Below the pieces are notes generated by a model. The model saw nothing but the letters and a program-made list of their open reading frames with translations, did no database searches and had not been told where the DNA came from. The translations under genes were made by a program, and so were the position numbers. Shown here piece after piece: positions 1-64,000 of a stretch of DNA of 64,000 nucleotides. How positions within the stretch are numbered: the stretch's first letter is position 1; every line of letters begins with the position of its first letter. The stretch covers positions 32,001-96,000 of IMG/VR virus record IMGVR_UViG_3300021387_001464; one strand, given 5' to 3'. This DNA is from a virus (taxonomy: Duplodnaviria > Caudoviricetes).

Positions 1-32
1 GTCGGTGTAAGTAATCTTTTATAATAATTTAA

Positions 33-278
33 ATGATTGTAGAGAAAGTCGGAAGAGCCGAATGGCAGGAGATGAAAGTGGGCGATGTGCGCATCTATAC
101 ATTGCCAGACGAGCGGGCTAAGGAGTCGGCGCGAGTAGCTTCGCAGGCTGTGATGAAGTATGACCATTACGACCTGCGGCGGTTGTTTGAACAAGACTTG
201 CGTCAGCTGCTCGGCGATGATTACGAAACGGTGGTGCCGAATATTGACACAACCATTGCCTTTAAACGTGTCAAGTAG
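33..278 (+). CDS. Hypothetical protein
   Basis: 81-aa ORF with AT-rich leader, co-directional. Confidence 0.6.
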   Translation: MIVEKVGRAEWQEMKVGDVRIYTLPDERAKESARVASQAVMKYDHYDLRRLFEQDLRQLLGDDYETVVPNIDTTIAFKRVK

Positions 279-284
279 GGTAGT

Positions 285-596
285 ATGAACATCGAACTGA
301 AAGACCTATTGTCGCTGATGACGGATGCGGTGGATGCGGGAGTGCAGAAGTATGTGCGCTCGTGTGATCCAAGTGCGGACTATATCAAACAGGGCGAGGC
401 GAAGCGCTACTTGCAGAAGTTGGGCTTCAAGGCGGCGATGCTACAGCGGTGGGTGGACGGTGGTCTGCTGACACCAGTGAAGACGAGTGAGGCGCAGAAC
501 GCATCTGTGCTCTACTCGATGGCAGATATCAAGACGCTGATTAGTTCGATACGCCTAAAAACGATGACTAACAAGTCGGACCATGACTATATATAA
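285..596 (+). CDS. Excisionase-like/HTH DNA-binding protein
   Basis: EAKRYL...LQRWVDGGLL...VLYSMADI resembles the Xis/MerR-like winged HTH pattern. Confidence 0.55.
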   Translation: MNIELKDLLSLMTDAVDAGVQKYVRSCDPSADYIKQGEAKRYLQKLGFKAAMLQRWVDGGLLTPVKTSEAQNASVLYSMADIKTLISSIRLKTMTNKSDHDYI

Positions 597-602
597 AGGT
601 AT

Positions 603-746
603 ATGATAGAGCCCGACACCACCATACGCTTTTCGCCTGACGACGTACCCGACATACCGGAGGTGAAGAAACCGAAGAAACGGAAACGCAAGAGACGGGA
701 GGTTCCAGAGCCGACGGACTGGCGCCCATTCGGCTATGAGTGGTAA
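603..746 (+). CDS. Small basic hypothetical protein (47 aa)
   Basis: Read by hand: MIEPDTTIRFSPDDVPDIPEVKKPKKRKRKRREVPEPTDWRPFGYEW; fills the intergenic gap. Confidence 0.45.
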   Translation: MIEPDTTIRFSPDDVPDIPEVKKPKKRKRKRREVPEPTDWRPFGYEW

Positions 747-798
747 AAGGCTTTAAAAACTTAAAACGAACTTTTAAACTTGAACAAATATAGGCGAT

Positions 799-2691
799 AT
801 GCGAACCATTTTACTACCACACAATAAGACGGCCTACCAGAAGGTGATGCGGGCGTTCGAGACCGCAGACCGCACCTGCGTAGTTCATCCGACTGGCACG
901 GGCAAGTCGTACCTGATAGCTGCCGTCAGCGAGAGCTTCAAGCGGGTGCTGATACTCGGACCGAACACGTTTGTGCTCGACCAGGTGCATAGCGTGCTGA
1001 AGTGGCGCAAGCGGGGTGTGGAGTATATGACCTATCAGACGCTGAACCTGACAGAGAACCCGCACACGGACTACGACCTGATTTGTCTCGATGAGTTCCA
1101 CCGAGCCGGTGCGCAGGAATGGGGCGCTGCCGTTGACCGTTTGCTGGAGTTGAACACGGCGGCCAAGGTGTTCGGTACTACCGCCACGCATATCCGCTAC
1201 CTCGACAACGAGCGCAATATGGCCGACGAGCTTTTCCACGGCAATATTGCCTCGCATATCACCATTGCCGAGGCATGGAATCAGAACATCCTGCCTATCC
1301 CTCGCTATGTCAGTGGTCTGTTCCGCTGGGACAAGACCGTCAGCGAGGCACAGGAGCGCATTGAGCGCAGCCGCAGTCTGAGCGACAAGGAGAAGCGCGA
1401 GCGCATCTTCCGGCTAAGCAACGCGAAACTGCGCTGGGAGCTGTCGTATGGTATGCCGTCCATCCTGAAAAAGCACCTTGACCGCGACGCCCGACGTGTC
1501 ATCGTGTTCTGCGGCAACATCGAGAGTCTGGGTCAGATGCGCGACGAGGTGATGGGCTGGTTCCGCGAGGCAGGCTTTACGGTGGTCAGCACCTGTATTA
1601 TGCACAGCGACCTGACCGACCGCGAGCAGCGTGAGCAGATGGACCGCTTCGAGGATGATACCGACAGCAAGGGCGTGAAGCTGATGTTCTCGGTGAATAT
1701 GCTCAACGAGGGCATCCACGTGCCCAACGTCAATGCCGTGCTGATGCTGCGCACCACCAGCAGCCGTATCATCTACATGCAGCAGATGGGGCGCTGCCTG
1801 ACCGCCGCCAATACCGAGAAGCCGCTGGTGCTCGACATGGTGGACAACATCACCACCACGACGGCCATCAAGGGTCTGCTCGACGAGTTTGATGCGATAG
1901 AGATACCACAGGCCGAACGCGAGGAACGCGAACCCCGCAAGTTCGAGGTGAAGGATTATACATTGGGGGTAAAAGACTTGATAGAGAAGTTGGTTCCGTC
2001 AGATTACAAAGTAACCCCTTTTGTAGAACGAGTAGAGCAAGCAAAAGCATTCTGCGAAAGTCACATGCGAGTACCAGGAAGAAAAGATGACAAAACAGAA
2101 TACCTTAACTGGGTAGCCCTACTGAAAGACTATAAAGACACGGACGATGTGCAGTCGCTGATCAGTCAATACAGCCGATATTCCGGCTACGAGAAGCGTA
2201 TTAAAATGCTGACGGCTTTTTGCGAAAAGAACGGCAGGGTGCCATGTCTAAAGGACGACAAGGCGGAGCGTCGCAACTGGATTAACATTATGCGATTATA
2301 CAGGGATAAGCCAGAAGTTAAACGACTGACTGCCCAATACGGCAACAAACCATTATCTTATGAAGATTTGTTGGAACCGATTGTCGCATTCTGCAAGGAA
2401 TGCAACAGACTTCCACGTCGTAGCGATAACCGCAATATCTACAACAAATGGGTAATACTTGTCCGCAAATATAATGACCGACAGGAAATGAACGAACTGA
2501 AAGAGTGTTACAGTACAAGGGGCAATTTCAGCAGGCGTATAGGTATAGTGACTGACTTCTGTTTAAAGGAAGGACGCCTCCCGCTCGAACGTGACAATTC
2601 CGAAATATGGAACGCTTGGACTGCGCTAAGAAAGAGATATAAGGAACACCCTGATGTTAAGACATTAAAGCAAAAATATGGAAAGAAATAA
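799..2691 (+). CDS. SF2 DEAD/DEAH (ResIII-like) helicase with C-terminal helicase-associated repeats
   Basis: PTGTGKS, DEFH, TAT, LNEGIHVP, QQMGR motifs; ~55-aa FCE..R.P....W repeats at the C-terminus. Confidence 0.88.
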   Translation: MRTILLPHNKTAYQKVMRAFETADRTCVVHPTGTGKSYLIAAVSESFKRVLILGPNTFVLDQVHSVLKWRKRGVEYMTYQTLNLTENPHTDYDLICLDEFHRAGAQEWGAAVDRLLELNTAAKVFGTTATHIRYLDNERNMADELFHGNIASHITIAEAWNQNILPIPRYVSGLFRWDKTVSEAQERIERSRSLSDKEKRERIFRLSNAKLRWELSYGMPSILKKHLDRDARRVIVFCGNIESLGQMRDEVMGWFREAGFTVVSTCIMHSDLTDREQREQMDRFEDDTDSKGVKLMFSVNMLNEGIHVPNVNAVLMLRTTSSRIIYMQQMGRCLTAANTEKPLVLDMVDNITTTTAIKGLLDEFDAIEIPQAEREEREPRKFEVKDYTLGVKDLIEKLVPSDYKVTPFVERVEQAKAFCESHMRVPGRKDDKTEYLNWVALLKDYKDTDDVQSLISQYSRYSGYEKRIKMLTAFCEKNGRVPCLKDDKAERRNWINIMRLYRDKPEVKRLTAQYGNKPLSYEDLLEPIVAFCKECNRLPRRSDNRNIYNKWVILVRKYNDRQEMNELKECYSTRGNFSRRIGIVTDFCLKEGRLPLERDNSEIWNAWTALRKRYKEHPDVKTLKQKYGKK

Positions 2692-2772
2692 ATATTATAG
2701 ATTATGAGCAAGGCATTGAAGATACTATCCCGACCTCGCGGGAATGCCGAGGAATTTTAAATTTAAACAAAT

Positions 2773-3042
2773 ATGAAGAGATTTATAGAACTAACGGGCG
2801 AGGAAATAAACGCCCTTGGGAATGAGGGGTATCGACTGGCTGATACGAAGCCATCGACGGATGCTGGTGAGTTGCCGTTTGGTGTAAATACCGTCGTATT
2901 GACATTCAAGGCTGACGGTAAGAATAACCTGGAGTATTCCGCTGGTATGCCTGCTAACTACACGGATGTTATAACGGAGTGTATAGGCAAAGAACCCGTG
3001 GAGGTATTCGTGAAATTTTGGCAATTTAACAAAAAAAGATGA
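2773..3042 (+). CDS. Hypothetical protein
   Basis: 89-aa ORF overlapping the next start. Confidence 0.6.
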   Translation: MKRFIELTGEEINALGNEGYRLADTKPSTDAGELPFGVNTVVLTFKADGKNNLEYSAGMPANYTDVITECIGKEPVEVFVKFWQFNKKR

Positions 3043-3386
3043 TGACAAATATGAACGAAGAACGAAAAGTGTTGACGACGCTGAACAAGGCGATGGCAAC
3101 TTGCAATGGTGTGAACGACACGGTGGCGATGCTCTATGGGGCTAACGACTCGTCGGCTGCTGCATCGGCCTTTATAGGCGACGGTGATGTGCTGGCCAGT
3201 ACGCTGCTGTGTGTGCTGAACCATGTGGGCGAGCAGCGTGCCACTCCTGCGGAAATGGCAATAACCAGAGCGGTGTTGATGGCCGTGGCTGCTGCCGACA
3301 TGGAGAACAAGGGTGCCTTGCAGGAAGCTATCAACGGACATCGCGAGGATATTAAGTCGGGAAAGGTGGTGATAAAGAACCGCTGA
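3039..3386 (+). CDS. Hypothetical protein
   Basis: 115-aa ORF. Confidence 0.6.
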   Translation: MMTNMNEERKVLTTLNKAMATCNGVNDTVAMLYGANDSSAAASAFIGDGDVLASTLLCVLNHVGEQRATPAEMAITRAVLMAVAAADMENKGALQEAINGHREDIKSGKVVIKNR

Positions 3387-3415
3387 TTACACGAATTAAA
3401 CAAATCATTGGCGAT

Positions 3416-3880
3416 ATGCAAACAACAATAAATCCTACCCCCTCCAATCAGTATTTCCGAAAGGTCAAGACCGAGGGGACGTTCAAGAAGACGTTCAAAG
3501 TGCTGGGACTGTACTTCACCGTCAGCAACTGCTGCGTGAAGAAGCGTCACGCCTGCGGTTACAGCCTACAGAGATACGACAGAAAACTGATTTGGCAGGA
3601 CAAGCAACGTCTCTACAAAGAGCACGACGGTCGATGCCCACACTGCGGACGGAAGTTCGACTTCGACGTGATGGAACTGCACCACGTGCTGCCCATCGCC
3701 CGCTTTCAGGACTTAATCACCGACGACCGCAATATGATACTGCTCTGCCACAAGTGTCACAAGGAGGTGCATTGCAATCCGTTCCTGAACATCCGGCTGA
3801 TGCAGGCGAAGGCCGACGAACTGGGTATTGACTTACATGACAGATATGACTATGGAGAAAATTCAGAAAGGAGAGATTGA
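3416..3880 (+). CDS. HNH endonuclease
   Basis: CPHC...ELHH...N...LCHKCH. Confidence 0.85.
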   Translation: MQTTINPTPSNQYFRKVKTEGTFKKTFKVLGLYFTVSNCCVKKRHACGYSLQRYDRKLIWQDKQRLYKEHDGRCPHCGRKFDFDVMELHHVLPIARFQDLITDDRNMILLCHKCHKEVHCNPFLNIRLMQAKADELGIDLHDRYDYGENSERRD

Positions 3881-3883
3881 AGT

Positions 3884-4048
3884 ATGGTAGTAGAATTTCA
3901 CGACCCCTACGTCGGCACCGTCCGCATTGCGGAGCAGCACGTGCCCGACCTCTATCAGATGGCCTGCGACTACACCCGTCAGCGCGGCAATACGTTTCAC
4001 TTCCTGAAGCGGCAGATTGAAGAGCGATACCCCAAACTGAAAGAGTGA
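3884..4048 (+). CDS. Hypothetical protein (54 aa)
   Basis: Read by hand (MVVEFHDPYVG...); fits between the flanking genes. Confidence 0.55.
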   Translation: MVVEFHDPYVGTVRIAEQHVPDLYQMACDYTRQRGNTFHFLKRQIEERYPKLKE

Positions 4049-4049
4049 T

Positions 4050-4421
4050 ATGGAACTGCATCTGAAGATTAACGACGTGGTTGGCATGGATGACGAGAAA
4101 CGCCACATACTGCGAGTGGACGGCAAACAGCTGATAGCCGCACTCATGGAGCACGAGGGCTGGCTGGCGCAGAACGTGGTCAAGGACTGGCTCTTGAAGC
4201 ACAACACCCGACTGCTGAACGAAATCATCGACGACCCCACGCTGCGCAACAACATCTATATGGCCGAGAAAGCCAGGCGCGACGGCAAGGCCGAACGCAG
4301 GCAACGGCAGACCGAGGCAGAGATAGCCAAGCGCCGCCGACACGACCAGTTCATCGCATCACAGAACTATCGGAAGAGCGTAGATTACATTCACAACGTA
4401 TTAGGATGGAACAATGAATAG
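4050..4421 (+). CDS. Hypothetical protein
   Basis: 123-aa ORF, tightly packed. Confidence 0.65.
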   Translation: MELHLKINDVVGMDDEKRHILRVDGKQLIAALMEHEGWLAQNVVKDWLLKHNTRLLNEIIDDPTLRNNIYMAEKARRDGKAERRQRQTEAEIAKRRRHDQFIASQNYRKSVDYIHNVLGWNNE

Positions 4422-4782
4422 AAATCAAGCAACTCAGTTACAGCGCGACTGGCTGGAAGCCTGCGAACAGGTGGGCATACCCGCCATCACCACCGATACA
4501 TCGGCACGCATCATGGCCATCATGTACGTCCACGGAGGCGGCGAGGAGGAAATGGTGCTCAACCAGAAGTTCGTCAACGACGTGAAGTACATCCAGCGTC
4601 GCTTCCACATACAGGGCGGCGAGGTACCCGACGAGACCTTCGTGCTCACCACGCAACACTACGTCAAGCAGCTGGAGCAGCACATGGCAGAGTGCATGCG
4701 CAACAACGTCACCGACATACAGATTCCCGAATGGGCGCACAAGCTGATGCGCGACCGCTACGGCATGAAGCTGCACGGGTAG
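4414..4782 (+). CDS. Hypothetical protein
   Basis: 122-aa ORF overlapping the previous stop. Confidence 0.65.
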   Translation: MNRNQATQLQRDWLEACEQVGIPAITTDTSARIMAIMYVHGGGEEEMVLNQKFVNDVKYIQRRFHIQGGEVPDETFVLTTQHYVKQLEQHMAECMRNNVTDIQIPEWAHKLMRDRYGMKLHG

Positions 4783-5504
4783 AGAATGTGATGTATAACT
4801 ATATATAAAAGGTATAAATATTTGAGATATGATTACACTGAATTTGGACTGGCGCGAGGTGCTGTGGTGGATGCAGGGCGGCATGGCGGGGAGCCATCTG
4901 CGCTGGAACGTGTATGAGGATATGGTTAACAAGGTGTGGCCGCAGTGCTCAGAGCAGGAGCGAAGAAACCTGTGGCTCATCATGCGTCGCGACCTGGGCA
5001 GCTGGTGGCGACCCGACGGGTGGAGCGGCTTTGACCTCGCCAATGCGCATGGCGAGGGAGATTGGAAACCTCTGAAGGGCTACACCATCGACCGCGAGGA
5101 TGCCGACGGCAAGCCTATGGCGTACATCATCGACGAGACCCCGTGGATGTACTTCCGTCAGGTGCTGGCACGCTTCGACACCGAGAACCAGTATGCCGTG
5201 ACGATGCGTTATCCTGATTGCAACACTCTTGAGCGAATACTACGGACAACTCCGAAGGCGAGCGTCATCAGTACACCGAAACCATCAAAGATGCGCAGAT
5301 ATCCGATGCCGCTGCAGCCATTCATAATCCGCGCCTACAAGTGGCAAGACGAGTATCGTATAGACTGGGACCGCCGCTGCGACGAGAGCCAGATAACGAA
5401 GGTGGAGCGGCTGACCATTCCTGATGACGGAACGATGTGACCGCTACGGCATGAAGCTGCACGGGTAGAGAATGTAATGTATAACTATATATAAAAGGTA
5501 TAAA
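4753..5504 (+). repeat. 66-bp direct repeat pair (4753-4818 and 5439-5504) flanking one gene
   Basis: GACCGCTACGGCATGAAGCTGCACGGGTAGAGAATGTRATGTATAACTATATATAAAAGGTATAAA twice, 1 mismatch. Confidence 0.95.
4829..5440 (+). CDS. Hypothetical protein in a direct-repeat-flanked cassette
   Basis: 203-aa Trp-rich ORF. Confidence 0.7.
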   Translation: MITLNLDWREVLWWMQGGMAGSHLRWNVYEDMVNKVWPQCSEQERRNLWLIMRRDLGSWWRPDGWSGFDLANAHGEGDWKPLKGYTIDREDADGKPMAYIIDETPWMYFRQVLARFDTENQYAVTMRYPDCNTLERILRTTPKASVISTPKPSKMRRYPMPLQPFIIRAYKWQDEYRIDWDRRCDESQITKVERLTIPDDGTM

Positions 5505-5508
5505 GACT

Positions 5509-5714
5509 ATGGCGAATAAATTTCTCGGTAATGGACTGAGCCGCACGGCGATGGTGTTTAAGATTGCGACGCTGGCAGGGCATAAGCTAACGGTGCCAGA
5601 ACTGAACCGCATAAAGGATGTCAACCCCCGCACCCTGGAGCGCGTCTATGACTCCGTATTGGGGGGGTAAGTAAAGGCGATGCGCTGTTTGCGCTCAGAC
5701 TGGTATTGAAGTAA
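5509..5714 (+). pseudogene. Small gene truncated at a G7 tract; possibly phase variable
   Basis: G7 at 5661-5667 reads straight into TAA; G8 would extend it as LGGVSKGDALFALRLVLK* to 5714. Confidence 0.55.
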
Positions 5715-5735
5715 TATGAAATAATCAAAGGCGAT

Positions 5736-6254
5736 ATGATAAAGTTAGTTGCAAAGAAAGACTCCGAGTTGGAGCAGACAATAAAAGAGATGGCCGAGCA
5801 GATGGACAAGAACCTTGCAGACGGTATGCGTATTATAAAGGAGGCTACTGGTGTTGAACCTGAAAGCATCGGCTACAGATGGGCATGGGGTGATATTGCG
5901 ACATTCCTTCCGTCGCTGGTGCGGTTTAAGAAAGAAGACTGGGATAAGGTTGATGAAAAGGTGATGCGACGCGACAAGCGTGACGATAACTTTTTCAAGC
6001 CGCAGAAGCGTTATGTAGCTGGCAAACGTCTGTACGAGCGGTTTATCGAGGAGGTGAGTAATAAGTGTGTTACCGACGCACCGCTGAAGAAGCACGGCAT
6101 CCATACCATGTACGAAAGCCGCTCTGTATGGGTGCAGCCGTTCCATGACAAAGAGAAAGACTGCTACGTGTTGCTGGCAGGCGACTCGCTGCCACACGGC
6201 TTCACAGGTAAGGCTAAGAATGAGAAAGACCGCGAATTTACGATTGAATACTAA
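5736..6254 (+). CDS. Hypothetical protein
   Basis: 172-aa ORF. Confidence 0.7.
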   Translation: MIKLVAKKDSELEQTIKEMAEQMDKNLADGMRIIKEATGVEPESIGYRWAWGDIATFLPSLVRFKKEDWDKVDEKVMRRDKRDDNFFKPQKRYVAGKRLYERFIEEVSNKCVTDAPLKKHGIHTMYESRSVWVQPFHDKEKDCYVLLAGDSLPHGFTGKAKNEKDREFTIEY

Positions 6255-6268
6255 GGAGGATTGACGCA

Positions 6269-6508
6269 ATGATAGTTGACCGACAATTCCATAACATCAA
6301 GTGCGACGCTTGCGGGCGGCTGATTGACGACGAGACATGGTGGGACGACAAGGACGCGCTCACGACGCAGATACTCGACGAATGCAACTGGATAGAGTGC
6401 GAGGGACGGCACTACTGCGACGAGTGCTGGGAACACGACGATGACGACAATATCGTGACCCAGGACGGGCGCAAGTGGACGGACTACGACCATAAGGAAA
6501 TCAAATAA
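6269..6508 (+). CDS. Small Zn-finger protein (paralog of 13315-13599)
   Basis: CDAC...CDECW, DDDDNIV..DGRK. Confidence 0.7.
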   Translation: MIVDRQFHNIKCDACGRLIDDETWWDDKDALTTQILDECNWIECEGRHYCDECWEHDDDDNIVTQDGRKWTDYDHKEIK

Positions 6509-6518
6509 TAAGGCGACA

Positions 6519-7049
6519 ATGAAAGAACAAAAGAAAATCACCCTCGACAGATTGCAGCAGTGGATCGAGAACTGGGTACACAACTGCGAAATGAACCACA
6601 AAGACCCGTCGGAGGTCGAGTTTATAATCATGGACTCTACGGAGCGAAAGGAATACCGCCCATTCAGCGGCTTCCTCTCTTGGGGCAGCGGCGGCGCGAA
6701 GGTCGGCATCGAGTTCTTCCGTTCCGACGTCATCACATTCGACCCCAAGGACGAGCGGCCACCTGTCGGCGAGTATTGGAAGAGCCGTGGTGCATCCACC
6801 TTCGACGTGTCGGGCTTTATCGCGTCAAAGGCAGCGGGCTTGCGACTGCTGCGCATGGTGCGCTACATCCTCGACACCGACGAGCCGAAGACGTGGCTCG
6901 ACTATCGCGAGTATGAGCCGAACTGGATTCAGTTCAAGTTCTCGGCTGAAGAATTCGACGTGGAGAAACTCGATGCCTCCAGCCGTGCCAATGGTGGAGT
7001 TATCACCGAGCAGATACTGCGCGACTGCGTAAAAACAAAGGAGGACTGA
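6519..7049 (+). CDS. Hypothetical protein
   Basis: 176-aa ORF. Confidence 0.7.
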   Translation: MKEQKKITLDRLQQWIENWVHNCEMNHKDPSEVEFIIMDSTERKEYRPFSGFLSWGSGGAKVGIEFFRSDVITFDPKDERPPVGEYWKSRGASTFDVSGFIASKAAGLRLLRMVRYILDTDEPKTWLDYREYEPNWIQFKFSAEEFDVEKLDASSRANGGVITEQILRDCVKTKED

Positions 7050-7052
7050 ATT

Positions 7053-7562
7053 ATGGATAAACCAATTCTTGATGCCTGCTGTGGCGGAAAAATGTTTTAC
7101 TTCGACAAGAATGATCCGCGTGTATTGTTCCAGGATATTCGTTGCTTCGAGACGAAGTTGAAAGACAGGGGTAAACTCAGACCCTTTGCTATCAGTCCAG
7201 ACGTGCAGGCAGACTTCACGTCGATGCCCTATGCTGACAATACGTTTCGTATGGTAGTGTTTGATCCGCCACACTTAAAATATACGGGGTTAAAGAAAGA
7301 GGCCGAGAACTGGCAGATGGTAAAGTACGGATGGCCACCCGCTCACGGATGGCAGGATATCCTGCGCAAGGGGTTTGCTGAATGCTTTCGTGTGCTGTCG
7401 CCCGGAGGCTTCCTTATCTTCAAGTGGAATGAGACTGACATCAAAGTCTCAGAGGTACTGAAACTAACAGACGAGAAGCCCGTCTTCGGACACATCAGTG
7501 GTAAACGGGCCAATACGCATTGGATATGTTTTATGAAACCGGAAGAAAGTATTAACAAATAA
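7053..7562 (+). CDS. Phage SAM-dependent methyltransferase (amino-MTase-like)
   Basis: ILDACCGGKMF SAM-binding motif and VVFDPPH catalytic motif. Confidence 0.85.
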   Translation: MDKPILDACCGGKMFYFDKNDPRVLFQDIRCFETKLKDRGKLRPFAISPDVQADFTSMPYADNTFRMVVFDPPHLKYTGLKKEAENWQMVKYGWPPAHGWQDILRKGFAECFRVLSPGGFLIFKWNETDIKVSEVLKLTDEKPVFGHISGKRANTHWICFMKPEESINK

Positions 7563-7572
7563 AAGTACGATT

Positions 7573-8190
7573 ATGAGAAGTAAATCAGCACAATGGTTTG
7601 AGTGCAAAATCAAGTATGAGAAGGTGATGGAGGACGGGCTGCAGAAGCAGGTCGTGGAACAGTATGTAGTCGATGCCCTGTCGTTTGCAGAGGCAGAGCA
7701 GCGCATCATCGAGGAGATGTCGCAGTACATCAGCGGCGAGTTTGAAGTGACGGACGTGAAGAAGGCGGCCTACAAGGAGGTGTTCTTCGACGATGACAAT
7801 GCGGCGAGCGACCGCTGGTACAAGGCGAAGCTCCAGTTTATCACCTTCGACGAGAAGACGGAGAAGGAGAAGCGTACCAACGTGACGTACCTGGTGCAGG
7901 CTTGCTCGCTGCACAATGCGCTCGACAACATTGACACGGTGATGAAGGGTACGATGATTGACTATGTGCAGGCCAACGTCGGCGAGACGCAGCTGGTGGA
8001 CGTGTTTGAGTATACCGCCGAGGACAAGGCGGCTGAACTGATGGCTCGCATGGCGGAGGACGTGAAGGACGCATCGCTGAAGGTGGAGGACATTGTTGAC
8101 CGCTACGTGAAGACCGCCACACCAGAATTGCGCCAGCAGCTCATCGACAAGCTAACCGAGATACGCAAGGAGAAGTTTGGGATAGAGTAA
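7573..8190 (+). CDS. DUF4494-family protein, copy 1
   Basis: WFECKIKYEKVMEDGLQK...YVVDALSFAEAE...WYKAKL. Confidence 0.85.
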   Translation: MRSKSAQWFECKIKYEKVMEDGLQKQVVEQYVVDALSFAEAEQRIIEEMSQYISGEFEVTDVKKAAYKEVFFDDDNAASDRWYKAKLQFITFDEKTEKEKRTNVTYLVQACSLHNALDNIDTVMKGTMIDYVQANVGETQLVDVFEYTAEDKAAELMARMAEDVKDASLKVEDIVDRYVKTATPELRQQLIDKLTEIRKEKFGIE

Positions 8191-8227
8191 CGAACACGGA
8201 TTATACGGATTAAACGGATTAGGAACT

Positions 8228-8794
8228 ATGAAAGAAGAAATTTATCACATACTGATAAAACGAGAATGTGCGCACAAATGCCCATTATGTTGCAATCGTC
8301 TGTTTGATCTCGACAATTTGCCAACAATCACGGGCGACCAGCTGAAGACAGCACACACTGTATGTCTTACAGGTGGCGAGCCGTTTATGATGGATTCTTG
8401 GGACTTGATACACCTATGCCGAGGCATTCGCACGCAGTACCCGAACATTCAGAAACTATACATCTACAGCAGTGGCTATGGGTTTTGGAGTTTCAGCCTT
8501 GACCATTGGCTAAAACTCATTAACAGTATAGACGGACTGAACGTATCGCCAAAGAACGAATACGAGTGGCACACGCTGCAAGCGCTCCATAAGCAACGCT
8601 ATTGGGCTGAATACATGAGCAACCCAAAACTATCCAATCGTCTCTATGTATTTGATGACCAATGGCAGGAATGGGAAAAGATACGTGGCGAAGTACATCT
8701 GTCAGATAATTGGCAGGTCATCGGTCGGAAATGGGATGCTGAGTTCAAGACACCAGAAAACGAACATTTTGCCAGATTACCTATTCTCTTCTGA
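8228..8794 (+). CDS. Small radical SAM protein
   Basis: CAHKCPLC (CxxxCxxC) and TGGEP. Confidence 0.8.
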   Translation: MKEEIYHILIKRECAHKCPLCCNRLFDLDNLPTITGDQLKTAHTVCLTGGEPFMMDSWDLIHLCRGIRTQYPNIQKLYIYSSGYGFWSFSLDHWLKLINSIDGLNVSPKNEYEWHTLQALHKQRYWAEYMSNPKLSNRLYVFDDQWQEWEKIRGEVHLSDNWQVIGRKWDAEFKTPENEHFARLPILF

Positions 8795-8840
8795 ACCACG
8801 AATTGAACGGATTGAACGAATTAAACGAATTAAGAGCAAT

Positions 8841-9560
8841 ATGACAACAGAAGAATTGATTCAGGCTTTTCCTGAGTGCGAGAAAATCAAGCGCGAGGAT
8901 ATCGCGGAGTGTATCACCAAGGCCATGACGGAGGAACGGTTCTATGCCGAAGCCAGCGACAAAATTTACCACAAGGCGCATGAACTGTGGCCGTATCAGC
9001 GCGGGCTGAAGGACGATGACCCAGAGCGCGTGGCCTACGAAGCATATTTCTGGGGCAACACCTGGAAGGGCGTGGACGCACCTTTCAAGAAGTGGCAGGA
9101 AACCTTCGAGACGGAGTTCATCGCCCAGCACGGACAGGTGCGAACCTTCGACGAAGCCTGTCAGACGGCAGCCGACGAGTGGGCGAGGATGATTTTCGGC
9201 AACCACGTTCAGAACAACGGCGACCAGTCGGACGCAGGCGGACTGGCAATGGTACTCGGCACGCTGGCCAAGGACAAGGCAAGCAGCGGCTACGGCAAGG
9301 ATGTGACAGACATGTTCCGCTCGCTGATGGCTGACCATTACCGTGGCGGATGCCGTTGGAGGGATGAGAGCGGAACGGAATACCGTGATGAACCTGACGT
9401 TGACTACCACCCGTCGCCGTCACTTTTCGGATTGCTTATCAAGGCTGGGTGCAAAGAGGACGATGCGAACAATATGTGTCCCTGGAAGACGGGCATCACC
9501 ATCAACCAGCGCGACAACTCCGTCTGCGTCCGTGGCTATCAGACGGCAAGGTATATTTGA
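8841..9560 (+). CDS. Hypothetical protein
   Basis: Start reassigned to ATG 8841; the upstream in-frame stretch overlaps the previous gene and a 9-mer repeat. Confidence 0.7.
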   Translation: MTTEELIQAFPECEKIKREDIAECITKAMTEERFYAEASDKIYHKAHELWPYQRGLKDDDPERVAYEAYFWGNTWKGVDAPFKKWQETFETEFIAQHGQVRTFDEACQTAADEWARMIFGNHVQNNGDQSDAGGLAMVLGTLAKDKASSGYGKDVTDMFRSLMADHYRGGCRWRDESGTEYRDEPDVDYHPSPSLFGLLIKAGCKEDDANNMCPWKTGITINQRDNSVCVRGYQTARYI

Positions 9561-9579
9561 CACTTAGAAACAGGCGATT

Positions 9580-9879
9580 ATGAATGAGAAAGAAATCAAG
9601 CAAGTGTTCGACGACGTTCAGTAGCGGCTCGACACCCTGCAGGGCAGCGGTGCCTCGTTTATGTTCATCGGCAATCAGGGCAACCATTTTGTCATCAGCG
9701 GCAAGACCAACGAGATTTCGGCGCGGATTCTCTTTGCAGTGATGCGCTATCCCGTCATCCGGGAGATTATCAAGGAATGTGCCGAGAAGTACGACGGTAT
9801 GGAAGCGCAGTACGGCAACAGCGTCCGTGATGTGAAAATGGATCACCTGATAGAACAGAACTCTGGAAACGCGAACTAA
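9580..9879 (+). pseudogene. Hypothetical gene interrupted by an in-frame TAG
   Basis: ATG 9580 in good context, TAG at 9622-9624, same frame continues to 9879. Confidence 0.6.
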
Positions 9880-9933
9880 GGACTAACAAACCGCCGCAAG
9901 GCATAGTATAAATAACTTAAAAGGAATACGATT

Positions 9934-10428
9934 ATGAAATGGAAGCAGAAAAGCTGTAAGCAAGCCAACAAGGAAATGGGAAAGTTCGACTACACGCTGT
10001 GGTACGGACCAAGTGAAAGAGATTGCTACCAGGTGCAGGGGCTTATCCGCAACCGCCGCGTGGAGCGCAGGTCGCAGGCAAACTGCCAAGACCGCAACGG
10101 AAATTTTGTGAGCAACGAGCAACTGTGTTTCGGCAGTATTAAGGCTGCTCGGCGATTTGTTGCAAAGCATGCATATTGGCTGATAGAGGACTATCGCTGC
10201 CGCAATGCAGGTCGAACGCCACGGGTGGTGATTGTAATGTCGTGGCGTAGGACAAGAAAGCACAAAATGGTGATTACTCTTCCCGAATATCAGTCAAAGG
10301 ATTTTGTTTGCCGAAAGACTGGCAGGTATGTCACCAAATCGTGTCATGTCATGGCTGGCAGGAAGGAGTCTTGCAAAGAATTGATAGCGGTAGATAAATC
10401 AAGAGACTTAACGATACTTGGCTTATGA
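9934..10428 (+). CDS. Hypothetical basic protein
   Basis: 164-aa ORF after the AAAGGAATACGATTATG leader. Confidence 0.6.
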   Translation: MKWKQKSCKQANKEMGKFDYTLWYGPSERDCYQVQGLIRNRRVERRSQANCQDRNGNFVSNEQLCFGSIKAARRFVAKHAYWLIEDYRCRNAGRTPRVVIVMSWRRTRKHKMVITLPEYQSKDFVCRKTGRYVTKSCHVMAGRKESCKELIAVDKSRDLTILGL

Positions 10429-10775
10429 ACCACGACGAAATTTCACGCCTCTTCAGCGAGGAAGACGTAAAGAATGCTCTCCAACTACCCGACTGGCCTG
10501 CGGGAACGGAGGTGGTGTTCTACTGCCGCTCTACCGACAGTCTCGATGCTATTGAGCAGTTAGCCCGGCAGAGGCTGTGGAAGATTGTGGAATACGTCCA
10601 CATCGACGAACTGCCGATAGCCAATCTCTACAAGCCAGGGCAGGTGGTGCTTGCCAAACGCAATGCGGTGGAGTGGAAGAGAGATTCAACGATGACGAGC
10701 TACAAAGAGTGGCGCAATCAGATGCTTGGCGGCCTGCGTCTGTCGGACTGGGATAAATTCAAAACGAATTATTAA
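10425..10775 (+). CDS. Hypothetical protein
   Basis: 116-aa ORF, ATGA overlap. Confidence 0.65.
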   Translation: MNHDEISRLFSEEDVKNALQLPDWPAGTEVVFYCRSTDSLDAIEQLARQRLWKIVEYVHIDELPIANLYKPGQVVLAKRNAVEWKRDSTMTSYKEWRNQMLGGLRLSDWDKFKTNY

Positions 10776-10787
10776 AATTAAGCAACT

Positions 10788-11207
10788 ATGTACACAATTC
10801 AAGACAAATTAAGTGCTGACGTCAAAGACTATGCACGTTACAAGAAGATGATGGCTGAGATGGGCGAGAGGATCGACCGCGAGGCACGGGAACTGCTCAG
10901 TGAACTTCGGATGGTGAAGGGCTGGGAGTGCATGATTAAGAAATGTGAAGAACATTACGCCAAATATCCTGATAGGTTCTTCGACTGGTGCAGCGTGACC
11001 CATACCGACGATGCCGTGCAGTTCGTAAAAGGGTATTCCGACGGTGAAGAGTATGAGGTGCTTGAAATCAGTTTCCGTAAGTCGCTGAAAGACCAAGTGC
11101 GCGACCGGATGGATTATCTTGCCGAGCAACGCGAGAAGCAGGAGGCTGAAGAGCGAGAAAAGGACTTGATACAAATGGAACGCATCAGAAAAAAGTACGG
11201 ATTGTAA
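10788..11207 (+). CDS. Hypothetical protein
   Basis: 139-aa ORF. Confidence 0.65.
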   Translation: MYTIQDKLSADVKDYARYKKMMAEMGERIDREARELLSELRMVKGWECMIKKCEEHYAKYPDRFFDWCSVTHTDDAVQFVKGYSDGEEYEVLEISFRKSLKDQVRDRMDYLAEQREKQEAEEREKDLIQMERIRKKYGL

Positions 11208-11400
11208 GTACGCCAAAATTGCTCGCTCGACAATATGCAACTCATCAGCGGTGCTGACGGCAACCGCTCTGCCCGCGAGATAAGGCAACGTATGGATGCC
11301 GACAAGCCGAAACTCATAGAGGGACTGCAGCGCATACAGCGGACCTTAGAGATAGCGAGAAATCATCGAAAGAAGTAAAATAATTAAAAGGAATACGACA

Positions 11401-11649
11401 ATGAAATCAGAACTGACATGTAAGATACTGGAGCGTAACGGATTTGTGTATAGTCTGGAGACGGAATCGCTGACGATTACGCACAAGCTGGACTATCAGC
11501 AGGGGACAGTGCGCATCCGTGCCTGCTTCGACTACTTCAATGATAAGTGGATGATTTTCGCGCCGTCGCTCTTGGGCTATGCCTGCACTGTAGAGGAGAT
11601 GAATAAACTACTGAAACGAAACAATATCGACAAGGAGATAAAGGTATGA
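11401..11649 (+). CDS. Hypothetical protein
   Basis: 82-aa ORF after the conserved leader. Confidence 0.6.
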   Translation: MKSELTCKILERNGFVYSLETESLTITHKLDYQQGTVRIRACFDYFNDKWMIFAPSLLGYACTVEEMNKLLKRNNIDKEIKV

Positions 11650-11746
11650 CAGGAGAAGGCTATGTGCTTGACAACTATAAGGGCATCACATACGACAAGT
11701 GCCTGCAGATTCTTAAAGTGTTGAATGTAAAAAGGAAATAACGATT

Positions 11747-12109
11747 ATGGAACAAATGACAAGACGAGAGGCTATCGAGGCCATCAAGGGAATGTTTGAG
11801 ACGAATACGGGTCAGAAAGATAACATATCACAGCTCGTTGAGAACGATAACGACACTGCGACTTTTATGCTCGACAAGCGCAAGTATGAGCGTGACGAGA
11901 TTATCGGAAAACTAAGCGAATATTTCAAGGACGTGAACATCGTGGACGGACTTTGCCACATTAGTGGCATTACGTTCGTGTTTACGACGGTGACGATTGA
12001 AGAGAGGCCAAAGGTGGACGAGTGTGAGGCTGATAGGAGAAAGCTGATGCAGGCCATTAACGGTGAACTTGCAAAAGACGGACTGCATATACCAACTAAG
12101 GAGGACTGA
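11747..12109 (+). CDS. Hypothetical protein
   Basis: 120-aa ORF. Confidence 0.65.
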   Translation: MEQMTRREAIEAIKGMFETNTGQKDNISQLVENDNDTATFMLDKRKYERDEIIGKLSEYFKDVNIVDGLCHISGITFVFTTVTIEERPKVDECEADRRKLMQAINGELAKDGLHIPTKED

Positions 12110-12113
12110 CACA

Positions 12114-12617
12114 ATGAAACAATGCGAACCACTGAAAGAACCACTGTACGCACCGAAAGAGTGTGCTCCATGCCCACCAGGACTTAGAAATCGCAGACGT
12201 ATACCGATGGGACACGTCGGCATACGTTGTCGGCGAGCCTTCGCAGGTGCGTCCGACCTCATTGCCGTTGACGTAAGGACGCAGGAACTGCCCAAGGTGT
12301 TCATACTTCGTGAGCAGTACGACAAACTTGACCCCGCCGTCATCCGTGAGAAGCAGGAGGAGGCGCACTGCATCCTCGTCCCGGTAGAGCGTGACGAAAT
12401 GGACAGGATTCTGCAGGAGGCAGTCGTATATACACCGATGCCCGAAATGCCGAAGCTGCCCGAAACCATTTGGCAGGAGCCTTCACCCTATTACGGAGGC
12501 GCAAACATCGGCAAAGGTCATAAGCACATTGGAGGTCGTCAAGACCCCAAGGACTATGCCAAGAAGAAGAAAGCCAAGCGCCGCCAGCAGAAGCAGGCAA
12601 GGCACAGGAATAAATAA
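12114..12617 (+). CDS. Hypothetical protein with basic C-terminus
   Basis: Start reassigned to ATG 12114. Confidence 0.6.
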   Translation: MKQCEPLKEPLYAPKECAPCPPGLRNRRRIPMGHVGIRCRRAFAGASDLIAVDVRTQELPKVFILREQYDKLDPAVIREKQEEAHCILVPVERDEMDRILQEAVVYTPMPEMPKLPETIWQEPSPYYGGANIGKGHKHIGGRQDPKDYAKKKKAKRRQQKQARHRNK

Positions 12618-12635
12618 CTTTAAAGGAATACGATT

Positions 12636-13298
12636 ATGACAGAACAAAACAAAGACAACCAGCGTCCTGATGCGGTACCTGCATCTTTATCGGTGGGCGC
12701 AGTAGAGCCAAAGTTTAAGAAGGGCGACCATGTGTGGGCCAAGCAGCCGAAAGAGCTGGCAGGGCGCAAGGGCTATGTGATGAACATTGACCCCTTCGGT
12801 ATGAACTACGAAATAAGGTTTGGTACTGAGATATGGATTGTGCAGGAGAGCAACCTCGAACTGGTTGACTCAGCGACGGAGGAAGCCCGTCAGACCATCC
12901 TTGAACGCGAGGACGATGCCGACCAGCCACTCACCGAGCAGGCGGCCTACGATGAGTATCAGGAACGCAGCAAGACGTCGGGCGACCGTGCCGAGCAGCT
13001 GGCATGGGCGATGATTGCACTGCTGGCGGGTCAGCTCATTGGCGGCTCGAAGTATGCGGAGTTCTATGTGCTGGGCGGTACGGCATTGCTCTACCTGCTG
13101 CTGTCGTCCATGCAGTCAGTATGGCAGTCGGTGACTATCTGGCTCGTCAAGTGCAACATCAAGCGCACAGGCATCAAGCTCAACGACTATCCCGACTGGG
13201 TAGGCTTCGGTGCATGGGTGTTCTACTGGCTGAAGATGATCATCATCACCATCGGAGCCATCTACGGCGCAAGCCACTTCATCTCGTTTGCAATGTAA
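12636..13298 (+). CDS. Hypothetical membrane protein with KOW/SH3-like N-terminus
   Basis: FKKGDHV...GRKGYV, then about three hydrophobic segments. Confidence 0.65.
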   Translation: MTEQNKDNQRPDAVPASLSVGAVEPKFKKGDHVWAKQPKELAGRKGYVMNIDPFGMNYEIRFGTEIWIVQESNLELVDSATEEARQTILEREDDADQPLTEQAAYDEYQERSKTSGDRAEQLAWAMIALLAGQLIGGSKYAEFYVLGGTALLYLLLSSMQSVWQSVTIWLVKCNIKRTGIKLNDYPDWVGFGAWVFYWLKMIIITIGAIYGASHFISFAM

Positions 13299-13314
13299 TA
13301 AAAGGAATACGACA

Positions 13315-13599
13315 ATGAAGAAGAAAGTAGAAACCATTATCATCGTATGCGATAGCTGCGGTGAGCATTTCGTCAATGGCGACGGATTCACGTGTTACAC
13401 GGACGATCCCGACGGCGGCATTATGCTGTCGGAGGCTACATCGAGCGAATGGCTTGATATTGACGGGCGGCAATACTGTCCCGACTGCTGGCATTATGAC
13501 GATGACGACAACATCGTGTGCGGGGATGGCCGCAAGTACGACGGCGACACTCACGAACCAGTCATTGAGGGTAACAAACAAAACGACAACGAGCTATGA
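13315..13599 (+). CDS. Small Zn-finger protein (paralog of 6269-6508)
   Basis: CDSC...CPDCW, DDDDNIV..DGRK. Confidence 0.7.
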   Translation: MKKKVETIIIVCDSCGEHFVNGDGFTCYTDDPDGGIMLSEATSSEWLDIDGRQYCPDCWHYDDDDNIVCGDGRKYDGDTHEPVIEGNKQNDNEL

Positions 13600-13734
13600 G
13601 CTATTGCAAGAAGAAAGGCATCGAACCGACGGTATGTTACTGTCTGGCTTGTGAGTATTGCCTGCCACCAGCCGACCGCATCGGTGGACGAATGTGTGAG
13701 AACGAAATAATGGATAAGCAGGAGGACTGACAGT

Positions 13735-14505
13735 ATGATCACAAAGGTGGTAATCAACAACAACGAAGATACACCCATCGAGTATCTGAGCGGACTCGGG
13801 GCGTTCAAGAACGGCAAGACGTATGAGTTCAAGCCTGGCGTGAACATCATCGTCGGCAAGAACGGCTGCGGCAAGACCACGCTGATGAACCTGATAAGGA
13901 AATATCTGCTGGTGGACCTGTCGGAGTGCTCGGCGGGTATGTTCAACAGCAACATCAACGCCGTCTGCTTCGGCCTTGGCGACGACAAGCACATGTATGC
14001 CGGTGCCGACGTGTATGCCGACTATAGGCGCAACACGTTCCGCCTGTGCCATGCGGGGGAGAGGCAGCACAACGACGAGATATTCGAGAACGACCACTCC
14101 ATCAGCGAGTTCCTCGGGCAGCGGGAGTCGTCAACGGGCGAGGGTGTCATCGTGGCACTGAACGCGCTCTTCGCCAGGATGTTCAGCAAGGGCGCACGGC
14201 TGACGTTCGACTACACGCGGTTCAAGGACAACTACAAGCCATATACGGATTACGTTGCCGACCACATCGTCGAGGGCGACGAGTGGACTATCCTGATGGA
14301 CGAGCCCGACAGGAACCTCGACATCGAGAACATCGGGCATATCAAGGCCGTGCTCGACTTCCACAAGCCGCACACGCAGATCATTGCCGTGGTGCATAAC
14401 CCGCTGCTCATCTGCGCCCTCTCGAAGAACCCGGAGGTCAACTTCATCGAAATGACGCGGGGGTATGTGAAGAATATCAGGAAAATGGTAAAGGAGCTGG
14501 TGTGA
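13735..14505 (+). CDS. ABC/AAA-type ATPase
   Basis: Walker A GKNGCGKT, Walker B ILMDEPD, H-loop VVHNP. Confidence 0.85.
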   Translation: MITKVVINNNEDTPIEYLSGLGAFKNGKTYEFKPGVNIIVGKNGCGKTTLMNLIRKYLLVDLSECSAGMFNSNINAVCFGLGDDKHMYAGADVYADYRRNTFRLCHAGERQHNDEIFENDHSISEFLGQRESSTGEGVIVALNALFARMFSKGARLTFDYTRFKDNYKPYTDYVADHIVEGDEWTILMDEPDRNLDIENIGHIKAVLDFHKPHTQIIAVVHNPLLICALSKNPEVNFIEMTRGYVKNIRKMVKELV

Positions 14506-14546
14506 AAATCTGTACTTACGAACCAATAATAGAAGAATAAGGAATT

Positions 14547-14834
14547 ATGAACATCGGACAAGCAATCGTCACTATCCGCAAGGCGCGGAAAATGACACAG
14601 AAGGAACTGGCTGAGCGCTGCGGCATGTCACAGAATGCCCTCGTGGCCATAGAGAAAGACCGCTCGCAGCCGCCAACGGGGACCATGAAGCGGTTACAGG
14701 AGGCACTCGGCGTGCCGCAGTCATACATCCTGCTTTACAGCATCGAGGACTGCGACATCCCCGAAGACAAGTTGAAAACGGCAAAGCATCTGCTGACGCC
14801 ATTGAAGGATTATTTATTAAGAGAGGATTTTTAA
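14547..14834 (+). CDS. XRE-family HTH regulator
   Basis: IRKARKMTQKELAERCGMSQNALVAIEK. Confidence 0.9.
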   Translation: MNIGQAIVTIRKARKMTQKELAERCGMSQNALVAIEKDRSQPPTGTMKRLQEALGVPQSYILLYSIEDCDIPEDKLKTAKHLLTPLKDYLLREDF

Positions 14835-14835
14835 T

Positions 14836-15294
14836 ATGGAACATGTAAATCACCCAAAGCATTATAACAGTCATCCCAATGGGATTGAGTGCATCGACAT
14901 CATCCGTCACTATGTCTGCGACATCGCCAATGCTATCAAATATCTGTGGCGGGCTGGCAAGAAGCAGGAAATGGGCATGGAAGATGCCGAGAAAGAGATT
15001 GAGGACCTAAAGAAGGCCATCTTCTACATCGAGGACTATACGACGAATTGTAGCGGCGAGACGTGTACCGATGTTGCACGGCCTTATACGATGTCGTCGG
15101 TGCGCATGATTACGGGGCATTCTGTAAAGGAAATCTGCGAGGGGTATCACAGCGATATCGCCAAGGCAATAGAACTATTGACAATGGTTGGTCTGATAAA
15201 GGACAACAGAATCGTTCGTGTGTACCACTGGGAACAATACCTTTCGTCAGCAGCGAAGTGCATACAAAAGCGCATCGCAGACCTCGAACACTAA
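14836..15294 (+). CDS. DUF3310-family protein
   Basis: VNHPKHY...IECID...NAIKYLWRAGKK...EDLKKA. Confidence 0.85.
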   Translation: MEHVNHPKHYNSHPNGIECIDIIRHYVCDIANAIKYLWRAGKKQEMGMEDAEKEIEDLKKAIFYIEDYTTNCSGETCTDVARPYTMSSVRMITGHSVKEICEGYHSDIAKAIELLTMVGLIKDNRIVRVYHWEQYLSSAAKCIQKRIADLEH

Positions 15295-15326
15295 ACCCTA
15301 TATATAATAAAAAGGTATAAGACACT

Positions 15327-16103
15327 ATGGCAGCAAATCCATTATACTATGTGCGCCGGCATAGCAATCAGATACTGGCTGAAAACCCGCACATGACACA
15401 GGAACTCTATATGAAGGGCTTTGACCGTGCGAACTCGCTGGTGAATACGATGATCGGCGTTGCCAACGAAGTGGCGCGACTGGCTATCAGTGACGGCATC
15501 GACGCTATCAAGCATGCAGGACTTTACAAACAGAAGACCAAGCAGCTCTGCAACGAGACGTTCCGTCGGCAGGAGCACTACGAGTCTATCCACAACTCTA
15601 ACTTCGGCGACCGCCTGAAGTTGTGGCTCGACTACCTGGACGGCACTGAGGATGAATATCGCAAGCACATCTTTAATATCTATATGGCAGTGAAGATGGC
15701 GCTCGACAAACACAAGCAGACGAACACCGAGTTGAAGGCCAAACTGGAGTGCGGACGTATCTGTGGCGAGTTGGCCGTTGGTCAGTTCGATGCGCTGATG
15801 GACGATATGAAACGAAAGTTTGGCGTTGACTACACGCCGCTGTTCGTAGCAGGCCGCTACACCGACCCATTATATTCGTGGGAGCAGGTATGCGACCTGT
15901 ATGTCAAAACCGACGACCCTGCAGACTATATCGACTTGAACAGCGATGACAACCTGCGACTGGCGGCTGACGTGCTGGCCCGCAAGTTGAACGACTGCGA
16001 ACTACTGAACCGTATTGGCAAACACGCTATCGAAATGAACCTGGAAACGGCAAAGAAGTATGCCTCCGAGGAAGATTTGGAGGAGTTAGGTGTCAAGGAG
16101 TAA
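15327..16103 (+). CDS. Hypothetical protein
   Basis: 258-aa ORF. Confidence 0.75.
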   Translation: MAANPLYYVRRHSNQILAENPHMTQELYMKGFDRANSLVNTMIGVANEVARLAISDGIDAIKHAGLYKQKTKQLCNETFRRQEHYESIHNSNFGDRLKLWLDYLDGTEDEYRKHIFNIYMAVKMALDKHKQTNTELKAKLECGRICGELAVGQFDALMDDMKRKFGVDYTPLFVAGRYTDPLYSWEQVCDLYVKTDDPADYIDLNSDDNLRLAADVLARKLNDCELLNRIGKHAIEMNLETAKKYASEEDLEELGVKE

Positions 16104-16110
16104 TAGAGCG

Positions 16111-16524
16111 ATGAAACACGCAGGATCACGATACAAGGACTTTCCCAGTCTGAAGAAGCGCGGGCTGCGCATACCTGTGCGGCAGGTGGCGGTCATTCAG
16201 ACGTGGCGCACGGACTATGGACCGAAGGGCGAGGAGACACCGTTGCTCACCATCGAACTGCACGGCGCAGCACGGGTGATGGTCGGCAGGGTGGTGGACA
16301 GTTGGTGCGGAATACTCTGCAAGGGCTACACCCTGACGTGGGAGCCGATAGCCTCGCGCCTGAACGGGCGCTGCAGCAGTTCGCTGGTGCTCACCATCGA
16401 CCGCCCCGACCTCCATATTCTCGGTGCCGACGAGTGGGCGCCGCTGCTCAAAGACCGCATGGAGCGCCTGTTTCATTGCCGCGTCACGGTGTTCACCGAC
16501 TACAACCGCTGGCTCAACGCCTGA
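16111..16524 (+). CDS. Hypothetical protein
   Basis: ATG 16111 just after the previous stop. Confidence 0.65.
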   Translation: MKHAGSRYKDFPSLKKRGLRIPVRQVAVIQTWRTDYGPKGEETPLLTIELHGAARVMVGRVVDSWCGILCKGYTLTWEPIASRLNGRCSSSLVLTIDRPDLHILGADEWAPLLKDRMERLFHCRVTVFTDYNRWLNA

Positions 16525-16531
16525 CGATTTT

Positions 16532-16566
16532 TGTCCGCTTACTAAAAACAACTTTTCCTACCTTTG
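16532..16566 (+). promoter_or_regulatory. Putative promoter TGTCCG-N21-TACCTTTG
   Basis: Bacteroidetes -7 TAnnTTTG plus an upstream hexamer, one of six sites with identical spacing. Confidence 0.7.
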
Positions 16567-16585
16567 CTCACAACAAATAGGCGAT

Positions 16586-16852
16586 ATGACAATGATTTAT
16601 ACTCTCAACGAAAAACTACGCTTTGTGCCCTCATGTGGGGTGCAATCGGTGGGTTATCCCCAATCCTGCACGCAGAAATGCACGACTTTTGTGCTGAAAA
16701 GCGTGCGTAGTATTGCACGTAGAAATACACAAACTATGCACGAAACTACGCATCAAACTATGTGCAAACCTATCCACAAACCTAAACGCAAATCTATCGC
16801 CGATTTTGCACGGCATTCTGCACGGAATCTTGCACAGAATAATCATCAATAA
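16586..16852 (+). CDS. Hypothetical protein over a 12-bp periodic region (possibly origin-related)
   Basis: 88-aa ORF with degenerate 12-bp TGCAC-containing units. Confidence 0.4.
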   Translation: MTMIYTLNEKLRFVPSCGVQSVGYPQSCTQKCTTFVLKSVRSIARRNTQTMHETTHQTMCKPIHKPKRKSIADFARHSARNLAQNNHQ

Positions 16853-16874
16853 TAGTATCAAAATATAATGTAAT

Positions 16875-18008
16875 ATGGGACGAAAACGTAACCCTTATAT
16901 CCAGCTGTTCACCCGCGACATATTATCGTCGCCACGATGCCGTGCCTTGTCGGAATCGGCGGCTGGAGTGTACCTCTTTTTACTCTGCCGACTGAACGAG
17001 CCGCCCACCCCTGGTGCCTACCGTATCAGCGACTGGGAACTGCACCCCACATGGAAGCGCTCTAAGACGCAGCAATGCCTTGCAACCCACGATAAATACG
17101 AGCGTTTGCAGTATTTTGCCGCCATGCTGTCGAAGAACGATTTGCCGTGGAAACAGGCCGCTATCCTGGCTGGTCTGCAGGAGCTTTATAAGTATGGTAT
17201 CGTGACCGTCGAGGGTGACATGCTGATACAACCGCGTATGTTTAAGGACAACGGTTTTGAACTGCCTGATTTGGACAATGACGGCGACCCTATTGGCACC
17301 ATTCTCGACGACCCGACGAGCGGGTCTATGGCGCTTAAAGGTGACGATGATTTTACACAAAATAACGGTGCAAATAATGGTGCAGAAAAACGTACCGATT
17401 CAGGTACAAAAAAAGTGCAGGAAAAAGTACACGTTTCTCACGCGCCCGCTACGCGCGCTTTGAGCGTTGAGAATATGAGTAATAATAGTAATAGTAAAGG
17501 TAATAAGGGGGTGCAGGGGGACGCGACCGCCGACGACAATTCGTGCAGAATGCCGTGCAAAAATCCAAAAACGGATAAAGATAACCCTAAACACCAAAAC
17601 GAGGGCGCTAACGGCGTTTTTGATTCCGAGGCGGTAAATTCTACATCTGCGCCACAAAAACCCGTCAGCGAGCCCCAAAATGCCCGCAAACGACCTTCTG
17701 TGGTGGCTGACAATCCCCCGACATTGGAGGATATTCAGGCTTATATGGACGAGCGGGCACAGCAGGGCAAGCCTTTCGTGTATGTCACGGCAGAGAGCTT
17801 CCTCGATGCCTGCGAGCAGAGCGGGTGGCGACTGAAGGACGGTAAGCCGATGATGGACTGGCGGGCTCGTATGCGTACTTTCGAGAACTACCGCAAGGAG
17901 CATGGCGACCGTCCTGTGGCGCAGGGTAGGGTACAGGCGCAGCCCAAGCCTGGCGACCCCGTAGGTGCCACCCCCACGGCGAAGGGTAAGTATAAGAATA
18001 AATGGTAA
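16875..18008 (+). CDS. Putative replication initiator
   Basis: N-terminal PYIQLF..D...LS.SA.GVY..LLC, low-complexity linker, C-terminal PPTLE...GW......M.DW; directly upstream of a DnaC-like ATPase. Confidence 0.75.
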   Translation: MGRKRNPYIQLFTRDILSSPRCRALSESAAGVYLFLLCRLNEPPTPGAYRISDWELHPTWKRSKTQQCLATHDKYERLQYFAAMLSKNDLPWKQAAILAGLQELYKYGIVTVEGDMLIQPRMFKDNGFELPDLDNDGDPIGTILDDPTSGSMALKGDDDFTQNNGANNGAEKRTDSGTKKVQEKVHVSHAPATRALSVENMSNNSNSKGNKGVQGDATADDNSCRMPCKNPKTDKDNPKHQNEGANGVFDSEAVNSTSAPQKPVSEPQNARKRPSVVADNPPTLEDIQAYMDERAQQGKPFVYVTAESFLDACEQSGWRLKDGKPMMDWRARMRTFENYRKEHGDRPVAQGRVQAQPKPGDPVGATPTAKGKYKNKW

Positions 18009-18035
18009 TACGAATATACGCATATAAAGAGGACT

Positions 18036-18788
18036 ATGGCAAACTTACAGAACCATATTGACGACGAAACCCGCAAGGCATTGCAGCAGATAGCCGCCGC
18101 ACAGCACGCTGCCACCGATGCCGCCAAGGCGAAGCGTGACCGCACGGCGATGATGGCCGACGTGATCCGTCAGCAGCGCAAGGGTGGCGGTTTCAAGGGT
18201 GATGCTAAGGTGCGCTGGACGCTGCAGGATGCCGACGTGCTGCTGATGCGTGGACTGGCCTATGCCATCGGTCCTACGGCGCAGTGGTTGCCGGAGTACG
18301 ACCAGGTGGCCGACTGGCTCAGCGACAACCAGGGCAAGGGACTGATGTGTATCGGCGACTGCGGACGTGGAAAAACCATCATCACTCGCGACATCCTGCC
18401 ACTGGTGTTCAAGAACTACATCCAGATACACGATGCCCAGGCCGACTACTGGTTCCACCCCGTATATAGCTACTTTCAGGCGAAGGAGTTGAAGAGCCGC
18501 TGGGACGAGATAGTACGTGGCAAGATTATCTGCATCGACGACGTGGGTACCGAGCCGATTGCGAAGGTGTATGGTGAGACGCACAACTACTTCTCTGAGC
18601 TTGTTGACCTCTGCAACGACCGCGACAAGCTCTTGATATGCTCCACCAACCTGACCCATGCGCAGCTCTTCGGTGGTGAGGAGGACGGCATCGTCTATCC
18701 TGCCCGTTGCGACCAGCGCACCTTCTCGCGGCTGGTGGGCAACACCGTGCGCGTGTATTTTGAAGGAGACGATTTACGAATTAAATAA
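18036..18788 (+). CDS. DnaC/IstB-like helicase-loader ATPase
   Basis: GDCGRGKT, ICIDDVGTE, STNL, G.DLR. Confidence 0.85.
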   Translation: MANLQNHIDDETRKALQQIAAAQHAATDAAKAKRDRTAMMADVIRQQRKGGGFKGDAKVRWTLQDADVLLMRGLAYAIGPTAQWLPEYDQVADWLSDNQGKGLMCIGDCGRGKTIITRDILPLVFKNYIQIHDAQADYWFHPVYSYFQAKELKSRWDEIVRGKIICIDDVGTEPIAKVYGETHNYFSELVDLCNDRDKLLICSTNLTHAQLFGGEEDGIVYPARCDQRTFSRLVGNTVRVYFEGDDLRIK

Positions 18789-18802
18789 AAAACATTAAGA
18801 CT

Positions 18803-19024
18803 ATGATTCATTTCGGAAAAGACCCTCACGAGGACAAGGTGATTATCGAGGTCGGCAATGAAGACCTGCTGCACCTGAAGAATGTGCTGATGGCCATGCC
18901 GCTGCCCGAGCGGCGCGTGTTCCACGGCGTCAAGGAACTGCTGGAGACCGACAAGGCGCTCCGCAAGTACATCGACCCACAAATGACAAGGAAAGGAGAC
19001 AATGACAATGGTAAAGGCGAATAA
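18803..19024 (+). CDS. Hypothetical protein
   Basis: 73-aa ORF. Confidence 0.6.
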   Translation: MIHFGKDPHEDKVIIEVGNEDLLHLKNVLMAMPLPERRVFHGVKELLETDKALRKYIDPQMTRKGDNDNGKGE

Positions 19025-19181
19025 ATTGTGTCGGGGCGAGCACTGCCCCAGCCGTGTCCAGTGCATCCACTATCTGCAGTATATCACCAGCACCGAGGCA
19101 GCGCCCTCGATAGCCCACTGCACCGACGGCAAACTGTTCGAGCGTGACCCGAAGAACGTGCATCCGCAACATCGCCGTTAA
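19002..19181 (+). CDS. Small Cys-rich protein (59 aa)
   Basis: Read by hand: LCRGEHCPSRVQCIHY...HCTDG. Confidence 0.5.
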   Translation: MTMVKANKLCRGEHCPSRVQCIHYLQYITSTEAAPSIAHCTDGKLFERDPKNVHPQHRR

Positions 19182-19249
19182 GGACTACGAATTTCACGAA
19201 TTGAACGAATTGGTTTTTACGACAACAGATTACACGGATTACACGGATT

Positions 19250-20188
19250 ATGACAATAGGACTGATAGACGTTGACGGGCATAACTTCCCGAACCTCGCA
19301 CTGATGAAGCTGTCGGCTTACCACAAGTCGATGGGCGACACGGTGGAGTGGTACGGCATCTTTGGCGAGTACGACCGGGTGTATATGGCAAAGGTATTCA
19401 CACATACTCCCGACTACAACACGGTCATACCGAACGCAAAGGAGATTGTGCGGGGCGGTACTGGCTACGACATCAAGAGCCGACTGCCAGAACAGGCAGA
19501 GAAGATAGTGCCAGACTACTCGCTCTATCCGTACATCGACAGCAAGACCGCTTACGGGTTCCTTACAAGGGGTTGCATCCGCAAGTGCCCTTGGTGTATC
19601 GTGCCGAAGAAAGAGGGCAGCGTCTATCCCTATCAAGACGTAGAGGATATTGCCGTTGACGGACGTTCACGGCTCATACTGATGGACAACAATATCCTTG
19701 CCCTGCGCGACTATGCCGAAGAGCAGTTTGTAAAAATCATCAAGAACGGCTACCGCGTAGATTTCAACCAAGGTCTTGATGCAAGGCTGGTGGACGATGA
19801 TATGGCGAAGATGCTGGCATCTATGAAATGGATAAAGGCCATCCGCTTCGGCTGCGACACTCCCAAGCAGGTCGAGGAATGTGACGTCGTGATAGATAAG
19901 TTGCGCACCTACGGCTTCAATGACGAGGTGTTGCTCTACACGATGATATACGGCGATATCAACGAATGCTTTGAGCGCATCAACCATTGGCGCGACCCCA
20001 AGTATCGGACGCTGGTAGTCTGTCAGGCCCAACCTCAGTTAGACTTTACAACCACTAAGCAGAACATTCCACAGTGGCAAAAGGATATGGCGCATTGGGC
20101 AAACAAGCGTTGGCTGTACTTCGCCGACGATTTCCATAATTTCAGTCCCCGCAAGGGCTTCCGATGCAGGGAATACTTTAATTCGTGA
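19250..20188 (+). CDS. Phage radical SAM protein
   Basis: TRGCIRKCPWC, DNN, DFNQGLDAR; N-terminal FPNLALMKLSAYHK. Confidence 0.88.
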   Translation: MTIGLIDVDGHNFPNLALMKLSAYHKSMGDTVEWYGIFGEYDRVYMAKVFTHTPDYNTVIPNAKEIVRGGTGYDIKSRLPEQAEKIVPDYSLYPYIDSKTAYGFLTRGCIRKCPWCIVPKKEGSVYPYQDVEDIAVDGRSRLILMDNNILALRDYAEEQFVKIIKNGYRVDFNQGLDARLVDDDMAKMLASMKWIKAIRFGCDTPKQVEECDVVIDKLRTYGFNDEVLLYTMIYGDINECFERINHWRDPKYRTLVVCQAQPQLDFTTTKQNIPQWQKDMAHWANKRWLYFADDFHNFSPRKGFRCREYFNS

Positions 20189-20298
20189 AATTCGTGTAAT
20201 TCGTGGTCGAAAAAGAACAATCCGTTCCATCCGTGCCATCCGTGTTCAAAAATAAATAAAACAACCCAAATATTCACTTATTAAACATTTTCAAAACA

Positions 20299-21534
20299 AT
20301 GAGAACAAACGAGATTTCTATCGACGTGCAGGGCTTCAAGAAAGTCCTCGACATGGTGAAGGGCTGCGTGCCCTCGAAACCCACAATGCCTATCCTCGCC
20401 AACGTGAAGCTGGACTGGGACAAGGCTACTGGCAAGTTCTACCTCTCTGCCTCCAATGGCGATCAGTATCTGACCGTGGAGTGTGCCGAGCGCCGCAAGG
20501 TGGACGACGGCATTCAGATCGAGGCTTGTGTTCACATGCTGAAGGAAGACCCCAAGGAGCACTGGCAGCCCGTCTGTCTGCCCTTTGCCGCCCTGCGTGA
20601 GATGTTCGCCCTGCTGCCCGCCGCCCGCCGCTGTCTGGTGCAGTTGGAGGAGAAGGACGATGTGCGCAAGATGAAGATTGACTATCAGGAAGGCAAGACG
20701 TCGCTGCCTTACGATGCCGCCGACGAGTTCCCCGTGCCTCCCGCAGTGGAAGCCGAGAAGTGTCGCTTCCAGACCGATGCCGCCCCACTGCTCACCGCCG
20801 TGCGCAGTGCCAAGACCTGTTCTGCTGACGACGAGTTGCGTCCCGTGATGAACTCGGTGTGTCTCGACTGCTTCATTGACAGCATCGTAGTCGTAGCCTC
20901 CGACGGTCATACTATGTATAAGCAGGTGCTCGAAACGCCAGGCTACATGCAGCAGGTAGGCTTCCCCGCCGATGGCAGCACCCGTCTGCTGTTGCCCAAG
21001 CAGGCTATGTCGAGCGTTGTCAGTGCCCTCGACAAGAGCGAGCGCATCACTGTCACTGCCGACTCGCAGCGCATGCAGTTCTCTACCGACGGCGTGACAC
21101 TCATCACCCGCTGCATCGAGGGCAACTACCCCAACTACGAGGCCGTCATCCCCAAGGACAATCCTTATAAGGTATCTATGAGTCGTGACACCCTGCGCAT
21201 GGCTCTGCGCCGTGTCGGTCTGTCGGCCAACACATCGAGCAACATGGCTACCCTCTCTTTCGCGACCGACGCCTTCGTGGTGGCTGCCGATGACTACGAG
21301 TTCTCCCGCGAGGGCTCTGAGCGTGTGCCCATCCAGCAGAACGACGCCTTCCTGCCTGCCGATTTCAAGATAGGCATCAAGATCAGCAGCACCCTCGACC
21401 TGCTCGACCTGCTCGACGAAGACAGCATCCAGTTGTTCCTCTCCGACCCCAGCCGTGCCATCCTGCTGAAGAACGAGTCGCCCACGCTGCAAGGCAAGAC
21501 GCTCCTGCAGATGCCGATGTTGGTAAATCAGTAA
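20299..21534 (+). CDS. dnaN: DNA polymerase III beta sliding clamp
   Basis: PILAN, DELRPVMNSV, VASDGH, IEGNYPNYEAVIP, terminal QMPM. Confidence 0.9.
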   Translation: MRTNEISIDVQGFKKVLDMVKGCVPSKPTMPILANVKLDWDKATGKFYLSASNGDQYLTVECAERRKVDDGIQIEACVHMLKEDPKEHWQPVCLPFAALREMFALLPAARRCLVQLEEKDDVRKMKIDYQEGKTSLPYDAADEFPVPPAVEAEKCRFQTDAAPLLTAVRSAKTCSADDELRPVMNSVCLDCFIDSIVVVASDGHTMYKQVLETPGYMQQVGFPADGSTRLLLPKQAMSSVVSALDKSERITVTADSQRMQFSTDGVTLITRCIEGNYPNYEAVIPKDNPYKVSMSRDTLRMALRRVGLSANTSSNMATLSFATDAFVVAADDYEFSREGSERVPIQQNDAFLPADFKIGIKISSTLDLLDLLDEDSIQLFLSDPSRAILLKNESPTLQGKTLLQMPMLVNQ

Positions 21535-21764
21535 GTTTTTAACGACCACGGATTACGCGGATTGACACGGATTATAGCCCGCCCAAAGAAGAACAAAGGT
21601 CGTCGCTTGTTGCTCCTCAAAATCCAAACAAAATCTATTTTGAAAATCGCAATGTACCTTGAAGGATTTTGAACAAAGATTTTTGGAAGATTTTAAGCCC
21701 ACAAGGGCGCCCAAAAGAATCCGTGAAATCCGTGCCATCCGTGTTCAAAAAAGAAAAAGCAATT

Positions 21765-22163
21765 ATGAAATGTGATAAGATTTATATTTCAGGCCCTATC
21801 AGCAGCCGACCGCTGGGCGTGGCTATCAACCACTTCATGCTGGCGGAAGCCAAGTTGCAGGCGCAAGGCTACCGCACTTGCAATCCGCTGAAGATGCGCC
21901 TTTGCGTGTGGCTGGCTCAGCACGGCCACTACCGCCTCTGTCTCTGGATTCAGCTGTTGTGGATGTCGGCCACGTGTCAGTGCATCTATTTGCTGGACGG
22001 GTGGCACACGTCCGACGGCGCAAGGGCAGAGCGTGCCGTGGCGCGAGTGATGGGCATGACCGCCCTCTACGAGAAGCAGCGTAGAGCTCCCAGTAATATA
22101 CCAGCACCGACCCACGTGCTGACACCTGAGAAGAAAACGAGTAAGAAACATAAAAAGAACTAA
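21765..22163 (+). CDS. DUF4406 (nucleoside deoxyribosyltransferase-like fold) protein
   Basis: KIYISGPIS...NP...IYLLDGW..S.GA..E. Confidence 0.8.
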   Translation: MKCDKIYISGPISSRPLGVAINHFMLAEAKLQAQGYRTCNPLKMRLCVWLAQHGHYRLCLWIQLLWMSATCQCIYLLDGWHTSDGARAERAVARVMGMTALYEKQRRAPSNIPAPTHVLTPEKKTSKKHKKN

Positions 22164-22169
22164 GGCGAT

Positions 22170-22652
22170 ATGGGAATGATTGACCAAATGAAGTATGCCA
22201 AGATACTGTATCTGGCAGACGTGTTGGAGGATATTCAGAACGACATGAGCAGGGACTACCGCTGCCACAACTACGCCGAAAGCATCAGCGACATTGTGAA
22301 AAGGCTACGAGAGACGATAGCCGTTACCGATGCGCAGGGCGAAATGAAGTGCGAGGACTTTGAAATCAGGCGCATGGAGTACCGCAGGAAGATTTGCGTG
22401 TTGGATGTACCAATCGAGGGAATAGACGATATGGAGAAATACATCCGTCGTGACGTAGAAAATAGCCTACTGCACGAAATCGCAGAAAAGAAACTGATAG
22501 ATGTCCGCAGGCATGAGGATCGTGACAACAACATGTTGATATTTACGGCATCGTTGATAGTCGGGGTAAGCAAACAGCCATACGTCCCGCAAGAGACACC
22601 GCCGACATTCGTTGACAATTTGGCAAAGTATTTAGAAGAGACCAGACAATAG
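22170..22652 (+). CDS. Hypothetical protein
   Basis: 160-aa ORF. Confidence 0.65.
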   Translation: MGMIDQMKYAKILYLADVLEDIQNDMSRDYRCHNYAESISDIVKRLRETIAVTDAQGEMKCEDFEIRRMEYRRKICVLDVPIEGIDDMEKYIRRDVENSLLHEIAEKKLIDVRRHEDRDNNMLIFTASLIVGVSKQPYVPQETPPTFVDNLAKYLEETRQ

Positions 22653-22753
22653 TAATAACCAATTAAAAACATTTGCGATTATGAGATTTAGAGCCCCTTG
22701 ATAAGGGGCGGCTATAATGCAGGGATTTATATCAACATTAAAAAGTAATTATT

Positions 22754-23326
22754 ATGAGATCAAGAACAGCACAATGGTTTGAGTGCAAAATCAAGTATGA
22801 GAAGGTGATGGAGGACGGGCTGCAGAAGCAGGTCGTGGAGCAGTACGTGGTTGACGCCCTGTCGTTTGCAGAGGCGGAGCAGCGCATCATCGAAGAGATG
22901 TCGCAGTACATCAGCGGCGAGTTTGAGGTGACGGACGTGAAGAAGGCGGCCTACAAGGAAGTGTTCTTCATGCAGGACGGCGAGAAGATCCTGTCGCACG
23001 AGACGGAGAAGCTGAGCCGTGCCATGAACAAGGGCAGGGAGGCCGCTATGGAGCAGTACAACAAGCCGATGGACTGGAATCCGAACAATGCTGACACCCG
23101 CTGGTACAAGGCGAAGCTACAGTTTATCACCATCGACGAGCGGACGGAGAAAAAGAAGCGTACCAACGTGACGTATCTGGTGCAGGCTTGCTCGCTGCAC
23201 AATGCGCTCGACAACATCGACACGGTGATGAAGGGCACAATGATTGACTATGTGCAAGCCAACGTCGGCGAGACACAGCTGGTGGACGTGTTCGAGTACA
23301 GCAAAGGCAATGAAGTCGAGGAGTAA
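22754..23326 (+). CDS. DUF4494-family protein, copy 2
   Basis: Near-identical to 7573-8190, with an internal insertion and a shorter C-terminus. Confidence 0.85.
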   Translation: MRSRTAQWFECKIKYEKVMEDGLQKQVVEQYVVDALSFAEAEQRIIEEMSQYISGEFEVTDVKKAAYKEVFFMQDGEKILSHETEKLSRAMNKGREAAMEQYNKPMDWNPNNADTRWYKAKLQFITIDERTEKKKRTNVTYLVQACSLHNALDNIDTVMKGTMIDYVQANVGETQLVDVFEYSKGNEVEE

Positions 23327-23363
23327 GTTTTAACGACCACGGATTACACGGATTTCACGGATT

Positions 23364-23555
23364 ATGGATTGCTACATGGGTATTCACGTCGCACTTGGTA
23401 AGAGCGACATTATTACAGACTGCAAATATTGCCGCAAGACCGACCGCAAAGGGTTTGGTCTTGACTATGCCTACGGCTATGAGTGTCGCATCAAGTCAGA
23501 GAAGCGCAACTGTAACCGATGCCGTTATTGCTACTTTGGCCGCAGACGGTGGTAA
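23364..23555 (+). CDS. Small Cys-rich protein flanked by inverted 9-mer arrays
   Basis: CKYC...C...CNRCRYC. Confidence 0.55.
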   Translation: MDCYMGIHVALGKSDIITDCKYCRKTDRKGFGLDYAYGYECRIKSEKRNCNRCRYCYFGRRRW

Positions 23556-23618
23556 TCCGTTAAATCCGTGTAATCTGTGTTCAAAAAAAATAATTAGTGG
23601 TTAAAAAGGAATACGACA

Positions 23619-23948
23619 ATGAGACAACTATCAGAAATTAAAAAGGACATTGAGGTGATCGACGGAAAGATTGCCGCATTGAAGGAGCAGCGCAGAGTGC
23701 TGGCCAACGAGGGCATGGAGCGCATGTTTGCCGACTTCTGCGAGAAGTACGGCGTGAAGAAGGGCGATGTGGTGCATACCGACCGCTACGGCGACATGAT
23801 GGTGTGCGGCATCGACGCCCGATGGGGCGACTGGATTCAGATTCGCAAAATCAAGAAGGACGGCCAGCCGTACTGTGTCACCAACGTGCAGTCGCAGAGT
23901 GTGTTTGAAGGCTGCAAGGTTATCGGACATATTGATATGGAGGACTGA
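23619..23948 (+). CDS. Hypothetical protein
   Basis: 109-aa ORF after the conserved leader. Confidence 0.65.
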   Translation: MRQLSEIKKDIEVIDGKIAALKEQRRVLANEGMERMFADFCEKYGVKKGDVVHTDRYGDMMVCGIDARWGDWIQIRKIKKDGQPYCVTNVQSQSVFEGCKVIGHIDMED

Positions 23949-23950
23949 CA

Positions 23951-24352
23951 ATGCAAGCATTTACTATCAAGACAAACAAGAGCGACTATCCATTCCTGGT
24001 GATAGCCGACGGTTTCAAGAGCGCAGTCGAGGTGTTGTATCAGAAAGGCATCTACGACACCGACATCGTTTCCGTGCAGCAGATGGAGTCTGTCAAAAGC
24101 GACCATATCCTCATTGAAGAGCGGCTGACCGACAAGGAAGTTCTCAGGGAGGAAGTGCGCCGTGAGTTGCAAGAGACTATGCCGAAATGGATGCCAGAGC
24201 CTGCTGGAGCGGCAGGCGGTGCCGACCGCGACATCTACCTGATAAGAACGTCAAAGGGGCATTACTTCACGTCATCGTGCATCGGTGGCAATAACCACTA
24301 CCTTGTGCTTGACGCATTGGAGCAACTGCCAGGATTGCCAAAGCAAGACTAA
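23951..24352 (+). CDS. Hypothetical protein
   Basis: 133-aa ORF. Confidence 0.65.
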   Translation: MQAFTIKTNKSDYPFLVIADGFKSAVEVLYQKGIYDTDIVSVQQMESVKSDHILIEERLTDKEVLREEVRRELQETMPKWMPEPAGAAGGADRDIYLIRTSKGHYFTSSCIGGNNHYLVLDALEQLPGLPKQD

Positions 24353-24397
24353 TTCACGCCGCAAGGCATAGTATTAACAATCAAAATTCAAACGACA

Positions 24398-24871
24398 ATG
24401 CAAAACTTTGATGAATTGGCTGAGAGGTATCTCGGCCTGGTGGAGAAACAAAAAGAGAGTGAGGGCAAGGCTGTGGACAGCTTTACCCATGGTGACATGG
24501 AGACGTGCTTTGTGTCAGGGGCACAGTCGATGGAGCAGTTGCAGGAGGGCTGCGAGGGCACCTTTGGGCAGGCCATCGGCTCGCTGAAGCACGGCTTTCT
24601 GGTGCGTCGCAAGGGCTGGAACGGCAAGGGCATGTTCCTCTTCATGCGTCCGTGGGACTCGCTGAAGGACGGGTTTATCATCGACACGGTGAAGTCGCTG
24701 CCCTACAACTTCAAGGAGTGGGTCAAGGCACACCCCAACGCCGAGGGTGAGCGGTTCTTCGACCAGTACATCTGCATGAAGGCCGCCGACGGCACGATAG
24801 TGAACGGCTGGAATGCCACACAGGTGGACATGCTCTCCGAGGACTGGGTGCTGGTGGACCCCAACGAGTAA
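24398..24871 (+). CDS. DUF2829/Tad2-like protein (candidate anti-defence nucleotide sponge)
   Basis: FGQAI..LK.G..V.RKGWNGKGMFLF...W..TQ.DML.EDW. Confidence 0.78.
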   Translation: MQNFDELAERYLGLVEKQKESEGKAVDSFTHGDMETCFVSGAQSMEQLQEGCEGTFGQAIGSLKHGFLVRRKGWNGKGMFLFMRPWDSLKDGFIIDTVKSLPYNFKEWVKAHPNAEGERFFDQYICMKAADGTIVNGWNATQVDMLSEDWVLVDPNE

Positions 24872-24974
24872 GCCCACACAGCCACCGACCCCGCAGGGCG
24901 ACCGCCCCTGCGGGGGATTGGAAAACGAACCACTAATTTCACGAATTAAACGAATAAAATTATCAAAAGGAATT

Positions 24975-25136
24975 ATGAAAATTGTAAGATTTGACGAAAA
25001 AGGAAATTGTCAGTTTGTATATTTCAACTGGCGCAAGTTTAAGTTTGAAACATCGTGCTGGGCAAACAATATCAGCGGATTGTTTGGTAAGAACAACAAC
25101 AAGAAGCATTTGATTATAGGACTTCACAATATGTAG
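24975..25136 (+). CDS. Hypothetical protein (53 aa)
   Basis: ATG 24975 after AAAGGAATT. Confidence 0.45.
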   Translation: MKIVRFDEKGNCQFVYFNWRKFKFETSCWANNISGLFGKNNNKKHLIIGLHNM

Positions 25137-25291
25137 GAGACGAAACTATGGCAGAAGGTTATAGCATTGATTTTGGTAGGTTCGTATTGGGTTGTTGCAA
25201 GACATACACAACCTACGGCAAGTGCAAGACTAAGGAAGGAACGATTTATCAGTTCTGGAAGTTATACATTTGGATAAAGGAGGACTGATAT

Positions 25292-25510
25292 ATGAAGATA
25301 GAGATTGACATTGTGCCCGAGAAGTTGGTGACAAAGCAGGGCGAAGTAAAGTTTGACCCTTCCAACGTCACCTGTGCAGTATGTGGTAAGAAGATGCGAT
25401 TGAACGGGATGAACAACGACGGACAGGACTACGATTTTCACTATGTCTGTCCTGACTGCGACACCGACACCCGCATTTGGGCGAGACAACTGCACGGCTT
25501 TATAGACTGA
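25292..25510 (+). CDS. Small Zn-ribbon protein
   Basis: CAVC...CPDC. Confidence 0.65.
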   Translation: MKIEIDIVPEKLVTKQGEVKFDPSNVTCAVCGKKMRLNGMNNDGQDYDFHYVCPDCDTDTRIWARQLHGFID

Positions 25511-25521
25511 ACGAAACGGCT

Positions 25522-25692
25522 ATGGAACACCTAACCCTACCACCCGATGTATTGGCAACAGTGCCAATAACCGACATTCGGCATACGCTCAGCGAGATAG
25601 ACAAGCACCGCCATGTTCATGCTATCATGAGAATGTCAGACAAGCAGCGGAGCCAATACTCTAACGAGTACAACCGAACCCATAAAAAGTAA
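25522..25692 (+). CDS. Hypothetical protein
   Basis: 56-aa ORF from ATG 25522. Confidence 0.45.
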   Translation: MEHLTLPPDVLATVPITDIRHTLSEIDKHRHVHAIMRMSDKQRSQYSNEYNRTHKK

Positions 25693-25697
25693 AACAA

Positions 25698-25842
25698 GGA
25701 TGCCTCTGAAAGCGTCGCAGAATAGAGCAACGGCGCATGGATTGTTAGTCAGGCCAAAAAGAAAGCCCCACGGGAACCAGCAACGGCCTACGGTTTGAAA
25801 ATCTTCGCAAGAGCGGTGGTGCGATACCACCCAGAGGCTCCA
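25698..25842 (+). ncRNA. Candidate tRNA-like structured RNA
   Basis: 5' GGATGCCTCTG pairs with 3' CAGAGGCTCC(A); the 3' strand is preceded by a T-arm-like GGTGG-TGCGATA-CCACC. Confidence 0.35.
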
Positions 25843-25856
25843 CAAAACGAAACAAT

Positions 25857-26258
25857 ATGCCACAGCAACTTGAATTATTCAGAACACCACCAAAGCCAAC
25901 AAAGCAAGTGGTGAACACAGAGAGAGCGAAATCCATGCCACCGTATGACCCTAACGCTTTTCACCACATCTACGAAATCAAGGAGAACGGCGAAAGGGAA
26001 TGGGTGGACAGTTACACGTCGAAGTTCAGCGTGAAATATGCGATGGAGATATTCTATTGCAATCAGAAGCACAGGAGTTCATTCGACTTGAGCAACATAA
26101 GGGAAGCTCAGCGGGCTATCAAGGTGAGCGAATCAATGCGCTCGGTGACATTGGAACTTAACGGGCATCTGTATATCTGTACGAGCAAGCCCGGCAAATC
26201 AGTCGTTGAAGGGAAAAACGGCAGCAAGTTCGATTATGAGCCTTGGCGACCTGAGTAA
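25857..26258 (+). CDS. Hypothetical protein
   Basis: 133-aa ORF; N-terminal QLELF resembles a clamp-binding motif. Confidence 0.6.
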   Translation: MPQQLELFRTPPKPTKQVVNTERAKSMPPYDPNAFHHIYEIKENGEREWVDSYTSKFSVKYAMEIFYCNQKHRSSFDLSNIREAQRAIKVSESMRSVTLELNGHLYICTSKPGKSVVEGKNGSKFDYEPWRPE

Positions 26259-26324
26259 ATCCGTAAAATCCGTGAAATCCGTGGTCAGCCCTCACTCCTC
26301 AGACATCAGCCATCTGAAAAAGTC

Positions 26325-26359
26325 TGTCCCACTTTCGCCAGCGCGATGTATTACCTTCG
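26325..26359 (+). promoter_or_regulatory. Putative promoter TGTCCC-N21-TACCTTCG
   Basis: Variant of the six-site motif with the same spacing. Confidence 0.5.
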
Positions 26360-26428
26360 TACCGGCAAACAATGTCCGCAAGGACTGATGCAAAATTCGT
26401 AAATTTGCCTACGAAATGAAAAAACAAG

Positions 26429-26483
26429 AGTGCTTGCACTTTTTCCAAAAAGTGCTTGCACAATCTGGAAAGAGTGCTTGCAC
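26429..26483. repeat. Three AGTGCTTGCAC units at 22-bp period upstream of the HU-like gene
   Basis: Copies start at 26429, 26451 and 26473. Confidence 0.85.
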
Positions 26484-26544
26484 TCCCTGAAAATGGCCAT
26501 AAGGCAAAATGTAACATATTTTTAATTTTTAAAACCAAAAGAAA

Positions 26545-27039
26545 ATGGCACAAATGACCATGAAAGTGCGTAAGGTGAACGCACAGAACCCCAAGACGCA
26601 GGCCAAAGGCTTTGCCGCCCGCGCCATCACCAATGGTAAGCAGTCGTTTGCAGACATCTGCGAACTGGCAGGACTGAACACCACGATGAACGTGGCTGAG
26701 CTGGAGGCTGCCGGCAAGCTGATTCTGCAGGCCGCTGCCCGTGAGTTGAAGAACGGCAAGATTGTGGACCTGGGTCCCATCGGCGCTATCTACCCTGCCG
26801 TGAGCGGCAAGTGGGCTGAGAAGGCGGAGGACTTGCAGAAGAGCGACCTGACGCTGAAGGTGAACTACCGTCCGAGCGACGAGATTGACGCTGCCATCAA
26901 GGGTGCCAAGCTGGCATGGGCAAGCGCCGAGGACGAGAAGAAGGAACAGGAGAACGGTGGCGAGAACACCACGACTGATCTTGACGAGGGCGGCAACACC
27001 GGCGGCGGCAACACCGGCGGAGGCTCGGACGAAGGCTAA
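26545..27039 (+). CDS. Bacteroidetes HU-domain DNA-binding protein
   Basis: EL.NGKIVDLGPIG.IYP...VNYRPS with an acidic Gly-rich tail. Confidence 0.8.
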   Translation: MAQMTMKVRKVNAQNPKTQAKGFAARAITNGKQSFADICELAGLNTTMNVAELEAAGKLILQAAARELKNGKIVDLGPIGAIYPAVSGKWAEKAEDLQKSDLTLKVNYRPSDEIDAAIKGAKLAWASAEDEKKEQENGGENTTTDLDEGGNTGGGNTGGGSDEG

Positions 27040-27256
27040 TGTCTGATGTCTGATGGCTGATGTCTGATGTAAGACGTCACCACCAAGGGACAAGCGGGGC
27101 TGCGCGGTATGTCCGCAGCGGACCAACATTCCCCACCTTACCATCGTCAGCGACAACGCTACGGCTGACACCCCGAGGGAATGCCGCGAGATGGGTAGCG
27201 CCATCCGCACCCCGCTCTTTTTTTTAGAACGACAACAAGATTTTTTAATAGGCGAT

Positions 27257-27499
27257 ATGAACACAATACTTATAGTTATACTGACGATAATGGCTATCAT
27301 CGTGCTGATTGCCATCTATGTTTCGGCATGGAAATGCGGCTGTCAGGCAGGCATCGAGTATGCAATGAAGTACAGCGTCAGCCGAACTGTTGACGAAATA
27401 CGCAAGGGTTTCGAGCAGATGGGCTACGGCAAAATATTCGACAAGGTAGTAGAGAACACGCTCAACATCGAGAAATTGGAACAATACAAGGAGGGCTGA
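27257..27499 (+). CDS. Hypothetical protein with N-terminal TM helix
   Basis: MNTILIVILTIMAIIVLIAIYV. Confidence 0.65.
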   Translation: MNTILIVILTIMAIIVLIAIYVSAWKCGCQAGIEYAMKYSVSRTVDEIRKGFEQMGYGKIFDKVVENTLNIEKLEQYKEG

Positions 27500-27502
27500 C
27501 GC

Positions 27503-27739
27503 ATGGGAGAAGAACTGATACCTGCCGGACTTGGCAAGCTATACATTGCGCCTGCTGGCGACATGAACCCCGAGCACTTGCATCCCATTGAACTGTACAG
27601 CGTGGCAATCGACTTAGGCGACGGAGAAAGCTATGCCAGCGAAAGCACATGGGGCAACAACGGCGGCAAGGGGTACTGCATCACGGGTACGCTGAAGCTG
27701 GAAAATAACAAGGAAACACGGAAAGCCTGCAAAAGTTGA
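27503..27739 (+). CDS. Hypothetical protein
   Basis: 78-aa ORF. Confidence 0.55.
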   Translation: MGEELIPAGLGKLYIAPAGDMNPEHLHPIELYSVAIDLGDGESYASESTWGNNGGKGYCITGTLKLENNKETRKACKS

Positions 27740-28017
27740 TGCGCGGACAAGGCCGACTTCCCCGCAAGGAAAAGAAGCGTATGCGTAACAGCATCATGCG
27801 GAACAAGCGGGCACTCATCTTCGTGCTCATCGCCACGATGATGGACTACGGCACTGCATTCAACGATGCCGCCGCTTTCATATTCGCAGGCAGACCGAGG
27901 ACAACCGACTGCGAAGATCACTCCATCATGCAGATTAACAATGCAGAGTGGCACGCGGTCGATACCCTCGTCCGCCATCTCTATAAGCATCGCGGCACAA
28001 TGCTGAAAAGGCTGTGA
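27736..28017 (+). CDS. Hypothetical protein
   Basis: 93-aa ORF. Confidence 0.5.
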   Translation: MMRGQGRLPRKEKKRMRNSIMRNKRALIFVLIATMMDYGTAFNDAAAFIFAGRPRTTDCEDHSIMQINNAEWHAVDTLVRHLYKHRGTMLKRL

Positions 28018-28116
28018 CAACGCAATCGCAATTTGTTCCCAGAGGTGTAAATCCGTTCAATCCGTGTAATCCGTGGTCAAAAATTCTCAAAAAACATCAA
28101 AAAAACAATAGGCGAT

Positions 28117-28503
28117 ATGAACAAATTCCAAAAGGGCGATATGGAAGAAATACAGGATGCTTGCAGCGAGGGCAAGGAATTTTACTTAGACAGCCCTGAT
28201 AGTGACCGTAGGGCGTTCTTCAAGTTTGGAGGAACGACTTATTTCATTACGCGGGATGGCAAGGTGCTCTCATCGCGAGGCGACGGGTATCGCGAGCACG
28301 AGATTGCGCAGTATAATGGCAAGGGTTATCGTCGTGTACGGCTACGTGGCAAGACATTCAAGGTTCACCGCCTGGTGGCCGAGGCATTCGTGCCCAACCC
28401 TGACAACTTGCCCTATGTGCTGCACATTGACGGGGACCGCGAGAATAACATCTGTAGAAACCTGGAGTGGTCCGCAAAGCAGAGCAACCACCATGGGAAG
28501 TGA
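28117..28503 (+). CDS. HNH endonuclease (NUMOD4/HNH_3-like)
   Basis: KVHRLVAEAFVPNPDNLPYVLHIDGDRENN...NLEW. Confidence 0.88.
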   Translation: MNKFQKGDMEEIQDACSEGKEFYLDSPDSDRRAFFKFGGTTYFITRDGKVLSSRGDGYREHEIAQYNGKGYRRVRLRGKTFKVHRLVAEAFVPNPDNLPYVLHIDGDRENNICRNLEWSAKQSNHHGK

Positions 28504-28575
28504 AAAGTGAAAAGTGAAAAGTGAAAAATTTCTTGCTTAGGCAAGCGTACTAAAGAAACGATTAGCTACCGCCGT

Positions 28576-28730
28576 ATGAGTTATGTCGATAAACCCATCA
28601 TCCTTGGCAGGTACAGCCCGAGTCAGAATGGCATAGTGGTAAGCCCACGCGGACCCGCACTCTGCCTTGCAGGGGGGGTAACGGACACGATACGGACAAG
28701 CCGAAAATACTGATAGAACATGAATTGTAA
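28576..28730 (+). pseudogene. TRD-like mini-gene A, frameshifted (OFF) at G7
   Basis: G7 28672-28678; G8 gives MSYVDKPIILGRYSPSQNGIVVSPRGPALCLAGGGNGHDTDKPKILIEHEL*. Confidence 0.75.
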
Positions 28731-28863
28731 AACAATGCTATTGAATCCACAGGGGGGGGTATGCCGCACCATCAAGTCACAGTATTACAAAAGCAGCGTG
28801 GCGAATTTCCTGCTGCAGACCACCAGAGGAGCAACGGCAGTATTGATAGAATATGAACTATAA
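28720..28863 (+). CDS. TRD-like mini-gene B, in frame (G8)
   Basis: MNCKTMLLNPQGGVCRTIKSQYYKSSVANFLLQTTRGATAVLIEYEL*; G8 28752-28759. Confidence 0.75.
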   Translation: MNCKTMLLNPQGGVCRTIKSQYYKSSVANFLLQTTRGATAVLIEYEL

Positions 28864-29078
28864 GCGCATACCGAAGCCAGCGAACCTGCGAGACCATACA
28901 CCGAGTATGGCCGAAGCATTGCCCTATATGATAGAGGCGTGCGGTTTGAGGGGGGGGGTGTTTGTTCGACTATCGCCACTTTGTGTACGACACCATCGAC
29001 GGATGCTACCCGTTCCCAGTGACCACAAGGATTCATGCCAGTAATCAGATTTGGCTATGCAAAGAAATAGAACTTTAA
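28853..29078 (+). pseudogene. TRD-like mini-gene C, OFF at G9
   Basis: G9 28950-28958; G8 gives ...LRGGCLFDYRHFVYDTIDGCYPFPVTTRIHASNQIWLCKEIEL*. Confidence 0.65.
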
Positions 29079-29092
29079 AACAAGATAAAAGA

Positions 29093-30598
29093 ATGATTGC
29101 AAAAGTTTATCCAGATGGGCATCCTGACTTGCAAGGCAAGAAGGACCCGACGCACCCAGTGCGCTATTTCGACATCCGTAAACTCACTCCACGCAAGTGC
29201 TATTCACTGATGGGCGTGCCGCCGCAGCAGATCGACACGCTGATGAAAACCGAAAAGAAACCATATATGGCATGGGTGGGCGTAGATGCCGAACTGGCTG
29301 TGTTCGGACTGGAGCCGAGTGCCACGCGCCGCGAGGTCGATGAAGCATATCGCGAGGCTATCGAGAGTCTAAGAAGACCCACCCCCGACCCCTCCCTGGG
29401 CGAGGGAGGGGAGTGTGAAGACCCCGACAGACCCACCCCCATGCACCTCCCTGCTGAGGGAGGGGAGTGTGAAGAGCCTGAAATGAGCGAAGAGGAGGTG
29501 GCCCTGATGCGTGAGAACTACGATATGAACTACCAGCGCATCATCGCTGCCAGCCAGGAGCAGCGTTACGGTGACGTGCAGATTATTGCCAACTCGTCGC
29601 ATTACAAGCTGGCGGGTAACTCCATCGTCTGCGACGTGCTGATGTATATCTACGAGGAACTGATGTACCCGACGGGCCGCCGACTGCCGCAGGAGCAGAC
29701 CGACCTGTTCGCCCAGCCGCAGTTCCGGCTGACCCGAAACTGGAAGAAAGAGCCGCTGAAGTTGGTAACACTTTGCAGCGGCTACGACTCGCAGGCAATC
29801 GCTATGGATATGCTGCAACAGCGCTATCCGGACTTCCGATGGGAACTGAAGGCATGGAGCGAGTTCGACCCCGAGAGCAGCCGGCCACTGGAAGAGCAGC
29901 CCGCCGTGGTGGCCCATAATCTGCTGTTCCCACAATACAAGGATTTGAACCGTGGCGACATGACCAAGGCCGACTGGAGCGACCTCGCCGATGCAGGTAT
30001 CGACCTGCTGACATATAGTACTCCGTGTCAGTCCATCTCACAGGCTGGCAAGCGAGAGGGTATCAAGAAAGGTAGTGGCACTCGCAGCGCCGTGCTGTGG
30101 AGCACCGAGATGGCGGTAGAGCATCTGCGACCGAAGGTGCTATTGCAGGAGAATGTGCGGGCGCTTATCAACAGCGTGAACATGCCCGACTTCCGCGAGT
30201 GGTGCAGCCTGCTGGAGAGCTACGGCTACGTGAACTTCCTCGCGCCATCGTTCCCGACGGTCTGGGGCACCGACAAGCGCGACAAGAAGACCGTGCCGGG
30301 CATCCTGAACGCCAAGCATTATGGTGTGCCACAGAACCGCGAGCGGGTGTATATGGTCTCCATTCGTGCCGACCTGCTCGGTGGCACGCAGTATGAGTTT
30401 CCCCGTCCTTTCCCGCTCGACAAGTGCATTGCCGATGTGCTGGAGGATAATGTCGATGAGCGTTTCTTCCTGAAGCCCGACTCGGTAATCAAGTTCCTCA
30501 CAGTGAATGAATCGACTGACAGTAACGATATACACTATACGGTAACGGACCACAAACTCTCCGATGAAGAAATCGCCAAGATTCGTAGTGGAAAGTAG
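29093..30598 (+). CDS. Circularly permuted DNA (cytosine-5) methyltransferase lacking a TRD
   Basis: Order IX (RKLTPRKCYSLMG), X (YKLAGNSIV), I (LCSGYDS), IV (TPCQ), VI (ENV), VIII (QNRERVY); the start could also be 29057. Confidence 0.92.
   Translation: MIAKVYPDGHPDLQGKKDPTHPVRYFDIRKLTPRKCYSLMGVPPQQIDTLMKTEKKPYMAWVGVDAELAVFGLEPSATRREVDEAYREAIESLRRPTPDPSLGEGGECEDPDRPTPMHLPAEGGECEEPEMSEEEVALMRENYDMNYQRIIAASQEQRYGDVQIIANSSHYKLAGNSIVCDVLMYIYEELMYPTGRRLPQEQTDLFAQPQFRLTRNWKKEPLKLVTLCSGYDSQAIAMDMLQQRYPDFRWELKAWSEFDPESSRPLEEQPAVVAHNLLFPQYKDLNRGDMTKADWSDLADAGIDLLTYSTPCQSISQAGKREGIKKGSGTRSAVLWSTEMAVEHLRPKVLLQENVRALINSVNMPDFREWCSLLESYGYVNFLAPSFPTVWGTDKRDKKTVPGILNAKHYGVPQNRERVYMVSIRADLLGGTQYEFPRPFPLDKCIADVLEDNVDERFFLKPDSVIKFLTVNESTDSNDIHYTVTDHKLSDEEIAKIRSGK
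29375..29475. repeat. Two REP-like palindromic units (54-bp period) in frame inside the methyltransferase
   Basis: CCCACCCCC..CCTCCCT.....AGGGAGGGGAGTGTGAAGA twice. Confidence 0.8.
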
Positions 30599-30784
30599 TG
30601 CTGTGCTGCGGGGCGTGCGGACAGAGCACGCCCGTGCAGTACGCCGTATCTACGGTGACAGGGGGGGTACTGCCACTTCTCGGACCGCAACTACCTGCCT
30701 GCTACCGATGGCTGCAGCAACACCATCACTGGCGTACAGAAGGACAACCTATTGATAGTTGAATATGAATATAAAGAGTGTTAA
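30564..30784 (+). pseudogene. TRD-like mini-gene D, OFF at G7
   Basis: G7 30661-30667; G8 gives ...DRGGYCHFSDRNYLPATDGCSNTITGVQKDNLLIVEYEYKEC*. Confidence 0.78.
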
Positions 30785-30908
30785 GCCCTACGACGATTAC
30801 AATTCTACCCCCCCCCGACGCGATGGTGTCATTGGCACCGTTACAAGGCAAATTGGAACATCAGCACCAAGGAACGGCTGGAAAATATTGATAGAGTATG
30901 AAATATAA
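30765..30908 (+). CDS. TRD-like mini-gene E, in frame (C9)
   Basis: MNIKSVKPYDDYNSTPPRRDGVIGTVTRQIGTSAPRNGWKILIEYEI*; C9 30808-30816. Confidence 0.75.
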   Translation: MNIKSVKPYDDYNSTPPRRDGVIGTVTRQIGTSAPRNGWKILIEYEI

Positions 30909-31062
30909 CAGGATATTGCAAATAGGCAACCTTACTGAAGGTGCAGGCAGAAACAACCCGCAGCGCAGAAGGCTCTACTCGCCCTATGGCATTGCACCAA
31001 CGGTGTACGGCTATCAAGGCGGTGGCAATTTGCAACCCTTGGTATTGATAGAGTATGAGTAG
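30898..31062 (+). CDS. TRD-like mini-gene F (no tract)
   Basis: MKYNRILQIGNLTEGAGRNNPQRRRLYSPYGIAPTVYGYQGGGNLQPLVLIEYE*. Confidence 0.8.
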   Translation: MKYNRILQIGNLTEGAGRNNPQRRRLYSPYGIAPTVYGYQGGGNLQPLVLIEYE

Positions 31063-31255
31063 CGTTACCCCCATATTGCGGCAAGTCCCTGTTCGGCGAG
31101 TGCGGACGGAATGGGCAAAGGCCATCCGACGAGAGACGGGCACCAACCCGTTTCAAGCCAAACAACTGGAGGAGTTTGTGTCGGACTACATGCCTACCAT
31201 CACCGCCAGTGCAAACATCGAGAACTACATAAAGGTAGAGTATGATATTGATTAA
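31055..31255 (+). CDS. TRD-like mini-gene G (no tract)
   Basis: RVRTEWAKAIRR...MPTITASANIENYIKVEYDID*; N-terminal part resembles D. Confidence 0.75.
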   Translation: MSSVTPILRQVPVRRVRTEWAKAIRRETGTNPFQAKQLEEFVSDYMPTITASANIENYIKVEYDID

Positions 31256-31424
31256 AGAAACGATGCCCAACGAAGACCGCTTCCCTGTCCGTATCTCAGC
31301 AAGTCGTGGCAGGGGGGGGCAAAGACCGTTCCATCAGGTCATTGAACTCGGATCGTCGCAAGCCACAAACACCATCACATCAGTACAAAAAGATAATCTG
31401 GTATGGATAGAGCGAGATATTTAG
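31242..31424 (+). CDS. TRD-like mini-gene H, in frame (G8)
   Basis: ASRGRGG...TNTITSVQKDNLVWIERDI*; G8 31312-31319. Confidence 0.8.
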   Translation: MILIKETMPNEDRFPVRISASRGRGGQRPFHQVIELGSSQATNTITSVQKDNLVWIERDI

Positions 31425-31556
31425 TTGGCGTACATCCGTTCTCTCACGCTTTGGAGTGTGAGGGCAAAATATGGGGGGGGGCAAATCAGTCCTGCCCTGC
31501 GGAGTACGGATTATAAATGTCCTCATTGTGTATTGATTGAGTATGAAGGAGTTTAA
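31403..31556 (+). pseudogene. TRD-like mini-gene I, OFF at G9
   Basis: G9 31473-31481; G8 gives ...KIWGGQISPALRSTDYKCPHCVLIEYEGV*. Confidence 0.78.
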
Positions 31557-31723
31557 GTTTATTGGATGGACACGGCTCGGCAGTGGAAAAGGTGACGTAT
31601 CAAAGTATCATCTGCGCCACTACTGTAACGCCATAACCTCGTTTGCAGGGGGGGGGTATTGGCAAGGATTCGCAGACTGGAATGTATAACACCACACCGT
31701 ATGTATTGATAGAATATGAGTAA
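31543..31723 (+). pseudogene. TRD-like mini-gene J, OFF at G9
   Basis: G9 31648-31656; G8 gives ...CNAITSFAGGGIGKDSQTGMYNTTPYVLIEYE*. Confidence 0.78.
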
Positions 31724-31911
31724 AGAAAAGAAAGTTCGCCGATGCGACAACATTGCAGGGAAGTGGATGCCCGATGGCTCTATCCGCTTCTACCAAATGA
31801 ACGAGCGGAAAGGCGGTGTGCCCGAACTTGTCAACGGCTACGCTGGGGGGGGTCATGCCCTGTATCATAGCAGGCCATGAGCATTATGTTATTGTAGATT
31901 ATGACCTATGA
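31716..31911 (+). pseudogene. TRD-like mini-gene K, OFF at G8
   Basis: G8 31845-31852; G7 gives ...YAGGVMPCIIAGHEHYVIVDYDL*. Confidence 0.7.
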
Positions 31912-32162
31912 GTAACGTCAAGCATTATCCAACCGACGGGCGACCGTTTCTCTCCACCGCTTTGAGGGGGGGGCAGTTCGTGCTGCAAGTTCGACAAGCC
32001 ACGGAGCAGGGCTACATCGAGTGTGTCAGCGGTGGCGTGTTCGATGTGGCTTATCCTTCCAGCCAGCTGCGCCGTGCCCGCGTCAAGGACGACGGCCTCG
32101 TGGCATCAGCGCTCATGTCGGGTGAAACATCACAATGCGTATTCATAGAATATGACGAATAA
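31908..32162 (+). CDS. TRD-like mini-gene L, in frame (G8)
   Basis: QATEQGYIEC..GGVFDVAYPSSQLRRARV...ASALM...VFIEYDE*; G8 31966-31973. Confidence 0.8.
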   Translation: MSNVKHYPTDGRPFLSTALRGGQFVLQVRQATEQGYIECVSGGVFDVAYPSSQLRRARVKDDGLVASALMSGETSQCVFIEYDE

Positions 32163-32292
32163 AAAATATTACGGAGGAATATACTGTTGCTCTTCGCAAT
32201 ATGTGAAGAAAAAGCCTCTATGGGGCGTAGCACGTTGCATTATGGCTGATAAGGCTGACTATCATTTATTAGTAGAGTATGAAGGCTATTAA
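32152..32292 (+). CDS. TRD-like mini-gene M (no tract)
   Basis: MTNKKYYGGIYCCSSQYVKKKPLWGVARCIMADKADYHLLVEYEGY*. Confidence 0.7.
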   Translation: MTNKKYYGGIYCCSSQYVKKKPLWGVARCIMADKADYHLLVEYEGY

Positions 32293-32573
32293 ACTATCGC
32301 GCACCACATCGGCTACGGCCAAGCATTTGAGGGGGGGGGGACTTCCTGCCGGTTCAAGGCTGCGATTCAGCGAGAGCAGTCGAAAGCTCGCTTTCAGACT
32401 GCCGAGCGCAAGCAGGCTCGACGGGTTACTTGTTACCTGTCAATACCACGACAGGCGGCTGCGCCTGTACGCTCAACACCCGCTACGACGGTATGCAACT
32501 GCCAGAGGATATCCTCTCGCTCGCACACTATCCAAAGACAGTCGTGCTTATCGAATATCATCCTGACGGGTAA
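32279..32573 (+). pseudogene. TRD-like mini-gene N, OFF at G10
   Basis: G10 32331-32340; G9 gives ...PVNTTTGGCACTLNTRYDGMQLPEDILSLAHYPKTVVLIEYHPDG*. Confidence 0.72.
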
Positions 32574-32682
32574 GGTTTCGTCCTCGCAAGATGGAGTGGT
32601 CGTATCGCCATACGGCATTGCACCCACCCATTCCGCAGGGCACGGTAACTGTCCAAAGATACTGATAGAGTATAATATATAA
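32557..32682 (+). CDS. TRD-like mini-gene O, lacking its own ATG
   Basis: IILTGKVSSSQDGVVVSPYGIAPTHSAGHGNCPKILIEYNI*; ATC at the position of the usual ATG; frame open back to the G10 tract. Confidence 0.65.
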   Translation: MILTGKVSSSQDGVVVSPYGIAPTHSAGHGNCPKILIEYNI

Positions 32683-32724
32683 CAAATTCAATTTATTTAT
32701 TCACAAAACAAAAAAGTAACGATT

Positions 32725-33297
32725 ATGGCAAACTTTTCAGGCAACATCAATCTACTTGGCTTCAAGGGAGCCAAAGTGTTCACCAACCTCGACGCACAGC
32801 GACCGCAGATCGCCTACGTGTGCATCCCAGTAAACTACAACGACATCCAGCTGTCGCAGGACGGCAGGTACGCCAACGCCCGCGTCTTCATGGCCGAGAC
32901 CAACGACAAGTTCCGGCAAGCCTGCATACAGCGCAAGCAGCAGTCGGGCGACAGCATGGAAGGCTACATGCCACCCTCGCACCAGATGGAAGTGTCGTTC
33001 TCGCCCGAGTTCCGCCAGCGAGCCCTCGAAGCCGCCCGCAAGCGACTCCTGAGCGAGCACCCCGAATGGACGGGCGCCGACCTCGAAGACCCCGAGCGCA
33101 ACACCGACCTGCGCAACGCCATGTACGACGCCGTGCGCTGCCGACTGGGAAGCATGTACTGCCACCAGCGCCAGTCAGCCGCGCCCGCCGCAGCAGCCCC
33201 CGCCACCGCCACCGCCGCACAGGGCGCACAAGGCTGGACTCCGCAGGACGGCCAGCCGTTCCCAGCACAGGAGGAGAACGATGACCTGCCATTTTGA
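32725..33297 (+). CDS. SSB-like protein
   Basis: Ala/Pro/Gln linker and acidic C-terminus ENDDLPF. Confidence 0.65.
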   Translation: MANFSGNINLLGFKGAKVFTNLDAQRPQIAYVCIPVNYNDIQLSQDGRYANARVFMAETNDKFRQACIQRKQQSGDSMEGYMPPSHQMEVSFSPEFRQRALEAARKRLLSEHPEWTGADLEDPERNTDLRNAMYDAVRCRLGSMYCHQRQSAAPAAAAPATATAAQGAQGWTPQDGQPFPAQEENDDLPF

Positions 33298-33370
33298 GGG
33301 CTGAGGGCTGAGGGCTGATGGCTGATGTAGGGGTCGCCTCTTGCGAAGCGCCCCGAAACAAGAAAAGGAG

Positions 33371-33405
33371 TGTCCGCGTAGTTGCGGGCACTCTTTTTAA
33401 TTTTG
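33371..33405 (+). promoter_or_regulatory. Putative late promoter TGTCCG-N21-TAATTTTG
   Basis: Upstream of the first tail-module gene. Confidence 0.7.
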
Positions 33406-33428
33406 TACCCAACAAGACACGAATAGAT

Positions 33429-34463
33429 ATGTTTGGACAGAAATCGACACGACAAATCGACCTGCATCTGCCTACGGGCTGGAACCGCTGCACCACGGAG
33501 GAGCTGGAAGCCATCGCCGCCGCCATCATTCAGGAGCAGCAGCGAGTAGATAGATACCACCCCTTCGACTGGAGTAGGGTGAAGCTGAACGTCGCCCTTT
33601 CCATTAACGATATATCGACATATCGACATAACGATATATCGAAGGACGACGAAAGCACTTGGCTCGTAAAGCGCCCGCAGGACAAGGAGCCGTGGCCTAT
33701 CACCATGGGGCAGCTGGTGGCACTGACCGAGCGGCTGGCGTGGATAGACGACGAGAAGGCGGATAAGACGATCTTCCAGTTCCCGTATAATTCATTGAAC
33801 ATTGAACATGGAACATTGAACATTAAAGTTCAAGGTCCCCCGCCACTGCTCGACGGCTACACCTGGAACGAGTACCGCCTGCTGACCGACTGGATGCAGG
33901 CGTATATGCGGCATAGCAATGCCATAGTGAAAATGAAGAATGAAGAATTAAGAATGAAGAATCAGGAGGCGGCGGCGCAGGCACAGCGGGAGTTCCTGGC
34001 TATCCTGTTCAAACCCTGCGAAAAATCGCAGGGGACAGCAGCTGTGAATGATGGCGGCGGCAGCAAAAAAATGTTCAATGTTCAACGTTCAATGTTCAAT
34101 GTTCAATGTTCAATGTTCAATGCTCAATCTTCAATGTTCAATGTTCAATGTTCAATGTTCAATGATTTCGACCCCGTAAAATGGCAGGTCATCCTCTTCT
34201 GGTGGTCGTCGCTCATGTCGATGCTTGCGAAGAAGTTCCCCAAGGTATTCAAGCAGCAGCCCGTGGGCAAGGGCAAACGCCGCCCGCAGCAGCAGGACAC
34301 CCCGTGGGACTTTTACAACCGCGTGACCGCCACGATACAGAAATACATCGGCGGCCTCTCCGAGCAGGACGTGAACAACGCTACCTATGGCACCATCCTG
34401 CAACAGCTGGAGATGATGGCCGACGAGGCAGCGGAAATGGAAAAACTGAAAATGAAAAAGTAA
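33429..34463 (+). CDS. Hypothetical tail-module protein carrying in-frame heptamer repeats
   Basis: Start at ATG 33429; ~13 TTCAATG units at 34074-34164 translate to MFNVQCS repeats. Confidence 0.7.
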   Translation: MFGQKSTRQIDLHLPTGWNRCTTEELEAIAAAIIQEQQRVDRYHPFDWSRVKLNVALSINDISTYRHNDISKDDESTWLVKRPQDKEPWPITMGQLVALTERLAWIDDEKADKTIFQFPYNSLNIEHGTLNIKVQGPPPLLDGYTWNEYRLLTDWMQAYMRHSNAIVKMKNEELRMKNQEAAAQAQREFLAILFKPCEKSQGTAAVNDGGGSKKMFNVQRSMFNVQCSMFNAQSSMFNVQCSMFNDFDPVKWQVILFWWSSLMSMLAKKFPKVFKQQPVGKGKRRPQQQDTPWDFYNRVTATIQKYIGGLSEQDVNNATYGTILQQLEMMADEAAEMEKLKMKK

Positions 34464-34469
34464 AAAGAT

Positions 34470-37067
34470 ATGCACAGCCACTTAGACATTCAAGTAAACG
34501 GCAAGAGCCTGGTGATACCCGAGGACTCTTCGCTGAGTGCGGAAGAGAAGAATCCGTTGTTCAACGACGTGACGTTCTTCTCGTACCCGATGCAGATACC
34601 CGTAGGGGGCAACCGCGAGGTGCTGAAGAACATTGCCCACCGCGACAGTAATATGCGGGCAATGGACTTGGAGCACGCTGATGCCCGTATCTTTGCCGAC
34701 GGACTGCCACTGAACAGCGGACAGGTCATCACGCAGGACGGCTCGGAAATCAAGGACACCTTCGAGTTCAACATCGACGCCCAGCAGCAAAGTTTCTCGG
34801 AGCTGATAGGCGATATGGAGTGCCGCGACGTGGATATCAGCGAGAAGCATATCGTGATAGGCGAGAAGTTGGGACGTATGAAGGTGACGGGCAGTATTCT
34901 TTTTGAGGAACTGCGTAACCACTACCTCGACGGCGACTTCAAAGACCAGACGGTGTTGTGGGCAAGTCGTAACGACCAGTTTGAGCATACACTGGAGTCG
35001 CCGCAGGCGCTGGGTTTCTCTATCTACGGCAGGACGCAAGGTTTTCCTGAGGCGGTGCGCTGGCGCGAGACGGGTGCGCCGATGATTACCGAGGACTTCA
35101 CGAACGTCACCGAGCCTTATCCCACGTCGCCGTTCTGTAACGTCCGTGCGGCCTACGCCCACAACGACGGCGACGGCGGTACGGTGAGAGGTAACAGCAA
35201 GGGTAGCGACCCCGAGGACTACGGCCAGTATTGGTGTCTGCCGGCAGCCCGTCAGCAGAGTGGTGTGTGCTTCTACGTGCTGTTCTTTCTGGACTGTCTG
35301 TTCGAGCAGTTGGGCGTGATATTCAACAAGGACGAGCTGCTGGCGGTGGAAGACCTGAAGCGCGTGTTCTTCTACACCACGCTGTGTCGTTACGACGAGG
35401 TGAGCACGAACAGGAAGTTAAGGAACGGCGACATACAGAAGTGGCTCGACTCGCGCGACTGCGGCGGCAAGCTGGGGCTTACCATTCATGCCGGTCACGC
35501 CAAGCGGGGTAGGGAAAAGTACGACGACGACGGATCAGGATGGCTTCCGAGAGAGCAGGGCTTTTCGGAGCTGGATGAAAGTTACGAGATACCCTATGGG
35601 CAACCTTACGACGGCTCGTGGGTGTTTCATTATATGCGCTATAATGCAGACGACGATGCTCACTATGTGCGCCATATCCATACTAACCTCGACGTGGAGA
35701 CGGAGGTGGTGGACATGATTGCCAACAGCGACTGCTTCCCCGACGCCTCGGTGAGCAGTGTCATCAAGTCGCTGGAGGCATCGTTCGGCATCCGCTTCCT
35801 GTACGACCCTGAGAAGCGCATCGTCACCGCCCGCCTGCTGCGTAATATCTATAAGGAACAGGTGCTGCGCTCGTTCAATGGCAAGGTGCTGTCGATGACA
35901 CCCGTCAACGAGAAGATAACGGGAGTGCGTGTAGGGTATAGTGCCGAGAGCGACAGCAAGGATCAACAGAAAAACGTGCGCTACGGCATCAAGGACTACG
36001 ATACGGAGTTCGACTACATCGACTTCCCCAAAGACCGTACCGTGACCGACAAGACCTATCAGCAGCTGGTGACGGAGCAGGACATCATCACCAACGACAA
36101 CCGCAGGGTGTATATCGACCGCCAGACGGGCGACTGCTACCGCATCAAGATTGACGCCGACGCTACCGACACCTACTCCATGCACCCTGTGTTGTTTCAA
36201 GTAGCGCAGTGGAAGGGCATAGAAGAGGGTGACTGCTCGGAGAAGAACAAGGACTACGTGCGGGAGCTTATCAGTGAGTTCAAGCCGCTGTCGCAGAACA
36301 TCATCAACGCCCGCGACTACAACAACGACACCGTAGGCGCTGTGGCCCCGATACTGGCTCCGTATCTGGACGTGGATATGGAGCGCGAACTCAGCGAGCA
36401 GCGCATCGAGAGCAGTATTCAGGGTATTAAGATACCGGACAACGCCACTTGCGCCTTTGACGATGATGTTACTCTGGCACTGAGCGAGACACTGAAACTA
36501 CGAGAGAGCTACGACCCCACACAGACCGACACGGGCAACTCGCCGCTGCAGGACTTGGACTGGGGTCTGACCATCGGCATCATGCGCGGCGGCGGCAACA
36601 ATGCCGGCATCGAGAACTACCAACAAAATTACGATGGTTTTGGCAACGACAAGTGGCGTCACACGGTAGGCACCTATGCCGTCTATAGCGACTGCCTGAC
36701 GCAGAAGGGCGAGCCTTTCGACTACAACGGACAGGACGAGGGCTTGGGCGGAGAACACTTCTCGCTGCAAATACGCTCATGGCAGCAACCGTCGTGGGCT
36801 GACGCACCGATTATCATTGCCGACAAGGAGGTGATGAACCGTGGACTGTACGACACCTTCCTGCATCCTCATGCCTACTTCCTGCTACACCGCAAGCCGT
36901 ACAAGGTAAAGGTGCTGGCGACGATGGCGCAGTTGCTCGACATCCGTAACCACTGGTCGGATAAGTTCGTCATCGACGGCAAGGTGGGATGGATTAACGC
37001 CATTAAGTATAACATTGAGAAGGCCACGGGCGTCAGCGAGGCTGAACTGGAGTTCTATTCATTATAA
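34470..37067 (+). CDS. Putative tail/baseplate structural protein
   Basis: 865 aa; N-terminal EEKNPLFND..FFSYPM.IP...NR pattern; lies upstream of the tape measure gene. Confidence 0.6.
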   Translation: MHSHLDIQVNGKSLVIPEDSSLSAEEKNPLFNDVTFFSYPMQIPVGGNREVLKNIAHRDSNMRAMDLEHADARIFADGLPLNSGQVITQDGSEIKDTFEFNIDAQQQSFSELIGDMECRDVDISEKHIVIGEKLGRMKVTGSILFEELRNHYLDGDFKDQTVLWASRNDQFEHTLESPQALGFSIYGRTQGFPEAVRWRETGAPMITEDFTNVTEPYPTSPFCNVRAAYAHNDGDGGTVRGNSKGSDPEDYGQYWCLPAARQQSGVCFYVLFFLDCLFEQLGVIFNKDELLAVEDLKRVFFYTTLCRYDEVSTNRKLRNGDIQKWLDSRDCGGKLGLTIHAGHAKRGREKYDDDGSGWLPREQGFSELDESYEIPYGQPYDGSWVFHYMRYNADDDAHYVRHIHTNLDVETEVVDMIANSDCFPDASVSSVIKSLEASFGIRFLYDPEKRIVTARLLRNIYKEQVLRSFNGKVLSMTPVNEKITGVRVGYSAESDSKDQQKNVRYGIKDYDTEFDYIDFPKDRTVTDKTYQQLVTEQDIITNDNRRVYIDRQTGDCYRIKIDADATDTYSMHPVLFQVAQWKGIEEGDCSEKNKDYVRELISEFKPLSQNIINARDYNNDTVGAVAPILAPYLDVDMERELSEQRIESSIQGIKIPDNATCAFDDDVTLALSETLKLRESYDPTQTDTGNSPLQDLDWGLTIGIMRGGGNNAGIENYQQNYDGFGNDKWRHTVGTYAVYSDCLTQKGEPFDYNGQDEGLGGEHFSLQIRSWQQPSWADAPIIIADKEVMNRGLYDTFLHPHAYFLLHRKPYKVKVLATMAQLLDIRNHWSDKFVIDGKVGWINAIKYNIEKATGVSEAELEFYSL

Positions 37068-37085
37068 TAAACAGCGGTAGCAAAT

Positions 37086-37163
37086 TTTTCACTTTTCACT
37101 TTTTACTTTTCACTTATCACTTTTCACTTTTCATTTTTCACTTTTCACTTATCACTTATCACT
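37086..37163. repeat. Intergenic heptamer tandem repeat (TTTTCAC)n
   Basis: About 11 degenerate units. Confidence 0.9.
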
Positions 37164-37169
37164 TAAACT

Positions 37170-38321
37170 ATGGCACAAGCAATATCACTCATCAGCGGTT
37201 CGCCGCTCATCGGCAGTCCGATAGTCTATCGGGTAGTACCGGCTGCATACGGCGACAATCGCACGTTTCACCGCATCATCGTTCGCGTCTATGCCAAATT
37301 AGAGACCGACGAGGACTACACCACCTTCGACTTCTCCACACCCGTAGAGACCAAGACGGCGAACGGCGTGACTACTACGCAGCCGTCGCTGTTCGACATC
37401 TCGTCGGCTCTGCAAGCCGTGGCCGACAAGTATGCGTATGCCGCCACACCGCCAGAGCACTACCCCTACATCCAGTTCCGCATCGAGGCATGGGACGAGT
37501 GGATGATCGACGGCACCATATATCCCGAACAGGATGTGGTGCAGTGGCCGTCAGCGTCCGTTGACCAGCAGCAGTTCTACGGCTATGCCTTCATGGGCGC
37601 ATGGACCGACTTGGAGCGCACGAACGCTATCGAGAGCGAGGGTGTGGAATACCTCGACACGCTGCAGATGTCGCGCAAGCCCACCAGCAGCCCTGAGATA
37701 GTCTTTACAGGCTGCGAGTTCATCTATCCAGACCAGTTCCTACGCTCTATCCTCGACACCGACTACATGAGCGAGGGTGCCGACCCAAGGTTCGTCAGTG
37801 GCGCACCCGACAACGGACCACGCTCGCTCACCTACACCCCGCAAGCCGAGGGCGCAGCCACCATTGGCGGCCACAACATCTATGCCGTGCCGCTTCCTGC
37901 CGAACGTGGCTATCAGCTGCGCTTCATTAACGGACTGGGCTGCATGGAATCGCTATGCGTGCAGAGCCTGGTAAAGCGCGAGACGAATATCACCACTGCC
38001 AAGCACGCCGTAGCCCGTCAGGAAACACTGAAGAAATTCTCGCGCAGCGTGGTGCGCAAGAGCAACGACCGCGAGACGTGGGCGCTGACCAGCGGTCCAC
38101 TTGACGAAGCGTGGGCATCGTGGTACATCCATGAGTTCCTGATGGCCGAGCAGATATGGATAGAGCTCAACTCTCATACATCATCCCTCAGCCATCAGAC
38201 CATCTGGCTACCCTGTCACGTGGTGCCCGAAGAAACCACCGTGCTCGAAGACCGCGAGAAGGCACAGCCCCTGGAGGTACAGTTCCGACTGGAGATGGAC
38301 ATCAACGGCTCGCCGATGTAA
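37170..38321 (+). CDS. Putative tail structural protein
   Basis: 383 aa; LRFINGLGCMESL motif; tail context. Confidence 0.55.
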   Translation: MAQAISLISGSPLIGSPIVYRVVPAAYGDNRTFHRIIVRVYAKLETDEDYTTFDFSTPVETKTANGVTTTQPSLFDISSALQAVADKYAYAATPPEHYPYIQFRIEAWDEWMIDGTIYPEQDVVQWPSASVDQQQFYGYAFMGAWTDLERTNAIESEGVEYLDTLQMSRKPTSSPEIVFTGCEFIYPDQFLRSILDTDYMSEGADPRFVSGAPDNGPRSLTYTPQAEGAATIGGHNIYAVPLPAERGYQLRFINGLGCMESLCVQSLVKRETNITTAKHAVARQETLKKFSRSVVRKSNDRETWALTSGPLDEAWASWYIHEFLMAEQIWIELNSHTSSLSHQTIWLPCHVVPEETTVLEDREKAQPLEVQFRLEMDINGSPM

Positions 38322-38361
38322 CGAAAACGATAACGAAAACGATAACAAAACCAACACAGAT

Positions 38362-38988
38362 ATGTTCAGATTAGATAATATTTTAGAACGCTGGGCAGAG
38401 CTCTACACGCCCCTCAGCCACAACAGCGCATCCAGCGGTTCGTCCGCTGGAGTAAAAAAAAGTTTCTTCCGCATCGGCATGATCGATGCGCAGTCGTACT
38501 TCGTGCGCAACTACAACATGATGAACGGCTGCTGCATGGCCTACGCCACCCACATCGAAGCCGAACTGGCACAGCAGAACCCCAAGGCCGTCACGTACCG
38601 CCACGCCATCTATTTCCTCGTCAAGCAGCAGAACGCACAGGGCAAGACCGACGTCACCGACGAGGACGCCGCCACCGAGGCCCGCTTCCTTACCGACAAC
38701 ATGGTGCAAGACCTTCTCGCCGTGCTCTGGGCGATGAAAGGCATGGTGGGCGGCAAATCGCTTCCCGCCAGTGCGGTCAGCGGTTTGCCCGCTGGCGTGT
38801 TGCAGTTCATCGAGCAGACCGCCCGCGACCCAGAATACGCCGAAGGCTTGCGCGGCCTCCAGTTGGAAGGCGCTCATTGGGGCACCATCCCCGGTGTCTT
38901 CAACGGCTGGCAGCTCTGCGGCCTGACCATCGAGCAAGTCACCCCTCGTCTGCTCTGTGTGAACCCTGAGAGGTACGTGAAAGAGTAA
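38362..38988 (+). CDS. Putative tail completion-like protein
   Basis: 208 aa; position only. Confidence 0.45.
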   Translation: MFRLDNILERWAELYTPLSHNSASSGSSAGVKKSFFRIGMIDAQSYFVRNYNMMNGCCMAYATHIEAELAQQNPKAVTYRHAIYFLVKQQNAQGKTDVTDEDAATEARFLTDNMVQDLLAVLWAMKGMVGGKSLPASAVSGLPAGVLQFIEQTARDPEYAEGLRGLQLEGAHWGTIPGVFNGWQLCGLTIEQVTPRLLCVNPERYVKE

Positions 38989-39146
38989 CCATCCGTATCA
39001 CACACCCCCTTTGATGCGCATCGCACACCCCGTGTGATGCGCATGATTGTTTTTTCAGCCCTCTTACATCTTACATCATCCCTCTTACATCTTACATCTT
39101 ACATCATCCATCGGCCATTAAAACATCAGTCCTCGGCGAAAGCCGT

Positions 39147-39181
39147 TGTCCGTATGTTACTACACCTTTTATATAATTTTG
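39147..39181 (+). promoter_or_regulatory. Putative late promoter TGTCCG-N21-TAATTTTG
   Basis: Upstream of 39207 and the tape measure gene. Confidence 0.7.
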
Positions 39182-39206
39182 TAGCAACAAAAACAAAGAT
39201 TAGACT

Positions 39207-39746
39207 ATGGCAGGTTACGGAAGAGACGGAAAGGCACTGTTGCCGCTACGGTATGTCACCAACATGTTCAAGGAACAAACCTTGAAGCAGTTGAAAGCCA
39301 ACATGCAGACACAGCGTGTTTGGCCTTACGAGATTTATCCAGGATTCCACACGGTCAATGAATATCGCCGCCAACGTGGCGAATGGTATGCCAATGGTGA
39401 AGGCGTGAAGTCATTTGAAGGTGAGGTTTACGAGGCTGACGAAGATACAGGCATGGTGACGATGGGCTTCCGCTTCAACGACTACATGCAGTATGTGGAC
39501 ATCGGTGTAGGCGCAGGCCGTAAGGCAGAGGATGTTGACCGTGCCAAAAACGTAAACTTCAAGCAACGATATATCAATAAGTGGCAACCGCGTGCAGGAA
39601 AAACCCACCGTCCGGGCATCCGTCCTGAACTGAACCACCTGCTGACACGTCTGGAGGGCTATGTTCAAATGTACTACGACGCAAAACTCGACTTCAAAAT
39701 ACTGGAAACTTTTGAAGGCCAGCCTTGGAGTTTCAATATCCTATAA
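39207..39746 (+). CDS. Putative neck/tail morphogenesis protein
   Basis: FNDYMQYVDIGVG motif; adjacent to the tape measure gene. Confidence 0.5.
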   Translation: MAGYGRDGKALLPLRYVTNMFKEQTLKQLKANMQTQRVWPYEIYPGFHTVNEYRRQRGEWYANGEGVKSFEGEVYEADEDTGMVTMGFRFNDYMQYVDIGVGAGRKAEDVDRAKNVNFKQRYINKWQPRAGKTHRPGIRPELNHLLTRLEGYVQMYYDAKLDFKILETFEGQPWSFNIL

Positions 39747-39770
39747 AACATCACAAAAACAATACAGACT

Positions 39771-42700
39771 ATGGCATCAAAAAAATCAGAACTCGTCCTT
39801 ACCTGTAATGCCACCGCGTTGAAAGACGTGATGAATTTCCTAAATAAGCAGTTGGATGACCTTATCCGTAAGCGTGACCGACTGAATGCTAAGGGTGTGC
39901 AGAACTGGACCGCACAGGATAAGAAAAACTTTAAGCAGTGGGGCGATGATATAGCTGCCATCAACTCGGCAATGCAGAAAAACCGAGATGAAATGGTAAA
40001 GTATGGTCAGGTGATGAAAGACCTGGCAGGCGCAAAAACCAAAGACTTGAAGCGAGCACTCGGCGAGGTAAAGCGAGCACTTGACAATATGTCGGCTCGT
40101 GACCCTGGACGTGCGCAGTTGGAAGCAGATCTAAAGAAGATACAGCGTCAGATTGATGCAAACACAGTGTCTGTCAAGAAAAACCAGTCCGCTTGGGGTG
40201 CTCTCGGTACGACCATGAAGAACCTCTTTGCCTACGCTGGTATCTTTGCGGGCTTTAACTTGCTGAAATCTAAGTTAGACGAAGCATACGAGGCCAACAA
40301 GCGGTTCTCTGACTCTATGGCTAACGTCCGTAAGGTGTCGGGATTGACAATGGACGAGATTGGCAAATTGGCCAACAACCTGTCGAAGATAGATAGCCGC
40401 ACAGGACTGGGCGGTTTGATGGAACTCGGGTACACTGGTGCAAAACTCGGCTTCGGCAATTATGGTATCGAAGGTCTGGAGTCCTTCGCTAAGTCTGCCG
40501 TCAAAGTACAGAATGCTTTGAGCGAGGATATGGGTGCCGACGCGATGACTGCCCTGTCAAAGATGGTCGAGGTAATGGGGCTGATACCGAAGATGGGTGT
40601 CGAGCGGGCCATGGACGCTACTGGCTCTGCTATCTTCAAGCTGGCATCCACCTCTACCGCCACGGGTACAAACATTGTAGAGTTCTCAAAGCGACTGATG
40701 GGTTTGGCGAATATCGCTCATATCAGTACGCAGGATTTGTTGGCATTTGGCTCTGCTGCCGACAGTATGGCGTTAATGCCGGAAGTGGCAGCTACGGCTT
40801 TCAACAAACTTATCACCGCCGTACAGAAGCAGCCTAACTTGATTGAGAATGCACTGCATATAGAAAAAGGTACTATCAGTGACCTTTACCAGACAGGACA
40901 CATGACCGAAGCCCTCGTGACTATCTTTGAGAAGATGCGCGAGAAGGGTGGCATGAATGCCCTGATGCAATCGGGTGTATTCAAGGACCTCGGCTCCGAC
41001 GGTGCCCGTCTGGTGGCTGTGATGGCTACAATGGCCAACCGCGTCGATATGCTGAACGCCCACCTCGCCGTGTCACGTCAGGCTTTCGAGGAAGGTACTG
41101 CCGTTGCTCAGGAGTACGCTATCCAAATGGACACCGCCGCCGCCTACAGCGAGCGAGCCGCTAACATCTGGGAAAAGGCATTTGTCAATCCAGAGGGTGT
41201 CGATACCGTTAAGGAGTTTACGAAGGCATGGTATGAAGTGTCGAAAGCGCTGACAAGTAATAAGGTTGCTATGGCCGAAGTTAAATTCCTACTCGGCGGC
41301 ATACTTGAATTACTAAAAGGTATTCTCTATTTCCTTCCTGCATTGTTGAGCGGCCTTGCCGTACTTGGCGCAGGGCGAATGTTCGTGGCACTGCGCTCTG
41401 CGCTCGAAATGACACGCCTTTCAGCCGTAGGACTGTCGTTATCGCTCAACGGAATAAAAACAGCATGGACGGCTCTTTCTGCTGTTGGTAAAGCCAACTG
41501 GATAGGTGCTGCTGCCACAGCCCTGTTCATGATTATCGAAGCCTTTGGTATGTTCAACAAGAAGGTGCAGGAAGCCACTGGTTATATGAAGGGTTTCAAA
41601 AAAGACTTGGGCGACCTGAATGTAGAATACGGTAAAGCAGAATCAGAACTGCGCCGCTACCGTCGAGCCATCGACGAAGCCAATTCTGGCAGCAAGCAAC
41701 GTCTGGCCACCATCAACACCTTTAATAGTAAGTTCAAGCCGTACCTGTCGAACCTGCTGACCGAAAAGTCAACGGCGCTCGACGTAGCCAAGGCATATAA
41801 CGAAGTCACCAAGGCTATACGTGCAAAGTTGGCAATGCAACTGAAAGAAAAGGACATTGAGAAATATGTTGCACCCCGTGAGCAGTGGGCCGCCGAGCGT
41901 CGCCAGGAATACGAGAAGCGTGCCAACGAAGCGGGTAAAGGTCAGTATGGCTCTACGTGGATTACGGGCTACGCACAGGACAATCGCAATAAGACGATTG
42001 ACACGATGGTGCGCGACATCGGCAAGCAGTATTACAACCTGCCGCAGCAGATCATCGACGAGGTATCGAAACAAGCCGCCGCAGGCAATACCAGTTTCAA
42101 TAACTACGGCAACATCATCAACAGTCGTTATCTGAAAGACGCTAATGCCTTGCTTGCCGCCAGCAGTTATCTGCGTCAGGAGCGTTCAGCAGAGAATGCT
42201 CTACGCTACACCAACAAGAAGTGGGGACCAGAGCAAAAACTGATTGACGACCTTACTACCCAACAGGACGAGCCGATTGAGCCACTTGTCCCTGCCCCCG
42301 ACAAAGACGCTGAGCGTGCCCTCACCAAAGCACAGCGCGAGGAAAAGAAGCACTTGAAAGACCAAATGGAAGAAGCTGAAAAGGACTCTACCGCTGTCAT
42401 CAATGCCATTGAGGAGTTCTACCGCTTGCAGGAGAGTGCCGTGGAGCAACTGGTGGCCGACGGCAAGATGACACGCGAGGAAGCCGACCGTGCGCTGAAC
42501 TACGTGAAGAACCGCAAGGACTTGATGTTGATGAACGCTCGCCGTGCCATTGCCGGCAAGGACAGCGACTTCGAGAGCCTGCGCAAGACGATGGGGCAGG
42601 ATATGCTGCGCCCCGACGACCAGAACTCGCAGCGAGCTATGAACACCGTGCAGACTATCGACGTGGCCGAAGCTGCCCGTCGTCTGCAGAAGTTTGACGG

Positions 42701-44534
42701 CTCAAAGGCAGTGTATGACCTGAATGCCGGTTCGTTTACGCAGGCCATGCTGAAGAACGCCGCCCAGAACGAGCTGAACATCCAGCGCCGACAGGCTGCC
42801 GTACAGACGGAGATTGACAAGCTACTGTTGCAGTATCGGTATGTGGAACAGGCACAGCGCGACTTCGGCGACAAGTTGGTCAAGATGGGACTCATCACCG
42901 ACGGCTATCAGAAGGTGGTGCAGCAGCTGGCTGACGGCACGGAGATTGTTGCCAACACCAACGATGTGCAGGGCTTTGCCAACAAGGTGGTGGGACTGGG
43001 CAGCTCGCTCTACGCCGTCAATCCAGAGAGCACCGACCAGTTGAAGCAGTTGATGCAGACCACCATGACCACCAATGGCACGGACAAAGAGTCGTTCGCC
43101 GCTATCTTCCCCAACTACGACAAGTGGATGGAGCAGCCCGAGAAGTATAAGGAGCAGATGCAGGCTATGTATGAATTGATGATTCAGTACGAGGGCATCT
43201 ACTACGACAAGCTGAAACAGCGCGACGACTTGCAGAACAAGCGCCTCGGCTCGTGGTGGAACCACTCCGACCAGAAGAAGGAGAACGACCAGAAACTGCG
43301 CGACATCCAGCTCTACGACTTCCAGTATAACACGATGCACGAGGGCGAGACGATGGGCTTTATGATGGGACTGACCAACGACCTCACCCACGACCCGGAG
43401 GTGATCCACGAACAAGCCGTACTGGAACAGAAGATTGCCATTTGGAAGAAGGCCAAAGAAGAGCGTGAGGCAGATCTTATCTCCGAGCAGGTCTATCAGG
43501 ATAAGTTGCGTGACATGCAGGATCAGACAATGGCCTACTCGCAGAAGGTGATGGAAAACCTTAATAAACGTATCTCGCGCATCCAGAATTTCGTCAAGCC
43601 CGTCGAGACCGCTGCCAACACCATCGGTAAGAAGTTGGGCGACATGATATTCAACATGCAGTCGGAGGAATCCACGTGGGAACAGATTTGGAAGAACATG
43701 GCACTGGCTATGGCTGAGTCGCTGCTGACGATGGTTGGTCAGTACGCGCAATACCAGATACAAAAGGCCGCCATCAACAAGTCCGAAGTGCTCGACGAAG
43801 CCGCCAAGGCACAAGCCATCACCATGCTCGGCATCAGCAGTGGTGCTGCCAAGACCATCGGTACCTTGGGTTGGTGGGGTATCGCCCTCATCCCCGTCAT
43901 CACGTCGCTCCTGATGGGCTTGCTGACATCGGCACTATCGACGGCCAGCGAAAGCAGTAACGACACATCGTCATCCACCGCCGCCACCAAGAATACCAAA
44001 CTCGTCAGCGGTATGCTGACCTACGATAAGGGTAATGTGCAGCGGTTCATCGGTCAGGACGGCAAGGTATATACCGCCACTGCCGAGCCTGCACCGAAGG
44101 ACGGACTCATTACGCACCCCATCGCCACCACCGTGCAGGGTCAGCCCGCACTCGTGGCAGAGAACGGTCCCGAAATCGTCATTGGCCGCGAAACCACCAA
44201 GGCCATTATGATGAACGAGCCCGAACTCATCCGCTACCTCGCCAACTATCAGAAGCACGGCGGTCGTCGCCTGTTCGACAGAGGGAATGCTGATGCGGCG
44301 CTTCGTAATAACGATATATCGACATATCGAGATAACGACACAAACGACGCCGCCACCGAGCGTCAGGCGCTCATCAACCGCCTTGACCGCAGCGACGCAC
44401 TGATGGAACAGGTGCTCTACTACCTCCAGAACCCCATCGCCCCCGAAATCGCCATGTACGACACGGGCGGCAAGAAGGGCTTGCGCTCGAAGATGAAGGA
44501 AGCCGACCGCTTCATGTCCCGCTACGACGGGTGA
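39771..44534 (+). CDS. Tail tape measure protein
   Basis: 1587-aa helical Ala/Lys/Glu-rich protein, TP901-like core (MANVRKVSGLT), hydrophobic segments, C-terminal ALVAENGPEIVI. Confidence 0.9.
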   Translation: MASKKSELVLTCNATALKDVMNFLNKQLDDLIRKRDRLNAKGVQNWTAQDKKNFKQWGDDIAAINSAMQKNRDEMVKYGQVMKDLAGAKTKDLKRALGEVKRALDNMSARDPGRAQLEADLKKIQRQIDANTVSVKKNQSAWGALGTTMKNLFAYAGIFAGFNLLKSKLDEAYEANKRFSDSMANVRKVSGLTMDEIGKLANNLSKIDSRTGLGGLMELGYTGAKLGFGNYGIEGLESFAKSAVKVQNALSEDMGADAMTALSKMVEVMGLIPKMGVERAMDATGSAIFKLASTSTATGTNIVEFSKRLMGLANIAHISTQDLLAFGSAADSMALMPEVAATAFNKLITAVQKQPNLIENALHIEKGTISDLYQTGHMTEALVTIFEKMREKGGMNALMQSGVFKDLGSDGARLVAVMATMANRVDMLNAHLAVSRQAFEEGTAVAQEYAIQMDTAAAYSERAANIWEKAFVNPEGVDTVKEFTKAWYEVSKALTSNKVAMAEVKFLLGGILELLKGILYFLPALLSGLAVLGAGRMFVALRSALEMTRLSAVGLSLSLNGIKTAWTALSAVGKANWIGAAATALFMIIEAFGMFNKKVQEATGYMKGFKKDLGDLNVEYGKAESELRRYRRAIDEANSGSKQRLATINTFNSKFKPYLSNLLTEKSTALDVAKAYNEVTKAIRAKLAMQLKEKDIEKYVAPREQWAAERRQEYEKRANEAGKGQYGSTWITGYAQDNRNKTIDTMVRDIGKQYYNLPQQIIDEVSKQAAAGNTSFNNYGNIINSRYLKDANALLAASSYLRQERSAENALRYTNKKWGPEQKLIDDLTTQQDEPIEPLVPAPDKDAERALTKAQREEKKHLKDQMEEAEKDSTAVINAIEEFYRLQESAVEQLVADGKMTREEADRALNYVKNRKDLMLMNARRAIAGKDSDFESLRKTMGQDMLRPDDQNSQRAMNTVQTIDVAEAARRLQKFDGSKAVYDLNAGSFTQAMLKNAAQNELNIQRRQAAVQTEIDKLLLQYRYVEQAQRDFGDKLVKMGLITDGYQKVVQQLADGTEIVANTNDVQGFANKVVGLGSSLYAVNPESTDQLKQLMQTTMTTNGTDKESFAAIFPNYDKWMEQPEKYKEQMQAMYELMIQYEGIYYDKLKQRDDLQNKRLGSWWNHSDQKKENDQKLRDIQLYDFQYNTMHEGETMGFMMGLTNDLTHDPEVIHEQAVLEQKIAIWKKAKEEREADLISEQVYQDKLRDMQDQTMAYSQKVMENLNKRISRIQNFVKPVETAANTIGKKLGDMIFNMQSEESTWEQIWKNMALAMAESLLTMVGQYAQYQIQKAAINKSEVLDEAAKAQAITMLGISSGAAKTIGTLGWWGIALIPVITSLLMGLLTSALSTASESSNDTSSSTAATKNTKLVSGMLTYDKGNVQRFIGQDGKVYTATAEPAPKDGLITHPIATTVQGQPALVAENGPEIVIGRETTKAIMMNEPELIRYLANYQKHGGRRLFDRGNADAALRNNDISTYRDNDTNDAATERQALINRLDRSDALMEQVLYYLQNPIAPEIAMYDTGGKKGLRSKMKEADRFMSRYDG

Positions 44535-44654
44535 TGTGTGATGGATGATGTCTGATGTCTGATGTAAGATGTAAGATGGATGGTGTAAGACAACTTTTCG
44601 CTTTTCACTTTTCACTTTTCACTTAAAAAGATATACACTGCACCGACAAAGCAA

Positions 44655-44689
44655 TGTCCGTCCACTTGGCCGGGCATTGTTTAATTTTG
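44655..44689 (+). promoter_or_regulatory. Putative late promoter TGTCCG-N21-TAATTTTG
   Basis: Upstream of 44714. Confidence 0.7.
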
Positions 44690-44713
44690 TAGTAGCAACA
44701 AAACGAAATCAGC

Positions 44714-47700
44714 ATGGATTACATAGCACAACCGAAAGACTACTGGATAGCACCGAACGCTATCAATATTACCCTGAATGCACTCGGCAATCCCAACCGC
44801 ACACAAGGCTCTGTGGCCAGCGGAGCCGTCGTTCTTTGTTACATAGAGGGTGTTGACGGACTGGGTTATAATAACGGACACCGCTTCAGGACGTGGCCGC
44901 TGACCATCAGTCCGACGTACTTCAATACCGACACCGAGAAGTATGTCTATGCGGCTATTCCTCGTGCATCGTCTGGAAGCACACAGGCAATAATAGTGTT
45001 CCCCAGCGAGCAGTTAGATATCTACGGTCGTAATGCAGCAGATGAGCAGGTGGGTAGCCTGGATTACTATTATATATGGTTGCAGGGTATCATTACCGCT
45101 ACCGACGGCACGACCGACCGTGAGTGGCGGCAACGTATAAACTTCGGACAGAAGGGTACTGACGAGGACTTATACGATAACAGCACGTCTGACTGGTATC
45201 AATATTCTAAGGCGAGCGAGGAAGTGACGTTCCTGAAGAATATCATTATGAAGGCGGGCACTACGTTCCGCAACCTGATACTCGGCTACAAGGAACTGAC
45301 GGGTGTCGCCACATCGGAAACCCTCTACACTGATAGCGACGTGCTGGTGGCCACTCCTGGCTATGTGGAGAACCAGTATCTGAGCAAGACGCACGAGGAC
45401 ACGGCTGCCGCCAAGATTACTTTCCAGGAAGGTCTCAATGCTAAGCATATCAGAGTGACAGGTAGTAACGGCACGACACCCGACGCAGACAATATCACTC
45501 AAAAGGAAGTCGGTCTTGAAGTCGAGCAGAGTGGCGTCATCGGTGGCATATTCCGTGTTGCTAAAAGCATTCTGACTAAGACGGTACAAAGCCTTAACTT
45601 CTCGGGCGGCGACTCGCTGACCGGCACTGGCTGGCAACTGACCGACAACTACGGGAATGGTCGCTCACGGCTGGTGGTTGACGATGCCGTTTTCCGTGGA
45701 AAGGTGACGCTGAACGAACTGGAGGTGCGTAAACTGATGGCGATGGGTGGCAACTATGTATTTTCGCCTGCCGCCAGTGTCATCGAGCAGGTAGATTACT
45801 ACGGCTACATCCTGACACCCGGCGAGCAGGAGTATACGGTAGGACTTCTTGGATATGAGTATGTCAAGGTGCCGTGGGTGCTACGTTTGATACCGCTCTC
45901 CCTTCGCGGACGCTATCTTTCTAAGAAAAAATGGGTGCGCTCAACGATGAGCCAGGAGGACTACTCCCGTGTGGTATTCTATCGCTGCTGGCTGAAGGCT
46001 GATGACGGCAGCACGCAGACTATCAACACGTGGAAAGAGGGTATGCTTGCACGCTGCCAGACATTCGACACCTCACAGATAGAGAATGGCGACCATTCGG
46101 GTAAGTACGACTCCCCCGACTCTGGGTTGCACGGGAAAGACGTCACCAACAAACTCTACTGGCGTGCTGTTACCGCTACTGCACAGGGTGTTGATAAGGA
46201 TAGCTACCAAGGGAAGAGTGCTGTCCTTGATGACGGACGGAAGCATAACTATATAGATCTCTCTAACACCTGGCAAGACGGTGTGCAACTCTATCTTAGC
46301 GGTAGCGACCATGTGTCTGCCGGCGATCACATCGTGTGCTATGGTGACTGGAAGGACGCGAACCTTTCACATTTCGTCACTATCGAGACGATTGGCGGCG
46401 ATGCTCCAGCCGTCAAGGAGTTCCGTGGCGTTGGCTATACGGACGGAACGAGTATCGACTGGTCACTCGACAATAAGTGCAAGACAAAAATCAGTCCTGT
46501 AGCAGGCAACGATTTCTATGCCCCTCACTTCTACGTCGAAACGGAAGACTCCGTGCGTGACGTTGCTACGTTTATGGTGAGCACCGACGGCATCATAGCA
46601 GAGGTAAAAGGAGTGCAGAGTAATGGTAAGAACCTGCTGTCTGGAGTAATGACAGGCAACGGATGGAAGAGTGGAACCGTAGCGGACGGCATCTTTGAGT
46701 ATGACGACGATGCTGATTTCGACAGTAATGGTGAGTGGATATCTCCCGCTGAAGGAGATACGCTTATTGTGTCGCCCGAAATCGTTATCACCAAGCGGCA
46801 TATATATACTGTATCTGCTTATATCGAGGGAACGCAGACTATTCGTGTGGCAATAATATTACTGGGTCAAACGCCCGAACTAAGAAATATCACCGGCACA
46901 GGAAGAGTATATGTTACCACAGAGCTCACCGCTGGCACATATCGTATTGTTATCGAAGCATCAAAAATCCGTCATGCGCAGGTTGAACTTGCTGACGGCT
47001 GGAACTTTGCTCCAACTGCTTTTGAAACTTCCAGTACGGAAGTGTCATCGAGGATTAAGCAGACGGCAGACGAGATAAACATCAGTATTACTCAGGGTTT
47101 ACAGCGTACTGGTGTCGATATTACGCAAGGGCTTATCAACCTCATTGCTAATAAGACGTTGTTTGGAACAAGTGACGGCACTCCGATGATTGCCGTGCAG
47201 ATGTGCGACTCTGATGGTAATGTATGGGATGGCAACCCCTCAACAAAATCCCGATACACAATTCCGTCTATCGTGTTCTATAATGGAGAAATAGGTCAGA
47301 CGGATGTAGAGGCACAGTGGGTGCTCAACTATCTTGGTTTTATCCGTGCCACAAACGCAGGAGTGCCGTATTCGTTTACGAGTGTAGATAATGTTATATG
47401 CTTTGAAGCGCCGACAGGAGAAAAAATAACCCATATCGGAGAGGATTCTGAATATGAAATGGATAGCGAAAACATGGCGCTTATGTTTTTCTATTCATCA
47501 AGAATTGTCTATGAGCGGATGTTTCTCTTTAACTGCGGATATTATATCAACGACAGTGGCGTAAAGATATATCAGCCTACAAATGGCAAAAACTACGAAA
47601 TGTATAACGATATGCCAGGCTTACGTCGCTATTGGCTGACGAGGAATGTCAATAATGTATTTGTTCCAGACCTGACTACAAACGCCACCGCAAAGGGGTA

Positions 47701-48097
47701 TTACTGTGTAGTAGCAGAAGGAAATTACGAAGGTAAATGGCCGGATGGAGACCAGTGGCATACCGTATCATCGAATACGAATAGGGCAGGAGTAAATGTC
47801 GATCCGCCTATAGACCCGATACGGACAGTGGAAAATGCTATTATGTTCCATCTTGTCTATTTCGACGAGACGAGCTTTTCTGAATCTGGTCCTGCTGGCT
47901 TGATGGAAAGATACGAATATGCTTTCGTGTTATTCTATGAAGGTTGGGTACAAGGTGTGCGGTCAGGAATAGACAGAACGTGTATTGCAGCAATTGGTGG
48001 TAGTAGTTCTTCTGAAAACAATCCGACCTTCTACAACAATACAAACCCTGACGGCATCTGTACCATTCAGAAGATTATCGACAAATATAACGAATAG
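44714..48097 (+). CDS. Tail tip/fibre protein
   Basis: 1127 aa; YLSKTHEDTA, GWQL..SRLVVD, GKNLL and SRIKQTADEI motifs typical of tail proteins. Confidence 0.7.
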   Translation: MDYIAQPKDYWIAPNAINITLNALGNPNRTQGSVASGAVVLCYIEGVDGLGYNNGHRFRTWPLTISPTYFNTDTEKYVYAAIPRASSGSTQAIIVFPSEQLDIYGRNAADEQVGSLDYYYIWLQGIITATDGTTDREWRQRINFGQKGTDEDLYDNSTSDWYQYSKASEEVTFLKNIIMKAGTTFRNLILGYKELTGVATSETLYTDSDVLVATPGYVENQYLSKTHEDTAAAKITFQEGLNAKHIRVTGSNGTTPDADNITQKEVGLEVEQSGVIGGIFRVAKSILTKTVQSLNFSGGDSLTGTGWQLTDNYGNGRSRLVVDDAVFRGKVTLNELEVRKLMAMGGNYVFSPAASVIEQVDYYGYILTPGEQEYTVGLLGYEYVKVPWVLRLIPLSLRGRYLSKKKWVRSTMSQEDYSRVVFYRCWLKADDGSTQTINTWKEGMLARCQTFDTSQIENGDHSGKYDSPDSGLHGKDVTNKLYWRAVTATAQGVDKDSYQGKSAVLDDGRKHNYIDLSNTWQDGVQLYLSGSDHVSAGDHIVCYGDWKDANLSHFVTIETIGGDAPAVKEFRGVGYTDGTSIDWSLDNKCKTKISPVAGNDFYAPHFYVETEDSVRDVATFMVSTDGIIAEVKGVQSNGKNLLSGVMTGNGWKSGTVADGIFEYDDDADFDSNGEWISPAEGDTLIVSPEIVITKRHIYTVSAYIEGTQTIRVAIILLGQTPELRNITGTGRVYVTTELTAGTYRIVIEASKIRHAQVELADGWNFAPTAFETSSTEVSSRIKQTADEINISITQGLQRTGVDITQGLINLIANKTLFGTSDGTPMIAVQMCDSDGNVWDGNPSTKSRYTIPSIVFYNGEIGQTDVEAQWVLNYLGFIRATNAGVPYSFTSVDNVICFEAPTGEKITHIGEDSEYEMDSENMALMFFYSSRIVYERMFLFNCGYYINDSGVKIYQPTNGKNYEMYNDMPGLRRYWLTRNVNNVFVPDLTTNATAKGYYCVVAEGNYEGKWPDGDQWHTVSSNTNRAGVNVDPPIDPIRTVENAIMFHLVYFDETSFSESGPAGLMERYEYAFVLFYEGWVQGVRSGIDRTCIAAIGGSSSSENNPTFYNNTNPDGICTIQKIIDKYNE

Positions 48098-48127
48098 AGC
48101 TATAAAAAATACATAAAAGAATAAACT

Positions 48128-48760
48128 ATGACAGAATTTCCAACGACTACTGAAGAACTGGAGCAGTACATAAGCGACTATATGGATGCTCATGTGGCCG
48201 AGCGTATCGGTGAAATCACGAACGAGGCAATAGCACAGGCCGTAAAAGAATATATGGAGGAGTACGGTGCAGCGCTGGAAGATAACGGTGACGGCGGTGC
48301 TGTTCCTCTGGTGGCAGACGACTACTTTATCCGAAACAACGGCGAGCACATGAACGATACCAGCGTTCCTATGGCCGCCAACTCTGCCGGCGTACCTGTC
48401 AGTTATTTTCAGGCGCGGCTTCGTGCTTTTGCCTTGGCGGCGGCAAGCCTTGTGAATGCAAGCGACATTGCCACACCTATCGTCGAGCAGATAGAGACGG
48501 ATGTAACCATCAACCCTAACGTGATGAATGTCTGGAGCACGGCGGTCGCGTCGCTGCAAGTGGCATTTGCTGCAGGCACGGCAGGCCGTATCGCTCACTA
48601 CATGATGCAGTTTATTGCGGACGAGGGTTTTACGCTGACGCTGCCTAACGGCATACTATGGATGAATGGCGAAGAGCCTGAATGGGTGACAGGTAGTGCG
48701 TACCAGGTGAGTGTAGAAAGTGGCTTGGCGATTGCCGCTGAGTTTCCTGTTAATTCATAA
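48128..48760 (+). CDS. Putative tail-associated protein
   Basis: 210 aa; LTLPNGILWMNGEEP...YQVSV. Confidence 0.55.
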   Translation: MTEFPTTTEELEQYISDYMDAHVAERIGEITNEAIAQAVKEYMEEYGAALEDNGDGGAVPLVADDYFIRNNGEHMNDTSVPMAANSAGVPVSYFQARLRAFALAAASLVNASDIATPIVEQIETDVTINPNVMNVWSTAVASLQVAFAAGTAGRIAHYMMQFIADEGFTLTLPNGILWMNGEEPEWVTGSAYQVSVESGLAIAAEFPVNS

Positions 48761-48765
48761 TAGCA

Positions 48766-48870
48766 ATGGATAATTTCAGAAGAAGGCTGATGATGGCCGC
48801 ACAGGCCGTCAAGGAGATATGGGACGCATGGTTCCGCTCGGAAGGATGGTTTCACTCCGAGGGATGGTAG
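48766..48870 (+). CDS. Small protein (34 aa)
   Basis: Read by hand: MDNFRRRLMMAAQAVKEIWDAWFRSEGWFHSEGW. Confidence 0.5.
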   Translation: MDNFRRRLMMAAQAVKEIWDAWFRSEGWFHSEGW

Positions 48871-48907
48871 TGGTTAGTTGATAGTTTAGAGTTTAAAGTT
48901 TATAGAT

Positions 48908-51900
48908 ATGGCAAGAACAAAGAAAATAGTCATTGAAGGTCAGAACCTTCTGACGAATATCACCCAGCCTTGGGGTGGAGTGAATAACGGCGAGAGTGTA
49001 ATAACAGTCTATGGCACGCAAGTGCCTCCAGGTTATGAGTGGGGTGTGAACCGAGGCGAGATAGAGCGGTTTATGAAGGAGCAATATGGAACGAAGTTTG
49101 GTGACTTCCGTACCACTGATCCTGATGCGAACAACTTCATCCATCTGCTCTGCTTTGCTACCAAGGCAGACGCGGCGGCGTGGGACGAAGACCCGGAGGG
49201 CGCTGCAGAGTTGATAGTGAAAGACCTGACTATCCCCATCTCTACGGCGAGCGTGGATAGCTATGTCGCCACACTATCGACCAATCGCAGTACCAGCATC
49301 CAGTATCTGATGAAGGACGGCGACGACTTCTATATTCCACTGCGTCTGAACGCCACGCATATCATTGCCGCTACCTCGACGCAAGAGCCGATGTCCGGCA
49401 ATGGTACGCTGATAGTGGAACGTAGCAACAACGGCACGGACTGGACACAGGTGCGCAGCAGTACGATGGCGGCCAGCAGTGAGCAGACAGGCTATCCGAT
49501 GACTATCAATATGAAGGGATTGCTTGTTGACGGCAACCTGAACTATATCCGTCTGCGTGCTACCTTCCCCTATACCGACACAGAGGGGCAGGCAAAGGTG
49601 ATGGGTACAACGCCTATCGTATTGCAAGTAAATAGTGTGTCGCTGACCGTCGAAATGACTACACCCTGGCATGAGCCGCAGGTTGATCCGTCGGCGCTAT
49701 CACTGGCGTACAATATCCGTGGAAACATTAACAGAGTGCTGCATCTGAAGGTAACGGGCTCAGCGGGTACTTACGAGACGTCACAGACCGTCACTGCCGC
49801 ACAGACGCAGGCTACCTTCTCGCTGGTAGAAATGTCAGCCTACGGACTGCTGACGCACGGCATTAAGACCTGTGAGGCATGGCTGACGGCAGGTGACGAG
49901 ACGTCTGGAGAGCTGGAGAGCGAGCATCTGATTAACCGAATCATGGTGGTGCGGACGTCGGCAGGTGAAGAGGTGTATATGCAGCCGAAGTTGCTCATCT
50001 CTGAAATGAAGAGCGAGGTGGAAAACTTCGTGCAGACCCGCTTGCTGGCCTACGCCATCTACTCGCCGACCAAGAACAGCGAGGGTGACATCGTGAACAA
50101 CGGTCCTGCCATCCCTACTACGTTCATTCTGACTAACTCTGCTAACAGTATTATATCGTCTCAGCAGAACCGCTACGCCTCGGTGCTCGTCACGCCACAG
50201 CCAGGACAGCGCTACTATCTCGACCTGACGGTGGAGATTGAGCAGGACGGCGACACATTAGCATCGTTCCTGCACGCTACCCGCGAGGTGAACGGCGTGG
50301 CGCGTGACTTCTTGTTGGAGTCTATCGGCAGCGGCAGTATCTACCTGCGTGTCGATAACACGGGCGGCTTCCAGCCTACAGCAGGCTCCACGTTCCTGCT
50401 AAACCCCAAGCAACGCAACAACGAGGAAGCTAACCCGATGACCATTCTCAATGCCAAGGCCAACAATGCAGTCATAGACAGTGAGTGGCAGAACTTCCGC
50501 TTAGGTAACGAGGACGGCTATATCAAGGATGAGAACGGCGAGTCGTGCCTGCGTATTCCTGCCGGCCGCAAGCTCTTCATTCGTTACAATCCGCTCGCAC
50601 TACTCTACCGTTCACCAAACGCTTCGCTGACGATGGAGTTCGACGTGGCTATCCGCAACATCACCAACGAAGATGATCCTATCCTGAAACTCGCCGAGCA
50701 GGTGAGTGGCGTGTGGCGCGGTCTGCGCCTGTTGCCGATGACGGGTTTCTTCACCACTGAGTCATGGAATGCCGACGAAGAGAGTGATTTCCGTTGGAGC
50801 GAGGATGAGCGTACACATATTGCTGTCAATATTGTCAACGCTGTCTATCCCAATGCGCACGGCGATGCGCTGGTGACAGCCGAGAAGGAGGCACAGGGTC
50901 GCGGCTCTATGTCGCTGGTTCGCATCTTTATAAATGGCATCATCAAGCGCGAACTGGTATATACCCCGTCGGCTACAGAGTTCTGCACGGGCTCAATGAG
51001 TAATGGCGGATTCGAGATTGGTCAGAATGGTGCCGACATAGACATCTATGGTATGCGATTCTTCGAGGGTGTAGCCCTCGACTCAGAAAATGTCAAGCAA
51101 GACTGGCTTTCGACAATACCAGACAGCGACAAAAAAAGAAGAATTAAGGCCGAAAATGATATTATCGACCCGAACACTGGCCTGATAGGTCTCGACTATA
51201 TTGCCGGCAATGGTAATATAGTAGGTCTTCGTCGTAACTGGCTCATCTGGCATGGAAATGAGCCGTATCACGACAATGTTCACAAGAACGAAACAGGCTG
51301 GATTGAGTGGGCTCGGTATGACAATGACGGCAACTATCTGCCAGAATATTCAGGTACATTTTGCAAAGAAACAAAGAGTGTCCCACAAAAGCCACAGGGT
51401 ACAACAGCCAAGACTTACTACTACTACAATGATCAGTGGGATTGCGGCAAGGCAACTGGCATCATCACCATTGACATCACCATGTTGCACAGCAGTATCA
51501 CGGCTGAGTGGGATGCTAACTACGAATGGCTGGACGGTGACAAACAGCCAACGGGCGAGGTTGGTGCATGGATGATGAAGGGTGGTTACTTAGGTAAGAA
51601 TTTCCCGCTGCCTACGGAGTCAGCCCTTCCGTATCACGGTACACCGACCACCGTCACCGTACCCGACGGCTGGATCGACGGCAATGGCAAGTATCGTGGT
51701 GTTGGCGTACAGATAGCCGAGGGAATTCCGATGGCACAGAAAACTGTCAACAAGATTAACTATGCCTCCAGCATGCAGTCGCACCTGATTGGCATCAACT
51801 GGCTCTACAATGAACTGCATACACGTATCTGCGGTAAGAACACCATGCAGCTGGCAGTCGATGGCGCAATGGTGGCCAAGCGCACCGAGCCGTTCCTGTT

Positions 51901-54900
51901 CTTCACACAGGCAGAAGGCGCACAGCGGGCAGTATTCCGTGGTCCTTCCGCATGGGGAGCAGGTAAGATGGACAAACCATCGTGGGGCTATGTGAAGTCA
52001 GCACATTCCGACTTCTGCATGATTGAGGGTGCTGATAACGACAAGCAGCTGACGGATATGCGTGTGCCCTGGGATGATGAAGCGCACGGTGGCACCCCTG
52101 CCAAGGTTTACTATGATCCCGACGAGGAAGCCTTCTATTACCGCATAGCAGGTGGTGATGCTGAGAAGTGTATCGACTTCGACGCTGGCAAGACGGACGA
52201 TGACGGCTATCCGAAGTCTAATATCGTAGGCTATATCAAGGCAGCATGGAACTTCCTGTATCTGCATGCTCCCCGCATACGTCACTACGAGGGGACGCTG
52301 GCAGAGTTCATGACAGACGCGGAGTGGGCACAGCGGCCTATCACCGCCGAAACCACAGAGGAAGAGCGTGAGCGCATCGAACTGGCCCGCAGCCGCGTGA
52401 ACACCGCCAACAAGTATTGGTGTCACTCCGAAGGTGGCAGTGCTGCAGGTGACTATCTGCTGAAGCGTTATGACTTCGCGGATGGTGAGTGGGTGGATGC
52501 TGGACTTTGGAATGGTACGCAGTACGCCCAGATAGACCTCCGCACCTACAGCATGACGGCAGCGGCATGGAACGCGCTGACGGAGGCCGAGCGCAACCAG
52601 AGTGCCATCGTCAACAAGGCTTTCGTGGATGCTATCGTCGCCGACTGCCGAGCAAACATCGGCAACTACTTCAAGGTGTCGTCGCTGAAGTTCCACTACT
52701 GCTTCCAGAACCACTTTATCGCCGGAACGGATAACTGTTCAAAAAATACCTACTATGTACTCGACCCGTCAACGCATCTGTTCGAGATGCACCAGGACGA
52801 TGTTGACACGACGCTGGCAACGGACAACAGCGGCTTGCAGTCGAAGCCGTACTACATTGACCGTATGCACCCGTATGGCGGTGCTAATGCCAAGCGTATC
52901 GCCATGACAGGTGATGTGGATAACGCCAACATCTTGTACGAGGGCTATTACAACGTCCTTTTCGACCTCTGTGAGCTGATGTATGAGCCGACAGGAGAGC
53001 TGCAGGCCATGATGCACACCATCTTATCGGAGATGGCTTCGCTGACGGGCGGACTTGACAACGAGGAAACAACGGCCATGAGTGGCGTATGGAAGGCATT
53101 GAACCGTTATCTGTTCAACATTCAGCGCTACTTCCCTGCCACCGTGTATAATGAGGCAGCACGCATCCGTTACGAGTTCCCCGAACTGATAGGTTTCCTG
53201 TCGGACATCCGTGCGGTACGTCCCATCAAGCAGTCGTTGGGCGACCAGTTGCAGGCTGAGCTTCAGTTTATGAAGCGCCGCCTTGTCTATATGGCGTCGT
53301 ATGCTGCCTTTGGCGAGTTCACTCCTACCGGATTACGCAGCGGACTGACAGGACTGAGCGAGGCTACCGACTCGTTCGGTATGCAGAAGTTTGCCCTGCC
53401 TGGTTCTTCGTCTCCCTCTCCCTACGTCTTTAACCTCGTTCCGCACCAGTGGATATACCCGACGGGCGGACGTGAGACGAACAACCTCATCGACCCTCAT
53501 GAGCGTGTGGCTCCCGGCGACACCTTTGTGCTTGACATCAATCCAGGACAGGCTTCTGACCTCGGTGTGAATGTGTTCGGACTGAACTACTACCGCGAGC
53601 TGGGCAACGTAGGTGACATGGTAGCCAACAACGGACAGGCTAACTTTACACTGAACGGTCGCCGACTGGTGAAGTTCGAGGCTGTTCCAACAGTTTTCTA
53701 TACTGATGCACAGCTGCCGGCCTTCCGTGTGAACAACATCATTATCGGCTCTGCTACACGCCTGAAGGAGTTCAACGTGAGAGGTGCGGTGATTGGTACT
53801 GGTACGCTGAACCTGTCATCGCTGACCCTTGCTGAGACAATAGACACGAGGAATACCAAGATTTCGCAAATCCGCCTGCCGGAAACATCGACACTAACAA
53901 CGCTTCGTCTGCCTGCCACGCTGACGCAACTGTCGCTGACGGGACAGTCGGGACTGAGCACGCTCGACGTGCAGGGTGTCGATGTGATGACGCAGCTGAC
54001 GATGACGGGCGTTCCCCTGCTGATGGGTGTGCGTTCGATGGTGCTCTGTGACGCCCTGCGCTCTGCCGACACGCGCCGCGAGAATACCACTACACTTATC
54101 CGACTGGCAGACATCGACTGGACGGAAGTGCAGGCTAACCTGATGAAATGGTTGATAGGTGTTGGTGATAACGGCACATGTGACATCACGGGCAGCATCG
54201 TCATGTTCAACGGTGTCGGGGCTGCTACACTGTCATACGAAGAGGTGGCGAAGTTAATCACAAGATATGGCGACATACGCTCGACCGACAATTCGCTGTA
54301 CGTCAATTATCCGACTACCAATATTACGACCGACAGCATATCTATTGAAGGAAAGAAATATGTTGTTAATGCTGACATTGAGACTGACAGTGAGGGCAAC
54401 AGGTGGTGGAAACAACTTGGACTTTTGGTAAGCAGCGGTAACAACGTCGCTATCGTCACTACTCCTGACGGTCGCATCATCCCCGATGTGCGATGGGAGT
54501 TTGTAGAACCCGATGCCGATACCTTTGCCGAGTTCCCTGATGAGTTCTCTTCATGGATTGTCATCAATAGCCTTGCAGCAAGACAGGTGCGTACCGTCCG
54601 TGTGACGCTGCATACCACTACGGGTGTCGATGTGACATGCGACAAGAAGGTAGGCTTTTGGAATCGCGTTCCAGAAGTGGGTGACTTTGCGTGGACCGAC
54701 GGAACATTCGATAACGAAGATGACCAGTCCAAGAAGATGGCTGGCGTTGTAGTGATGCGTGAGGTGCTGGAACGTGATGAAGAGGATAATATCATCGCCG
54801 CTAAGTTGTGGGTAGAAGGTACTCACAATATCGGTCTTCCTGCGAGCTATGTAGGTCGCGGCAGCGCTAACGTTCCGACATACAACGACCAGGGATTCAC

Positions 54901-55909
54901 GACATCGTGGGGTATCTATCCGAGCGCTTCGCTTGGATTCAGCGACGCCACAGGCGAAAATGCCGATCCGCTGATAGCGCATATCCGCAGTGAACTGGGT
55001 GTCAGCGACCCGTTCGAGACCCCGCTGCCGAACAAATCGACCGACTTTTATATATCCCCATCCACATACCAGGATGAGACGAACGATCAGCCTGTTAGCG
55101 GTGCTATGGAAACAAGTACCACCTACGCACAGGCTGGTGACGGAACGGGCTATAAGCAGAGAACACAGAGTGAGGCCGCCATGGACTTTGCGACGGAGTA
55201 TGAGAATGCGACGCTGCTTGCTTATGCCAACCGCATCTTAAAGGCCGTCTATACCTATTTCCCAACCATCCACAGTCAGATAGAGGCGCTTGGCATGAGG
55301 GTAGGTATTGACATTGATGCCGAGGACATTCCGCTGACTCGTCAGGCTGCTGCAGACATTATGATGCTGATCATTGAAGCTGCCGACGCTGCGGCAGGTG
55401 GCAATCTGACTGGCCTCGCACGTTATCGTGAGCTGATGTTCATTCCCGTCCGTGTATGCTCGCTGTGGAGTCCCGCCGAGGTAGCGGCTAACGCTATCAC
55501 AGAGGAGGAACTTGATGAGCAGTACCGTCGCGGAAAGTGGATGCTGCCAAGTAACGGTCTGCTGGCACGTATCTTCAACTTCCTGTGGAATAGTAGCTGC
55601 ACTACGGATCCTGATACCGGAGCTAAAACCCGTACCAACGGAGCGCAGGCGACTATCAATAATAGTAACGAGCGGTCTGGTGAATTTGTCGCACACGAAG
55701 CGCAGCTGCCATTATTCTCTAATGTGTTATACAGAAGCAACAGTAGGCGAAACATCAATCTGAGTGCCAGCAGTAACCATTGGAGTGTTACGGAGTACTA
55801 CCGCAACCTCGCGAGGTACGTGTACTTCATCAATGGCCTCGTGAGCTACTACGGCAAGTACTACAGTAACGTTGTTCGTCCTGTCGCAGCATTCATATTT
55901 AGGGCGTAG
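48908..55909 (+). CDS. DGR target: large receptor-binding/tail protein with a C-terminal C-type-lectin-like VR
   Basis: 2333 aa; CotH-like DN..KN.Y/D.D segment, LRR-like region, terminal W.LPS...HWSVTE...VRPVAAF. Confidence 0.88.
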   Translation: MARTKKIVIEGQNLLTNITQPWGGVNNGESVITVYGTQVPPGYEWGVNRGEIERFMKEQYGTKFGDFRTTDPDANNFIHLLCFATKADAAAWDEDPEGAAELIVKDLTIPISTASVDSYVATLSTNRSTSIQYLMKDGDDFYIPLRLNATHIIAATSTQEPMSGNGTLIVERSNNGTDWTQVRSSTMAASSEQTGYPMTINMKGLLVDGNLNYIRLRATFPYTDTEGQAKVMGTTPIVLQVNSVSLTVEMTTPWHEPQVDPSALSLAYNIRGNINRVLHLKVTGSAGTYETSQTVTAAQTQATFSLVEMSAYGLLTHGIKTCEAWLTAGDETSGELESEHLINRIMVVRTSAGEEVYMQPKLLISEMKSEVENFVQTRLLAYAIYSPTKNSEGDIVNNGPAIPTTFILTNSANSIISSQQNRYASVLVTPQPGQRYYLDLTVEIEQDGDTLASFLHATREVNGVARDFLLESIGSGSIYLRVDNTGGFQPTAGSTFLLNPKQRNNEEANPMTILNAKANNAVIDSEWQNFRLGNEDGYIKDENGESCLRIPAGRKLFIRYNPLALLYRSPNASLTMEFDVAIRNITNEDDPILKLAEQVSGVWRGLRLLPMTGFFTTESWNADEESDFRWSEDERTHIAVNIVNAVYPNAHGDALVTAEKEAQGRGSMSLVRIFINGIIKRELVYTPSATEFCTGSMSNGGFEIGQNGADIDIYGMRFFEGVALDSENVKQDWLSTIPDSDKKRRIKAENDIIDPNTGLIGLDYIAGNGNIVGLRRNWLIWHGNEPYHDNVHKNETGWIEWARYDNDGNYLPEYSGTFCKETKSVPQKPQGTTAKTYYYYNDQWDCGKATGIITIDITMLHSSITAEWDANYEWLDGDKQPTGEVGAWMMKGGYLGKNFPLPTESALPYHGTPTTVTVPDGWIDGNGKYRGVGVQIAEGIPMAQKTVNKINYASSMQSHLIGINWLYNELHTRICGKNTMQLAVDGAMVAKRTEPFLFFTQAEGAQRAVFRGPSAWGAGKMDKPSWGYVKSAHSDFCMIEGADNDKQLTDMRVPWDDEAHGGTPAKVYYDPDEEAFYYRIAGGDAEKCIDFDAGKTDDDGYPKSNIVGYIKAAWNFLYLHAPRIRHYEGTLAEFMTDAEWAQRPITAETTEEERERIELARSRVNTANKYWCHSEGGSAAGDYLLKRYDFADGEWVDAGLWNGTQYAQIDLRTYSMTAAAWNALTEAERNQSAIVNKAFVDAIVADCRANIGNYFKVSSLKFHYCFQNHFIAGTDNCSKNTYYVLDPSTHLFEMHQDDVDTTLATDNSGLQSKPYYIDRMHPYGGANAKRIAMTGDVDNANILYEGYYNVLFDLCELMYEPTGELQAMMHTILSEMASLTGGLDNEETTAMSGVWKALNRYLFNIQRYFPATVYNEAARIRYEFPELIGFLSDIRAVRPIKQSLGDQLQAELQFMKRRLVYMASYAAFGEFTPTGLRSGLTGLSEATDSFGMQKFALPGSSSPSPYVFNLVPHQWIYPTGGRETNNLIDPHERVAPGDTFVLDINPGQASDLGVNVFGLNYYRELGNVGDMVANNGQANFTLNGRRLVKFEAVPTVFYTDAQLPAFRVNNIIIGSATRLKEFNVRGAVIGTGTLNLSSLTLAETIDTRNTKISQIRLPETSTLTTLRLPATLTQLSLTGQSGLSTLDVQGVDVMTQLTMTGVPLLMGVRSMVLCDALRSADTRRENTTTLIRLADIDWTEVQANLMKWLIGVGDNGTCDITGSIVMFNGVGAATLSYEEVAKLITRYGDIRSTDNSLYVNYPTTNITTDSISIEGKKYVVNADIETDSEGNRWWKQLGLLVSSGNNVAIVTTPDGRIIPDVRWEFVEPDADTFAEFPDEFSSWIVINSLAARQVRTVRVTLHTTTGVDVTCDKKVGFWNRVPEVGDFAWTDGTFDNEDDQSKKMAGVVVMREVLERDEEDNIIAAKLWVEGTHNIGLPASYVGRGSANVPTYNDQGFTTSWGIYPSASLGFSDATGENADPLIAHIRSELGVSDPFETPLPNKSTDFYISPSTYQDETNDQPVSGAMETSTTYAQAGDGTGYKQRTQSEAAMDFATEYENATLLAYANRILKAVYTYFPTIHSQIEALGMRVGIDIDAEDIPLTRQAAADIMMLIIEAADAAAGGNLTGLARYRELMFIPVRVCSLWSPAEVAANAITEEELDEQYRRGKWMLPSNGLLARIFNFLWNSSCTTDPDTGAKTRTNGAQATINNSNERSGEFVAHEAQLPLFSNVLYRSNSRRNINLSASSNHWSVTEYYRNLARYVYFINGLVSYYGKYYSNVVRPVAAFIFRA
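55770..55894 (+). repeat. DGR variable repeat (VR)
   Basis: 125 bp matching the TR except for 15 mismatches, all at TR adenines. Confidence 0.97.
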
Positions 55910-55929
55910 TCCATATTCACTGCTTTTAC

Positions 55930-55955
55930 GGGTAGCGGCCTTGAAGCCGCTACCC
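55930..55955 (+). other. DGR downstream hairpin/cruciform
   Basis: GGGTAGCGGC-CTTGAA-GCCGCTACCC, perfect 10-bp stem 35 nt after the VR. Confidence 0.8.
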
Positions 55956-56094
55956 TCCGAAGCGAAACAAATAAGAAATCAATGAAAGAATACTGCACCG
56001 AGGTAGAAGACGTACAGCAGACGGTCAGCGAAACGTACATCATTGGCCAAATGAGATTAACAATAACAGAATATAACGGAAAACTCACAGCACA

Positions 56095-56568
56095 ATGGGA
56101 GAGAATGTAACAGAGAAGCCCACCGCCGGCGTACATATTCCTGAAGAGGTGGTGCGTCAGAGTGAAGAAAAGAAACAGCAGCACCGCACGATACGGCAGA
56201 CGCAGGTGTACCGTGACGTGGCGAACCTGAAATATCTAATCGTCCGTCACATGAGTAATGCTCCACGGAAGTACGCCAAGTATTTCGACGAGATGCTTGT
56301 TACGGTTAGCAACGCCAAGCAGAGCCTTGCGCTCGGACTGATAGGGCGCAACGTAGAGCAGCAGTACGAGAACATGAGCTATGCACAGGTGATGGTAGAG
56401 GATATTCAGGATGACGCCATCATCCTGCACCAGCTGGGGTTGGTAGATAAAAAAGAGAAGAAAAGTATAAGGAGCTTGGCACAAAAGATAGCCGCGCAGA
56501 TAGTCCGGCTGCGCGATTATTACAAAAGCCAGGGGATAGACATGAACGGTAAAACGTGTGAACCATGA
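56095..56568 (+). CDS. avd: DGR accessory Avd-like four-helix bundle protein
   Basis: 157-aa helical protein (VYRD..L......PR.Y) between target and TR/RT. Confidence 0.78.
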   Translation: MGENVTEKPTAGVHIPEEVVRQSEEKKQQHRTIRQTQVYRDVANLKYLIVRHMSNAPRKYAKYFDEMLVTVSNAKQSLALGLIGRNVEQQYENMSYAQVMVEDIQDDAIILHQLGLVDKKEKKSIRSLAQKIAAQIVRLRDYYKSQGIDMNGKTCEP

Positions 56569-58046
56569 GCTATCGAGCGCTACATAATCGGCTGAATGGG
56601 CGTCTTACTGCGGGAGGAAACTCCTTCAGTTACGAAGATGCAAAGACGCAAAAAGGCAGTAACCATTGGAGTGTTACGGAGAACAACCGCAACAACGCGA
56701 GGAACGTGAACTTCAACAATGGCAACGTGAACAACAACAACAAGTACAACAGTAACGTTGTTCGTCCTGTCGCAGCATTCGGTGATGTTGTGTCAACTCC
56801 TTTTCTTCTCTTTCTTCTCTCTGTCTGGAAGGCATACCACGACTGCTTGCGAAATAAGATGTCATCGACGCAGGCAGTGGAATACATGCAGATAGCTGCC
56901 TTCGACATACCCTGCCTGGCCTGGGAGCTATGGACAGGCACCTACCAGCCAGGCATATCCACTTGTTTTCTTGTCCGCTATCCCAAGTGGCGCGAAGTTT
57001 TTGCCGCCTGCTTCCGCGACCGTATCGTACATCACTGGATTTGCCTGCGCCTGGAGCCCTTGTTTGAGCTTCGCTTTCGTGAGCAAGGCAACGTAAGTTT
57101 CAACTGCCGCAAGGGGTTCGGTACCGACAGGGCTGTTGAGTACGTGTCAGAGGCCATGCGCCGCATTAGCGACAACTATCATAAGCCCGCGTGGGTATTC
57201 CGTGGTGACATCGTAGGTTTCTTTATGGCCATCAACAAGGAGCTGTTATGGTATCTGCTGGAGCGCTTCATGCGCCGCTGGCAGTTCCGCGAGCAACATT
57301 TCGGATGGTGTAAGTACGGTTTGGCAGGACAACCGAAAATGTACTGGGACATTCTCTTTAATGTGACGCGCATCATAGTGATGCACCACCCCGAACAGAA
57401 CTGCGTATTGAACTCACCCGTACACTTGTGGAAGAACCTCGCGCCAAACAAGAGCCTGTTCACATCGTCAACGGGCGAGCCCATCGGAAACCTGACCACA
57501 CAGTTATTCGCCAATTTCCTGATGTCATTCTTTGTGGCATACGTGCAGTTTGTGTTCCGCCGCAAACGGTTCGACATGGCACAGTTTGTGGATGATTTCG
57601 TGTTGGTATGCGACGATCTACGCTTCCTTGTTGACAGCATTCCGCTGCTCGAGACGTTCCTACGTGACAAACTGCTGCTGACACTCCACGAGAACAAGCG
57701 CTATCTGCAGCCCGTTAGTCACGGCGTGCTGTTTGTCGGCACAATGATTAAGCCGTCAAGACAGTATCTCAGTAACCGCACTATATCAAGAATGACGGAG
57801 AAGTGCAACGGTTTCCGCGAGATACTGAACGGCATGACTACCGATGCCTTGCCGGACCTGACAACACTGGAACATATCGAGCAGGTCGTCAATAGTTACC
57901 TCGGCTTTACTCGACGAAGACAGACCTACGACTTCAGGACGAGCACCATCGACAGTATGGGTGACGCCTTCTGGTGTTACTTTGTCGTGCGTGGACATTA
58001 CGAGAGCATCCGACTGAGACGTCAGTACAGAATGATACATGTTTAA
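56565..58046 (+). CDS. DGR reverse transcriptase; true start may lie downstream of the TR
   Basis: RDRIVHH, SFNCRKGFGT, GDIVGFF, PIGNLTTQLFAN, FVDD, FVG. Confidence 0.95.
   Translation: MSYRALHNRLNGRLTAGGNSFSYEDAKTQKGSNHWSVTENNRNNARNVNFNNGNVNNNNKYNSNVVRPVAAFGDVVSTPFLLFLLSVWKAYHDCLRNKMSSTQAVEYMQIAAFDIPCLAWELWTGTYQPGISTCFLVRYPKWREVFAACFRDRIVHHWICLRLEPLFELRFREQGNVSFNCRKGFGTDRAVEYVSEAMRRISDNYHKPAWVFRGDIVGFFMAINKELLWYLLERFMRRWQFREQHFGWCKYGLAGQPKMYWDILFNVTRIIVMHHPEQNCVLNSPVHLWKNLAPNKSLFTSSTGEPIGNLTTQLFANFLMSFFVAYVQFVFRRKRFDMAQFVDDFVLVCDDLRFLVDSIPLLETFLRDKLLLTLHENKRYLQPVSHGVLFVGTMIKPSRQYLSNRTISRMTEKCNGFREILNGMTTDALPDLTTLEHIEQVVNSYLGFTRRRQTYDFRTSTIDSMGDAFWCYFVVRGHYESIRLRRQYRMIHV
56656..56780 (+). 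repeat. DGR template repeat (TR)
   Basis: AAC-rich copy of the VR. Confidence 0.97.
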
Positions 58047-58064
58047 CCAAAATAATAGCAGATT

Positions 58065-58406
58065 ATGAAACAGATTTATGATTTTGAGCCAAATCCGGTA
58101 GAGACAATCATTTCTACAGGCATGATGACAACAGTGTTTCGCCTCGACATCACCAAGAAGGAAGACGGAACGTATGTGTGTGAAGAAGTAGAGTATAATC
58201 ACAAGGAGCCGCTAACGGAAGAAAAGGATTACGGCCCGATGGTCAGCACGCTCATTCGTGCTCACTACTCGCAAGATCAAGTAGAAGCTATCACGCAGAA
58301 CTACCTCGCCGATTTCGAGGACCGTAAAAAAGAGTTTGATGTTTTGCAGGAGTGGCGTGCGGAATCCAAGCGGATAGCCAAGGCGCTTTTTAATAACATA
58401 CAATAG
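58065..58406 (+). CDS. Hypothetical protein
   Basis: 113 aa; LIRAHYSQDQVEAI.N...QEWR...K. Confidence 0.65.
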   Translation: MKQIYDFEPNPVETIISTGMMTTVFRLDITKKEDGTYVCEEVEYNHKEPLTEEKDYGPMVSTLIRAHYSQDQVEAITQNYLADFEDRKKEFDVLQEWRAESKRIAKALFNNIQ

Positions 58407-58445
58407 TAGCGTACTGAACAATTCCTCTGGGATAGGAATAAAAAA

Positions 58446-58586
58446 GTAATCCCGCCCTGCATAAAGCTCTCTTACCTTCCTTATACATTCAATCTGCCAG
58501 TGACAGCCGGCGGGATTACAATAGTCCTTCTGCTGTTACTGACAGATTTTTATGTCCACTAAGGAAGGTAAGAGGTCGCAAAGATA
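58446..58586 (-). ncRNA. Candidate structured RNA with alternative stems
   Basis: Three long inverted-repeat pairs and a minus-strand TATCTTTG promoter box at 58586-58579. Confidence 0.45.
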
Positions 58587-58610
58587 ATTATAATTTTATA
58601 AAATCTGACA

Positions 58611-58847
58611 ATGAAACGTATAGAATTAACCATTTTTAGTGCAGGCGGGCTTCAAATGTTGCAAAAATGTGGCATCAGACCTGAAGATGGAAAGTATATT
58701 CCACTCTATCGCGAATATGTAGAAATGCTTGAACGCGGCGAGAAAGTGACGTATATTCAAGACGTACTCGCCAAGAAGTACGGCATTTGTCCGCGTACTG
58801 TTTATGACATTTATTCGCGTCTCAATGAGAGTATATCTGTAATATAA
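58611..58847 (+). CDS. Small HTH (Mor/sigma r4-like) protein
   Basis: LAKKYGICPRTVYDIYSRL. Confidence 0.7.
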   Translation: MKRIELTIFSAGGLQMLQKCGIRPEDGKYIPLYREYVEMLERGEKVTYIQDVLAKKYGICPRTVYDIYSRLNESISVI

Positions 58848-59011
58848 TCAATGCTTTGCAAGATGTTTTCAGAATGCGTAAAGTCGTTGCATCGCTATAA
58901 GACGTAATTCTTTGTGTTGCCTGATAATTATGAATAACTTCGCAAGCGGATATCCAAAAGGATTTCCACTACAGTTCACTTAATTATTAACAACACAAAA
59001 ACATTACAACT

Positions 59012-59581
59012 ATGGCACTCGAAATGAATGACCTAATGATGTTGAGGGGAATGGACTCGAAAGAGGGTCTGTCGCCTTACGAGCAGGTGAAGCTCGATCA
59101 CATGACTGCACGTAACCACACCTCTGGTATCGGAGTTGCAGGACTCGTTCTTGGCACTGTTGGCACGGCAGTAGGCGTTGGCGCATGGCTGTTTGGTGGT
59201 ATGTATGGCAATGCTAAGGCCAACCAGGCCAAGGAGGTTGCTCTCGCCGCCAAGGAGATTGCTGCCCTGCAGAACGGCGCAACCCAGCGTCAGCTCGACC
59301 AGTTGACCAACCTGTTTGCTGCAGAGCGTCAGGAGCGCATCGCTGGCGACGTGACGCTGAACCAGACCATTACTGACACCGTGAGCGGCAGTCAGCAGGG
59401 GACACTCACTGCCCAGCAGCAGGCAGAGCTCGCAGCTTCACAGGCTACACAGCAGGTGATGGCGCAGACCTACTCCGACTTCGTGACTGGTCGCGCATCG
59501 CTGAACCCGACTCCCGTCAGCCTGTACTCGGCTCCCCAGCCTTGTGCTTGTCCTGCCAGCGGCTGCGGTTGCGGCGCGTAA
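59012..59581 (+). CDS. Hypothetical protein: Gly-rich TM segment, coiled coil, Cys-rich tail
   Basis: GIGVAGLVLGTVGTAVGVGAWLFGG; ends CACPASGCGCGA. Confidence 0.75.
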   Translation: MALEMNDLMMLRGMDSKEGLSPYEQVKLDHMTARNHTSGIGVAGLVLGTVGTAVGVGAWLFGGMYGNAKANQAKEVALAAKEIAALQNGATQRQLDQLTNLFAAERQERIAGDVTLNQTITDTVSGSQQGTLTAQQQAELAASQATQQVMAQTYSDFVTGRASLNPTPVSLYSAPQPCACPASGCGCGA

Positions 59582-59590
59582 AGGTTTCTT

Positions 59591-59617
59591 GTAGGCGGCG
59601 GTTTTGCCGCTGCCTAC
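59591..59617. repeat. Palindromic hairpin, second copy at 62198-62221
   Basis: GTAGGCRGCGGTTTTGCCGCTGCC. Confidence 0.7.
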
Positions 59618-59642
59618 TTCCTTTTCAAAATTTCACGGCAAT

Positions 59643-60011
59643 ATGATATGGAACTATGGTAAACGTAAACGACGTATGCAGATGGTAAATCAAGGATTAA
59701 GAGCAACAAGCAAGAGCAGTCTGAAACTGCAATGTCTCTTCTGTGCAAAGGGCGACCTGAAGGAAGCAAAGGAACTCTACGATTTCTTTGCGAGCGATAT
59801 GCCCGACCTCCCGGACTACGACCCCGTGCCACCGACCTGGCAGCAGAATACGGCACAGACCATCAACGGCATCATGGACTGGGTGAAGGAGAACCAGGGA
59901 ACGCTGGCGCAGGCTTACGACTTCATATCGGGCATCGTCAAAAATCGGGGCATACCGCCAACGGCTGTGCCAGAGCCACCAGCCGCACCGCTGCCGCCCA
60001 TCAACGAATAA
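59643..60011 (+). CDS. Hypothetical protein
   Basis: ATG start MIWNYGK; Pro-rich end. Confidence 0.65.
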   Translation: MIWNYGKRKRRMQMVNQGLRATSKSSLKLQCLFCAKGDLKEAKELYDFFASDMPDLPDYDPVPPTWQQNTAQTINGIMDWVKENQGTLAQAYDFISGIVKNRGIPPTAVPEPPAAPLPPINE

Positions 60012-60030
60012 TGACTAATTCACGGCAAAT

Positions 60031-60231
60031 ATGAATGTATATCCCATAACTATCAAGATTTATGCCAACGACGAGCAGGAAGCACAGCGGGCACAGCACG
60101 CCCTCGGCCAGTTCGTCAACGATATGGGCGCACTGGGCATTCCTGTAACCGGCAATAAGATTGCCGAGGCAGTGCCTCAGTGGAACAAGAACATTATAGT
60201 AAAAAACCAGATTATCAGTCACTTCAAATGA
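60031..60231 (+). CDS. Hypothetical protein
   Basis: 66-aa ORF. Confidence 0.65.
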   Translation: MNVYPITIKIYANDEQEAQRAQHALGQFVNDMGALGIPVTGNKIAEAVPQWNKNIIVKNQIISHFK

Positions 60232-60551
60232 GCAAGAATATGGAACAGACAAATCAGAACCAGCAGACTCAGCAGCCGCAATTTAAGTGTCCAGGCAACT
60301 GCCTGCAATGCCTGCCAGCACAACGGCAGTATTGCGCCTCACAGCACGCCTACTCGAACATGAAGGTGCTCGATAAAATCATGGAGACGCTGCTCGGTAT
60401 GAAGAATCAGATGGACGCGATGCAAGACACCATCGGCGAACTGTCGGCTAAGATTGAGGCTATCCAGAACGGCGAAGCCGCCGTGTTCGATCCAAACGAC
60501 GAGGGCGAGCTCTTCCCTAAGGAGAATGTAAAAGACGCAAAAGACAAATAG
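60228..60551 (+). CDS. Hypothetical Cys-motif coiled-coil protein
   Basis: CPGNCLQC...YC; ATGA overlap at 60228. Confidence 0.65.
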   Translation: MSKNMEQTNQNQQTQQPQFKCPGNCLQCLPAQRQYCASQHAYSNMKVLDKIMETLLGMKNQMDAMQDTIGELSAKIEAIQNGEAAVFDPNDEGELFPKENVKDAKDK

Positions 60552-60649
60552 TGCGTCTCACGGTTTTTCCGTGAGAAAAGATATAGCGCAAGAAGGGCGG
60601 CGGCGCACCAAAAGGCTCCCAATATAATTAACACAAAAACTAAAGTATT

Positions 60650-61129
60650 ATGCCAAACTGTAACTGTAATTGCAAGAACGGACAGGACGTACTCGACTTC
60701 CTGACTTCCGTACCTGGCGGCACCGCTGCCAATGCAACGTATCAACTGGGGTTGACCCACTTTACTTGCGGCAACCGCAAGATGCTTGTGGCTGACCCGA
60801 CGCATCCTGTCATCGCACAGCTGACGGCAACACCCGTCGGCACACCTATCGACCTTGGCAACGGCACCTTCTGTCAGGAGTGTCAGATTGCAGGAACCGT
60901 CACTTACAAGCCCTGTAACTCCTGCTCGCCGCAGACGGAGTATGTCAGCCAGCGTGTCTGTCTGCCGTGCTCGTCGGCTGTACCGCCAACACTCACCATC
61001 GGCACCGTGGCCGCTTCGCCCAAGCCCATCACATATTATCAGAACAATGGCTGCGGATGCTGTCAGGGGACTTATCCCTGCACCAACCGCATCGCCATCA
61101 CCACGTCGATTAACGTTACAACAGCATGA
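60650..61129 (+). CDS. Cys/Thr-rich beta protein
   Basis: 159 aa with many Cys. Confidence 0.7.
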   Translation: MPNCNCNCKNGQDVLDFLTSVPGGTAANATYQLGLTHFTCGNRKMLVADPTHPVIAQLTATPVGTPIDLGNGTFCQECQIAGTVTYKPCNSCSPQTEYVSQRVCLPCSSAVPPTLTIGTVAASPKPITYYQNNGCGCCQGTYPCTNRIAITTSINVTTA

Positions 61130-61500
61130 ACTGGCTCGACGTACTGATGATTGTTTTTTCAGCGACAGCCGCCAACCACCTCGGTCTGGTGGCTGCCGCT
61201 GAGAGCGTCGTCCGTCACCGCCTGCCAATACTGAACTGCCCCAAGTGCGCGGCATTCTGGAGTGTGATAGTGTATGGAGTTGCAGTGGAGATTTATTTTT
61301 CACTTTTCACTTTACACTTTTCACTTACCGTCCTCGCCGCCGCTTTTCTCTCTGCATGGTCAGCCATCTGGCTCGACCTTTTTATGGGAATTATCGATCA
61401 ACTATATATAAAGGTATATGACACGATTTATTCAACAACAGATACCACCGACACCGACGCGCTCGATATCGCAGACCCCGTGTCCGATGTGTCCGATTAG
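61126..61500 (+). CDS. Membrane protein with CxxC
   Basis: LNCPKCAAFW plus hydrophobic helices; contains an in-frame TTTTCAC repeat. Confidence 0.65.
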   Translation: MNWLDVLMIVFSATAANHLGLVAAAESVVRHRLPILNCPKCAAFWSVIVYGVAVEIYFSLFTLHFSLTVLAAAFLSAWSAIWLDLFMGIIDQLYIKVYDTIYSTTDTTDTDALDIADPVSDVSD

Positions 61501-61681
61501 CGTCCCGTATGCTGCGGTATCACCGCAGCCTGAATCCGGAACAATATCGGAAAAGGCATCGAAATCGATGCCTAAACGTCAAAATAAGAAATAAAAATCG
61601 CCGATTTTTGCTTATTTCGACGAAAACGTAAAAATAAACAGGTTTTGGCGTGCTTAATGTATCACTAAATAAGAAAAAGAA

Positions 61682-62191
61682 ATGATGACAGCAGAAGAAA
61701 TGAAAAAGGAGTTTTATGAACTCTACGACATGATGGCCATGAGCCACGATGTTGAAAACATGCGGACGTTCGGCAACGTCCACAAGGAAATGATGGAGTG
61801 GATGATCCAGAACAAACCCGACCTCGCACAAGAGTGGGTTGGTAAACTGGAGAGCATCAAGTGGTGTAACTATCTGACGCCGAAGGAGGCCGAGAAAATC
61901 GTCTCTGAGATGGTACCCAAGGCTCCGTGGAGTCGTGAGGTGTGGAAGAATGCCATGACCCAACTTGAACTGCCGATAGAGGAAGAGCCGTATTATAATT
62001 CGTGCGCCCTCTGGGTGGTGATGAACCAAGTCTATACCGTTCATGCACAGACTATCGCCGACAACATCCTGAAGAAGCCGCTGGCCGAGATTCCCGCTGA
62101 CCAGCTTGTTCCCGGCATCCGTGCTCTCGCCCTTGACCTTCTGAAGGACAAAGACAAGAACTACTGCGTGCGCTCGTACTTCGGTTTGTAG
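61682..62191 (+). CDS. Hypothetical protein
   Basis: 169 aa; NYLT.KEAEKIV..M...W. Confidence 0.75.
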   Translation: MMTAEEMKKEFYELYDMMAMSHDVENMRTFGNVHKEMMEWMIQNKPDLAQEWVGKLESIKWCNYLTPKEAEKIVSEMVPKAPWSREVWKNAMTQLELPIEEEPYYNSCALWVVMNQVYTVHAQTIADNILKKPLAEIPADQLVPGIRALALDLLKDKDKNYCVRSYFGL

Positions 62192-62237
62192 TTTAGTGTA
62201 GGCAGCGGTTTTGCCGCTGCCATTATCACTTTCGCCT

Positions 62238-62516
62238 ATGCCCAGCACCAACGCAATCGCCCGCCGTATGCTCCTTGAACGCATCTACAACAAGATGACC
62301 GACGAGGAAAAGCGCATCTTTGCCATGATGACTATGCAGAACAAGAGCAATGGCGAAATACTGCAGGCTATCCGGCAAAACCAACAGCACTTGGAGCACC
62401 TTGTGGAGCACACCGACCGCGACCAGTGGTACAAAGCCTTTGGCAGCGATGTGGCCGCCAACGTGCTAACCACTTCTGTCTTCTGGCTCTTAGGCAAACT
62501 CTTTGCGAAGCGTTAG
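62238..62516 (+). CDS. Hypothetical protein
   Basis: ATG start MPSTNA; ends with a hydrophobic FGSDVAANV segment. Confidence 0.65.
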   Translation: MPSTNAIARRMLLERIYNKMTDEEKRIFAMMTMQNKSNGEILQAIRQNQQHLEHLVEHTDRDQWYKAFGSDVAANVLTTSVFWLLGKLFAKR

Positions 62517-62615
62517 CGCGTTTTACGGTTTCCATCACAAAAGACTATCCGTTCATATTATCGCCGTGAACGCCGGCGGGTAACAGGCTCAAAAGCCTGC
62601 TGCCCGCTTCTTTGT

Positions 62616-62650
62616 TGTCCGTAGCCTAAAGGTCGTTTGTGTTATCTTTG
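62616..62650 (+). promoter_or_regulatory. Putative late promoter TGTCCG-N21-TATCTTTG
   Basis: Upstream of the holin-like gene. Confidence 0.7.
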
Positions 62651-62676
62651 CATTAGAAATATAAAAAACAAAGACA

Positions 62677-63342
62677 ATGATTACAAAACTCATACTATCA
62701 ATTAACGTAGCGTTCAACGGACTCTTACAATCCATTGTCAATGCCACTTGGATCGAATGGCTTTTCCTGACTATAGGCGGTGCTATAGGGTGGGTGATAG
62801 GCAGATTTGAACCGGCGTTTCCTTTATTGGCGGTAGCTTTTATGTTTGTGCTCTATGACGCATGGAGTGCTTACGAACTTGACAAGCGTGTGCATAAGGT
62901 CTATCCGGACAAAGTGAAGCGCGAACAGGCTAAGTTCGTCAGCTATAAGTTCCGCAGTGTCATACCTACGCTGATTGAGCGTATGGTAATTATCATTTTG
63001 GCTTACGCTTGCGAACGCTGGGTGTTTGTTCACGTTACTATCCCCGTTTCTTATATCGCTGCCGCTGTTGTTTGTGCCGAGCAAGCGTTAAGCATTGCCG
63101 AAAACAAAGCGTCATGCCGCCTACCAGGCGACCGGCATGCCCGAGTATGGAAGATGTTGGCAAAAGTCCTTATCGACAAGACGGAACGGCACTTTGACCT
63201 GGACTTAGGTGAAGAGGCGCACAAGATGAGTGAAAGTAATGAATACATCAATAATGGCGACATCGTAGCCACCGTTCCAAACGATTCTTCGTCAGAAAAA
63301 AAGTCTATTGAAACAGATTCCTACAATGAACACATTGATTAG
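62677..63342 (+). CDS. Holin-like membrane protein
   Basis: Several TM helices, SIAEN motif, K.ERHFD. Confidence 0.7.
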   Translation: MITKLILSINVAFNGLLQSIVNATWIEWLFLTIGGAIGWVIGRFEPAFPLLAVAFMFVLYDAWSAYELDKRVHKVYPDKVKREQAKFVSYKFRSVIPTLIERMVIIILAYACERWVFVHVTIPVSYIAAAVVCAEQALSIAENKASCRLPGDRHARVWKMLAKVLIDKTERHFDLDLGEEAHKMSESNEYINNGDIVATVPNDSSSEKKSIETDSYNEHID

Positions 63343-63451
63343 TAATAGTATTTGTTTAGTTTAGTAATGAAAAAAGGAAAGCAAGCGTGCTTTCAAGATT
63401 GTTTAATGGTTATTAGTTATACGGTTTTAGGTTTTTAGTTATTTTAAGGTA

Positions 63452-63484
63452 AGCGAGGTAGTCGTGATGACCACCTCGCTTTTT
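63452..63484. terminator. Bidirectional intrinsic terminator between convergent genes
   Basis: AGCGAGGTAGTC-GTGAT-GACCACCTCGCT followed by a T run. Confidence 0.65.
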
Positions 63485-64000
63485 AGTCTTCTTTCTTAGG
63501 GATTAGTTGTTTTACATCTTCCCACGTTGCTACTTCCATCTGCCCCGTATTGGGGTCATACGAACCGACTGCCAGTGGTTCGACAGCAGCTTCCGTACTG
63601 TCAGGGATGATAAAGAACTCAAACGGTTCTACCTTGGGCGGCTCCATGTCGCTGAAGGCTATCTCCTGACGACGCGACCATTTGATGCGGTCGATGTCAT
63701 TGCGCTGCAGCTTTGGATTCTTGGATAACGCCTCACGGACGGCGGCGAGTTCTTCCTTCTGCAGATAATCTTCCCATACCTGTTGCGACAGACGCAGATA
63801 GGTGTACTGATAGATGGCGTGAATGCTGTTGATCCAGTCATCGGCACCATTGACCATCAGGAGCGACGCAAAGGGCTGCGCGATAAACAGTCGGTGTGCC
63901 TTGTGGTCAAACGACAGCATACCACTTTGGAATACTTGCTCCAACCAACTCCATGTCTGCATCAACTTACGCTGTTGCTTCTGTGCTTTCTTCTGCTGGC
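63483..64000 (-). CDS. Hypothetical protein, 5' end beyond the window
   Basis: Frame stays open from 63965 to the window edge. Confidence 0.7.
   Translation of the reverse strand, partial: QQKKAQKQQRKLMQTWSWLEQVFQSGMLSFDHKAHRLFIAQPFASLLMVNGADDWINSIHAIYQYTYLRLSQQVWEDYLQKEELAAVREALSKNPKLQRNDIDRIKWSRRQEIAFSDMEPPKVEPFEFFIIPDSTEAAVEPLAVGSYDPNTGQMEVATWEDVKQLIPKKED

Follow-up and report, generated by a model that had tools for sequence, protein, structure and literature searches.

The window, a stretch of 64,000 nucleotides from the 111.7-kb genome of a tailed gut phage, contains a gene for the catalytic core of a C5-cytosine methyltransferase and, around it, an array of short coding cassettes (Table 1). 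The core ORF spans 29051/29057/29093-30598 on the + strand; the ATG at 29057, which lies within the cassette C tail, is its likely start, with 29093 as the alternative. Motifs IX and X lie near the N-terminus and are followed by I, IV (PCQ), VI (ENV) and VIII (QNRER), which gives the order IX-X-I-IV-VI-VIII. Residues 282-476 match positions 42-220 of the PF00145 profile (E 6e-36, Pfam) and residues 23-44 match positions 270-291 weakly (E 0.028). Since the profile coordinates thus run 270-291 and then 42-220, the core is circularly permuted. PHROG matches to motifs IX and X also sit at its N-terminus. Motifs IV (PCQ), VI (ENV) and VIII (QxRxR) are invariant among 29-33 core homologues. Motif I (FxGxG), the AdoMet-binding motif, keeps its position and lines up with the canonical form in P0171 and other relatives; its second glycine is substituted in the core family, and the altered motif is invariant within the family.

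No stretch resembling a target recognition domain (TRD) was found in the core, whose chain begins ~25-35 aa before motif IX and ends ~80 aa after motif VIII. The segment 29057-29092 is homologous to the linker that connects a TRD with the core in fused relatives; in the window, the boundary between cassette C and the core is a stop with a frame change, and the core chain carries no N-terminal TRD. The permuted, TRD-less core claimed in the initial annotation is borne out by the motif order and by the PF00145 coordinates.

Table 1. The methyltransferase core and its cassettes in the window; ON and OFF refer to the reading frame as sequenced.
Feature	Position	Strand	Remarks
Cassette A, HhaI-like TRD type	28576..28730	+	G7 run 28672-28678; OFF; G8 restores frame to LIEYE-type tail
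Cassette B	28720..28863	+	G8 run 28752-28759; ON
Cassette C	28853..29078	+	G9 run 28950-28958; OFF; G8 restores frame
TRD-less, circularly permuted C5-methyltransferase core	29057..30598	+	IX-X-I-IV-VI-VIII
Cassette D	30564..30784	+	start inside core gene 3' end; G7 run 30661-30667; OFF; G8 restores frame
Cassette E	30765..30908	+	C9 run 30808-30816; ON
Cassette F	30898..31062	+	no run; constitutive; partner in complex model
Cassette G	31055..31255	+	no run; constitutive
Cassette H	31242..31424	+	G8 run 31312-31319; ON
Cassette I	31403..31556	+	G9 run 31473-31481; OFF from ATG 31403; G8 restores frame
Cassette J	31543..31723	+	G9 run 31648-31656; OFF; G8 restores frame
Cassette K	31716..31911	+	G8 run 31845-31852; OFF; G7 restores frame
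Cassette L	31908..32162	+	G8 run 31966-31973; ON
Cassette M	32152..32292	+	no run; constitutive
Cassette N	32279..32573	+	shared leader from ATG 32279; G10 run 32331-32340; G9 gives TRD N
Cassette O	32293..32682	+	no own start codon; TRD part 32569-32682

Fifteen mini-gene cassettes accompany the core, A-C upstream and D-O downstream. The three upstream and twelve downstream short ORFs first annotated are all in place, and the six motif strings quoted for them were recovered in cassettes F, H, I, B, L and N. Their description as standalone mini-genes holds in part: all 15 are present, and as sequenced only seven (B, E, F, G, H, L, M) are in frame and intact from ATG to stop. The other eight (A, C, D, I, J, K, N/O) are OFF, a homopolymer run being the exact point at which the frame breaks. 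Cassette I would be in frame if read from a TTG at 31425.

Each cassette terminates in a common LIEYE-type strand and a stop, and the ATG of the following unit lies within that motif. At 13 of the 14 junctions, the final 4-35 nt of one ORF contain the ATG of the next. The last cassette has the tail without the ATG, which is absent only where no further cassette comes. There are 8 copies of the junction motif TGATWGARTATRA, where 0.42 would be expected. A stop codon and a frame change are present at every junction, all three kinds of stop are used, and the arrangement is conserved in more than 15 loci. Hence, the TRDs are not joined in one polypeptide in the style of SPR or phi3T, every junction being interrupted by a stop, and this layout supports reading the cassettes as separate translation units.

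Homology and predicted docking of the cassettes

A profile built from A/F/O-type cassettes matches 459 longer proteins, nearly all of them PF00145 members, with E down to 7e-22. The matches inspected are single-chain multispecific enzymes with tandem TRDs between motifs VIII and IX, and these TRDs correspond to the types of cassettes F, O/A, L, B and D/H in the window. Cassette L matches positions 59-110 of phrog_16427, 'DNA methyltransferase' (E 7e-5), and the adjacent positions 111-137 are matched by motif IX of the core; the TRD type of cassette B adjoins motif IX in the single-chain protein P0147. The top PDB matches of the cassette profile are the recognition loops of M.HhaI (228-257), at a weak E of 0.21. 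For the G-type cassettes only stand-alone relatives were found, and their likeness to the D type suggests that they are TRDs as well. The matches to PF00145 proteins and to the tandem TRDs of multispecific enzymes thus agree with the first reading of the cassettes as TRDs: 15 tandem TRD-homologous units, of putative specificities and possibly independent action, would serve one core in the locus.

Pooled pN/pS is 0.25 for the TRD parts, 0.32 for the leaders and 0.28 for the core, where the pool takes in both halves of frame-broken cassettes and synonymous sites are near saturation. Cassette G differs from its orthologue in L004 by 16 synonymous and 4 non-synonymous changes. These values support purifying selection on the cassettes, like that on the core.

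The complex of the core with cassette F, the one cassette type modelled, is predicted with an ipSAE of 0.86 (0.85-0.87 between runs) against 0.00 for the best control. Among 80 solved complexes, 58 attained the mark set for a pass, as did 2 among 110 mismatched pairs. At least 77% of contacts are common to the runs, with partner pLDDT at least 75. In the model, F residues 48-51 pair with core residues 26-28, and F residues 31-35 touch core residues 413-417 (QNRER). In the fused relatives the strand equivalent to the cassette tail continues directly into the core N-terminus. The model, a check proposed in the initial annotation, thus docks cassette F at the expected TRD site, in the position of a TRD in cis. 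We note that the high score may owe to solved single-chain C5-methyltransferases already familiar to the prediction model; it is a sign of likeness, not of binding.

Small peptides with one docking strand in common, for which the model implies competition for one site, might also be regulators or decoys, for example blocking the core or titrating host restriction or modification proteins. We find this very unlikely, given that the homology to working TRDs of single-chain enzymes extends over the whole length of the cassettes and includes the recognition-loop motifs, and that the core without the peptides has no DNA-reading part.

Homopolymer runs as putative switches

The cassettes carry 11 runs of 7-10 nt. 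They make up 11 of the 14 G/C runs of at least 7 nt in the genome and fall in the 2.6 kb of the cassette array, 2.3% of the genome's length; G/C 7-mers number 27 in the window against 3.35 expected. Seven of the eight OFF cassettes are exactly one base from ON; cassette O needs a two-base loss or a one-base gain at the 32331 run. Thus, the length of a simple-sequence repeat in the coding region sets the frame, as in phase-variable loci.

Judged by its reading frames, the run at 32331 is a three-way selector of TRD N, TRD O or neither. The G10 as sequenced leads to neither TRD, G9 to N, and G8 or G11 to O, which is reached through a 129-codon open frame overlapping N. The same open overlapping frame is present in L001, L003 and L004. 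All three states occur naturally: N in L004, O in the proteins P0201 and P0152, and OFF in the window, L001 and L003.

Comparisons of run length between loci and strains were made on assembled contigs. Across 13 loci, 17 of 58 runs (29%) are ON; most ON runs are G8, and OFF runs stand at G7 or G9. Orthologues in other loci are ON or have no run, and a given cassette type can be ON or OFF depending on the locus. Orthologues of cassette A are in frame in L004, L005 and L006, and those of J are ON in L003 and L004; the orthologues of D in L005 and L013 are uninterrupted and without the run, and those of K are uninterrupted in L007-L010 and L013. The run length also differs between close genomes, with both ON and OFF alleles, as in contingency loci: strains ~96% identical differ at 28752 (cassette B; one G fewer in strains X2, X5 and X3) and at 30660 (cassette D; an extra G in X5 and X3). 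The ON fraction equals the random-frame expectation, which fits fast neutral switching and also RNA-level slippage or assembly noise.

The frame breaks might be bypassed non-heritably, with slippage of RNA polymerase or of the ribosome on the G runs yielding both in-frame and out-of-frame products of every cassette at each infection, and the runs tuning dosage instead of switching. A near-random fraction of runs in frame, as if the DNA frame were unselected, would agree with this, as would the purifying selection on both halves of broken cassettes. However, the transcriptional slippage known so far prefers A/T runs of at least 9, and slippage during replication is what G/C runs of 7-10 classically undergo. 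The clustering of ON at G8 and of OFF at G7 and G9 is also like that of contingency loci, and some orthologues code the same glycines in frame without a run. We therefore regard a non-heritable bypass as distinctly improbable.

G runs are error-prone, single-chain multispecific relatives exist, and within 30451-32750 the window differs by one indel from an independent assembly of the probable source run. The array could thus be a decayed single-chain multispecific methyltransferase, or the breaks could be homopolymer sequencing or assembly errors, with no special mechanism. It is extremely unlikely that this accounts for the locus, since the junction stops and frame changes are conserved in more than 15 independently sampled loci despite saturated synonymous sites, the stop-start junction motif is conserved and the runs are packed into so small a part of a genome that has long intact ORFs elsewhere. 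Besides, errors would not make stops after each tail.

Related loci and strains

A search for the same layout in relatives, suggested at the outset, found this architecture in over 15 related loci of Prevotellaceae phages or prophages, between which run lengths, cassette content and cassette order vary. A TRD is fused to the core N-terminus (TRD-IX-X-I...VIII) in L002, L008-L013 and P0028, the J type being the one fused in L008-L013, so in those phages free cassettes are not strictly needed for activity. The window, L001, L003, L005, L006, L018 and L021 have no fused TRD. A single continuous ORF at homologous loci had been named as what would speak against a split enzyme. It is found only marginally: distant relatives are single-chain (P0171, P0129 and P0170, all uncharacterised), and every close locus retains free cassettes, including those with one upstream TRD joined to the core.

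Strains differ by the gain, loss and replacement of cassettes, with breakpoints at the junction motif. Strain X5 is without exactly the 192 nt of cassette K, with 9 nt common across the breakpoint, and other joints are seen besides this loss; in strains X2 and X5, other sequence stands in place of cassette M. Such breaks, together with the variable cassette order and the fused forms in close relatives, would be expected if the free cassettes were mainly a recombination reservoir, like silent pilin cassettes, with only a cis-fused TRD active and recombination at the common junction motif bringing cassettes into the fused place. Under this explanation the enzyme would be dead in the window and in the six other loci without a fused TRD. 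Moreover, each cassette retains its own ATG and a selected leader, the ATG is absent only where no cassette follows, and a free cassette docks in the complex model. We thus consider a mere reservoir unlikely.

Proposed mechanism and comparison with known systems

As a whole, this locus of a Prevotella-type tailed phage is probably best explained as a C5-cytosine methyltransferase that is split, multispecific and phase-variable. We suggest that a single gene supplies the catalytic core, with IX-X followed by I-VIII and no TRD, and that 15 translationally coupled mini-genes would each give a TRD peptide of 45-85 aa ending in the common beta-strand (LIEYE-type tail). The peptide would dock on the core in trans, its tail pairing with the strand that immediately precedes motif IX in the core and its recognition loops placed next to motif VIII, so that the small domain is completed and one sequence specificity is conferred. 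Different peptides would confer different specificities and compete for the same core.

In ten cassettes a run of 7-9 nt of G (once C) lies inside Gly-Gly-Gly codons. We also suggest that slipped-strand mispairing, when the phage DNA is replicated, alters the run length by one base and turns the cassette heritably ON or OFF; the eleventh run (G10) would pick one of two overlapping-frame TRDs, or neither. Ten ON/OFF runs and one three-state run would therefore allow up to ~2^10 x 3 methylation states in the phage population. The initial annotation had proposed broad, tunable protection; the homopolymer runs, absent from it, shift this reading to stochastically switched protection.

We found no published description of this system, which has parts in common with several known ones. 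The multispecific C5-methyltransferases of Bacillus phages (M.SPRI, M.Phi3TI, M.Rho11sI, M.H2I), as well as P0171, P0129 and P0170, likewise combine one core with several tandem TRDs of ~40-60 aa and of homologous types, in a phage setting and with a presumed anti-restriction role. However, in those enzymes all TRDs lie in one chain between VIII and IX and are always expressed, whereas in the window every TRD has a separate mini-gene with stop and start, most TRDs have a putative homopolymer switch, and the core is permuted and TRD-less.

M.EcoHK31I is a two-subunit C5-methyltransferase, as is M.AquI alpha/beta (cited in PMC5944983), and M.SssI, M.MpeI and M.BspRI were artificially complemented from fragments (PMC3404938, PMC5944983). 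A C5-methyltransferase can thus assemble from separate polypeptides split near the TRD. Unlike in these cases, which have one fixed pair of large fragments and one specificity, what is detached in the window is just the TRD (45-85 aa), severed at both ends, and many alternatives would share one core. The natural circularly permuted 'type H' enzymes M.BssHII, M.Alw26I, M2.Eco31I, M.Esp3I and M2.BsaI (PMC5944983) also have IX-X before I-VIII and new termini in the variable region. In the window, unlike in type H, the TRD is severed from motif IX too, and there are 15 alternatives rather than one.

Switching has its counterpart in phasevarions, where coding-region simple-sequence repeats switch methylation specificity and give mixed populations, much as proposed for the runs here. 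Type I HsdS is a separate specificity subunit working with a common catalytic subunit, and poly-G contingency loci are known from Campylobacter, Haemophilus and Neisseria. HsdS and the phasevarions are cellular, modify N6-adenine and have one or few switchable alleles; the system described here is viral, C5-cytosine, and has ~11 independent putative switches in one operon, with one run selecting between overlapping-coded TRDs. Phase-variable Type I and Type III methyltransferases and poly-G contingency loci are reviewed in PMC11868660 and PMC12707154.

Last, if the proposed mechanism is true, a single enzyme could give the phage population many protective methylation patterns that are open to change. 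The population would thereby hedge between hosts in which Type II or similar restriction enzymes make a given methylation necessary and hosts in which methyl-dependent (Type IV) nucleases punish it.

Permuted core of a probable Prevotella phage

The methyltransferase ORF ending at 30598 carries its motifs in the order IX, X, an acidic low-complexity linker, I, IV (PCQ), VI (ENV) and VIII (QNRER). Core residues 282–476 correspond to positions 42–220 of the Pfam profile PF00145 (E 6e-36) and residues 23–44 to positions 270–291, a match that is weak alone (E 0.028). Since profile positions 270–291 come ahead of 42–220, the core is circularly permuted. Its chain starts about 25–35 residues before motif IX and ends about 80 residues past motif VIII. 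This is the ‘type H’ break of natural permuted enzymes (PMC5944983); however, unlike in those enzymes, the target recognition domain (TRD) itself is missing. Hence, the TRD-less permuted core described in the initial annotation is borne out. The start codon is probably the ATG at 29057 rather than that at 29093, because it lies inside the tail of cassette C, as every other start of the array lies in such a tail, and its 12 extra codons share homology with the TRD–core linker of fused relatives.

The core matches more than 2000 database proteins, and the best 120 of these are 64–100% identical to it. Some homologues have a 40–70 aa insertion between motifs I and IV (P0012, P0010 and P0040; columns 385–460 of alignment A1), and some an 11-aa insertion after motif VIII. 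In the related IMG/VR locus L013 a frameshift near motif IV, whether genuine or introduced by assembly, splits the core into two overlapping ORFs (L013:4609–4648). Among GenBank phages, tblastn of the core found no record covering at least 80% of the permuted chain, only the catalytic half being matched at less than 46% identity, and megablast of the locus gave no match.

The window belongs to a 111,678-bp contig with near-identical ends, so the genome is probably complete. Its gene content (tape-measure protein, helicase, sliding clamp) is that of a tailed phage, and its replication module includes a radical SAM protein (phrog_9298, E 6e-103). Among genomes, the methyltransferase has its closest relatives in the Prevotellaceae MAGs RUG209 and RUG13201 and in cultured Prevotella sp. 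MGM1, and the sequencing runs that contain the locus are animal gut metagenomes, including sheep and bovine ones; the host is therefore most likely Prevotella. A scan for sigma-70 promoters and terminators was uninformative, Bacteroidota promoters lying outside its coverage.

Mini-genes as target recognition domains

Fifteen units surround the core, three upstream (A–C) and twelve downstream (D–O), and nearly all end with a LIEYE-type strand followed by a stop within 0–4 codons. A profile of the A/F/O-type cassettes (alignment A2), searched against longer proteins, gave 459 matches, nearly all with PF00145, with E down to 7e-22 and 85–93% of the cassette covered. The matches that were read (P0171, P0129, P0170 and P0147) are single-chain enzymes in which three to five TRDs stand in tandem and correspond to window types F, O/A, L, B and D/H. 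In these chains a PKIL/PKVL strand closes each TRD where the cassettes have their LIEYE tail. Cassette L matches positions 59–110 of the phrog_16427 profile (‘DNA methyltransferase’, E 7e-5) and core motif IX matches positions 111–137, which makes the two neighbours in this family. Thus, the proposal that the mini-genes are TRD-type holds. In the PDB, 10 of the 11 matches of the A2 profile, the best ones included, fall on the recognition-loop region 228–257 of M.HhaI, with an E of only 0.21.

Single cassettes found nothing meaningful among PDB sequences, apart from one chance zinc-finger match, and nothing in Pfam and PHROGs except for L. Among 1.8 billion representatives, the matches of cassette G were limited to one spurious repeat protein and four mini-proteins that stand alone, and the G-type relatives (58–65 aa) are stand-alone only. 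The first half of the G type is similar to the D type, so we count it as a putative TRD. In the single-chain P0171, P0170 and P0147 the canonical motif I follows motif X at the C-terminus, a layout that points to another kind of circular permutation within this wider family, the chain being opened between motifs I and IV. Several single-chain multispecific relatives contain inteins or zinc ribbons (Pfam).

The initial annotation called for a complex model of the core with each peptide. Cassette F (9-row A2 alignment) was modelled with the core (29-row alignment A3) in three runs, and it docks at the site that a TRD occupies in cis, which is also where the TRD is attached in fused relatives. 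The ipSAE is 0.86 (runs 0.85–0.87), as compared with 0.00 for the best control; at least 77% of contacts agree among the runs and the partner pLDDT is at least 75. Of 80 solved complexes 58 pass the mark for such scores, as do 2 of 110 mismatched pairs, counts that apply only roughly here because own alignments were used. In the model, tail residues 48–51 of F pair with core residues 26–28, just before motif IX, residues 31–35 contact QNRER at core 413–417, and further contacts involve motif X and the region after motif VIII. Such a docking score shows likeness, not binding, as split enzymes can pass from the model's memory of solved single-chain structures. AlphaFold2 modelled a natural TRD–core fusion, P0005, with pLDDT below 50 over the TRD and C-terminal region (mean 63).

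The cassettes form separate units of translation. In 13 of the 14 junctions, the following unit has its ATG in the final 4–35 nt of the preceding ORF, mostly in the Glu-Tyr-Glu codons, and the junction motif TGATWGARTATRA occurs 8 times against 0.42 expected. The N tail lacks an ATG and O has no start codon of its own; the last cassette, O, keeps the peptide tail with AAT in place of the ATG of the others. Stop-codon reassignment or read-through into one polyprotein is excluded, since TAA, TAG and TGA are all used in the array and the frame changes at each junction.

Homology, together with conservation from locus to locus, rules out chance ORFs. In comparison with orthologues from ten loci, the pooled pN/pS amounts to 0.25 for TRD parts, 0.32 for leaders and 0.28 for the core, with synonymous sites near saturation; conservation in spite of such saturation is not a chance outcome. 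In clean pairs dN/dS is 0.02–0.16, a range biased downward by the choice of pairs by protein similarity. Cassette G differs from its L004 counterpart by 16 synonymous and 4 non-synonymous changes. In the frame-broken cassettes both halves are conserved, each in its own frame, and decay into pseudogenes is ruled out by the purifying selection. Gene callers miss or mis-frame such mini-genes.

The same architecture is found in every related locus read (L001–L013 and L018–L021, the last from cultured Prevotella sp. MGM1), with one to more than ten cassettes and G7–G11 runs clustered beside the core. TRD types recur among loci in changed order and on either side of the core. The possibility that homologous loci are a single continuous ORF is thus answered in part: free cassettes are present in all close loci read, but fusions of one TRD with the core and single-chain relatives also exist. 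Seven loci, the window among them, have no core-fused TRD; in L002 and L004 an upstream TRD with its own G run is fused in frame to the core, and in L008–L013 a J-type TRD without a run is fused.

Contigs of related strains, compared along the locus, show turnover of the cassettes. Cassette K is exactly lost (192 nt; the two sides of the joint have 9 nt in common), E, F–I and O are lost, and C and M are replaced; the junction motif is thus also a recombination breakpoint. In the probable source run of the window, a second contig (depth 13 versus 20) differs in its array from 30510 to 31966.

Proposed homopolymer switches and a three-way selector

The window contains 27 matches of G/C 7-mers against 3.35 expected, and 11 of the 14 G/C runs of at least 7 nt in the whole genome lie in the 2.6 kb of cassettes, 2.3% of the genome (about 4e-16 by binomial arithmetic). 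The runs encode the Gly-Gly(-Gly) of the TRDs. Cassette states, ON when in frame at the run and OFF when out of frame, were read from the junction ATGs.

Cassette states in the array and positions of other genes in the window
Feature	Position	Run	State as sequenced	Remark
Helicase	799-2691
Radical SAM protein	19250-20188
Sliding clamp	20299-21534
HNH endonuclease	28117-28503			directly upstream of array
Cassette A		G7	OFF	G8 restores frame
Cassette B		G8	ON
Cassette C		G9	OFF	G8 restores frame
Cassette D		G7	OFF	G8 restores frame
Cassette E		C9	ON
Cassette F		none	ON	constitutive
Cassette G		none	ON	constitutive
Cassette H		G8	ON
Cassette I		G9	OFF	G8 restores frame
Cassette J		G9	OFF	G8 restores frame
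Cassette K		G8	OFF	G7 restores frame
Cassette L		G8	ON
Cassette M		none	ON	constitutive
Cassettes N/O		G10	OFF	G9 gives N; G8 or G11 gives O
Tape-measure protein	39771-44534

The ON frames of A, D, J, K and N are confirmed by orthologues in other loci that are in frame or lack the run. Among 58 runs with a recognisable TRD tail downstream (13 loci), 17 are ON, mostly at G8, and 41 are OFF, at G7 or G9. Between related strains the run at 28752 is one G shorter in X2, X5 and X3, and that at 30660 one G longer in X5 and X3. Window positions 30451–32750 differ from record 5 of run X1, an independent assembly of the probable source run, by one inserted base somewhere in the D–O array, and this may reflect two run lengths in a single sample. 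Homopolymer ‘errors’ in assemblies of such phages are possibly real biology.

The last run acts on two cassettes. A 17-residue leader from the ATG at 32279 is followed by G10 at 32331, and as sequenced the product has 95 aa and no TRD. G9 gives TRD N, and with G8 or G11 a third frame, open for 129 codons across N, ends in TRD O. Each state has a natural example: L004 is in the N state, the database proteins P0201 and P0152 are in the O state, and the window, L001 and L003 are OFF. An identical open, overlapping frame, with O again lacking an ATG, is found in L001, L003 and L004. L006 contains N but not O, and several stops close each of its two alternative frames. No stop interrupts any of the three frames over the length of N in the window and L004, so base composition contributes to the openness.

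Other repeats were seen around the array. Several relatives carry a C7–C10 run in the Thr-Pro-Pro codons of motif IX, about 95–125 nt past the core start (L001:193, L002:4127, L003:4095 and L018:4095), so that the whole enzyme may be switchable there; the window core has no such run. Outside the locus there are only three G/C runs of at least 7 nt, a G7 at window 5661–5667, at the end of a small ORF (5509–5670), and a G8 and a C9 at genome positions 29405 and 106841, and these may mark other phase-variable genes. Heptanucleotide tandem repeats (28498–28527, 33295–33325, 33793–33824, 33928–33962 and 34070–34164), whose period of 7 is not divisible by 3, are possibly additional slipped-strand switches. 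One, AATGTTC x13.6, encodes a 7-aa peptide repeat inside ORF 33318–34463; another, AAGTGAA x4.3, lies just upstream of cassette A and matches very many unrelated contigs (depth about 36,000).

Proposed mechanism and its meaning

We suggest that the core and cassettes would be translated as one coupled operon, and that each in-frame peptide would complete the small domain in trans and confer one specificity. The peptides would compete for the core, so that useful ones would gain a larger share of it when unneeded ones are silenced. Slippage during replication of the runs would yield progeny with different sets of active TRDs, a hedge between restriction that demands a methylation and methyl-dependent nucleases for which it is the target. 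We give even chances to the full proposal, a viral combinatorial epigenetic bet-hedging system in which trans-docking peptides of 45–85 aa have their own heritable homopolymer switches (about 2^10 x 3 states) and a three-way selector run.

The literature describes permuted enzymes, split M.AquI, artificial fragment complementation, multispecific phage enzymes and bacterial phasevarions. A full-text search found no published description of free TRD mini-genes or homopolymer-switched TRDs, which agrees with the earlier statement that no described system of this architecture is known. The locus combines known kinds of methyltransferases (multispecific, permuted, split and phase-variable), and the combination gives a new property. 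If the proposal is true, no free specificity subunit of a DNA methyltransferase smaller than these peptides would be known, and the array would be the first multi-switch phasevarion in a phage. The system is testable, since cultured Prevotella sp. MGM1 has a related array.

If the mechanism holds, a small free peptide could set the specificity of a DNA methyltransferase, which would offer a natural and modular scheme for programmable cytosine methylation, and the ‘recognition code’ of C5-methyltransferase TRDs could be read one peptide, one motif at a time. It would also mean that contingency loci are used by phages and not by bacteria alone, here diversifying the phage methylome in the face of mixed restriction, Type II and Type IV, in Prevotella communities of rumen and gut.

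Follow-up and report, generated by a model that had tools for sequence, protein, structure and literature searches.

Does a phage that carries eleven G or C homopolymers in one methyltransferase locus use them to switch single recognition modules of the enzyme on and off? The locus lies in a 64-kb window (the whole stretch of DNA analyzed here) of a 111.7-kb phage genome (Caudoviricetes), and the habitat of the phage is the rumen or gut. A preliminary description of this DNA had read the locus as a combinatorial phasevarion, in which slipped-strand mispairing at the tracts would give up to 2^11 methylation patterns. Our analysis of the sequence favors, with a probability of roughly 0.7, a split multispecific phage C5-cytosine methyltransferase whose TRD modules would be individually and reversibly switched. 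Hypermutable tracts that control the reading frame were borne out by near-identical genomes, by the tree of the D tract, and by selection on OFF alleles, but the 2^11 patterns and the term phasevarion had to be given up.

Organization of the array

The array consists of one C5-cytosine methyltransferase core without a TRD and 15 mini-genes around it, all on the + strand and each encoding one TRD module. The mini-genes of the window measure 41-97 codons, neighbors overlap, and a conserved tail, [VIL][LI][IV]E[YH][ED], closes each module. A G7-G10 or C9 run is present in 11 of the 15 cassettes, F, G, M, and O being tract-free. All eleven tracts of the preliminary description were recovered at the same positions and lengths, and rebuilding each cassette with tract lengths of 6-12 returned the same lengths at which the frame reaches the tail (ON) and the same ON and OFF calls. 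Upstream of the core, cassette A (28576..28730; type 'SPxGxAL..GGGNGHDTDKPKILIEHEL') is OFF with G7 (28672-28678) and ON at G8; cassette B (28720..28863) is ON with G8 (28752-28759); and cassette C (28853..29078), with the atypical tail LCKEIEL, is OFF with G9 (28950-28958) and ON at G8. The core (29093..30598), which is circularly permuted and tract-free here, is followed by cassette D (30564..30784), whose start overlaps the last codons of the core in the +1 frame and whose G7 (30661-30667) leaves it OFF, G8 again being the ON length. Cassette E (30765..30908) is ON with C9 (30808-30816), as are the tract-free F (30898..31062), in which Gly-Gly-Gly is written GGC GGT GGC, the tract-free G (31055..31255), and H (31242..31424; type 'NTITSVQKDN') with G8 (31312-31319). 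Both I (31403..31556) and J (31543..31723) are OFF with G9 (31473-31481 and 31648-31656, respectively) and ON at G8; K (31716..31911) is OFF with G8 (31845-31852) and ON at G7. L (31908..32162; type 'VRQATEQGY..RRARV') is ON with G8 (31966-31973), the tract-free M (32152..32292) is also ON, and N (32279..32573), which includes a shared leader, is OFF with G10 (32331-32340) and ON at G9. The overlapping ATG is conserved at the cassette junctions: an out-of-frame ATG occurs in 157 of 180 cassette tails, at one identical offset in 150 of them, and the ATG-less tails, including the last one of the window, have TAC or CAC instead, or AAT after.

The list of cassettes in the preliminary description held for those it named, but a 15th had been overlooked. 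Cassette O (32557..32682; type 'GIAPTHSAGHGNCPKILIEYNI') lacks an ATG, and its frame runs without a stop back to the N tract. It is reached from the N leader at G8 or G11; at G9 the leader reads into N and at G10, the length sequenced, into neither. In a related locus with G7 (L024), the leader reads in frame into O. The O frame is open in 13 of 13 loci; for the given N protein and codon usage, it would be open by chance with a probability of 0.006-0.046 at each locus. By its reading frames, the N tract is a three-way selector among cassette N, the ATG-less cassette O, and neither, and not the ON/OFF switch first described; the nominal number of states therefore becomes 2^10 x 3.

The core and the homologues of its cassettes

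Motifs IX and X come first in the core, followed by I, IV, VI, and VIII, and the protein matches Pfam PF00145 with E=3.9e-36. Aligned to M.MpeI (4dkj), query residues 162-195 correspond to chain residues 360-393 and query residues 289-458 to chain residues 113-273; the ends of the core chain are where the TRD normally sits. In many homologues the last upstream cassette is fused in frame to the N-terminus of the core; the window itself has no such fusion. An AF2 model of a fused homologue (pLDDT 85.5; 44-55 in the TRD part) had its best fold matches in M.MpeI, M.HhaI, and M.HaeIII. Consecutive modules of a Muribaculaceae tandem-TRD methyltransferase align, in this order, with cassettes F, N, H/D, J, I, and O, and in the tandem-TRD protein of locus L071, F aligns to module 56-99 and H to module 164-207. 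Cassette L matches positions 59-110 of the phrog_16427 profile, and motif IX of the core matches the adjoining positions 111-137. These alignments identify the cassettes as homologous to the tandem TRDs of multispecific C5-methyltransferases. The predicted complex of the core with cassette H scored 0.57, against 0.00 for the best of 3 controls. At that mark, 58 of 80 solved complexes passed, as did 2 of 110 mismatched pairs, and scores of 0.60 or less included only 7 of the 80 solved complexes yet both passing mismatches. Runs of this prediction agreed in at least 52% of contacts, and the partner was poorly folded (pLDDT of at least 38); the prediction weakly suggests that free TRD cassettes may act in trans with the core.

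Abundance, codon usage, and ON lengths of the tracts

Counting both strands, GGGGGGG matched the window 27 times, 26 of them inside 28672-32340 (3.7 kb), and 100 dinucleotide-preserving shuffles gave 3.35 +/- 1.99 matches per window with a maximum of 9. Only one further G run of at least 7 had been noticed previously; this G7 (at 5661) is indeed the sole G/C run of at least 6 that the window has besides the eleven tracts. Over the 111.7-kb genome, 13 of the 14 G/C runs of at least 7 fall within methyltransferase genes or cassettes, two further methyltransferase genes of the phage also being tract-bearing, and 12 related loci have 2.02 runs/kb in their arrays vs. 0.074/kb in the flanks. The earlier argument that the protein sequence does not force the tracts agrees with codon usage: in + strand ORFs of at least 200 aa beyond the array, GGG is used less than any other glycine codon (60/812), and GGGGGG encodes 0 of 47 Gly-Gly pairs. 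Since the tracts are pure and recruit this rare codon, they point to selection for mutability.

Among 157 evaluable tracts from ~45 assemblies of many studies, 96 (61%) were out of frame, i.e., OFF in the consensus sequences. G8 was ON in 50 of 57 instances; G7, the commonest length (75/157) and one base short of ON, was OFF in 69 of 75; G9 was OFF in 17 of 22, and 3 G10 tracts were OFF. Across relatives, the ON length is almost always G8.

Variation among relatives and selection on the cassettes

The preliminary description had proposed comparing tract lengths among related genomes, and near-identical genomes were found to differ at the tracts. The genomes compared were metagenome assemblies from unspecified platforms, with one related locus from cultured isolates, and all 20 runs found were assembled contigs, from which minority variants are dropped. 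Over the 2,882 nt that L029 and L030 have in common, there are no substitutions and just 2 indels, each a G8/G7 difference in a cassette. Four other near-identical pairs have indels only in G/C tracts, locally divergent stretches excepted: L028 and L033, for example, are 99.05% identical over 7.7 kb, with 8 of 14 gap openings at G/C runs and the remaining 6 grouped in one divergent patch, and in L023/L032 (a 99.2% segment) together with L031/L051, 3 of 3 indels lie in G tracts. At the related locus of cultured Muribaculaceae isolates, tracts differ by 3-4 bases (G8/G12, G8/G11, and C11/C8). Orthologues with at most 3 mismatches in 44 flanking nt were available for 8 of the 11 window tracts, and all 8 vary in length in at least one. 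For cassette A, the orthologues of L058 and L032 have G8, and those of L019 and L007 have runs that are interrupted but in frame; L020 has G7 in B, as does the same-sample strain of runs X2/X3, and C orthologues are in frame at G8 (L026, L036). C8 (L050, L024) or C7 (L026) occurs in E, and the G orthologue of L005 has C8 near its start. Near-identical orthologues of I have G9, G8, or G7; K has G7 in L022 and L023 and G8 in L050, and is wholly missing in a strain of run X3 (joint 31714>31907); and L orthologues range from G6 to G9. The D tract, uninterrupted in all 16 loci, is G7 in 9 and G8 in 7, and on a 16-tip tree it changes state at least 6 times, at least 4 of them forced by starred branches; these changes are no fewer than with shuffled labels (mean 5.4). 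The comparisons support the view that the tracts are hypermutable and that their length decides whether a cassette would be translated through to the conserved tail.

OFF alleles are under purifying selection in both halves. For cassette D, pN/pS was 0.24 in the N-part and 0.20 in the C-part, with no difference between G7 and G8 alleles, and pS in the flanks of the tract reached 0.28-0.58, yet the tracts remain uninterrupted.

A proposed mechanism and its alternatives

We propose that a run gains or loses one base during replication, presumably by slipped-strand mispairing, and that translation would thereby enter or leave the frame leading to the tail. Recognition modules would then be switched one by one and reversibly, the N run picking one of two modules, or none, by frame. 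Each cassette may confer one methylation specificity, its free TRD peptide acting in trans with the core. Since tract lengths differ between near-identical phages, the methylation specificities are probably turned ON and OFF independently of one another; if so, a phage population would carry many combinations of specificities. Such a mixture probably serves as bet-hedging: a given methylation would block the restriction enzymes of some hosts and trigger the methylation-dependent nucleases of others. The word phasevarion denotes a regulon that is phase-variable, and there is no hint of gene regulation here; therefore, anti-restriction bet-hedging fits a phage better, and a regulatory role of the array is not likely. 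We found no published description of such a system in the literature.

It is very improbable that the frameshifts arose as errors of homopolymer sequencing or assembly and that all true tracts are invariant and in frame. The window is a metagenome assembly, some platforms are error-prone at homopolymers, and an independent Logan contig of source run X1 differs from the window by one inserted base somewhere in 30451-32900; however, the Logan assembly agrees over that interval except for this base, and its record 3 matches cassettes A to C with 0 differences and 0 gaps. The share of out-of-frame tracts among the 157 far exceeds consensus error rates, cultured isolates differ by several bases at once, frameshifts do not accompany the window's A/T runs of 7-8, and errors leave the recruitment of rare GGG codons unexplained. 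Scarcely credible is the idea that the array is the decaying remnant of a multispecific methyltransferase and its frameshifted cassettes pseudogenes: 7 of 11 tract-bearing cassettes in the window are out of frame, but selection tests contradict decay (pN/pS ~0.2 in both halves, equal for G7 and G8 alleles), apart from the tracts there are neither stops nor indels, reversions of state recur on the tree, and the O frame has stayed open at all 13 loci despite the odds.

Switching at the DNA level must also be weighed against tracts that work mainly at the level of RNA or the ribosome, where transcriptional slippage or -1/+1 frameshifting would give a set fraction of full-length TRD and each run would be an expression attenuator, not a heritable binary switch. 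The high OFF share and the prevalence of G7 could reflect such low-level expression rather than a true OFF state; tRNA-Gly re-pairs perfectly on a G run after a -1 slip, G7 is common to diverged orthologues of A and D, purifying selection persists on both halves of OFF alleles, and little TRD suffices for a catalytic enzyme. We nevertheless consider this unlikely as the main mode, since OFF lengths flank the ON length (69 G7 vs. 17 G9 and 3 G10), requiring slippage of both signs, and length differences are seen in the DNA of near-identical genomes; both points are compatible with slippage as an additional layer. It is distinctly unlikely that most cassettes are silent donors with nearly neutral tract states, only the core-fused cassette being used and recombination at junction repeats driving variation. 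Core fusions are frequent in homologues, 61% of tracts are OFF, and cassettes are deleted, replaced, and reordered between strains exactly at the junction repeats, leaving a mosaic order (joints 31714>31907, 32555>32672, 31530>30886, and 32545>31707). However, the window has no core-fused cassette, and 150 of 180 tails retain the fixed-offset ATG, which fits independent translation of every cassette, other tails, including the window's last, using ATG-destroying codons. Moreover, both half-frames of cassettes not adjoining the core are under purifying selection, tract purity is kept, and G8 remains the ON length. Since all repeats are direct and no recombinase lies beside the array, recombination would only delete.

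Comparison with known systems

The split C5-methyltransferases M.AquI alpha/beta and M.EcoHK31I alpha/beta are precedents for a two-polypeptide C5 enzyme divided in or beside the TRD, and the permuted M.BssHII for the motif order IX-X-I-VIII. These enzymes, however, have one partner and one specificity, with neither switching nor a library of alternative TRD subunits. Bacillus phages reportedly encode multispecific C5-cytosine methyltransferases (M.SPRI, M.Phi3TI, M.Rho11sI, M.H2I). In these, one core serves several TRD modules of ~40-50 aa that all carry a T[LIV] recognition motif, and the enzymes are presumed to protect phage DNA against several host restriction systems. The present enzyme is likewise phage-encoded, with one core for several short TRD modules, and its cassettes are homologous to the tandem TRDs of a Bacillus-phage-like enzyme of canonical motif order in Muribaculaceae. 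The TRDs of the Bacillus phage enzymes are contiguous in one polypeptide and unswitched, whereas here the TRDs are separate, overlapping mini-ORFs that each start and stop by themselves, 11 of the 15 bearing a tract, and the permuted core contains no TRD. Trautner et al. 1996 (EMBO J 15:1434) appears as ref. 31 in PMC12707154.

PMC12707154 also cites bacterial phase-variable methyltransferases and phasevarions, i.e., Type III mod and Type I hsdS/hsdM genes with simple repeats (Seib et al. 2020; Atack et al. 2020). As in those genes, repeat slippage within a methyltransferase gene would shift the frame and give random, reversible ON/OFF states. The bacterial systems, however, typically carry a single switch for each enzyme, and the regulon they control is what defines them, whereas here the switches are in a phage and sit on single recognition modules (11 in the array, plus 2 in other methyltransferase genes). 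Among phages, polyG tracts in the receptor-binding genes of Fletchervirus are contingency loci (Sorensen et al. 2021 Cell Rep 35:109214). A study of such loci in T2/T4 also mentions a polyG tract, itself unstudied, in a methylase gene of phage BPP-1 (bioRxiv 10.1101/2025.10.21.683753). The Fletchervirus and T2/T4 loci share with the present array hypermutable homopolymers in phage coding sequence and subpopulations as a bet-hedge against host defenses. They affect receptor binding or single genes, whereas the array would be a set of independently switched specificity modules of one enzyme, one tract choosing between two modules by frame; neither feature is described for the phage contingency loci. 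Type I hsdS shufflons and epigenetic invertons rely on a site-specific invertase acting on inverted repeats (PMC7672463). The array would resemble hsdS shufflons in varying methyltransferase specificity combinatorially and stochastically within a clonal population; unlike them, it has neither recombinase nor inverted repeats, and its switching would proceed by homopolymer frameshift.

The core methyltransferase

The ORF at 29093-30598 (+ strand), around which the cassette array at 28672-32340 is arranged, was identified as a C5-cytosine methyltransferase by PF00145 (E = 3.9e-36), and the catalytic motifs by which members of this family are recognized, I (LCSGYDS), IV (STPCQS), VI (QENV) and VIII (QNRER), were all found in it; M.MpeI and M.HhaI were its matches in the PDB. 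The core does not follow the canonical single-chain order of motifs I-VIII, target-recognition domain (TRD), IX and X. Motifs IX (RKLTPRKCYSLMG) and X (AGNSIV) both precede motif I, there is no TRD between the C-terminus of the core and motif IX, and, in the alignment with M.MpeI (4dkj), core positions 162-195 fall on positions 360-393 of the chain and core positions 289-458 on 113-273. Since the motif order is permuted and the alignment blocks are swapped, the core is a circularly permuted, TRD-less C5-methyltransferase, opened exactly at the usual TRD site. The whole virus record holds a single copy of it.

AF2 modelling was performed on a homologue in which a cassette and the core are naturally fused. 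A first model, built from a shallow alignment, reached a pLDDT of 55.7; a second, built from 93 sequences, gave 85.5 for the core and 44-55 for the TRD part. The top Foldseek matches of the latter were M.MpeI, M.HhaI and M.HaeIII, indicating a C5-methyltransferase fold and nothing beyond. Between motifs IX and X the core carries a Pro/Glu/Gly-rich insert, whose length is highly variable across homologues (alignments A1, A4) and within which two copies of a 53-nt repeat occupy 29375-29481 of the window. Contig depth is raised at these positions, being 85-314 in the probable source run (X1) and two other runs of the same biological sample (X2 and X3) vs. about 7-65 in adjoining bins.

Recognition-domain cassettes

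Three mini-ORFs lie upstream of the core (A-C) and 12 downstream (D-O). A tail such as VLIEYE and a stop codon close each of them, and the ATG of the next ORF sits inside the Tyr-Glu codons (tATGa). Across 31 related loci, an out-of-frame ATG was present in 157 of 180 cassette tails, in 150 of them at an identical offset; tails without the embedded ATG, including the last tail of the window (cassette O), use TAC/CAC or a following AAT. Because the tail ATG is conserved at a fixed offset, we read every cassette as being initiated independently and translationally coupled. The overlapping ATG supports separate translation of the cassettes, not their binding to the core.

T[LIV]-type motifs occur in 15 cassettes, and F, N, H/D, J, I and O align in that order to successive modules of one tandem-TRD methyltransferase polypeptide from Muribaculaceae genomes (related locus L071, 5387-6562). 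Cassette L matched positions 59-110 of phrog_16427, with core motif IX adjoining at 111-137; the other cassettes gave no match in PHROGs, and a Pfam search of eight in-frame cassettes gave no meaningful match. The cassettes are, as judged by homology, TRDs, and several such modules accompany one catalytic core, as in multispecific C5-methyltransferases; one distinct methylation specificity may belong to each. The last upstream cassette is joined in frame to the N-terminus of the core in many homologues; in the window a stop codon separates cassette C from it.

Homopolymer tracts in the window

The preliminary description placed homopolymer tracts in 11 cassettes, namely A (G7, 28672), B (G8, 28752), C (G9, 28950), D (G7, 30661), E (C9, 30808), H (G8, 31312), I (G9, 31473), J (G9, 31648), K (G8, 31845), L (G8, 31966) and N (G10, 32331), and we found every position and length to be as it gave them. 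Its ON lengths and its calls of ON (a frame reaching the conserved tail) or OFF (a frameshifted one) were all reproduced by rebuilding each cassette with tract lengths of 6-12. It had also noticed one further G run, at 5661, and this G7 proved to be the only other G/C run of at least 6 in the 64 kb. Likewise, its claim that the tracts are not forced by the protein agrees with codon usage outside the array, where GGG is the rarest Gly codon (60/812) and GGGGGG spells 0 of the 47 Gly-Gly pairs. GGGGGGG matches on both strands numbered 27, vs. 3.35 +/- 1.99 in dinucleotide shuffles, and 26 of the 27 fall inside the array. Each of the 11 tracts lies within an ORF in which gain or loss of one base shifts the frame between a full-length and a truncated product, as expected of contingency loci, and the same holds for 157 tracts in relatives. 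An independent Logan assembly of the source run X1 differed from the window by one base within 30451-32900, a hint that tract lengths may be mixed within one population.

The run at 5661-5667, the sole G run of at least 7 in the window outside methyltransferase genes, falls in the final three codons (L-G-G-stop) of a 53-aa ORF (5509-5670) with no assigned function, and a change in its length would extend or alter the C-terminus.

Tract-length variation among relatives

When tract lengths were compared across related genomes, as the preliminary description had proposed, they were found to vary, including between cultured isolates. For this comparison 17 viral, 46 metagenome and 29 genome loci were gathered, and length polymorphism in both directions, the further mark of a contingency locus, was found between near-identical genomes. 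Related loci L029 and L030 share 2,882 nt with 0 substitutions and 2 indels, both of them G8/G7 differences in cassettes; L028 and L033 (99.05% identity over 7.7 kb) differ in eight G/C runs, their remaining gaps all lying in one divergent patch; and in the pairs L023/L032 (a 99.2% segment) and L031/L051 all three indels fall in G tracts. Eight of the 11 window tracts have orthologues with at most 3 mismatches in 44 flanking bases, and all eight vary in length in at least one orthologue. Tract D, for example, is G7 in the window and in L021, L022 and L054, and G8 in L019 and L050; tract I is G9, G8 or G7 in close orthologues and tract L is G8 or G6. Runs X2 and X3 contain a related strain that differs from the window by a few percent; its tract B is one base shorter, and in X3 its tract D is additionally one base longer.

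Among cultured Muribaculaceae, Paramuribaculum intestinale DSM 100749 and Isolate-036 are 98.6% identical over 9.2 kb, with all four indels in tracts of the related locus. These differences (L069/L070) are G8/G12, G8/G11, C11/C8 and C12/C9, and their size of 3-4 bases in isolate assemblies ruled out consensus error as their source. The enzyme encoded at the loci L068-L072 (P. intestinale DSM 100749, Muribaculaceae Isolate-036, Lepagella muris and MAGs) is a canonical-order C5-methyltransferase whose tandem TRDs are homologous to the cassettes, and runs of G7-G12 and C7-C12 interrupt its gene.

The G7/G8 label, placed on a maximum-likelihood tree of 16 D-cassette loci, changes at least 6 times (at least 4 changes being forced by well-supported branches). 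Shuffled labels require no more changes than this, and switching is therefore saturated relative to sequence divergence. Automatic classing of the 157 evaluable tracts in relatives, which contains at least one known error, gave 61 ON and 96 OFF, with G8 ON in 50/57, G7 OFF in 69/75 and G9 OFF in 17/22. These counts show a design in which 8 is ON and drift to 7 is commoner than drift to 9. G/C runs of at least 7 occur at 2.02/kb in arrays vs. 0.074/kb in flanking phage DNA. A more distant clade (L008-L014, L038-L048), largely without tracts, shares this cassette architecture, with one variable tract (G7/G8/G9) in one cassette; tract multiplication is thus a derived feature of the window's clade.

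Selection on OFF alleles and the N/O tract

In cassette D, whose overlap with the core gene is confined to its first 11 codons, pN/pS was 0.24 upstream of the tract and 0.20 downstream, each in its own frame, and was equal for G7 and G8 alleles. The D tract is uninterrupted in 16/16 loci despite synonymous divergence of 0.28-0.58 in its flanks, and where tract A is interrupted (L019, L007) its total length equals the in-frame length. OFF cassettes are thus not dead.

Cassette O (32557-32682) lacks an ATG in every relative. In 13/13 loci its frame runs without a stop back to the N tract, an outcome whose chance, given the N protein and phage codon usage, is 0.006-0.046 per locus. From the shared leader (ATG at 32279), G9 leads into N, G8 or G11 into O, and G10, the length sequenced, into neither; of 12 non-duplicate loci, N is read in 7, O in 1 (L024, G7) and neither in 4. 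The third frame across N is open in some loci and holds 3-4 stops in others, and no gene is claimed for it. The N tract is therefore a frame selector between N, O or neither. The preliminary description was right that N is ON at G9, but had treated the tract as a plain ON/OFF switch, and its figure of up to 2^11 patterns has to be replaced: since the N tract has three outcomes, the nominal count is 2^10 x 3.

Other methyltransferases, recombination and probable host

In relatives, the core gene itself carries a C7-C10 run in its GVPPPQ codons by motif IX (L003:6127, L021, L025, L027, L028:1769, L033:2047), with C8 in frame and C7 (L033) and C10 (L003) out of frame, and this run is a master switch. 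The window has GTGCCGCCGCAG at that place, so its core is fixed ON. In the whole 111.7-kb genome, 13 of 14 G/C runs of at least 7 lie within methyltransferase genes or cassettes. A second methyltransferase, of the N6_N4 amino type (PF01555, E = 3.9e-33), lies outside the window on the + strand (L094:864-1565) and carries a G8 (G000:C1:29405) directly before motif I (VLDPYMGSG), in frame and ON as sequenced. A third (phrog_799), also outside the window, lies on the - strand (L095:642-1316). A run that reads C9 on the + strand and G9 on its coding strand (G000:C1:106841) splits this gene into two frames, the N part (motif I) matching profile positions 185-268 and the C part (NPPY) 274-389; it is therefore OFF as sequenced.

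In contigs of other strains, 31714 is followed directly by 31907 (K missing) and 32555 by 32672 (O missing), and in a run of another study the start of F follows the tail of I (31530/30886) and the start of K follows the tail of N (32545/31707). These deletions and reorderings fall exactly at the conserved junction repeat (TATTGATAGARTATGA), and near-identical cassettes (94-98%) occur in differing order across contigs. Gain, loss and reordering of cassettes by recombination at the junction repeat add a second, slower layer of repertoire change.

The 111,678-bp IMG/VR record, of which the window covers bases 32001-96000, was rated complete by CheckV, and blastn of the region against 50,697 GenBank phage records gave no match. 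Because the nearest relative of the core gene in genome collections (71% identity) was found on a 104-kb scaffold from the bin of an uncultured rumen Prevotellaceae MAG, and the runs holding the window sequence are animal gut, bovine and sheep gut metagenomes, the host is probably a rumen or gut Bacteroidales bacterium. Directly upstream of the array lies a free-standing HNH endonuclease gene (28117-28503; PF13392, E = 3e-07). Short tandem arrays of 7-nt period occur at 34070-34164, 27039-27070, 28498-28527, 33295-33325, 33793-33824 and 33928-33962. An AATGTTC array of 13.6 units lies inside the ORF at 33318-34463, where it codes for MFNVQCS repeats and a change of one unit would shift the frame. 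Metagenome-contig depth is ~47,000 in the bin holding the AAGTGAA array at 28498, and such heptamer arrays are therefore very common in these samples.

Interpretation and comparison with known systems

Action of free TRDs in trans is the weakest link of the reading proposed here. Trans docking is attractive because the permuted core has its two chain ends right beside the TRD site. A complex prediction for the core and cassette H, both entered as alignments, scored 0.57 vs. 0.00 for the best control, with a partner pLDDT of 39-41, and its runs agreed in at least 52% of contacts. The mark applied to such scores is reached by 58/80 solved complexes and 2/110 mismatched pairs, and scores of 0.60 or less comprise 7 of the 80 solved complexes and both passing mismatches; the prediction gives weak support to trans action.

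Other mechanisms were considered for the array. A programmed hop between cassettes was dropped, every cassette having its own ATG, as was a diversity-generating retroelement, no reverse transcriptase or template repeat being present; G-quadruplex formation was likewise discarded, the runs being single and about 100-200 nt apart. Switching of cassettes by tract length, the mechanism of the preliminary description, is supported by the comparison of genomes and seems largely right, the exceptions being the N/O selector and the count of states. That description called the system a phasevarion; as the element is a phage, a role against restriction is more plausible than one in controlling a regulon, and we do not adopt that label.

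In a more far-reaching reading, free-standing TRD mini-proteins of 41-97 residues would dock in trans into the permuted, TRD-less core, each gated by its own hypermutable homopolymer, with one tract picking between two TRDs by reading frame. Tract control would extend to all three methyltransferases of the phage, and a single lineage could sample thousands of methylome states, striking a balance between escape from classical restriction and attack by methylation-dependent nucleases. The specificity library would be modular and mutationally programmed, without a recombinase. To the conjunction of trans-docking TRDs, per-cassette tracts, an N/O selector, three tract-controlled methyltransferases and thousands of methylome states, we assign a probability of about 0.5. 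If each cassette works as a specificity module, the system would show the answer of gut and rumen phages to the many restriction systems of Bacteroidales hosts, and its small, interchangeable TRDs would be a natural toolkit for the engineering of cytosine methyltransferases. The homologous tract-bearing loci of cultured Muribaculaceae (P. intestinale DSM 100749, Lepagella muris) make switching directly testable.

Split and permuted C5 enzymes exist, with a single specificity each. Multispecific enzymes of Bacillus phages reportedly carry tandem TRDs that are fused and unswitched (Trautner 1996, cited in PMC12707154), whereas the TRDs of the window are separately encoded and tract-gated. In bacterial phasevarions, whole enzymes are switched and the system is defined by its regulon (PMC12707154). 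Phage contingency loci are known in receptor-binding genes, according to Sorensen et al. (2021, Cell Rep 35:109214), and a recent preprint lists those of T2/T4 and notes a polyG tract in the BPP-1 methylase as never studied (bioRxiv 10.1101/2025.10.21.683753). No description of separately encoded, individually tract-gated TRDs was found in the literature searched. If each cassette works, we know of no earlier example of a methyltransferase with separate, individually phase-variable recognition-domain genes, and the array would also be the densest cluster of contingency loci that we know in a virus. Frameshifting would then provide a route to diversity in DNA recognition beside the known routes of invertases and fused tandem TRDs.

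Follow-up and report, generated by a model that had tools for sequence, protein, structure and literature searches.

The stretch of viral DNA analysed here, referred to below as the window, is 64,000 nucleotides long (bases 32001-96000 of a 111,678-base IMG/VR virus record), and the allele that it carries is called W. It encodes a C5 cytosine methylase at 29051-30598 (PF00145, E 4e-36) whose motifs follow the order IX-X-I-IV-VI-VIII, leaving the core chain open at the point where the target-recognition region is usually placed. This core methylase is flanked by short open reading frames (ORFs), three upstream and twelve downstream, and most members of the resulting array end in an (L/I)(I/V)EY(E/D) tail whose codons overlap the following ATG. 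At the usual array junction, TTG ATA GAR TAT GA, two stops in the frame of the following cassette are succeeded by its ATG. Homopolymers are concentrated in the same region, with 12 of the window's 13 runs of at least seven G or C falling within the 3.7-kb cassette array.

Here we describe the final two cassettes of this array, N and O, which appear to share a single start codon and a single G tract. Searching deposited phage genomes at the DNA level with the array gave no match, and an Rfam scan of the array likewise matched nothing. A scan for promoters and terminators found no terminator within the array and nothing particular to N or O.

Three reading frames from one start codon

The features of the N-O unit are given below. 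Alleles are described as N-ON, O-ON or OFF according to whether the frame set by the tract leads to N, to O or to neither.

32279..32330, + strand: start codon and 17-codon leader (M-x-x-IKL..TTSA..K..), common to N and O and kept in all N-ON and O-ON alleles
32331..32340, + strand: G10 homopolymer, the putative switch; relatives have G6 to G9 here, with matching frame states
32340..32573, + strand: body of candidate module N, in its G9 reading frame; core CTLNTRYDG...LAHYPKTV (alignment A2 of 11 natural N-ON alleles)
32341..32426, + strand: 84-nt insertion specific to W (alignment and blast; placement ambiguous by a few bases, given a flanking imperfect duplication)
32341..32556, + strand: linker, the N body in the O frame; its 72 codons include neither a stop nor a canonical start (frame translation, relatives)
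32547..32573, + strand: remodelled N/O junction, CTT ATC GAA TAT CAT (comparison with the array junctions)
32557..32682, + strand: module O (..SQDG..GHGNCPKILIEY..), the last cassette, without a start codon or G tract of its own (purifying selection; homology to PF00145 modules)

The leader at 32279 is coupled, via the junction motif, to the tail of cassette M just before it. G10 lies past the start codon, at codons 18-21 of the ORF, and is thus a coding homopolymer of at least seven bases. The stretch was rebuilt by script with 8, 9, 10 and 11 G's, and the products were translated from ATG 32279. In the present state, G10, the product is the listed 95-aa ORF (32279..32566), which ends at the OFF-frame stop 32564-32566 and has no module tail. 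With G9 a 97-aa product results, with the C-terminus VLIEYHPDG and a stop at 32571-32573, corresponding to N. With G8 or G11 the products are 133 and 134 aa long, respectively; their C-terminal part is module O, and the stop lies at 32680-32682. An earlier note on this DNA had derived these products and stops from the same ATG and G10 tract, and its account matches ours base for base; the more than 220 nt that it had given as open after the tract in all three frames come to 226, 233 and 342 nt. The three frames therefore lead to different downstream sequences, one of them entering the next coding sequence, as in repeat-mediated gene fusion, and the same is found in the relatives.

The junction between N and O departs from the usual array junction in that CTT ATC GAA TAT CAT stands in place of TTG ATA GAR TAT GA, with the consequence that both O-frame stops and the ATG are gone. 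As the earlier note had claimed, positions 32557-32559 read ATC where the other cassettes have their coupled ATG. In O, moreover, the Gly run has been exchanged for G-H-G, coded with synonymous variation, so that O is without a switch of its own.

Matches to O are found in PF00145 proteins of 259-616 aa, with E values of 4e-12 to 3e-5 and 64-84% identity. In three uncultured single-chain C5 methylases (P0003, P0005 and P0007) the O segment follows motif VIII and precedes motif IX, accompanied by other module types that are known as cassettes of this array too; these enzymes hold O-type, G-type and L-type modules in tandem on one polypeptide, which means that the same module families exist both fused and as free mini-genes. 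Judged by these matches, O is a genuine recognition module of C5 methylases. Since O has polypeptide N-terminal to it in the single-chain enzymes, an N-terminal extension should be tolerable. In the O-state products this extension includes an overprinted linker of 45-72 aa, which we count as a caveat to the reading favoured below. As the N body read in the +1 frame, the linker is rich in Arg, Ser, Thr, Pro, Ala and Gln.

The candidacy of N as a recognition module rests on its C-T-L-N-T-R motif, the common tail and its position in the array. Its body shows a pN of 0.06-0.15 against a pS of 0.5-0.9. A search for relatives of N among longer proteins found none, and the N and O profiles gave chance matches only, with E above 0.3, when compared with solved structures.

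Across 30 codons of O in 21 alleles, pS averages 0.68 and pN 0.11; over all pairs the two means give a pN/pS ratio of 0.16. Within clades pS is 0.21-0.46 and pN 0-0.013, and between W and the relative L001 dN is 0.127, with dS saturated. By these measures O is under strong purifying selection; a reading of O as a dead relic was rejected on its pN/pS. The history of the module is illuminated by one locus (L063:740-1080), in which the leader of an N-type cassette has a C7 run, not G, and the O-type cassette after it still begins with an ATG (M-A-I-N-S-S-Q-D-G). The lack of a start in O is therefore a derived condition, its ATG having been lost historically, and the arrangement in L063 is probably ancestral. 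That O had simply lost its ATG was the alternative that the earlier note had itself put forward; as history the proposal is upheld by L063, but it leaves the later conservation of O unexplained.

The insertion, present in W alone, sits in N just past the tract and is flanked by an imperfect duplication of ~17 nt; we count its presence in N as a further caveat to the reading favoured below. It has zero stops in all three frames, against one in the copy in L046. Its core is similar to an intergenic element that relatives carry next to their arrays, in either orientation (L046:526-612 on the plus strand; L050:1675-1762, L047 and L048 on the minus strand). The RNA fold of the insertion is not significant (z = -1.26).

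A separate observation concerns a 7-nt tandem repeat, AATGTTC (13.6 copies; window 34070-34164 and 33793-33824), in a 381-aa ORF at 33318-34463, where it encodes a repeated M-F-N-V-Q-C-S peptide. The same heptamer repeat borders the intergenic element in L046.

Tract states in natural alleles

A search with the core enzyme yielded 13 related viral loci of the same architecture, and a search with the O alignment (A1) yielded 62 metagenome loci and 11 viral loci. Together these viral and metagenome contigs provide about 26 distinct alleles of the N-O unit, distributed over four deep lineages (the groups of W, L001 and L004, plus L066), and O directly follows N in every one of them.

About 13 of the alleles are N-ON, typically at G8. 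About 8 are O-ON, with G7 in L027/L028, L052, L025 and L044, and with L043, L056 and the database proteins P0002 and P0018 in the same state. About 5 are OFF: W at G10, L001, L003 and L026 at G9, and L048 at G6. The frame rule is alike in all alleles, with N at tract length n, O at n-1 or n+2, and OFF at n+1. W is N-ON at G9, and its relatives at G8, because in W the Tyr codon TAC after the tract became GAC, which made the run one G longer than theirs and left the frame unchanged.

As in contingency loci, tract length varies among close relatives (G6 to G10) and the reading frame shifts with it. L048 (G6, OFF) and L050 (G8, N-ON) are 98.1% identical over 2.5 kb, L001 (G9) and L036 (G8) are 97.5% identical in the N-O unit, and the W clade contains all three states within 0.06 substitutions per site. 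On a tract-masked tree of 23 tips the states are scattered and need at least 8 changes, compared with a mean of 9.1 when they are shuffled. The claim that tract length selects the N frame or the O frame thus finds its counterpart in nature, in N-ON, O-ON and OFF alleles that are sometimes carried by near-identical genomes, and we regard these natural states as the strongest evidence in favour of reading the tract as a switch. Two further proteins, P0021 (59 aa) and P0001, join the leader straight to O without the N body (read from the protein sequences alone), as we would expect if the leader's ATG were the working start of O.

All tract lengths were taken from consensus assemblies, and homopolymers are error-prone on some platforms; the differences in length could in principle be sequencing or assembly errors at a locus whose real tract is fixed. 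We judge this to be very improbable, as lengths from G6 to G10 recur in independent samples and the identical alleles L027 and L028, which come from two samples, both have G7. Errors would also sit poorly with the proportion of ON to OFF states (about 21 vs 5) and with the concentration of tracts in the array only.

A different objection concerns the level at which the choice is made. Homopolymers of 9-10 are known slippage sites, and slippage of RNA polymerase or of the ribosome on the G run could mix the frames, with each genome making some N and some O in a graded choice. A preprint on frame-dependent leaky expression from OFF repeat states in a Mycoplasma mod gene is in keeping with such mixing. 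No stimulatory structure adjoins the tract, however, the nearest predicted hairpin being ~30 nt away and not significant, and variation in length at the DNA level is directly seen among near-identical genomes, so that a DNA switch would exist regardless of slippage. As the principal account of the locus we therefore consider slippage improbable.

Two kinds of recoding were considered separately and rejected. A programmed ribosomal frameshift site at the tract is contradicted by the variation of the DNA tract itself and by the lack of both a significant structure after it and an Rfam match. A +1 ribosomal shift at the stop of N, giving an N-O fusion, would need a site (GGG TAA G in W) that the L001 and L004 groups have not conserved.

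The open frame and the start of O

An ATG at 32557 and stops in the third frame of homologs were the findings that the earlier note had set against its own reading, and the relatives have neither. The junctions of all N-O alleles, across the four deep lineages, lack an in-frame ATG for O and read TATCA, or a sequence equivalent to it, in place of TATGA. From the tract as far as O, the O frame contains no stop in 26 of 26 alleles. No canonical start in the O frame is common to all lineages, as ATG, GTG or TTG occur scattered and in a lineage-specific manner. Where an ATG overlaps the stop of N, as happens in the L001 and L004 groups, it is out of frame with O.

One such overlap is of interest in its own right. 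In L004:8560-8690 and most loci of the L004 group, the stop of N overlaps a third-frame ATG (CTATGA), from which an ORF of ~32 codons runs across O to its end junction. This ORF occurs mostly where another cassette follows O and may serve to relay stop-start coupling once N has terminated.

These observations bear on the possibility that O is translated independently of the tract, through non-AUG initiation or through re-initiation at Ile codons (ATC, ATT or ATA) after the N or OFF frame ends, so that the tract would switch N only and read-through from the leader via the linker into O would be a by-product. All lineages have an Ile codon where the coupled ATG usually stands, and stop-start coupling at the junction motif is used by the other cassettes of the array; in addition, an in-frame TTG is found 33 nt ahead of SQDG in the L001 group, and a GTG inside O in the W group. 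Yet the Ile codons are accounted for by the conserved I-I/I-V residues of this type of module, none of the canonical starts is conserved across lineages, and the ATG over the stop of N is out of frame. Independent translation of O would also leave unexplained both the open O frame in every allele and the leader-O proteins P0021 and P0001, and we consider it unlikely.

How much the open frame itself can tell depends on what would be expected of it by chance. With the N protein held fixed, the O frame is open over the N body of W in about 1% of synonymous re-codings drawn from phage codon usage, and the probability per lineage of an open O frame, given the N protein, is 0.010-0.021 under genome codon usage. 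When N's own codons are permuted, the frame is open in 15% of cases for W and with a probability of 0.05-0.15 per lineage. The lineages differ at 50-90% of synonymous sites (pS 0.5-0.9), near saturation, and are for this reason close to independent.

The open frame is nevertheless not specific evidence by itself, because off-frame stops are depleted throughout the array. Past the tracts of all tract-bearing cassettes of W (window 28672-32573), 10 off-frame stops are observed vs 26 expected by synonymous resampling, a depletion of ~2.5-fold, and when N is left out the figures are 10 observed and 21 expected. Most N-O alleles likewise have a third (OFF) frame that is open to the junction. A general constraint on the array may thus account for part of the openness of the O frame, with ribosomes kept, for example, on the message to the next junction; for those in the OFF state, arrival at the junction may be required if translational coupling to the downstream cassettes is to be maintained.

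Taken to its limit, this constraint would make the open third frame just an instance of the general scarcity of off-frame stops, and O-ON one of the two OFF settings of N, with O functional only in ancestors or relatives that have an ATG of their own. Besides the depletion across the array, the L063 cassette with its own ATG suits such an account, as do two loci, L002 and L020, in which N occurs without a fused O and the frame is still open. The N bodies of these two loci closely resemble the ones in the N-O alleles L049/L056 and L066, which suggests that the open frame was probably inherited; both look like recent derivatives of N-O alleles. The distant N homologs L006, L005 and L010 have 1, 5 and 2 stops, respectively, in the O frame. 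Against general depletion as the whole explanation stands the behaviour of O, which has been start-less in four lineages until synonymous saturation and yet shows a within-clade pN near zero, whereas decay would be expected of an untranslated module. Likewise, O has retained the G-H-G residues although its own tract is gone. We find it distinctly improbable that O-ON is no more than an OFF setting of N.

We propose instead that N and O are a two-module unit of a split cytosine-5 methylase system that depends on a single start codon and a single hypermutable G tract. Translation would begin at ATG 32279, coupled to the preceding cassette, and would read the 17 leader codons and then the tract as Gly-Gly(-Gly). 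Slipped-strand mispairing during phage DNA replication would alter the tract by one G at high frequency, as the known behaviour of such tracts and the variation seen here suggest. At tract length n (9 in W, 8 in relatives) N would be made; at n-1 or n+2 the N body would be read in the +1 frame as a linker, with no stop, on into O; and at n+1, the present G10, the product would be a peptide without a module. N and O would be mutually exclusive on any one genome, and a single step from G10 would suffice to reach either, the loss of one G leading to N and the gain of one to O. Both peptides would be produced in their respective states, each would pair with the core methylase (29093-30598), which lacks a recognition domain, and the two would differ in target specificity.

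On the comparisons presented here, we put the probability that one G tract selects N, O or neither at roughly two in three, leaving about one third for the alternatives combined. A fuller version of this reading is also probable, though we hold it a little less firmly: the G run would be a three-position selector of methylation specificity, in which the sequence of N is read as a spacer to a start-less and switch-less O, the third position makes nothing, and selection has kept the spacer frame open until synonymous sites saturated.

Relation to known systems

Phase variation is usually seen as binary, ON or OFF, and here a single repeat, in a virus, appears to choose between two specificity modules and an OFF state. 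If this is true, a slip of one base would re-target the methylase, and a phage population could pre-adapt to hosts with different restriction systems. The locus would also be a clear natural case of an overlapping frame kept open by selection purely as a conduit. For annotation it carries a caution, in that start-less mini-ORFs beside homopolymers may be live genes. A search of the literature found no report of a repeat by which a C5 methylase is given one or the other of two recognition modules, and the known systems that come closest each share only some of these features.

The multispecific C5 methylases of the Bacillus phages SPR, phi3T and rho11s contain several short recognition modules, each responsible for one specificity. 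In these enzymes, as in the single-chain P0003, P0005 and P0007, the modules are fused and all are expressed, whereas N and O are free-standing mini-genes that would be mutually exclusive. M.EcoHK31I and M.AquI are two-polypeptide C5 methylases, and in M.EcoHK31I the coding sequence of the small subunit lies within that of the large one, in another frame. The system proposed here is similar in assembling a C5 methylase from separate polypeptides; M.EcoHK31I and M.AquI differ in having no repeat tract and no alternative modules, and their small subunit contains motif IX rather than a recognition module.

Hypermutable polyG tracts are found in the receptor-binding genes of Campylobacter Fletchervirus phages (Sorensen 2021), and contingency loci have been described in phages T2/T4 (bioRxiv 10.1101/2025.10.21.683753). 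As would be the case in the N-O unit, homopolymers in these phages give rise to reversible frameshift heterogeneity, a form of bet-hedging. The Fletchervirus and T2/T4 loci are ON/OFF switches in tail or other genes, however, and none of them selects between two alternative products.

The nearest known class is C-terminal phase variation with fusion to a downstream gene, followed by the poly-G tract in hsdS of NgoAV. In this Type I system of Neisseria gonorrhoeae, a one-base change of the hsdS tract reportedly alters methylation specificity. The two loci would be alike in that a one-base change in a G tract affects specificity, beyond ON/OFF. In NgoAV the change truncates a two-domain S subunit; the N-O tract would pick between separate modules in overlapping frames, and for a C5 enzyme.

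C-terminal phase variation and repeat-mediated gene fusion have been described in Helicobacter canadensis (Snyder 2010) and for NGK_1211/1212 of Neisseria gonorrhoeae (PMC5320596). There, as here, a coding homopolymer shifts translation among three frames, two of which give different products while one fuses to the sequence downstream. Unlike these examples, the N-O tract is 5'-proximal, and both of its long frames end in what are predicted to be homologous functional modules. The start-less O would be reached through the overprinted body of N, and the third frame would be a true OFF state. The N-O unit also differs in residing in a phage, with methylation specificity as its predicted output.
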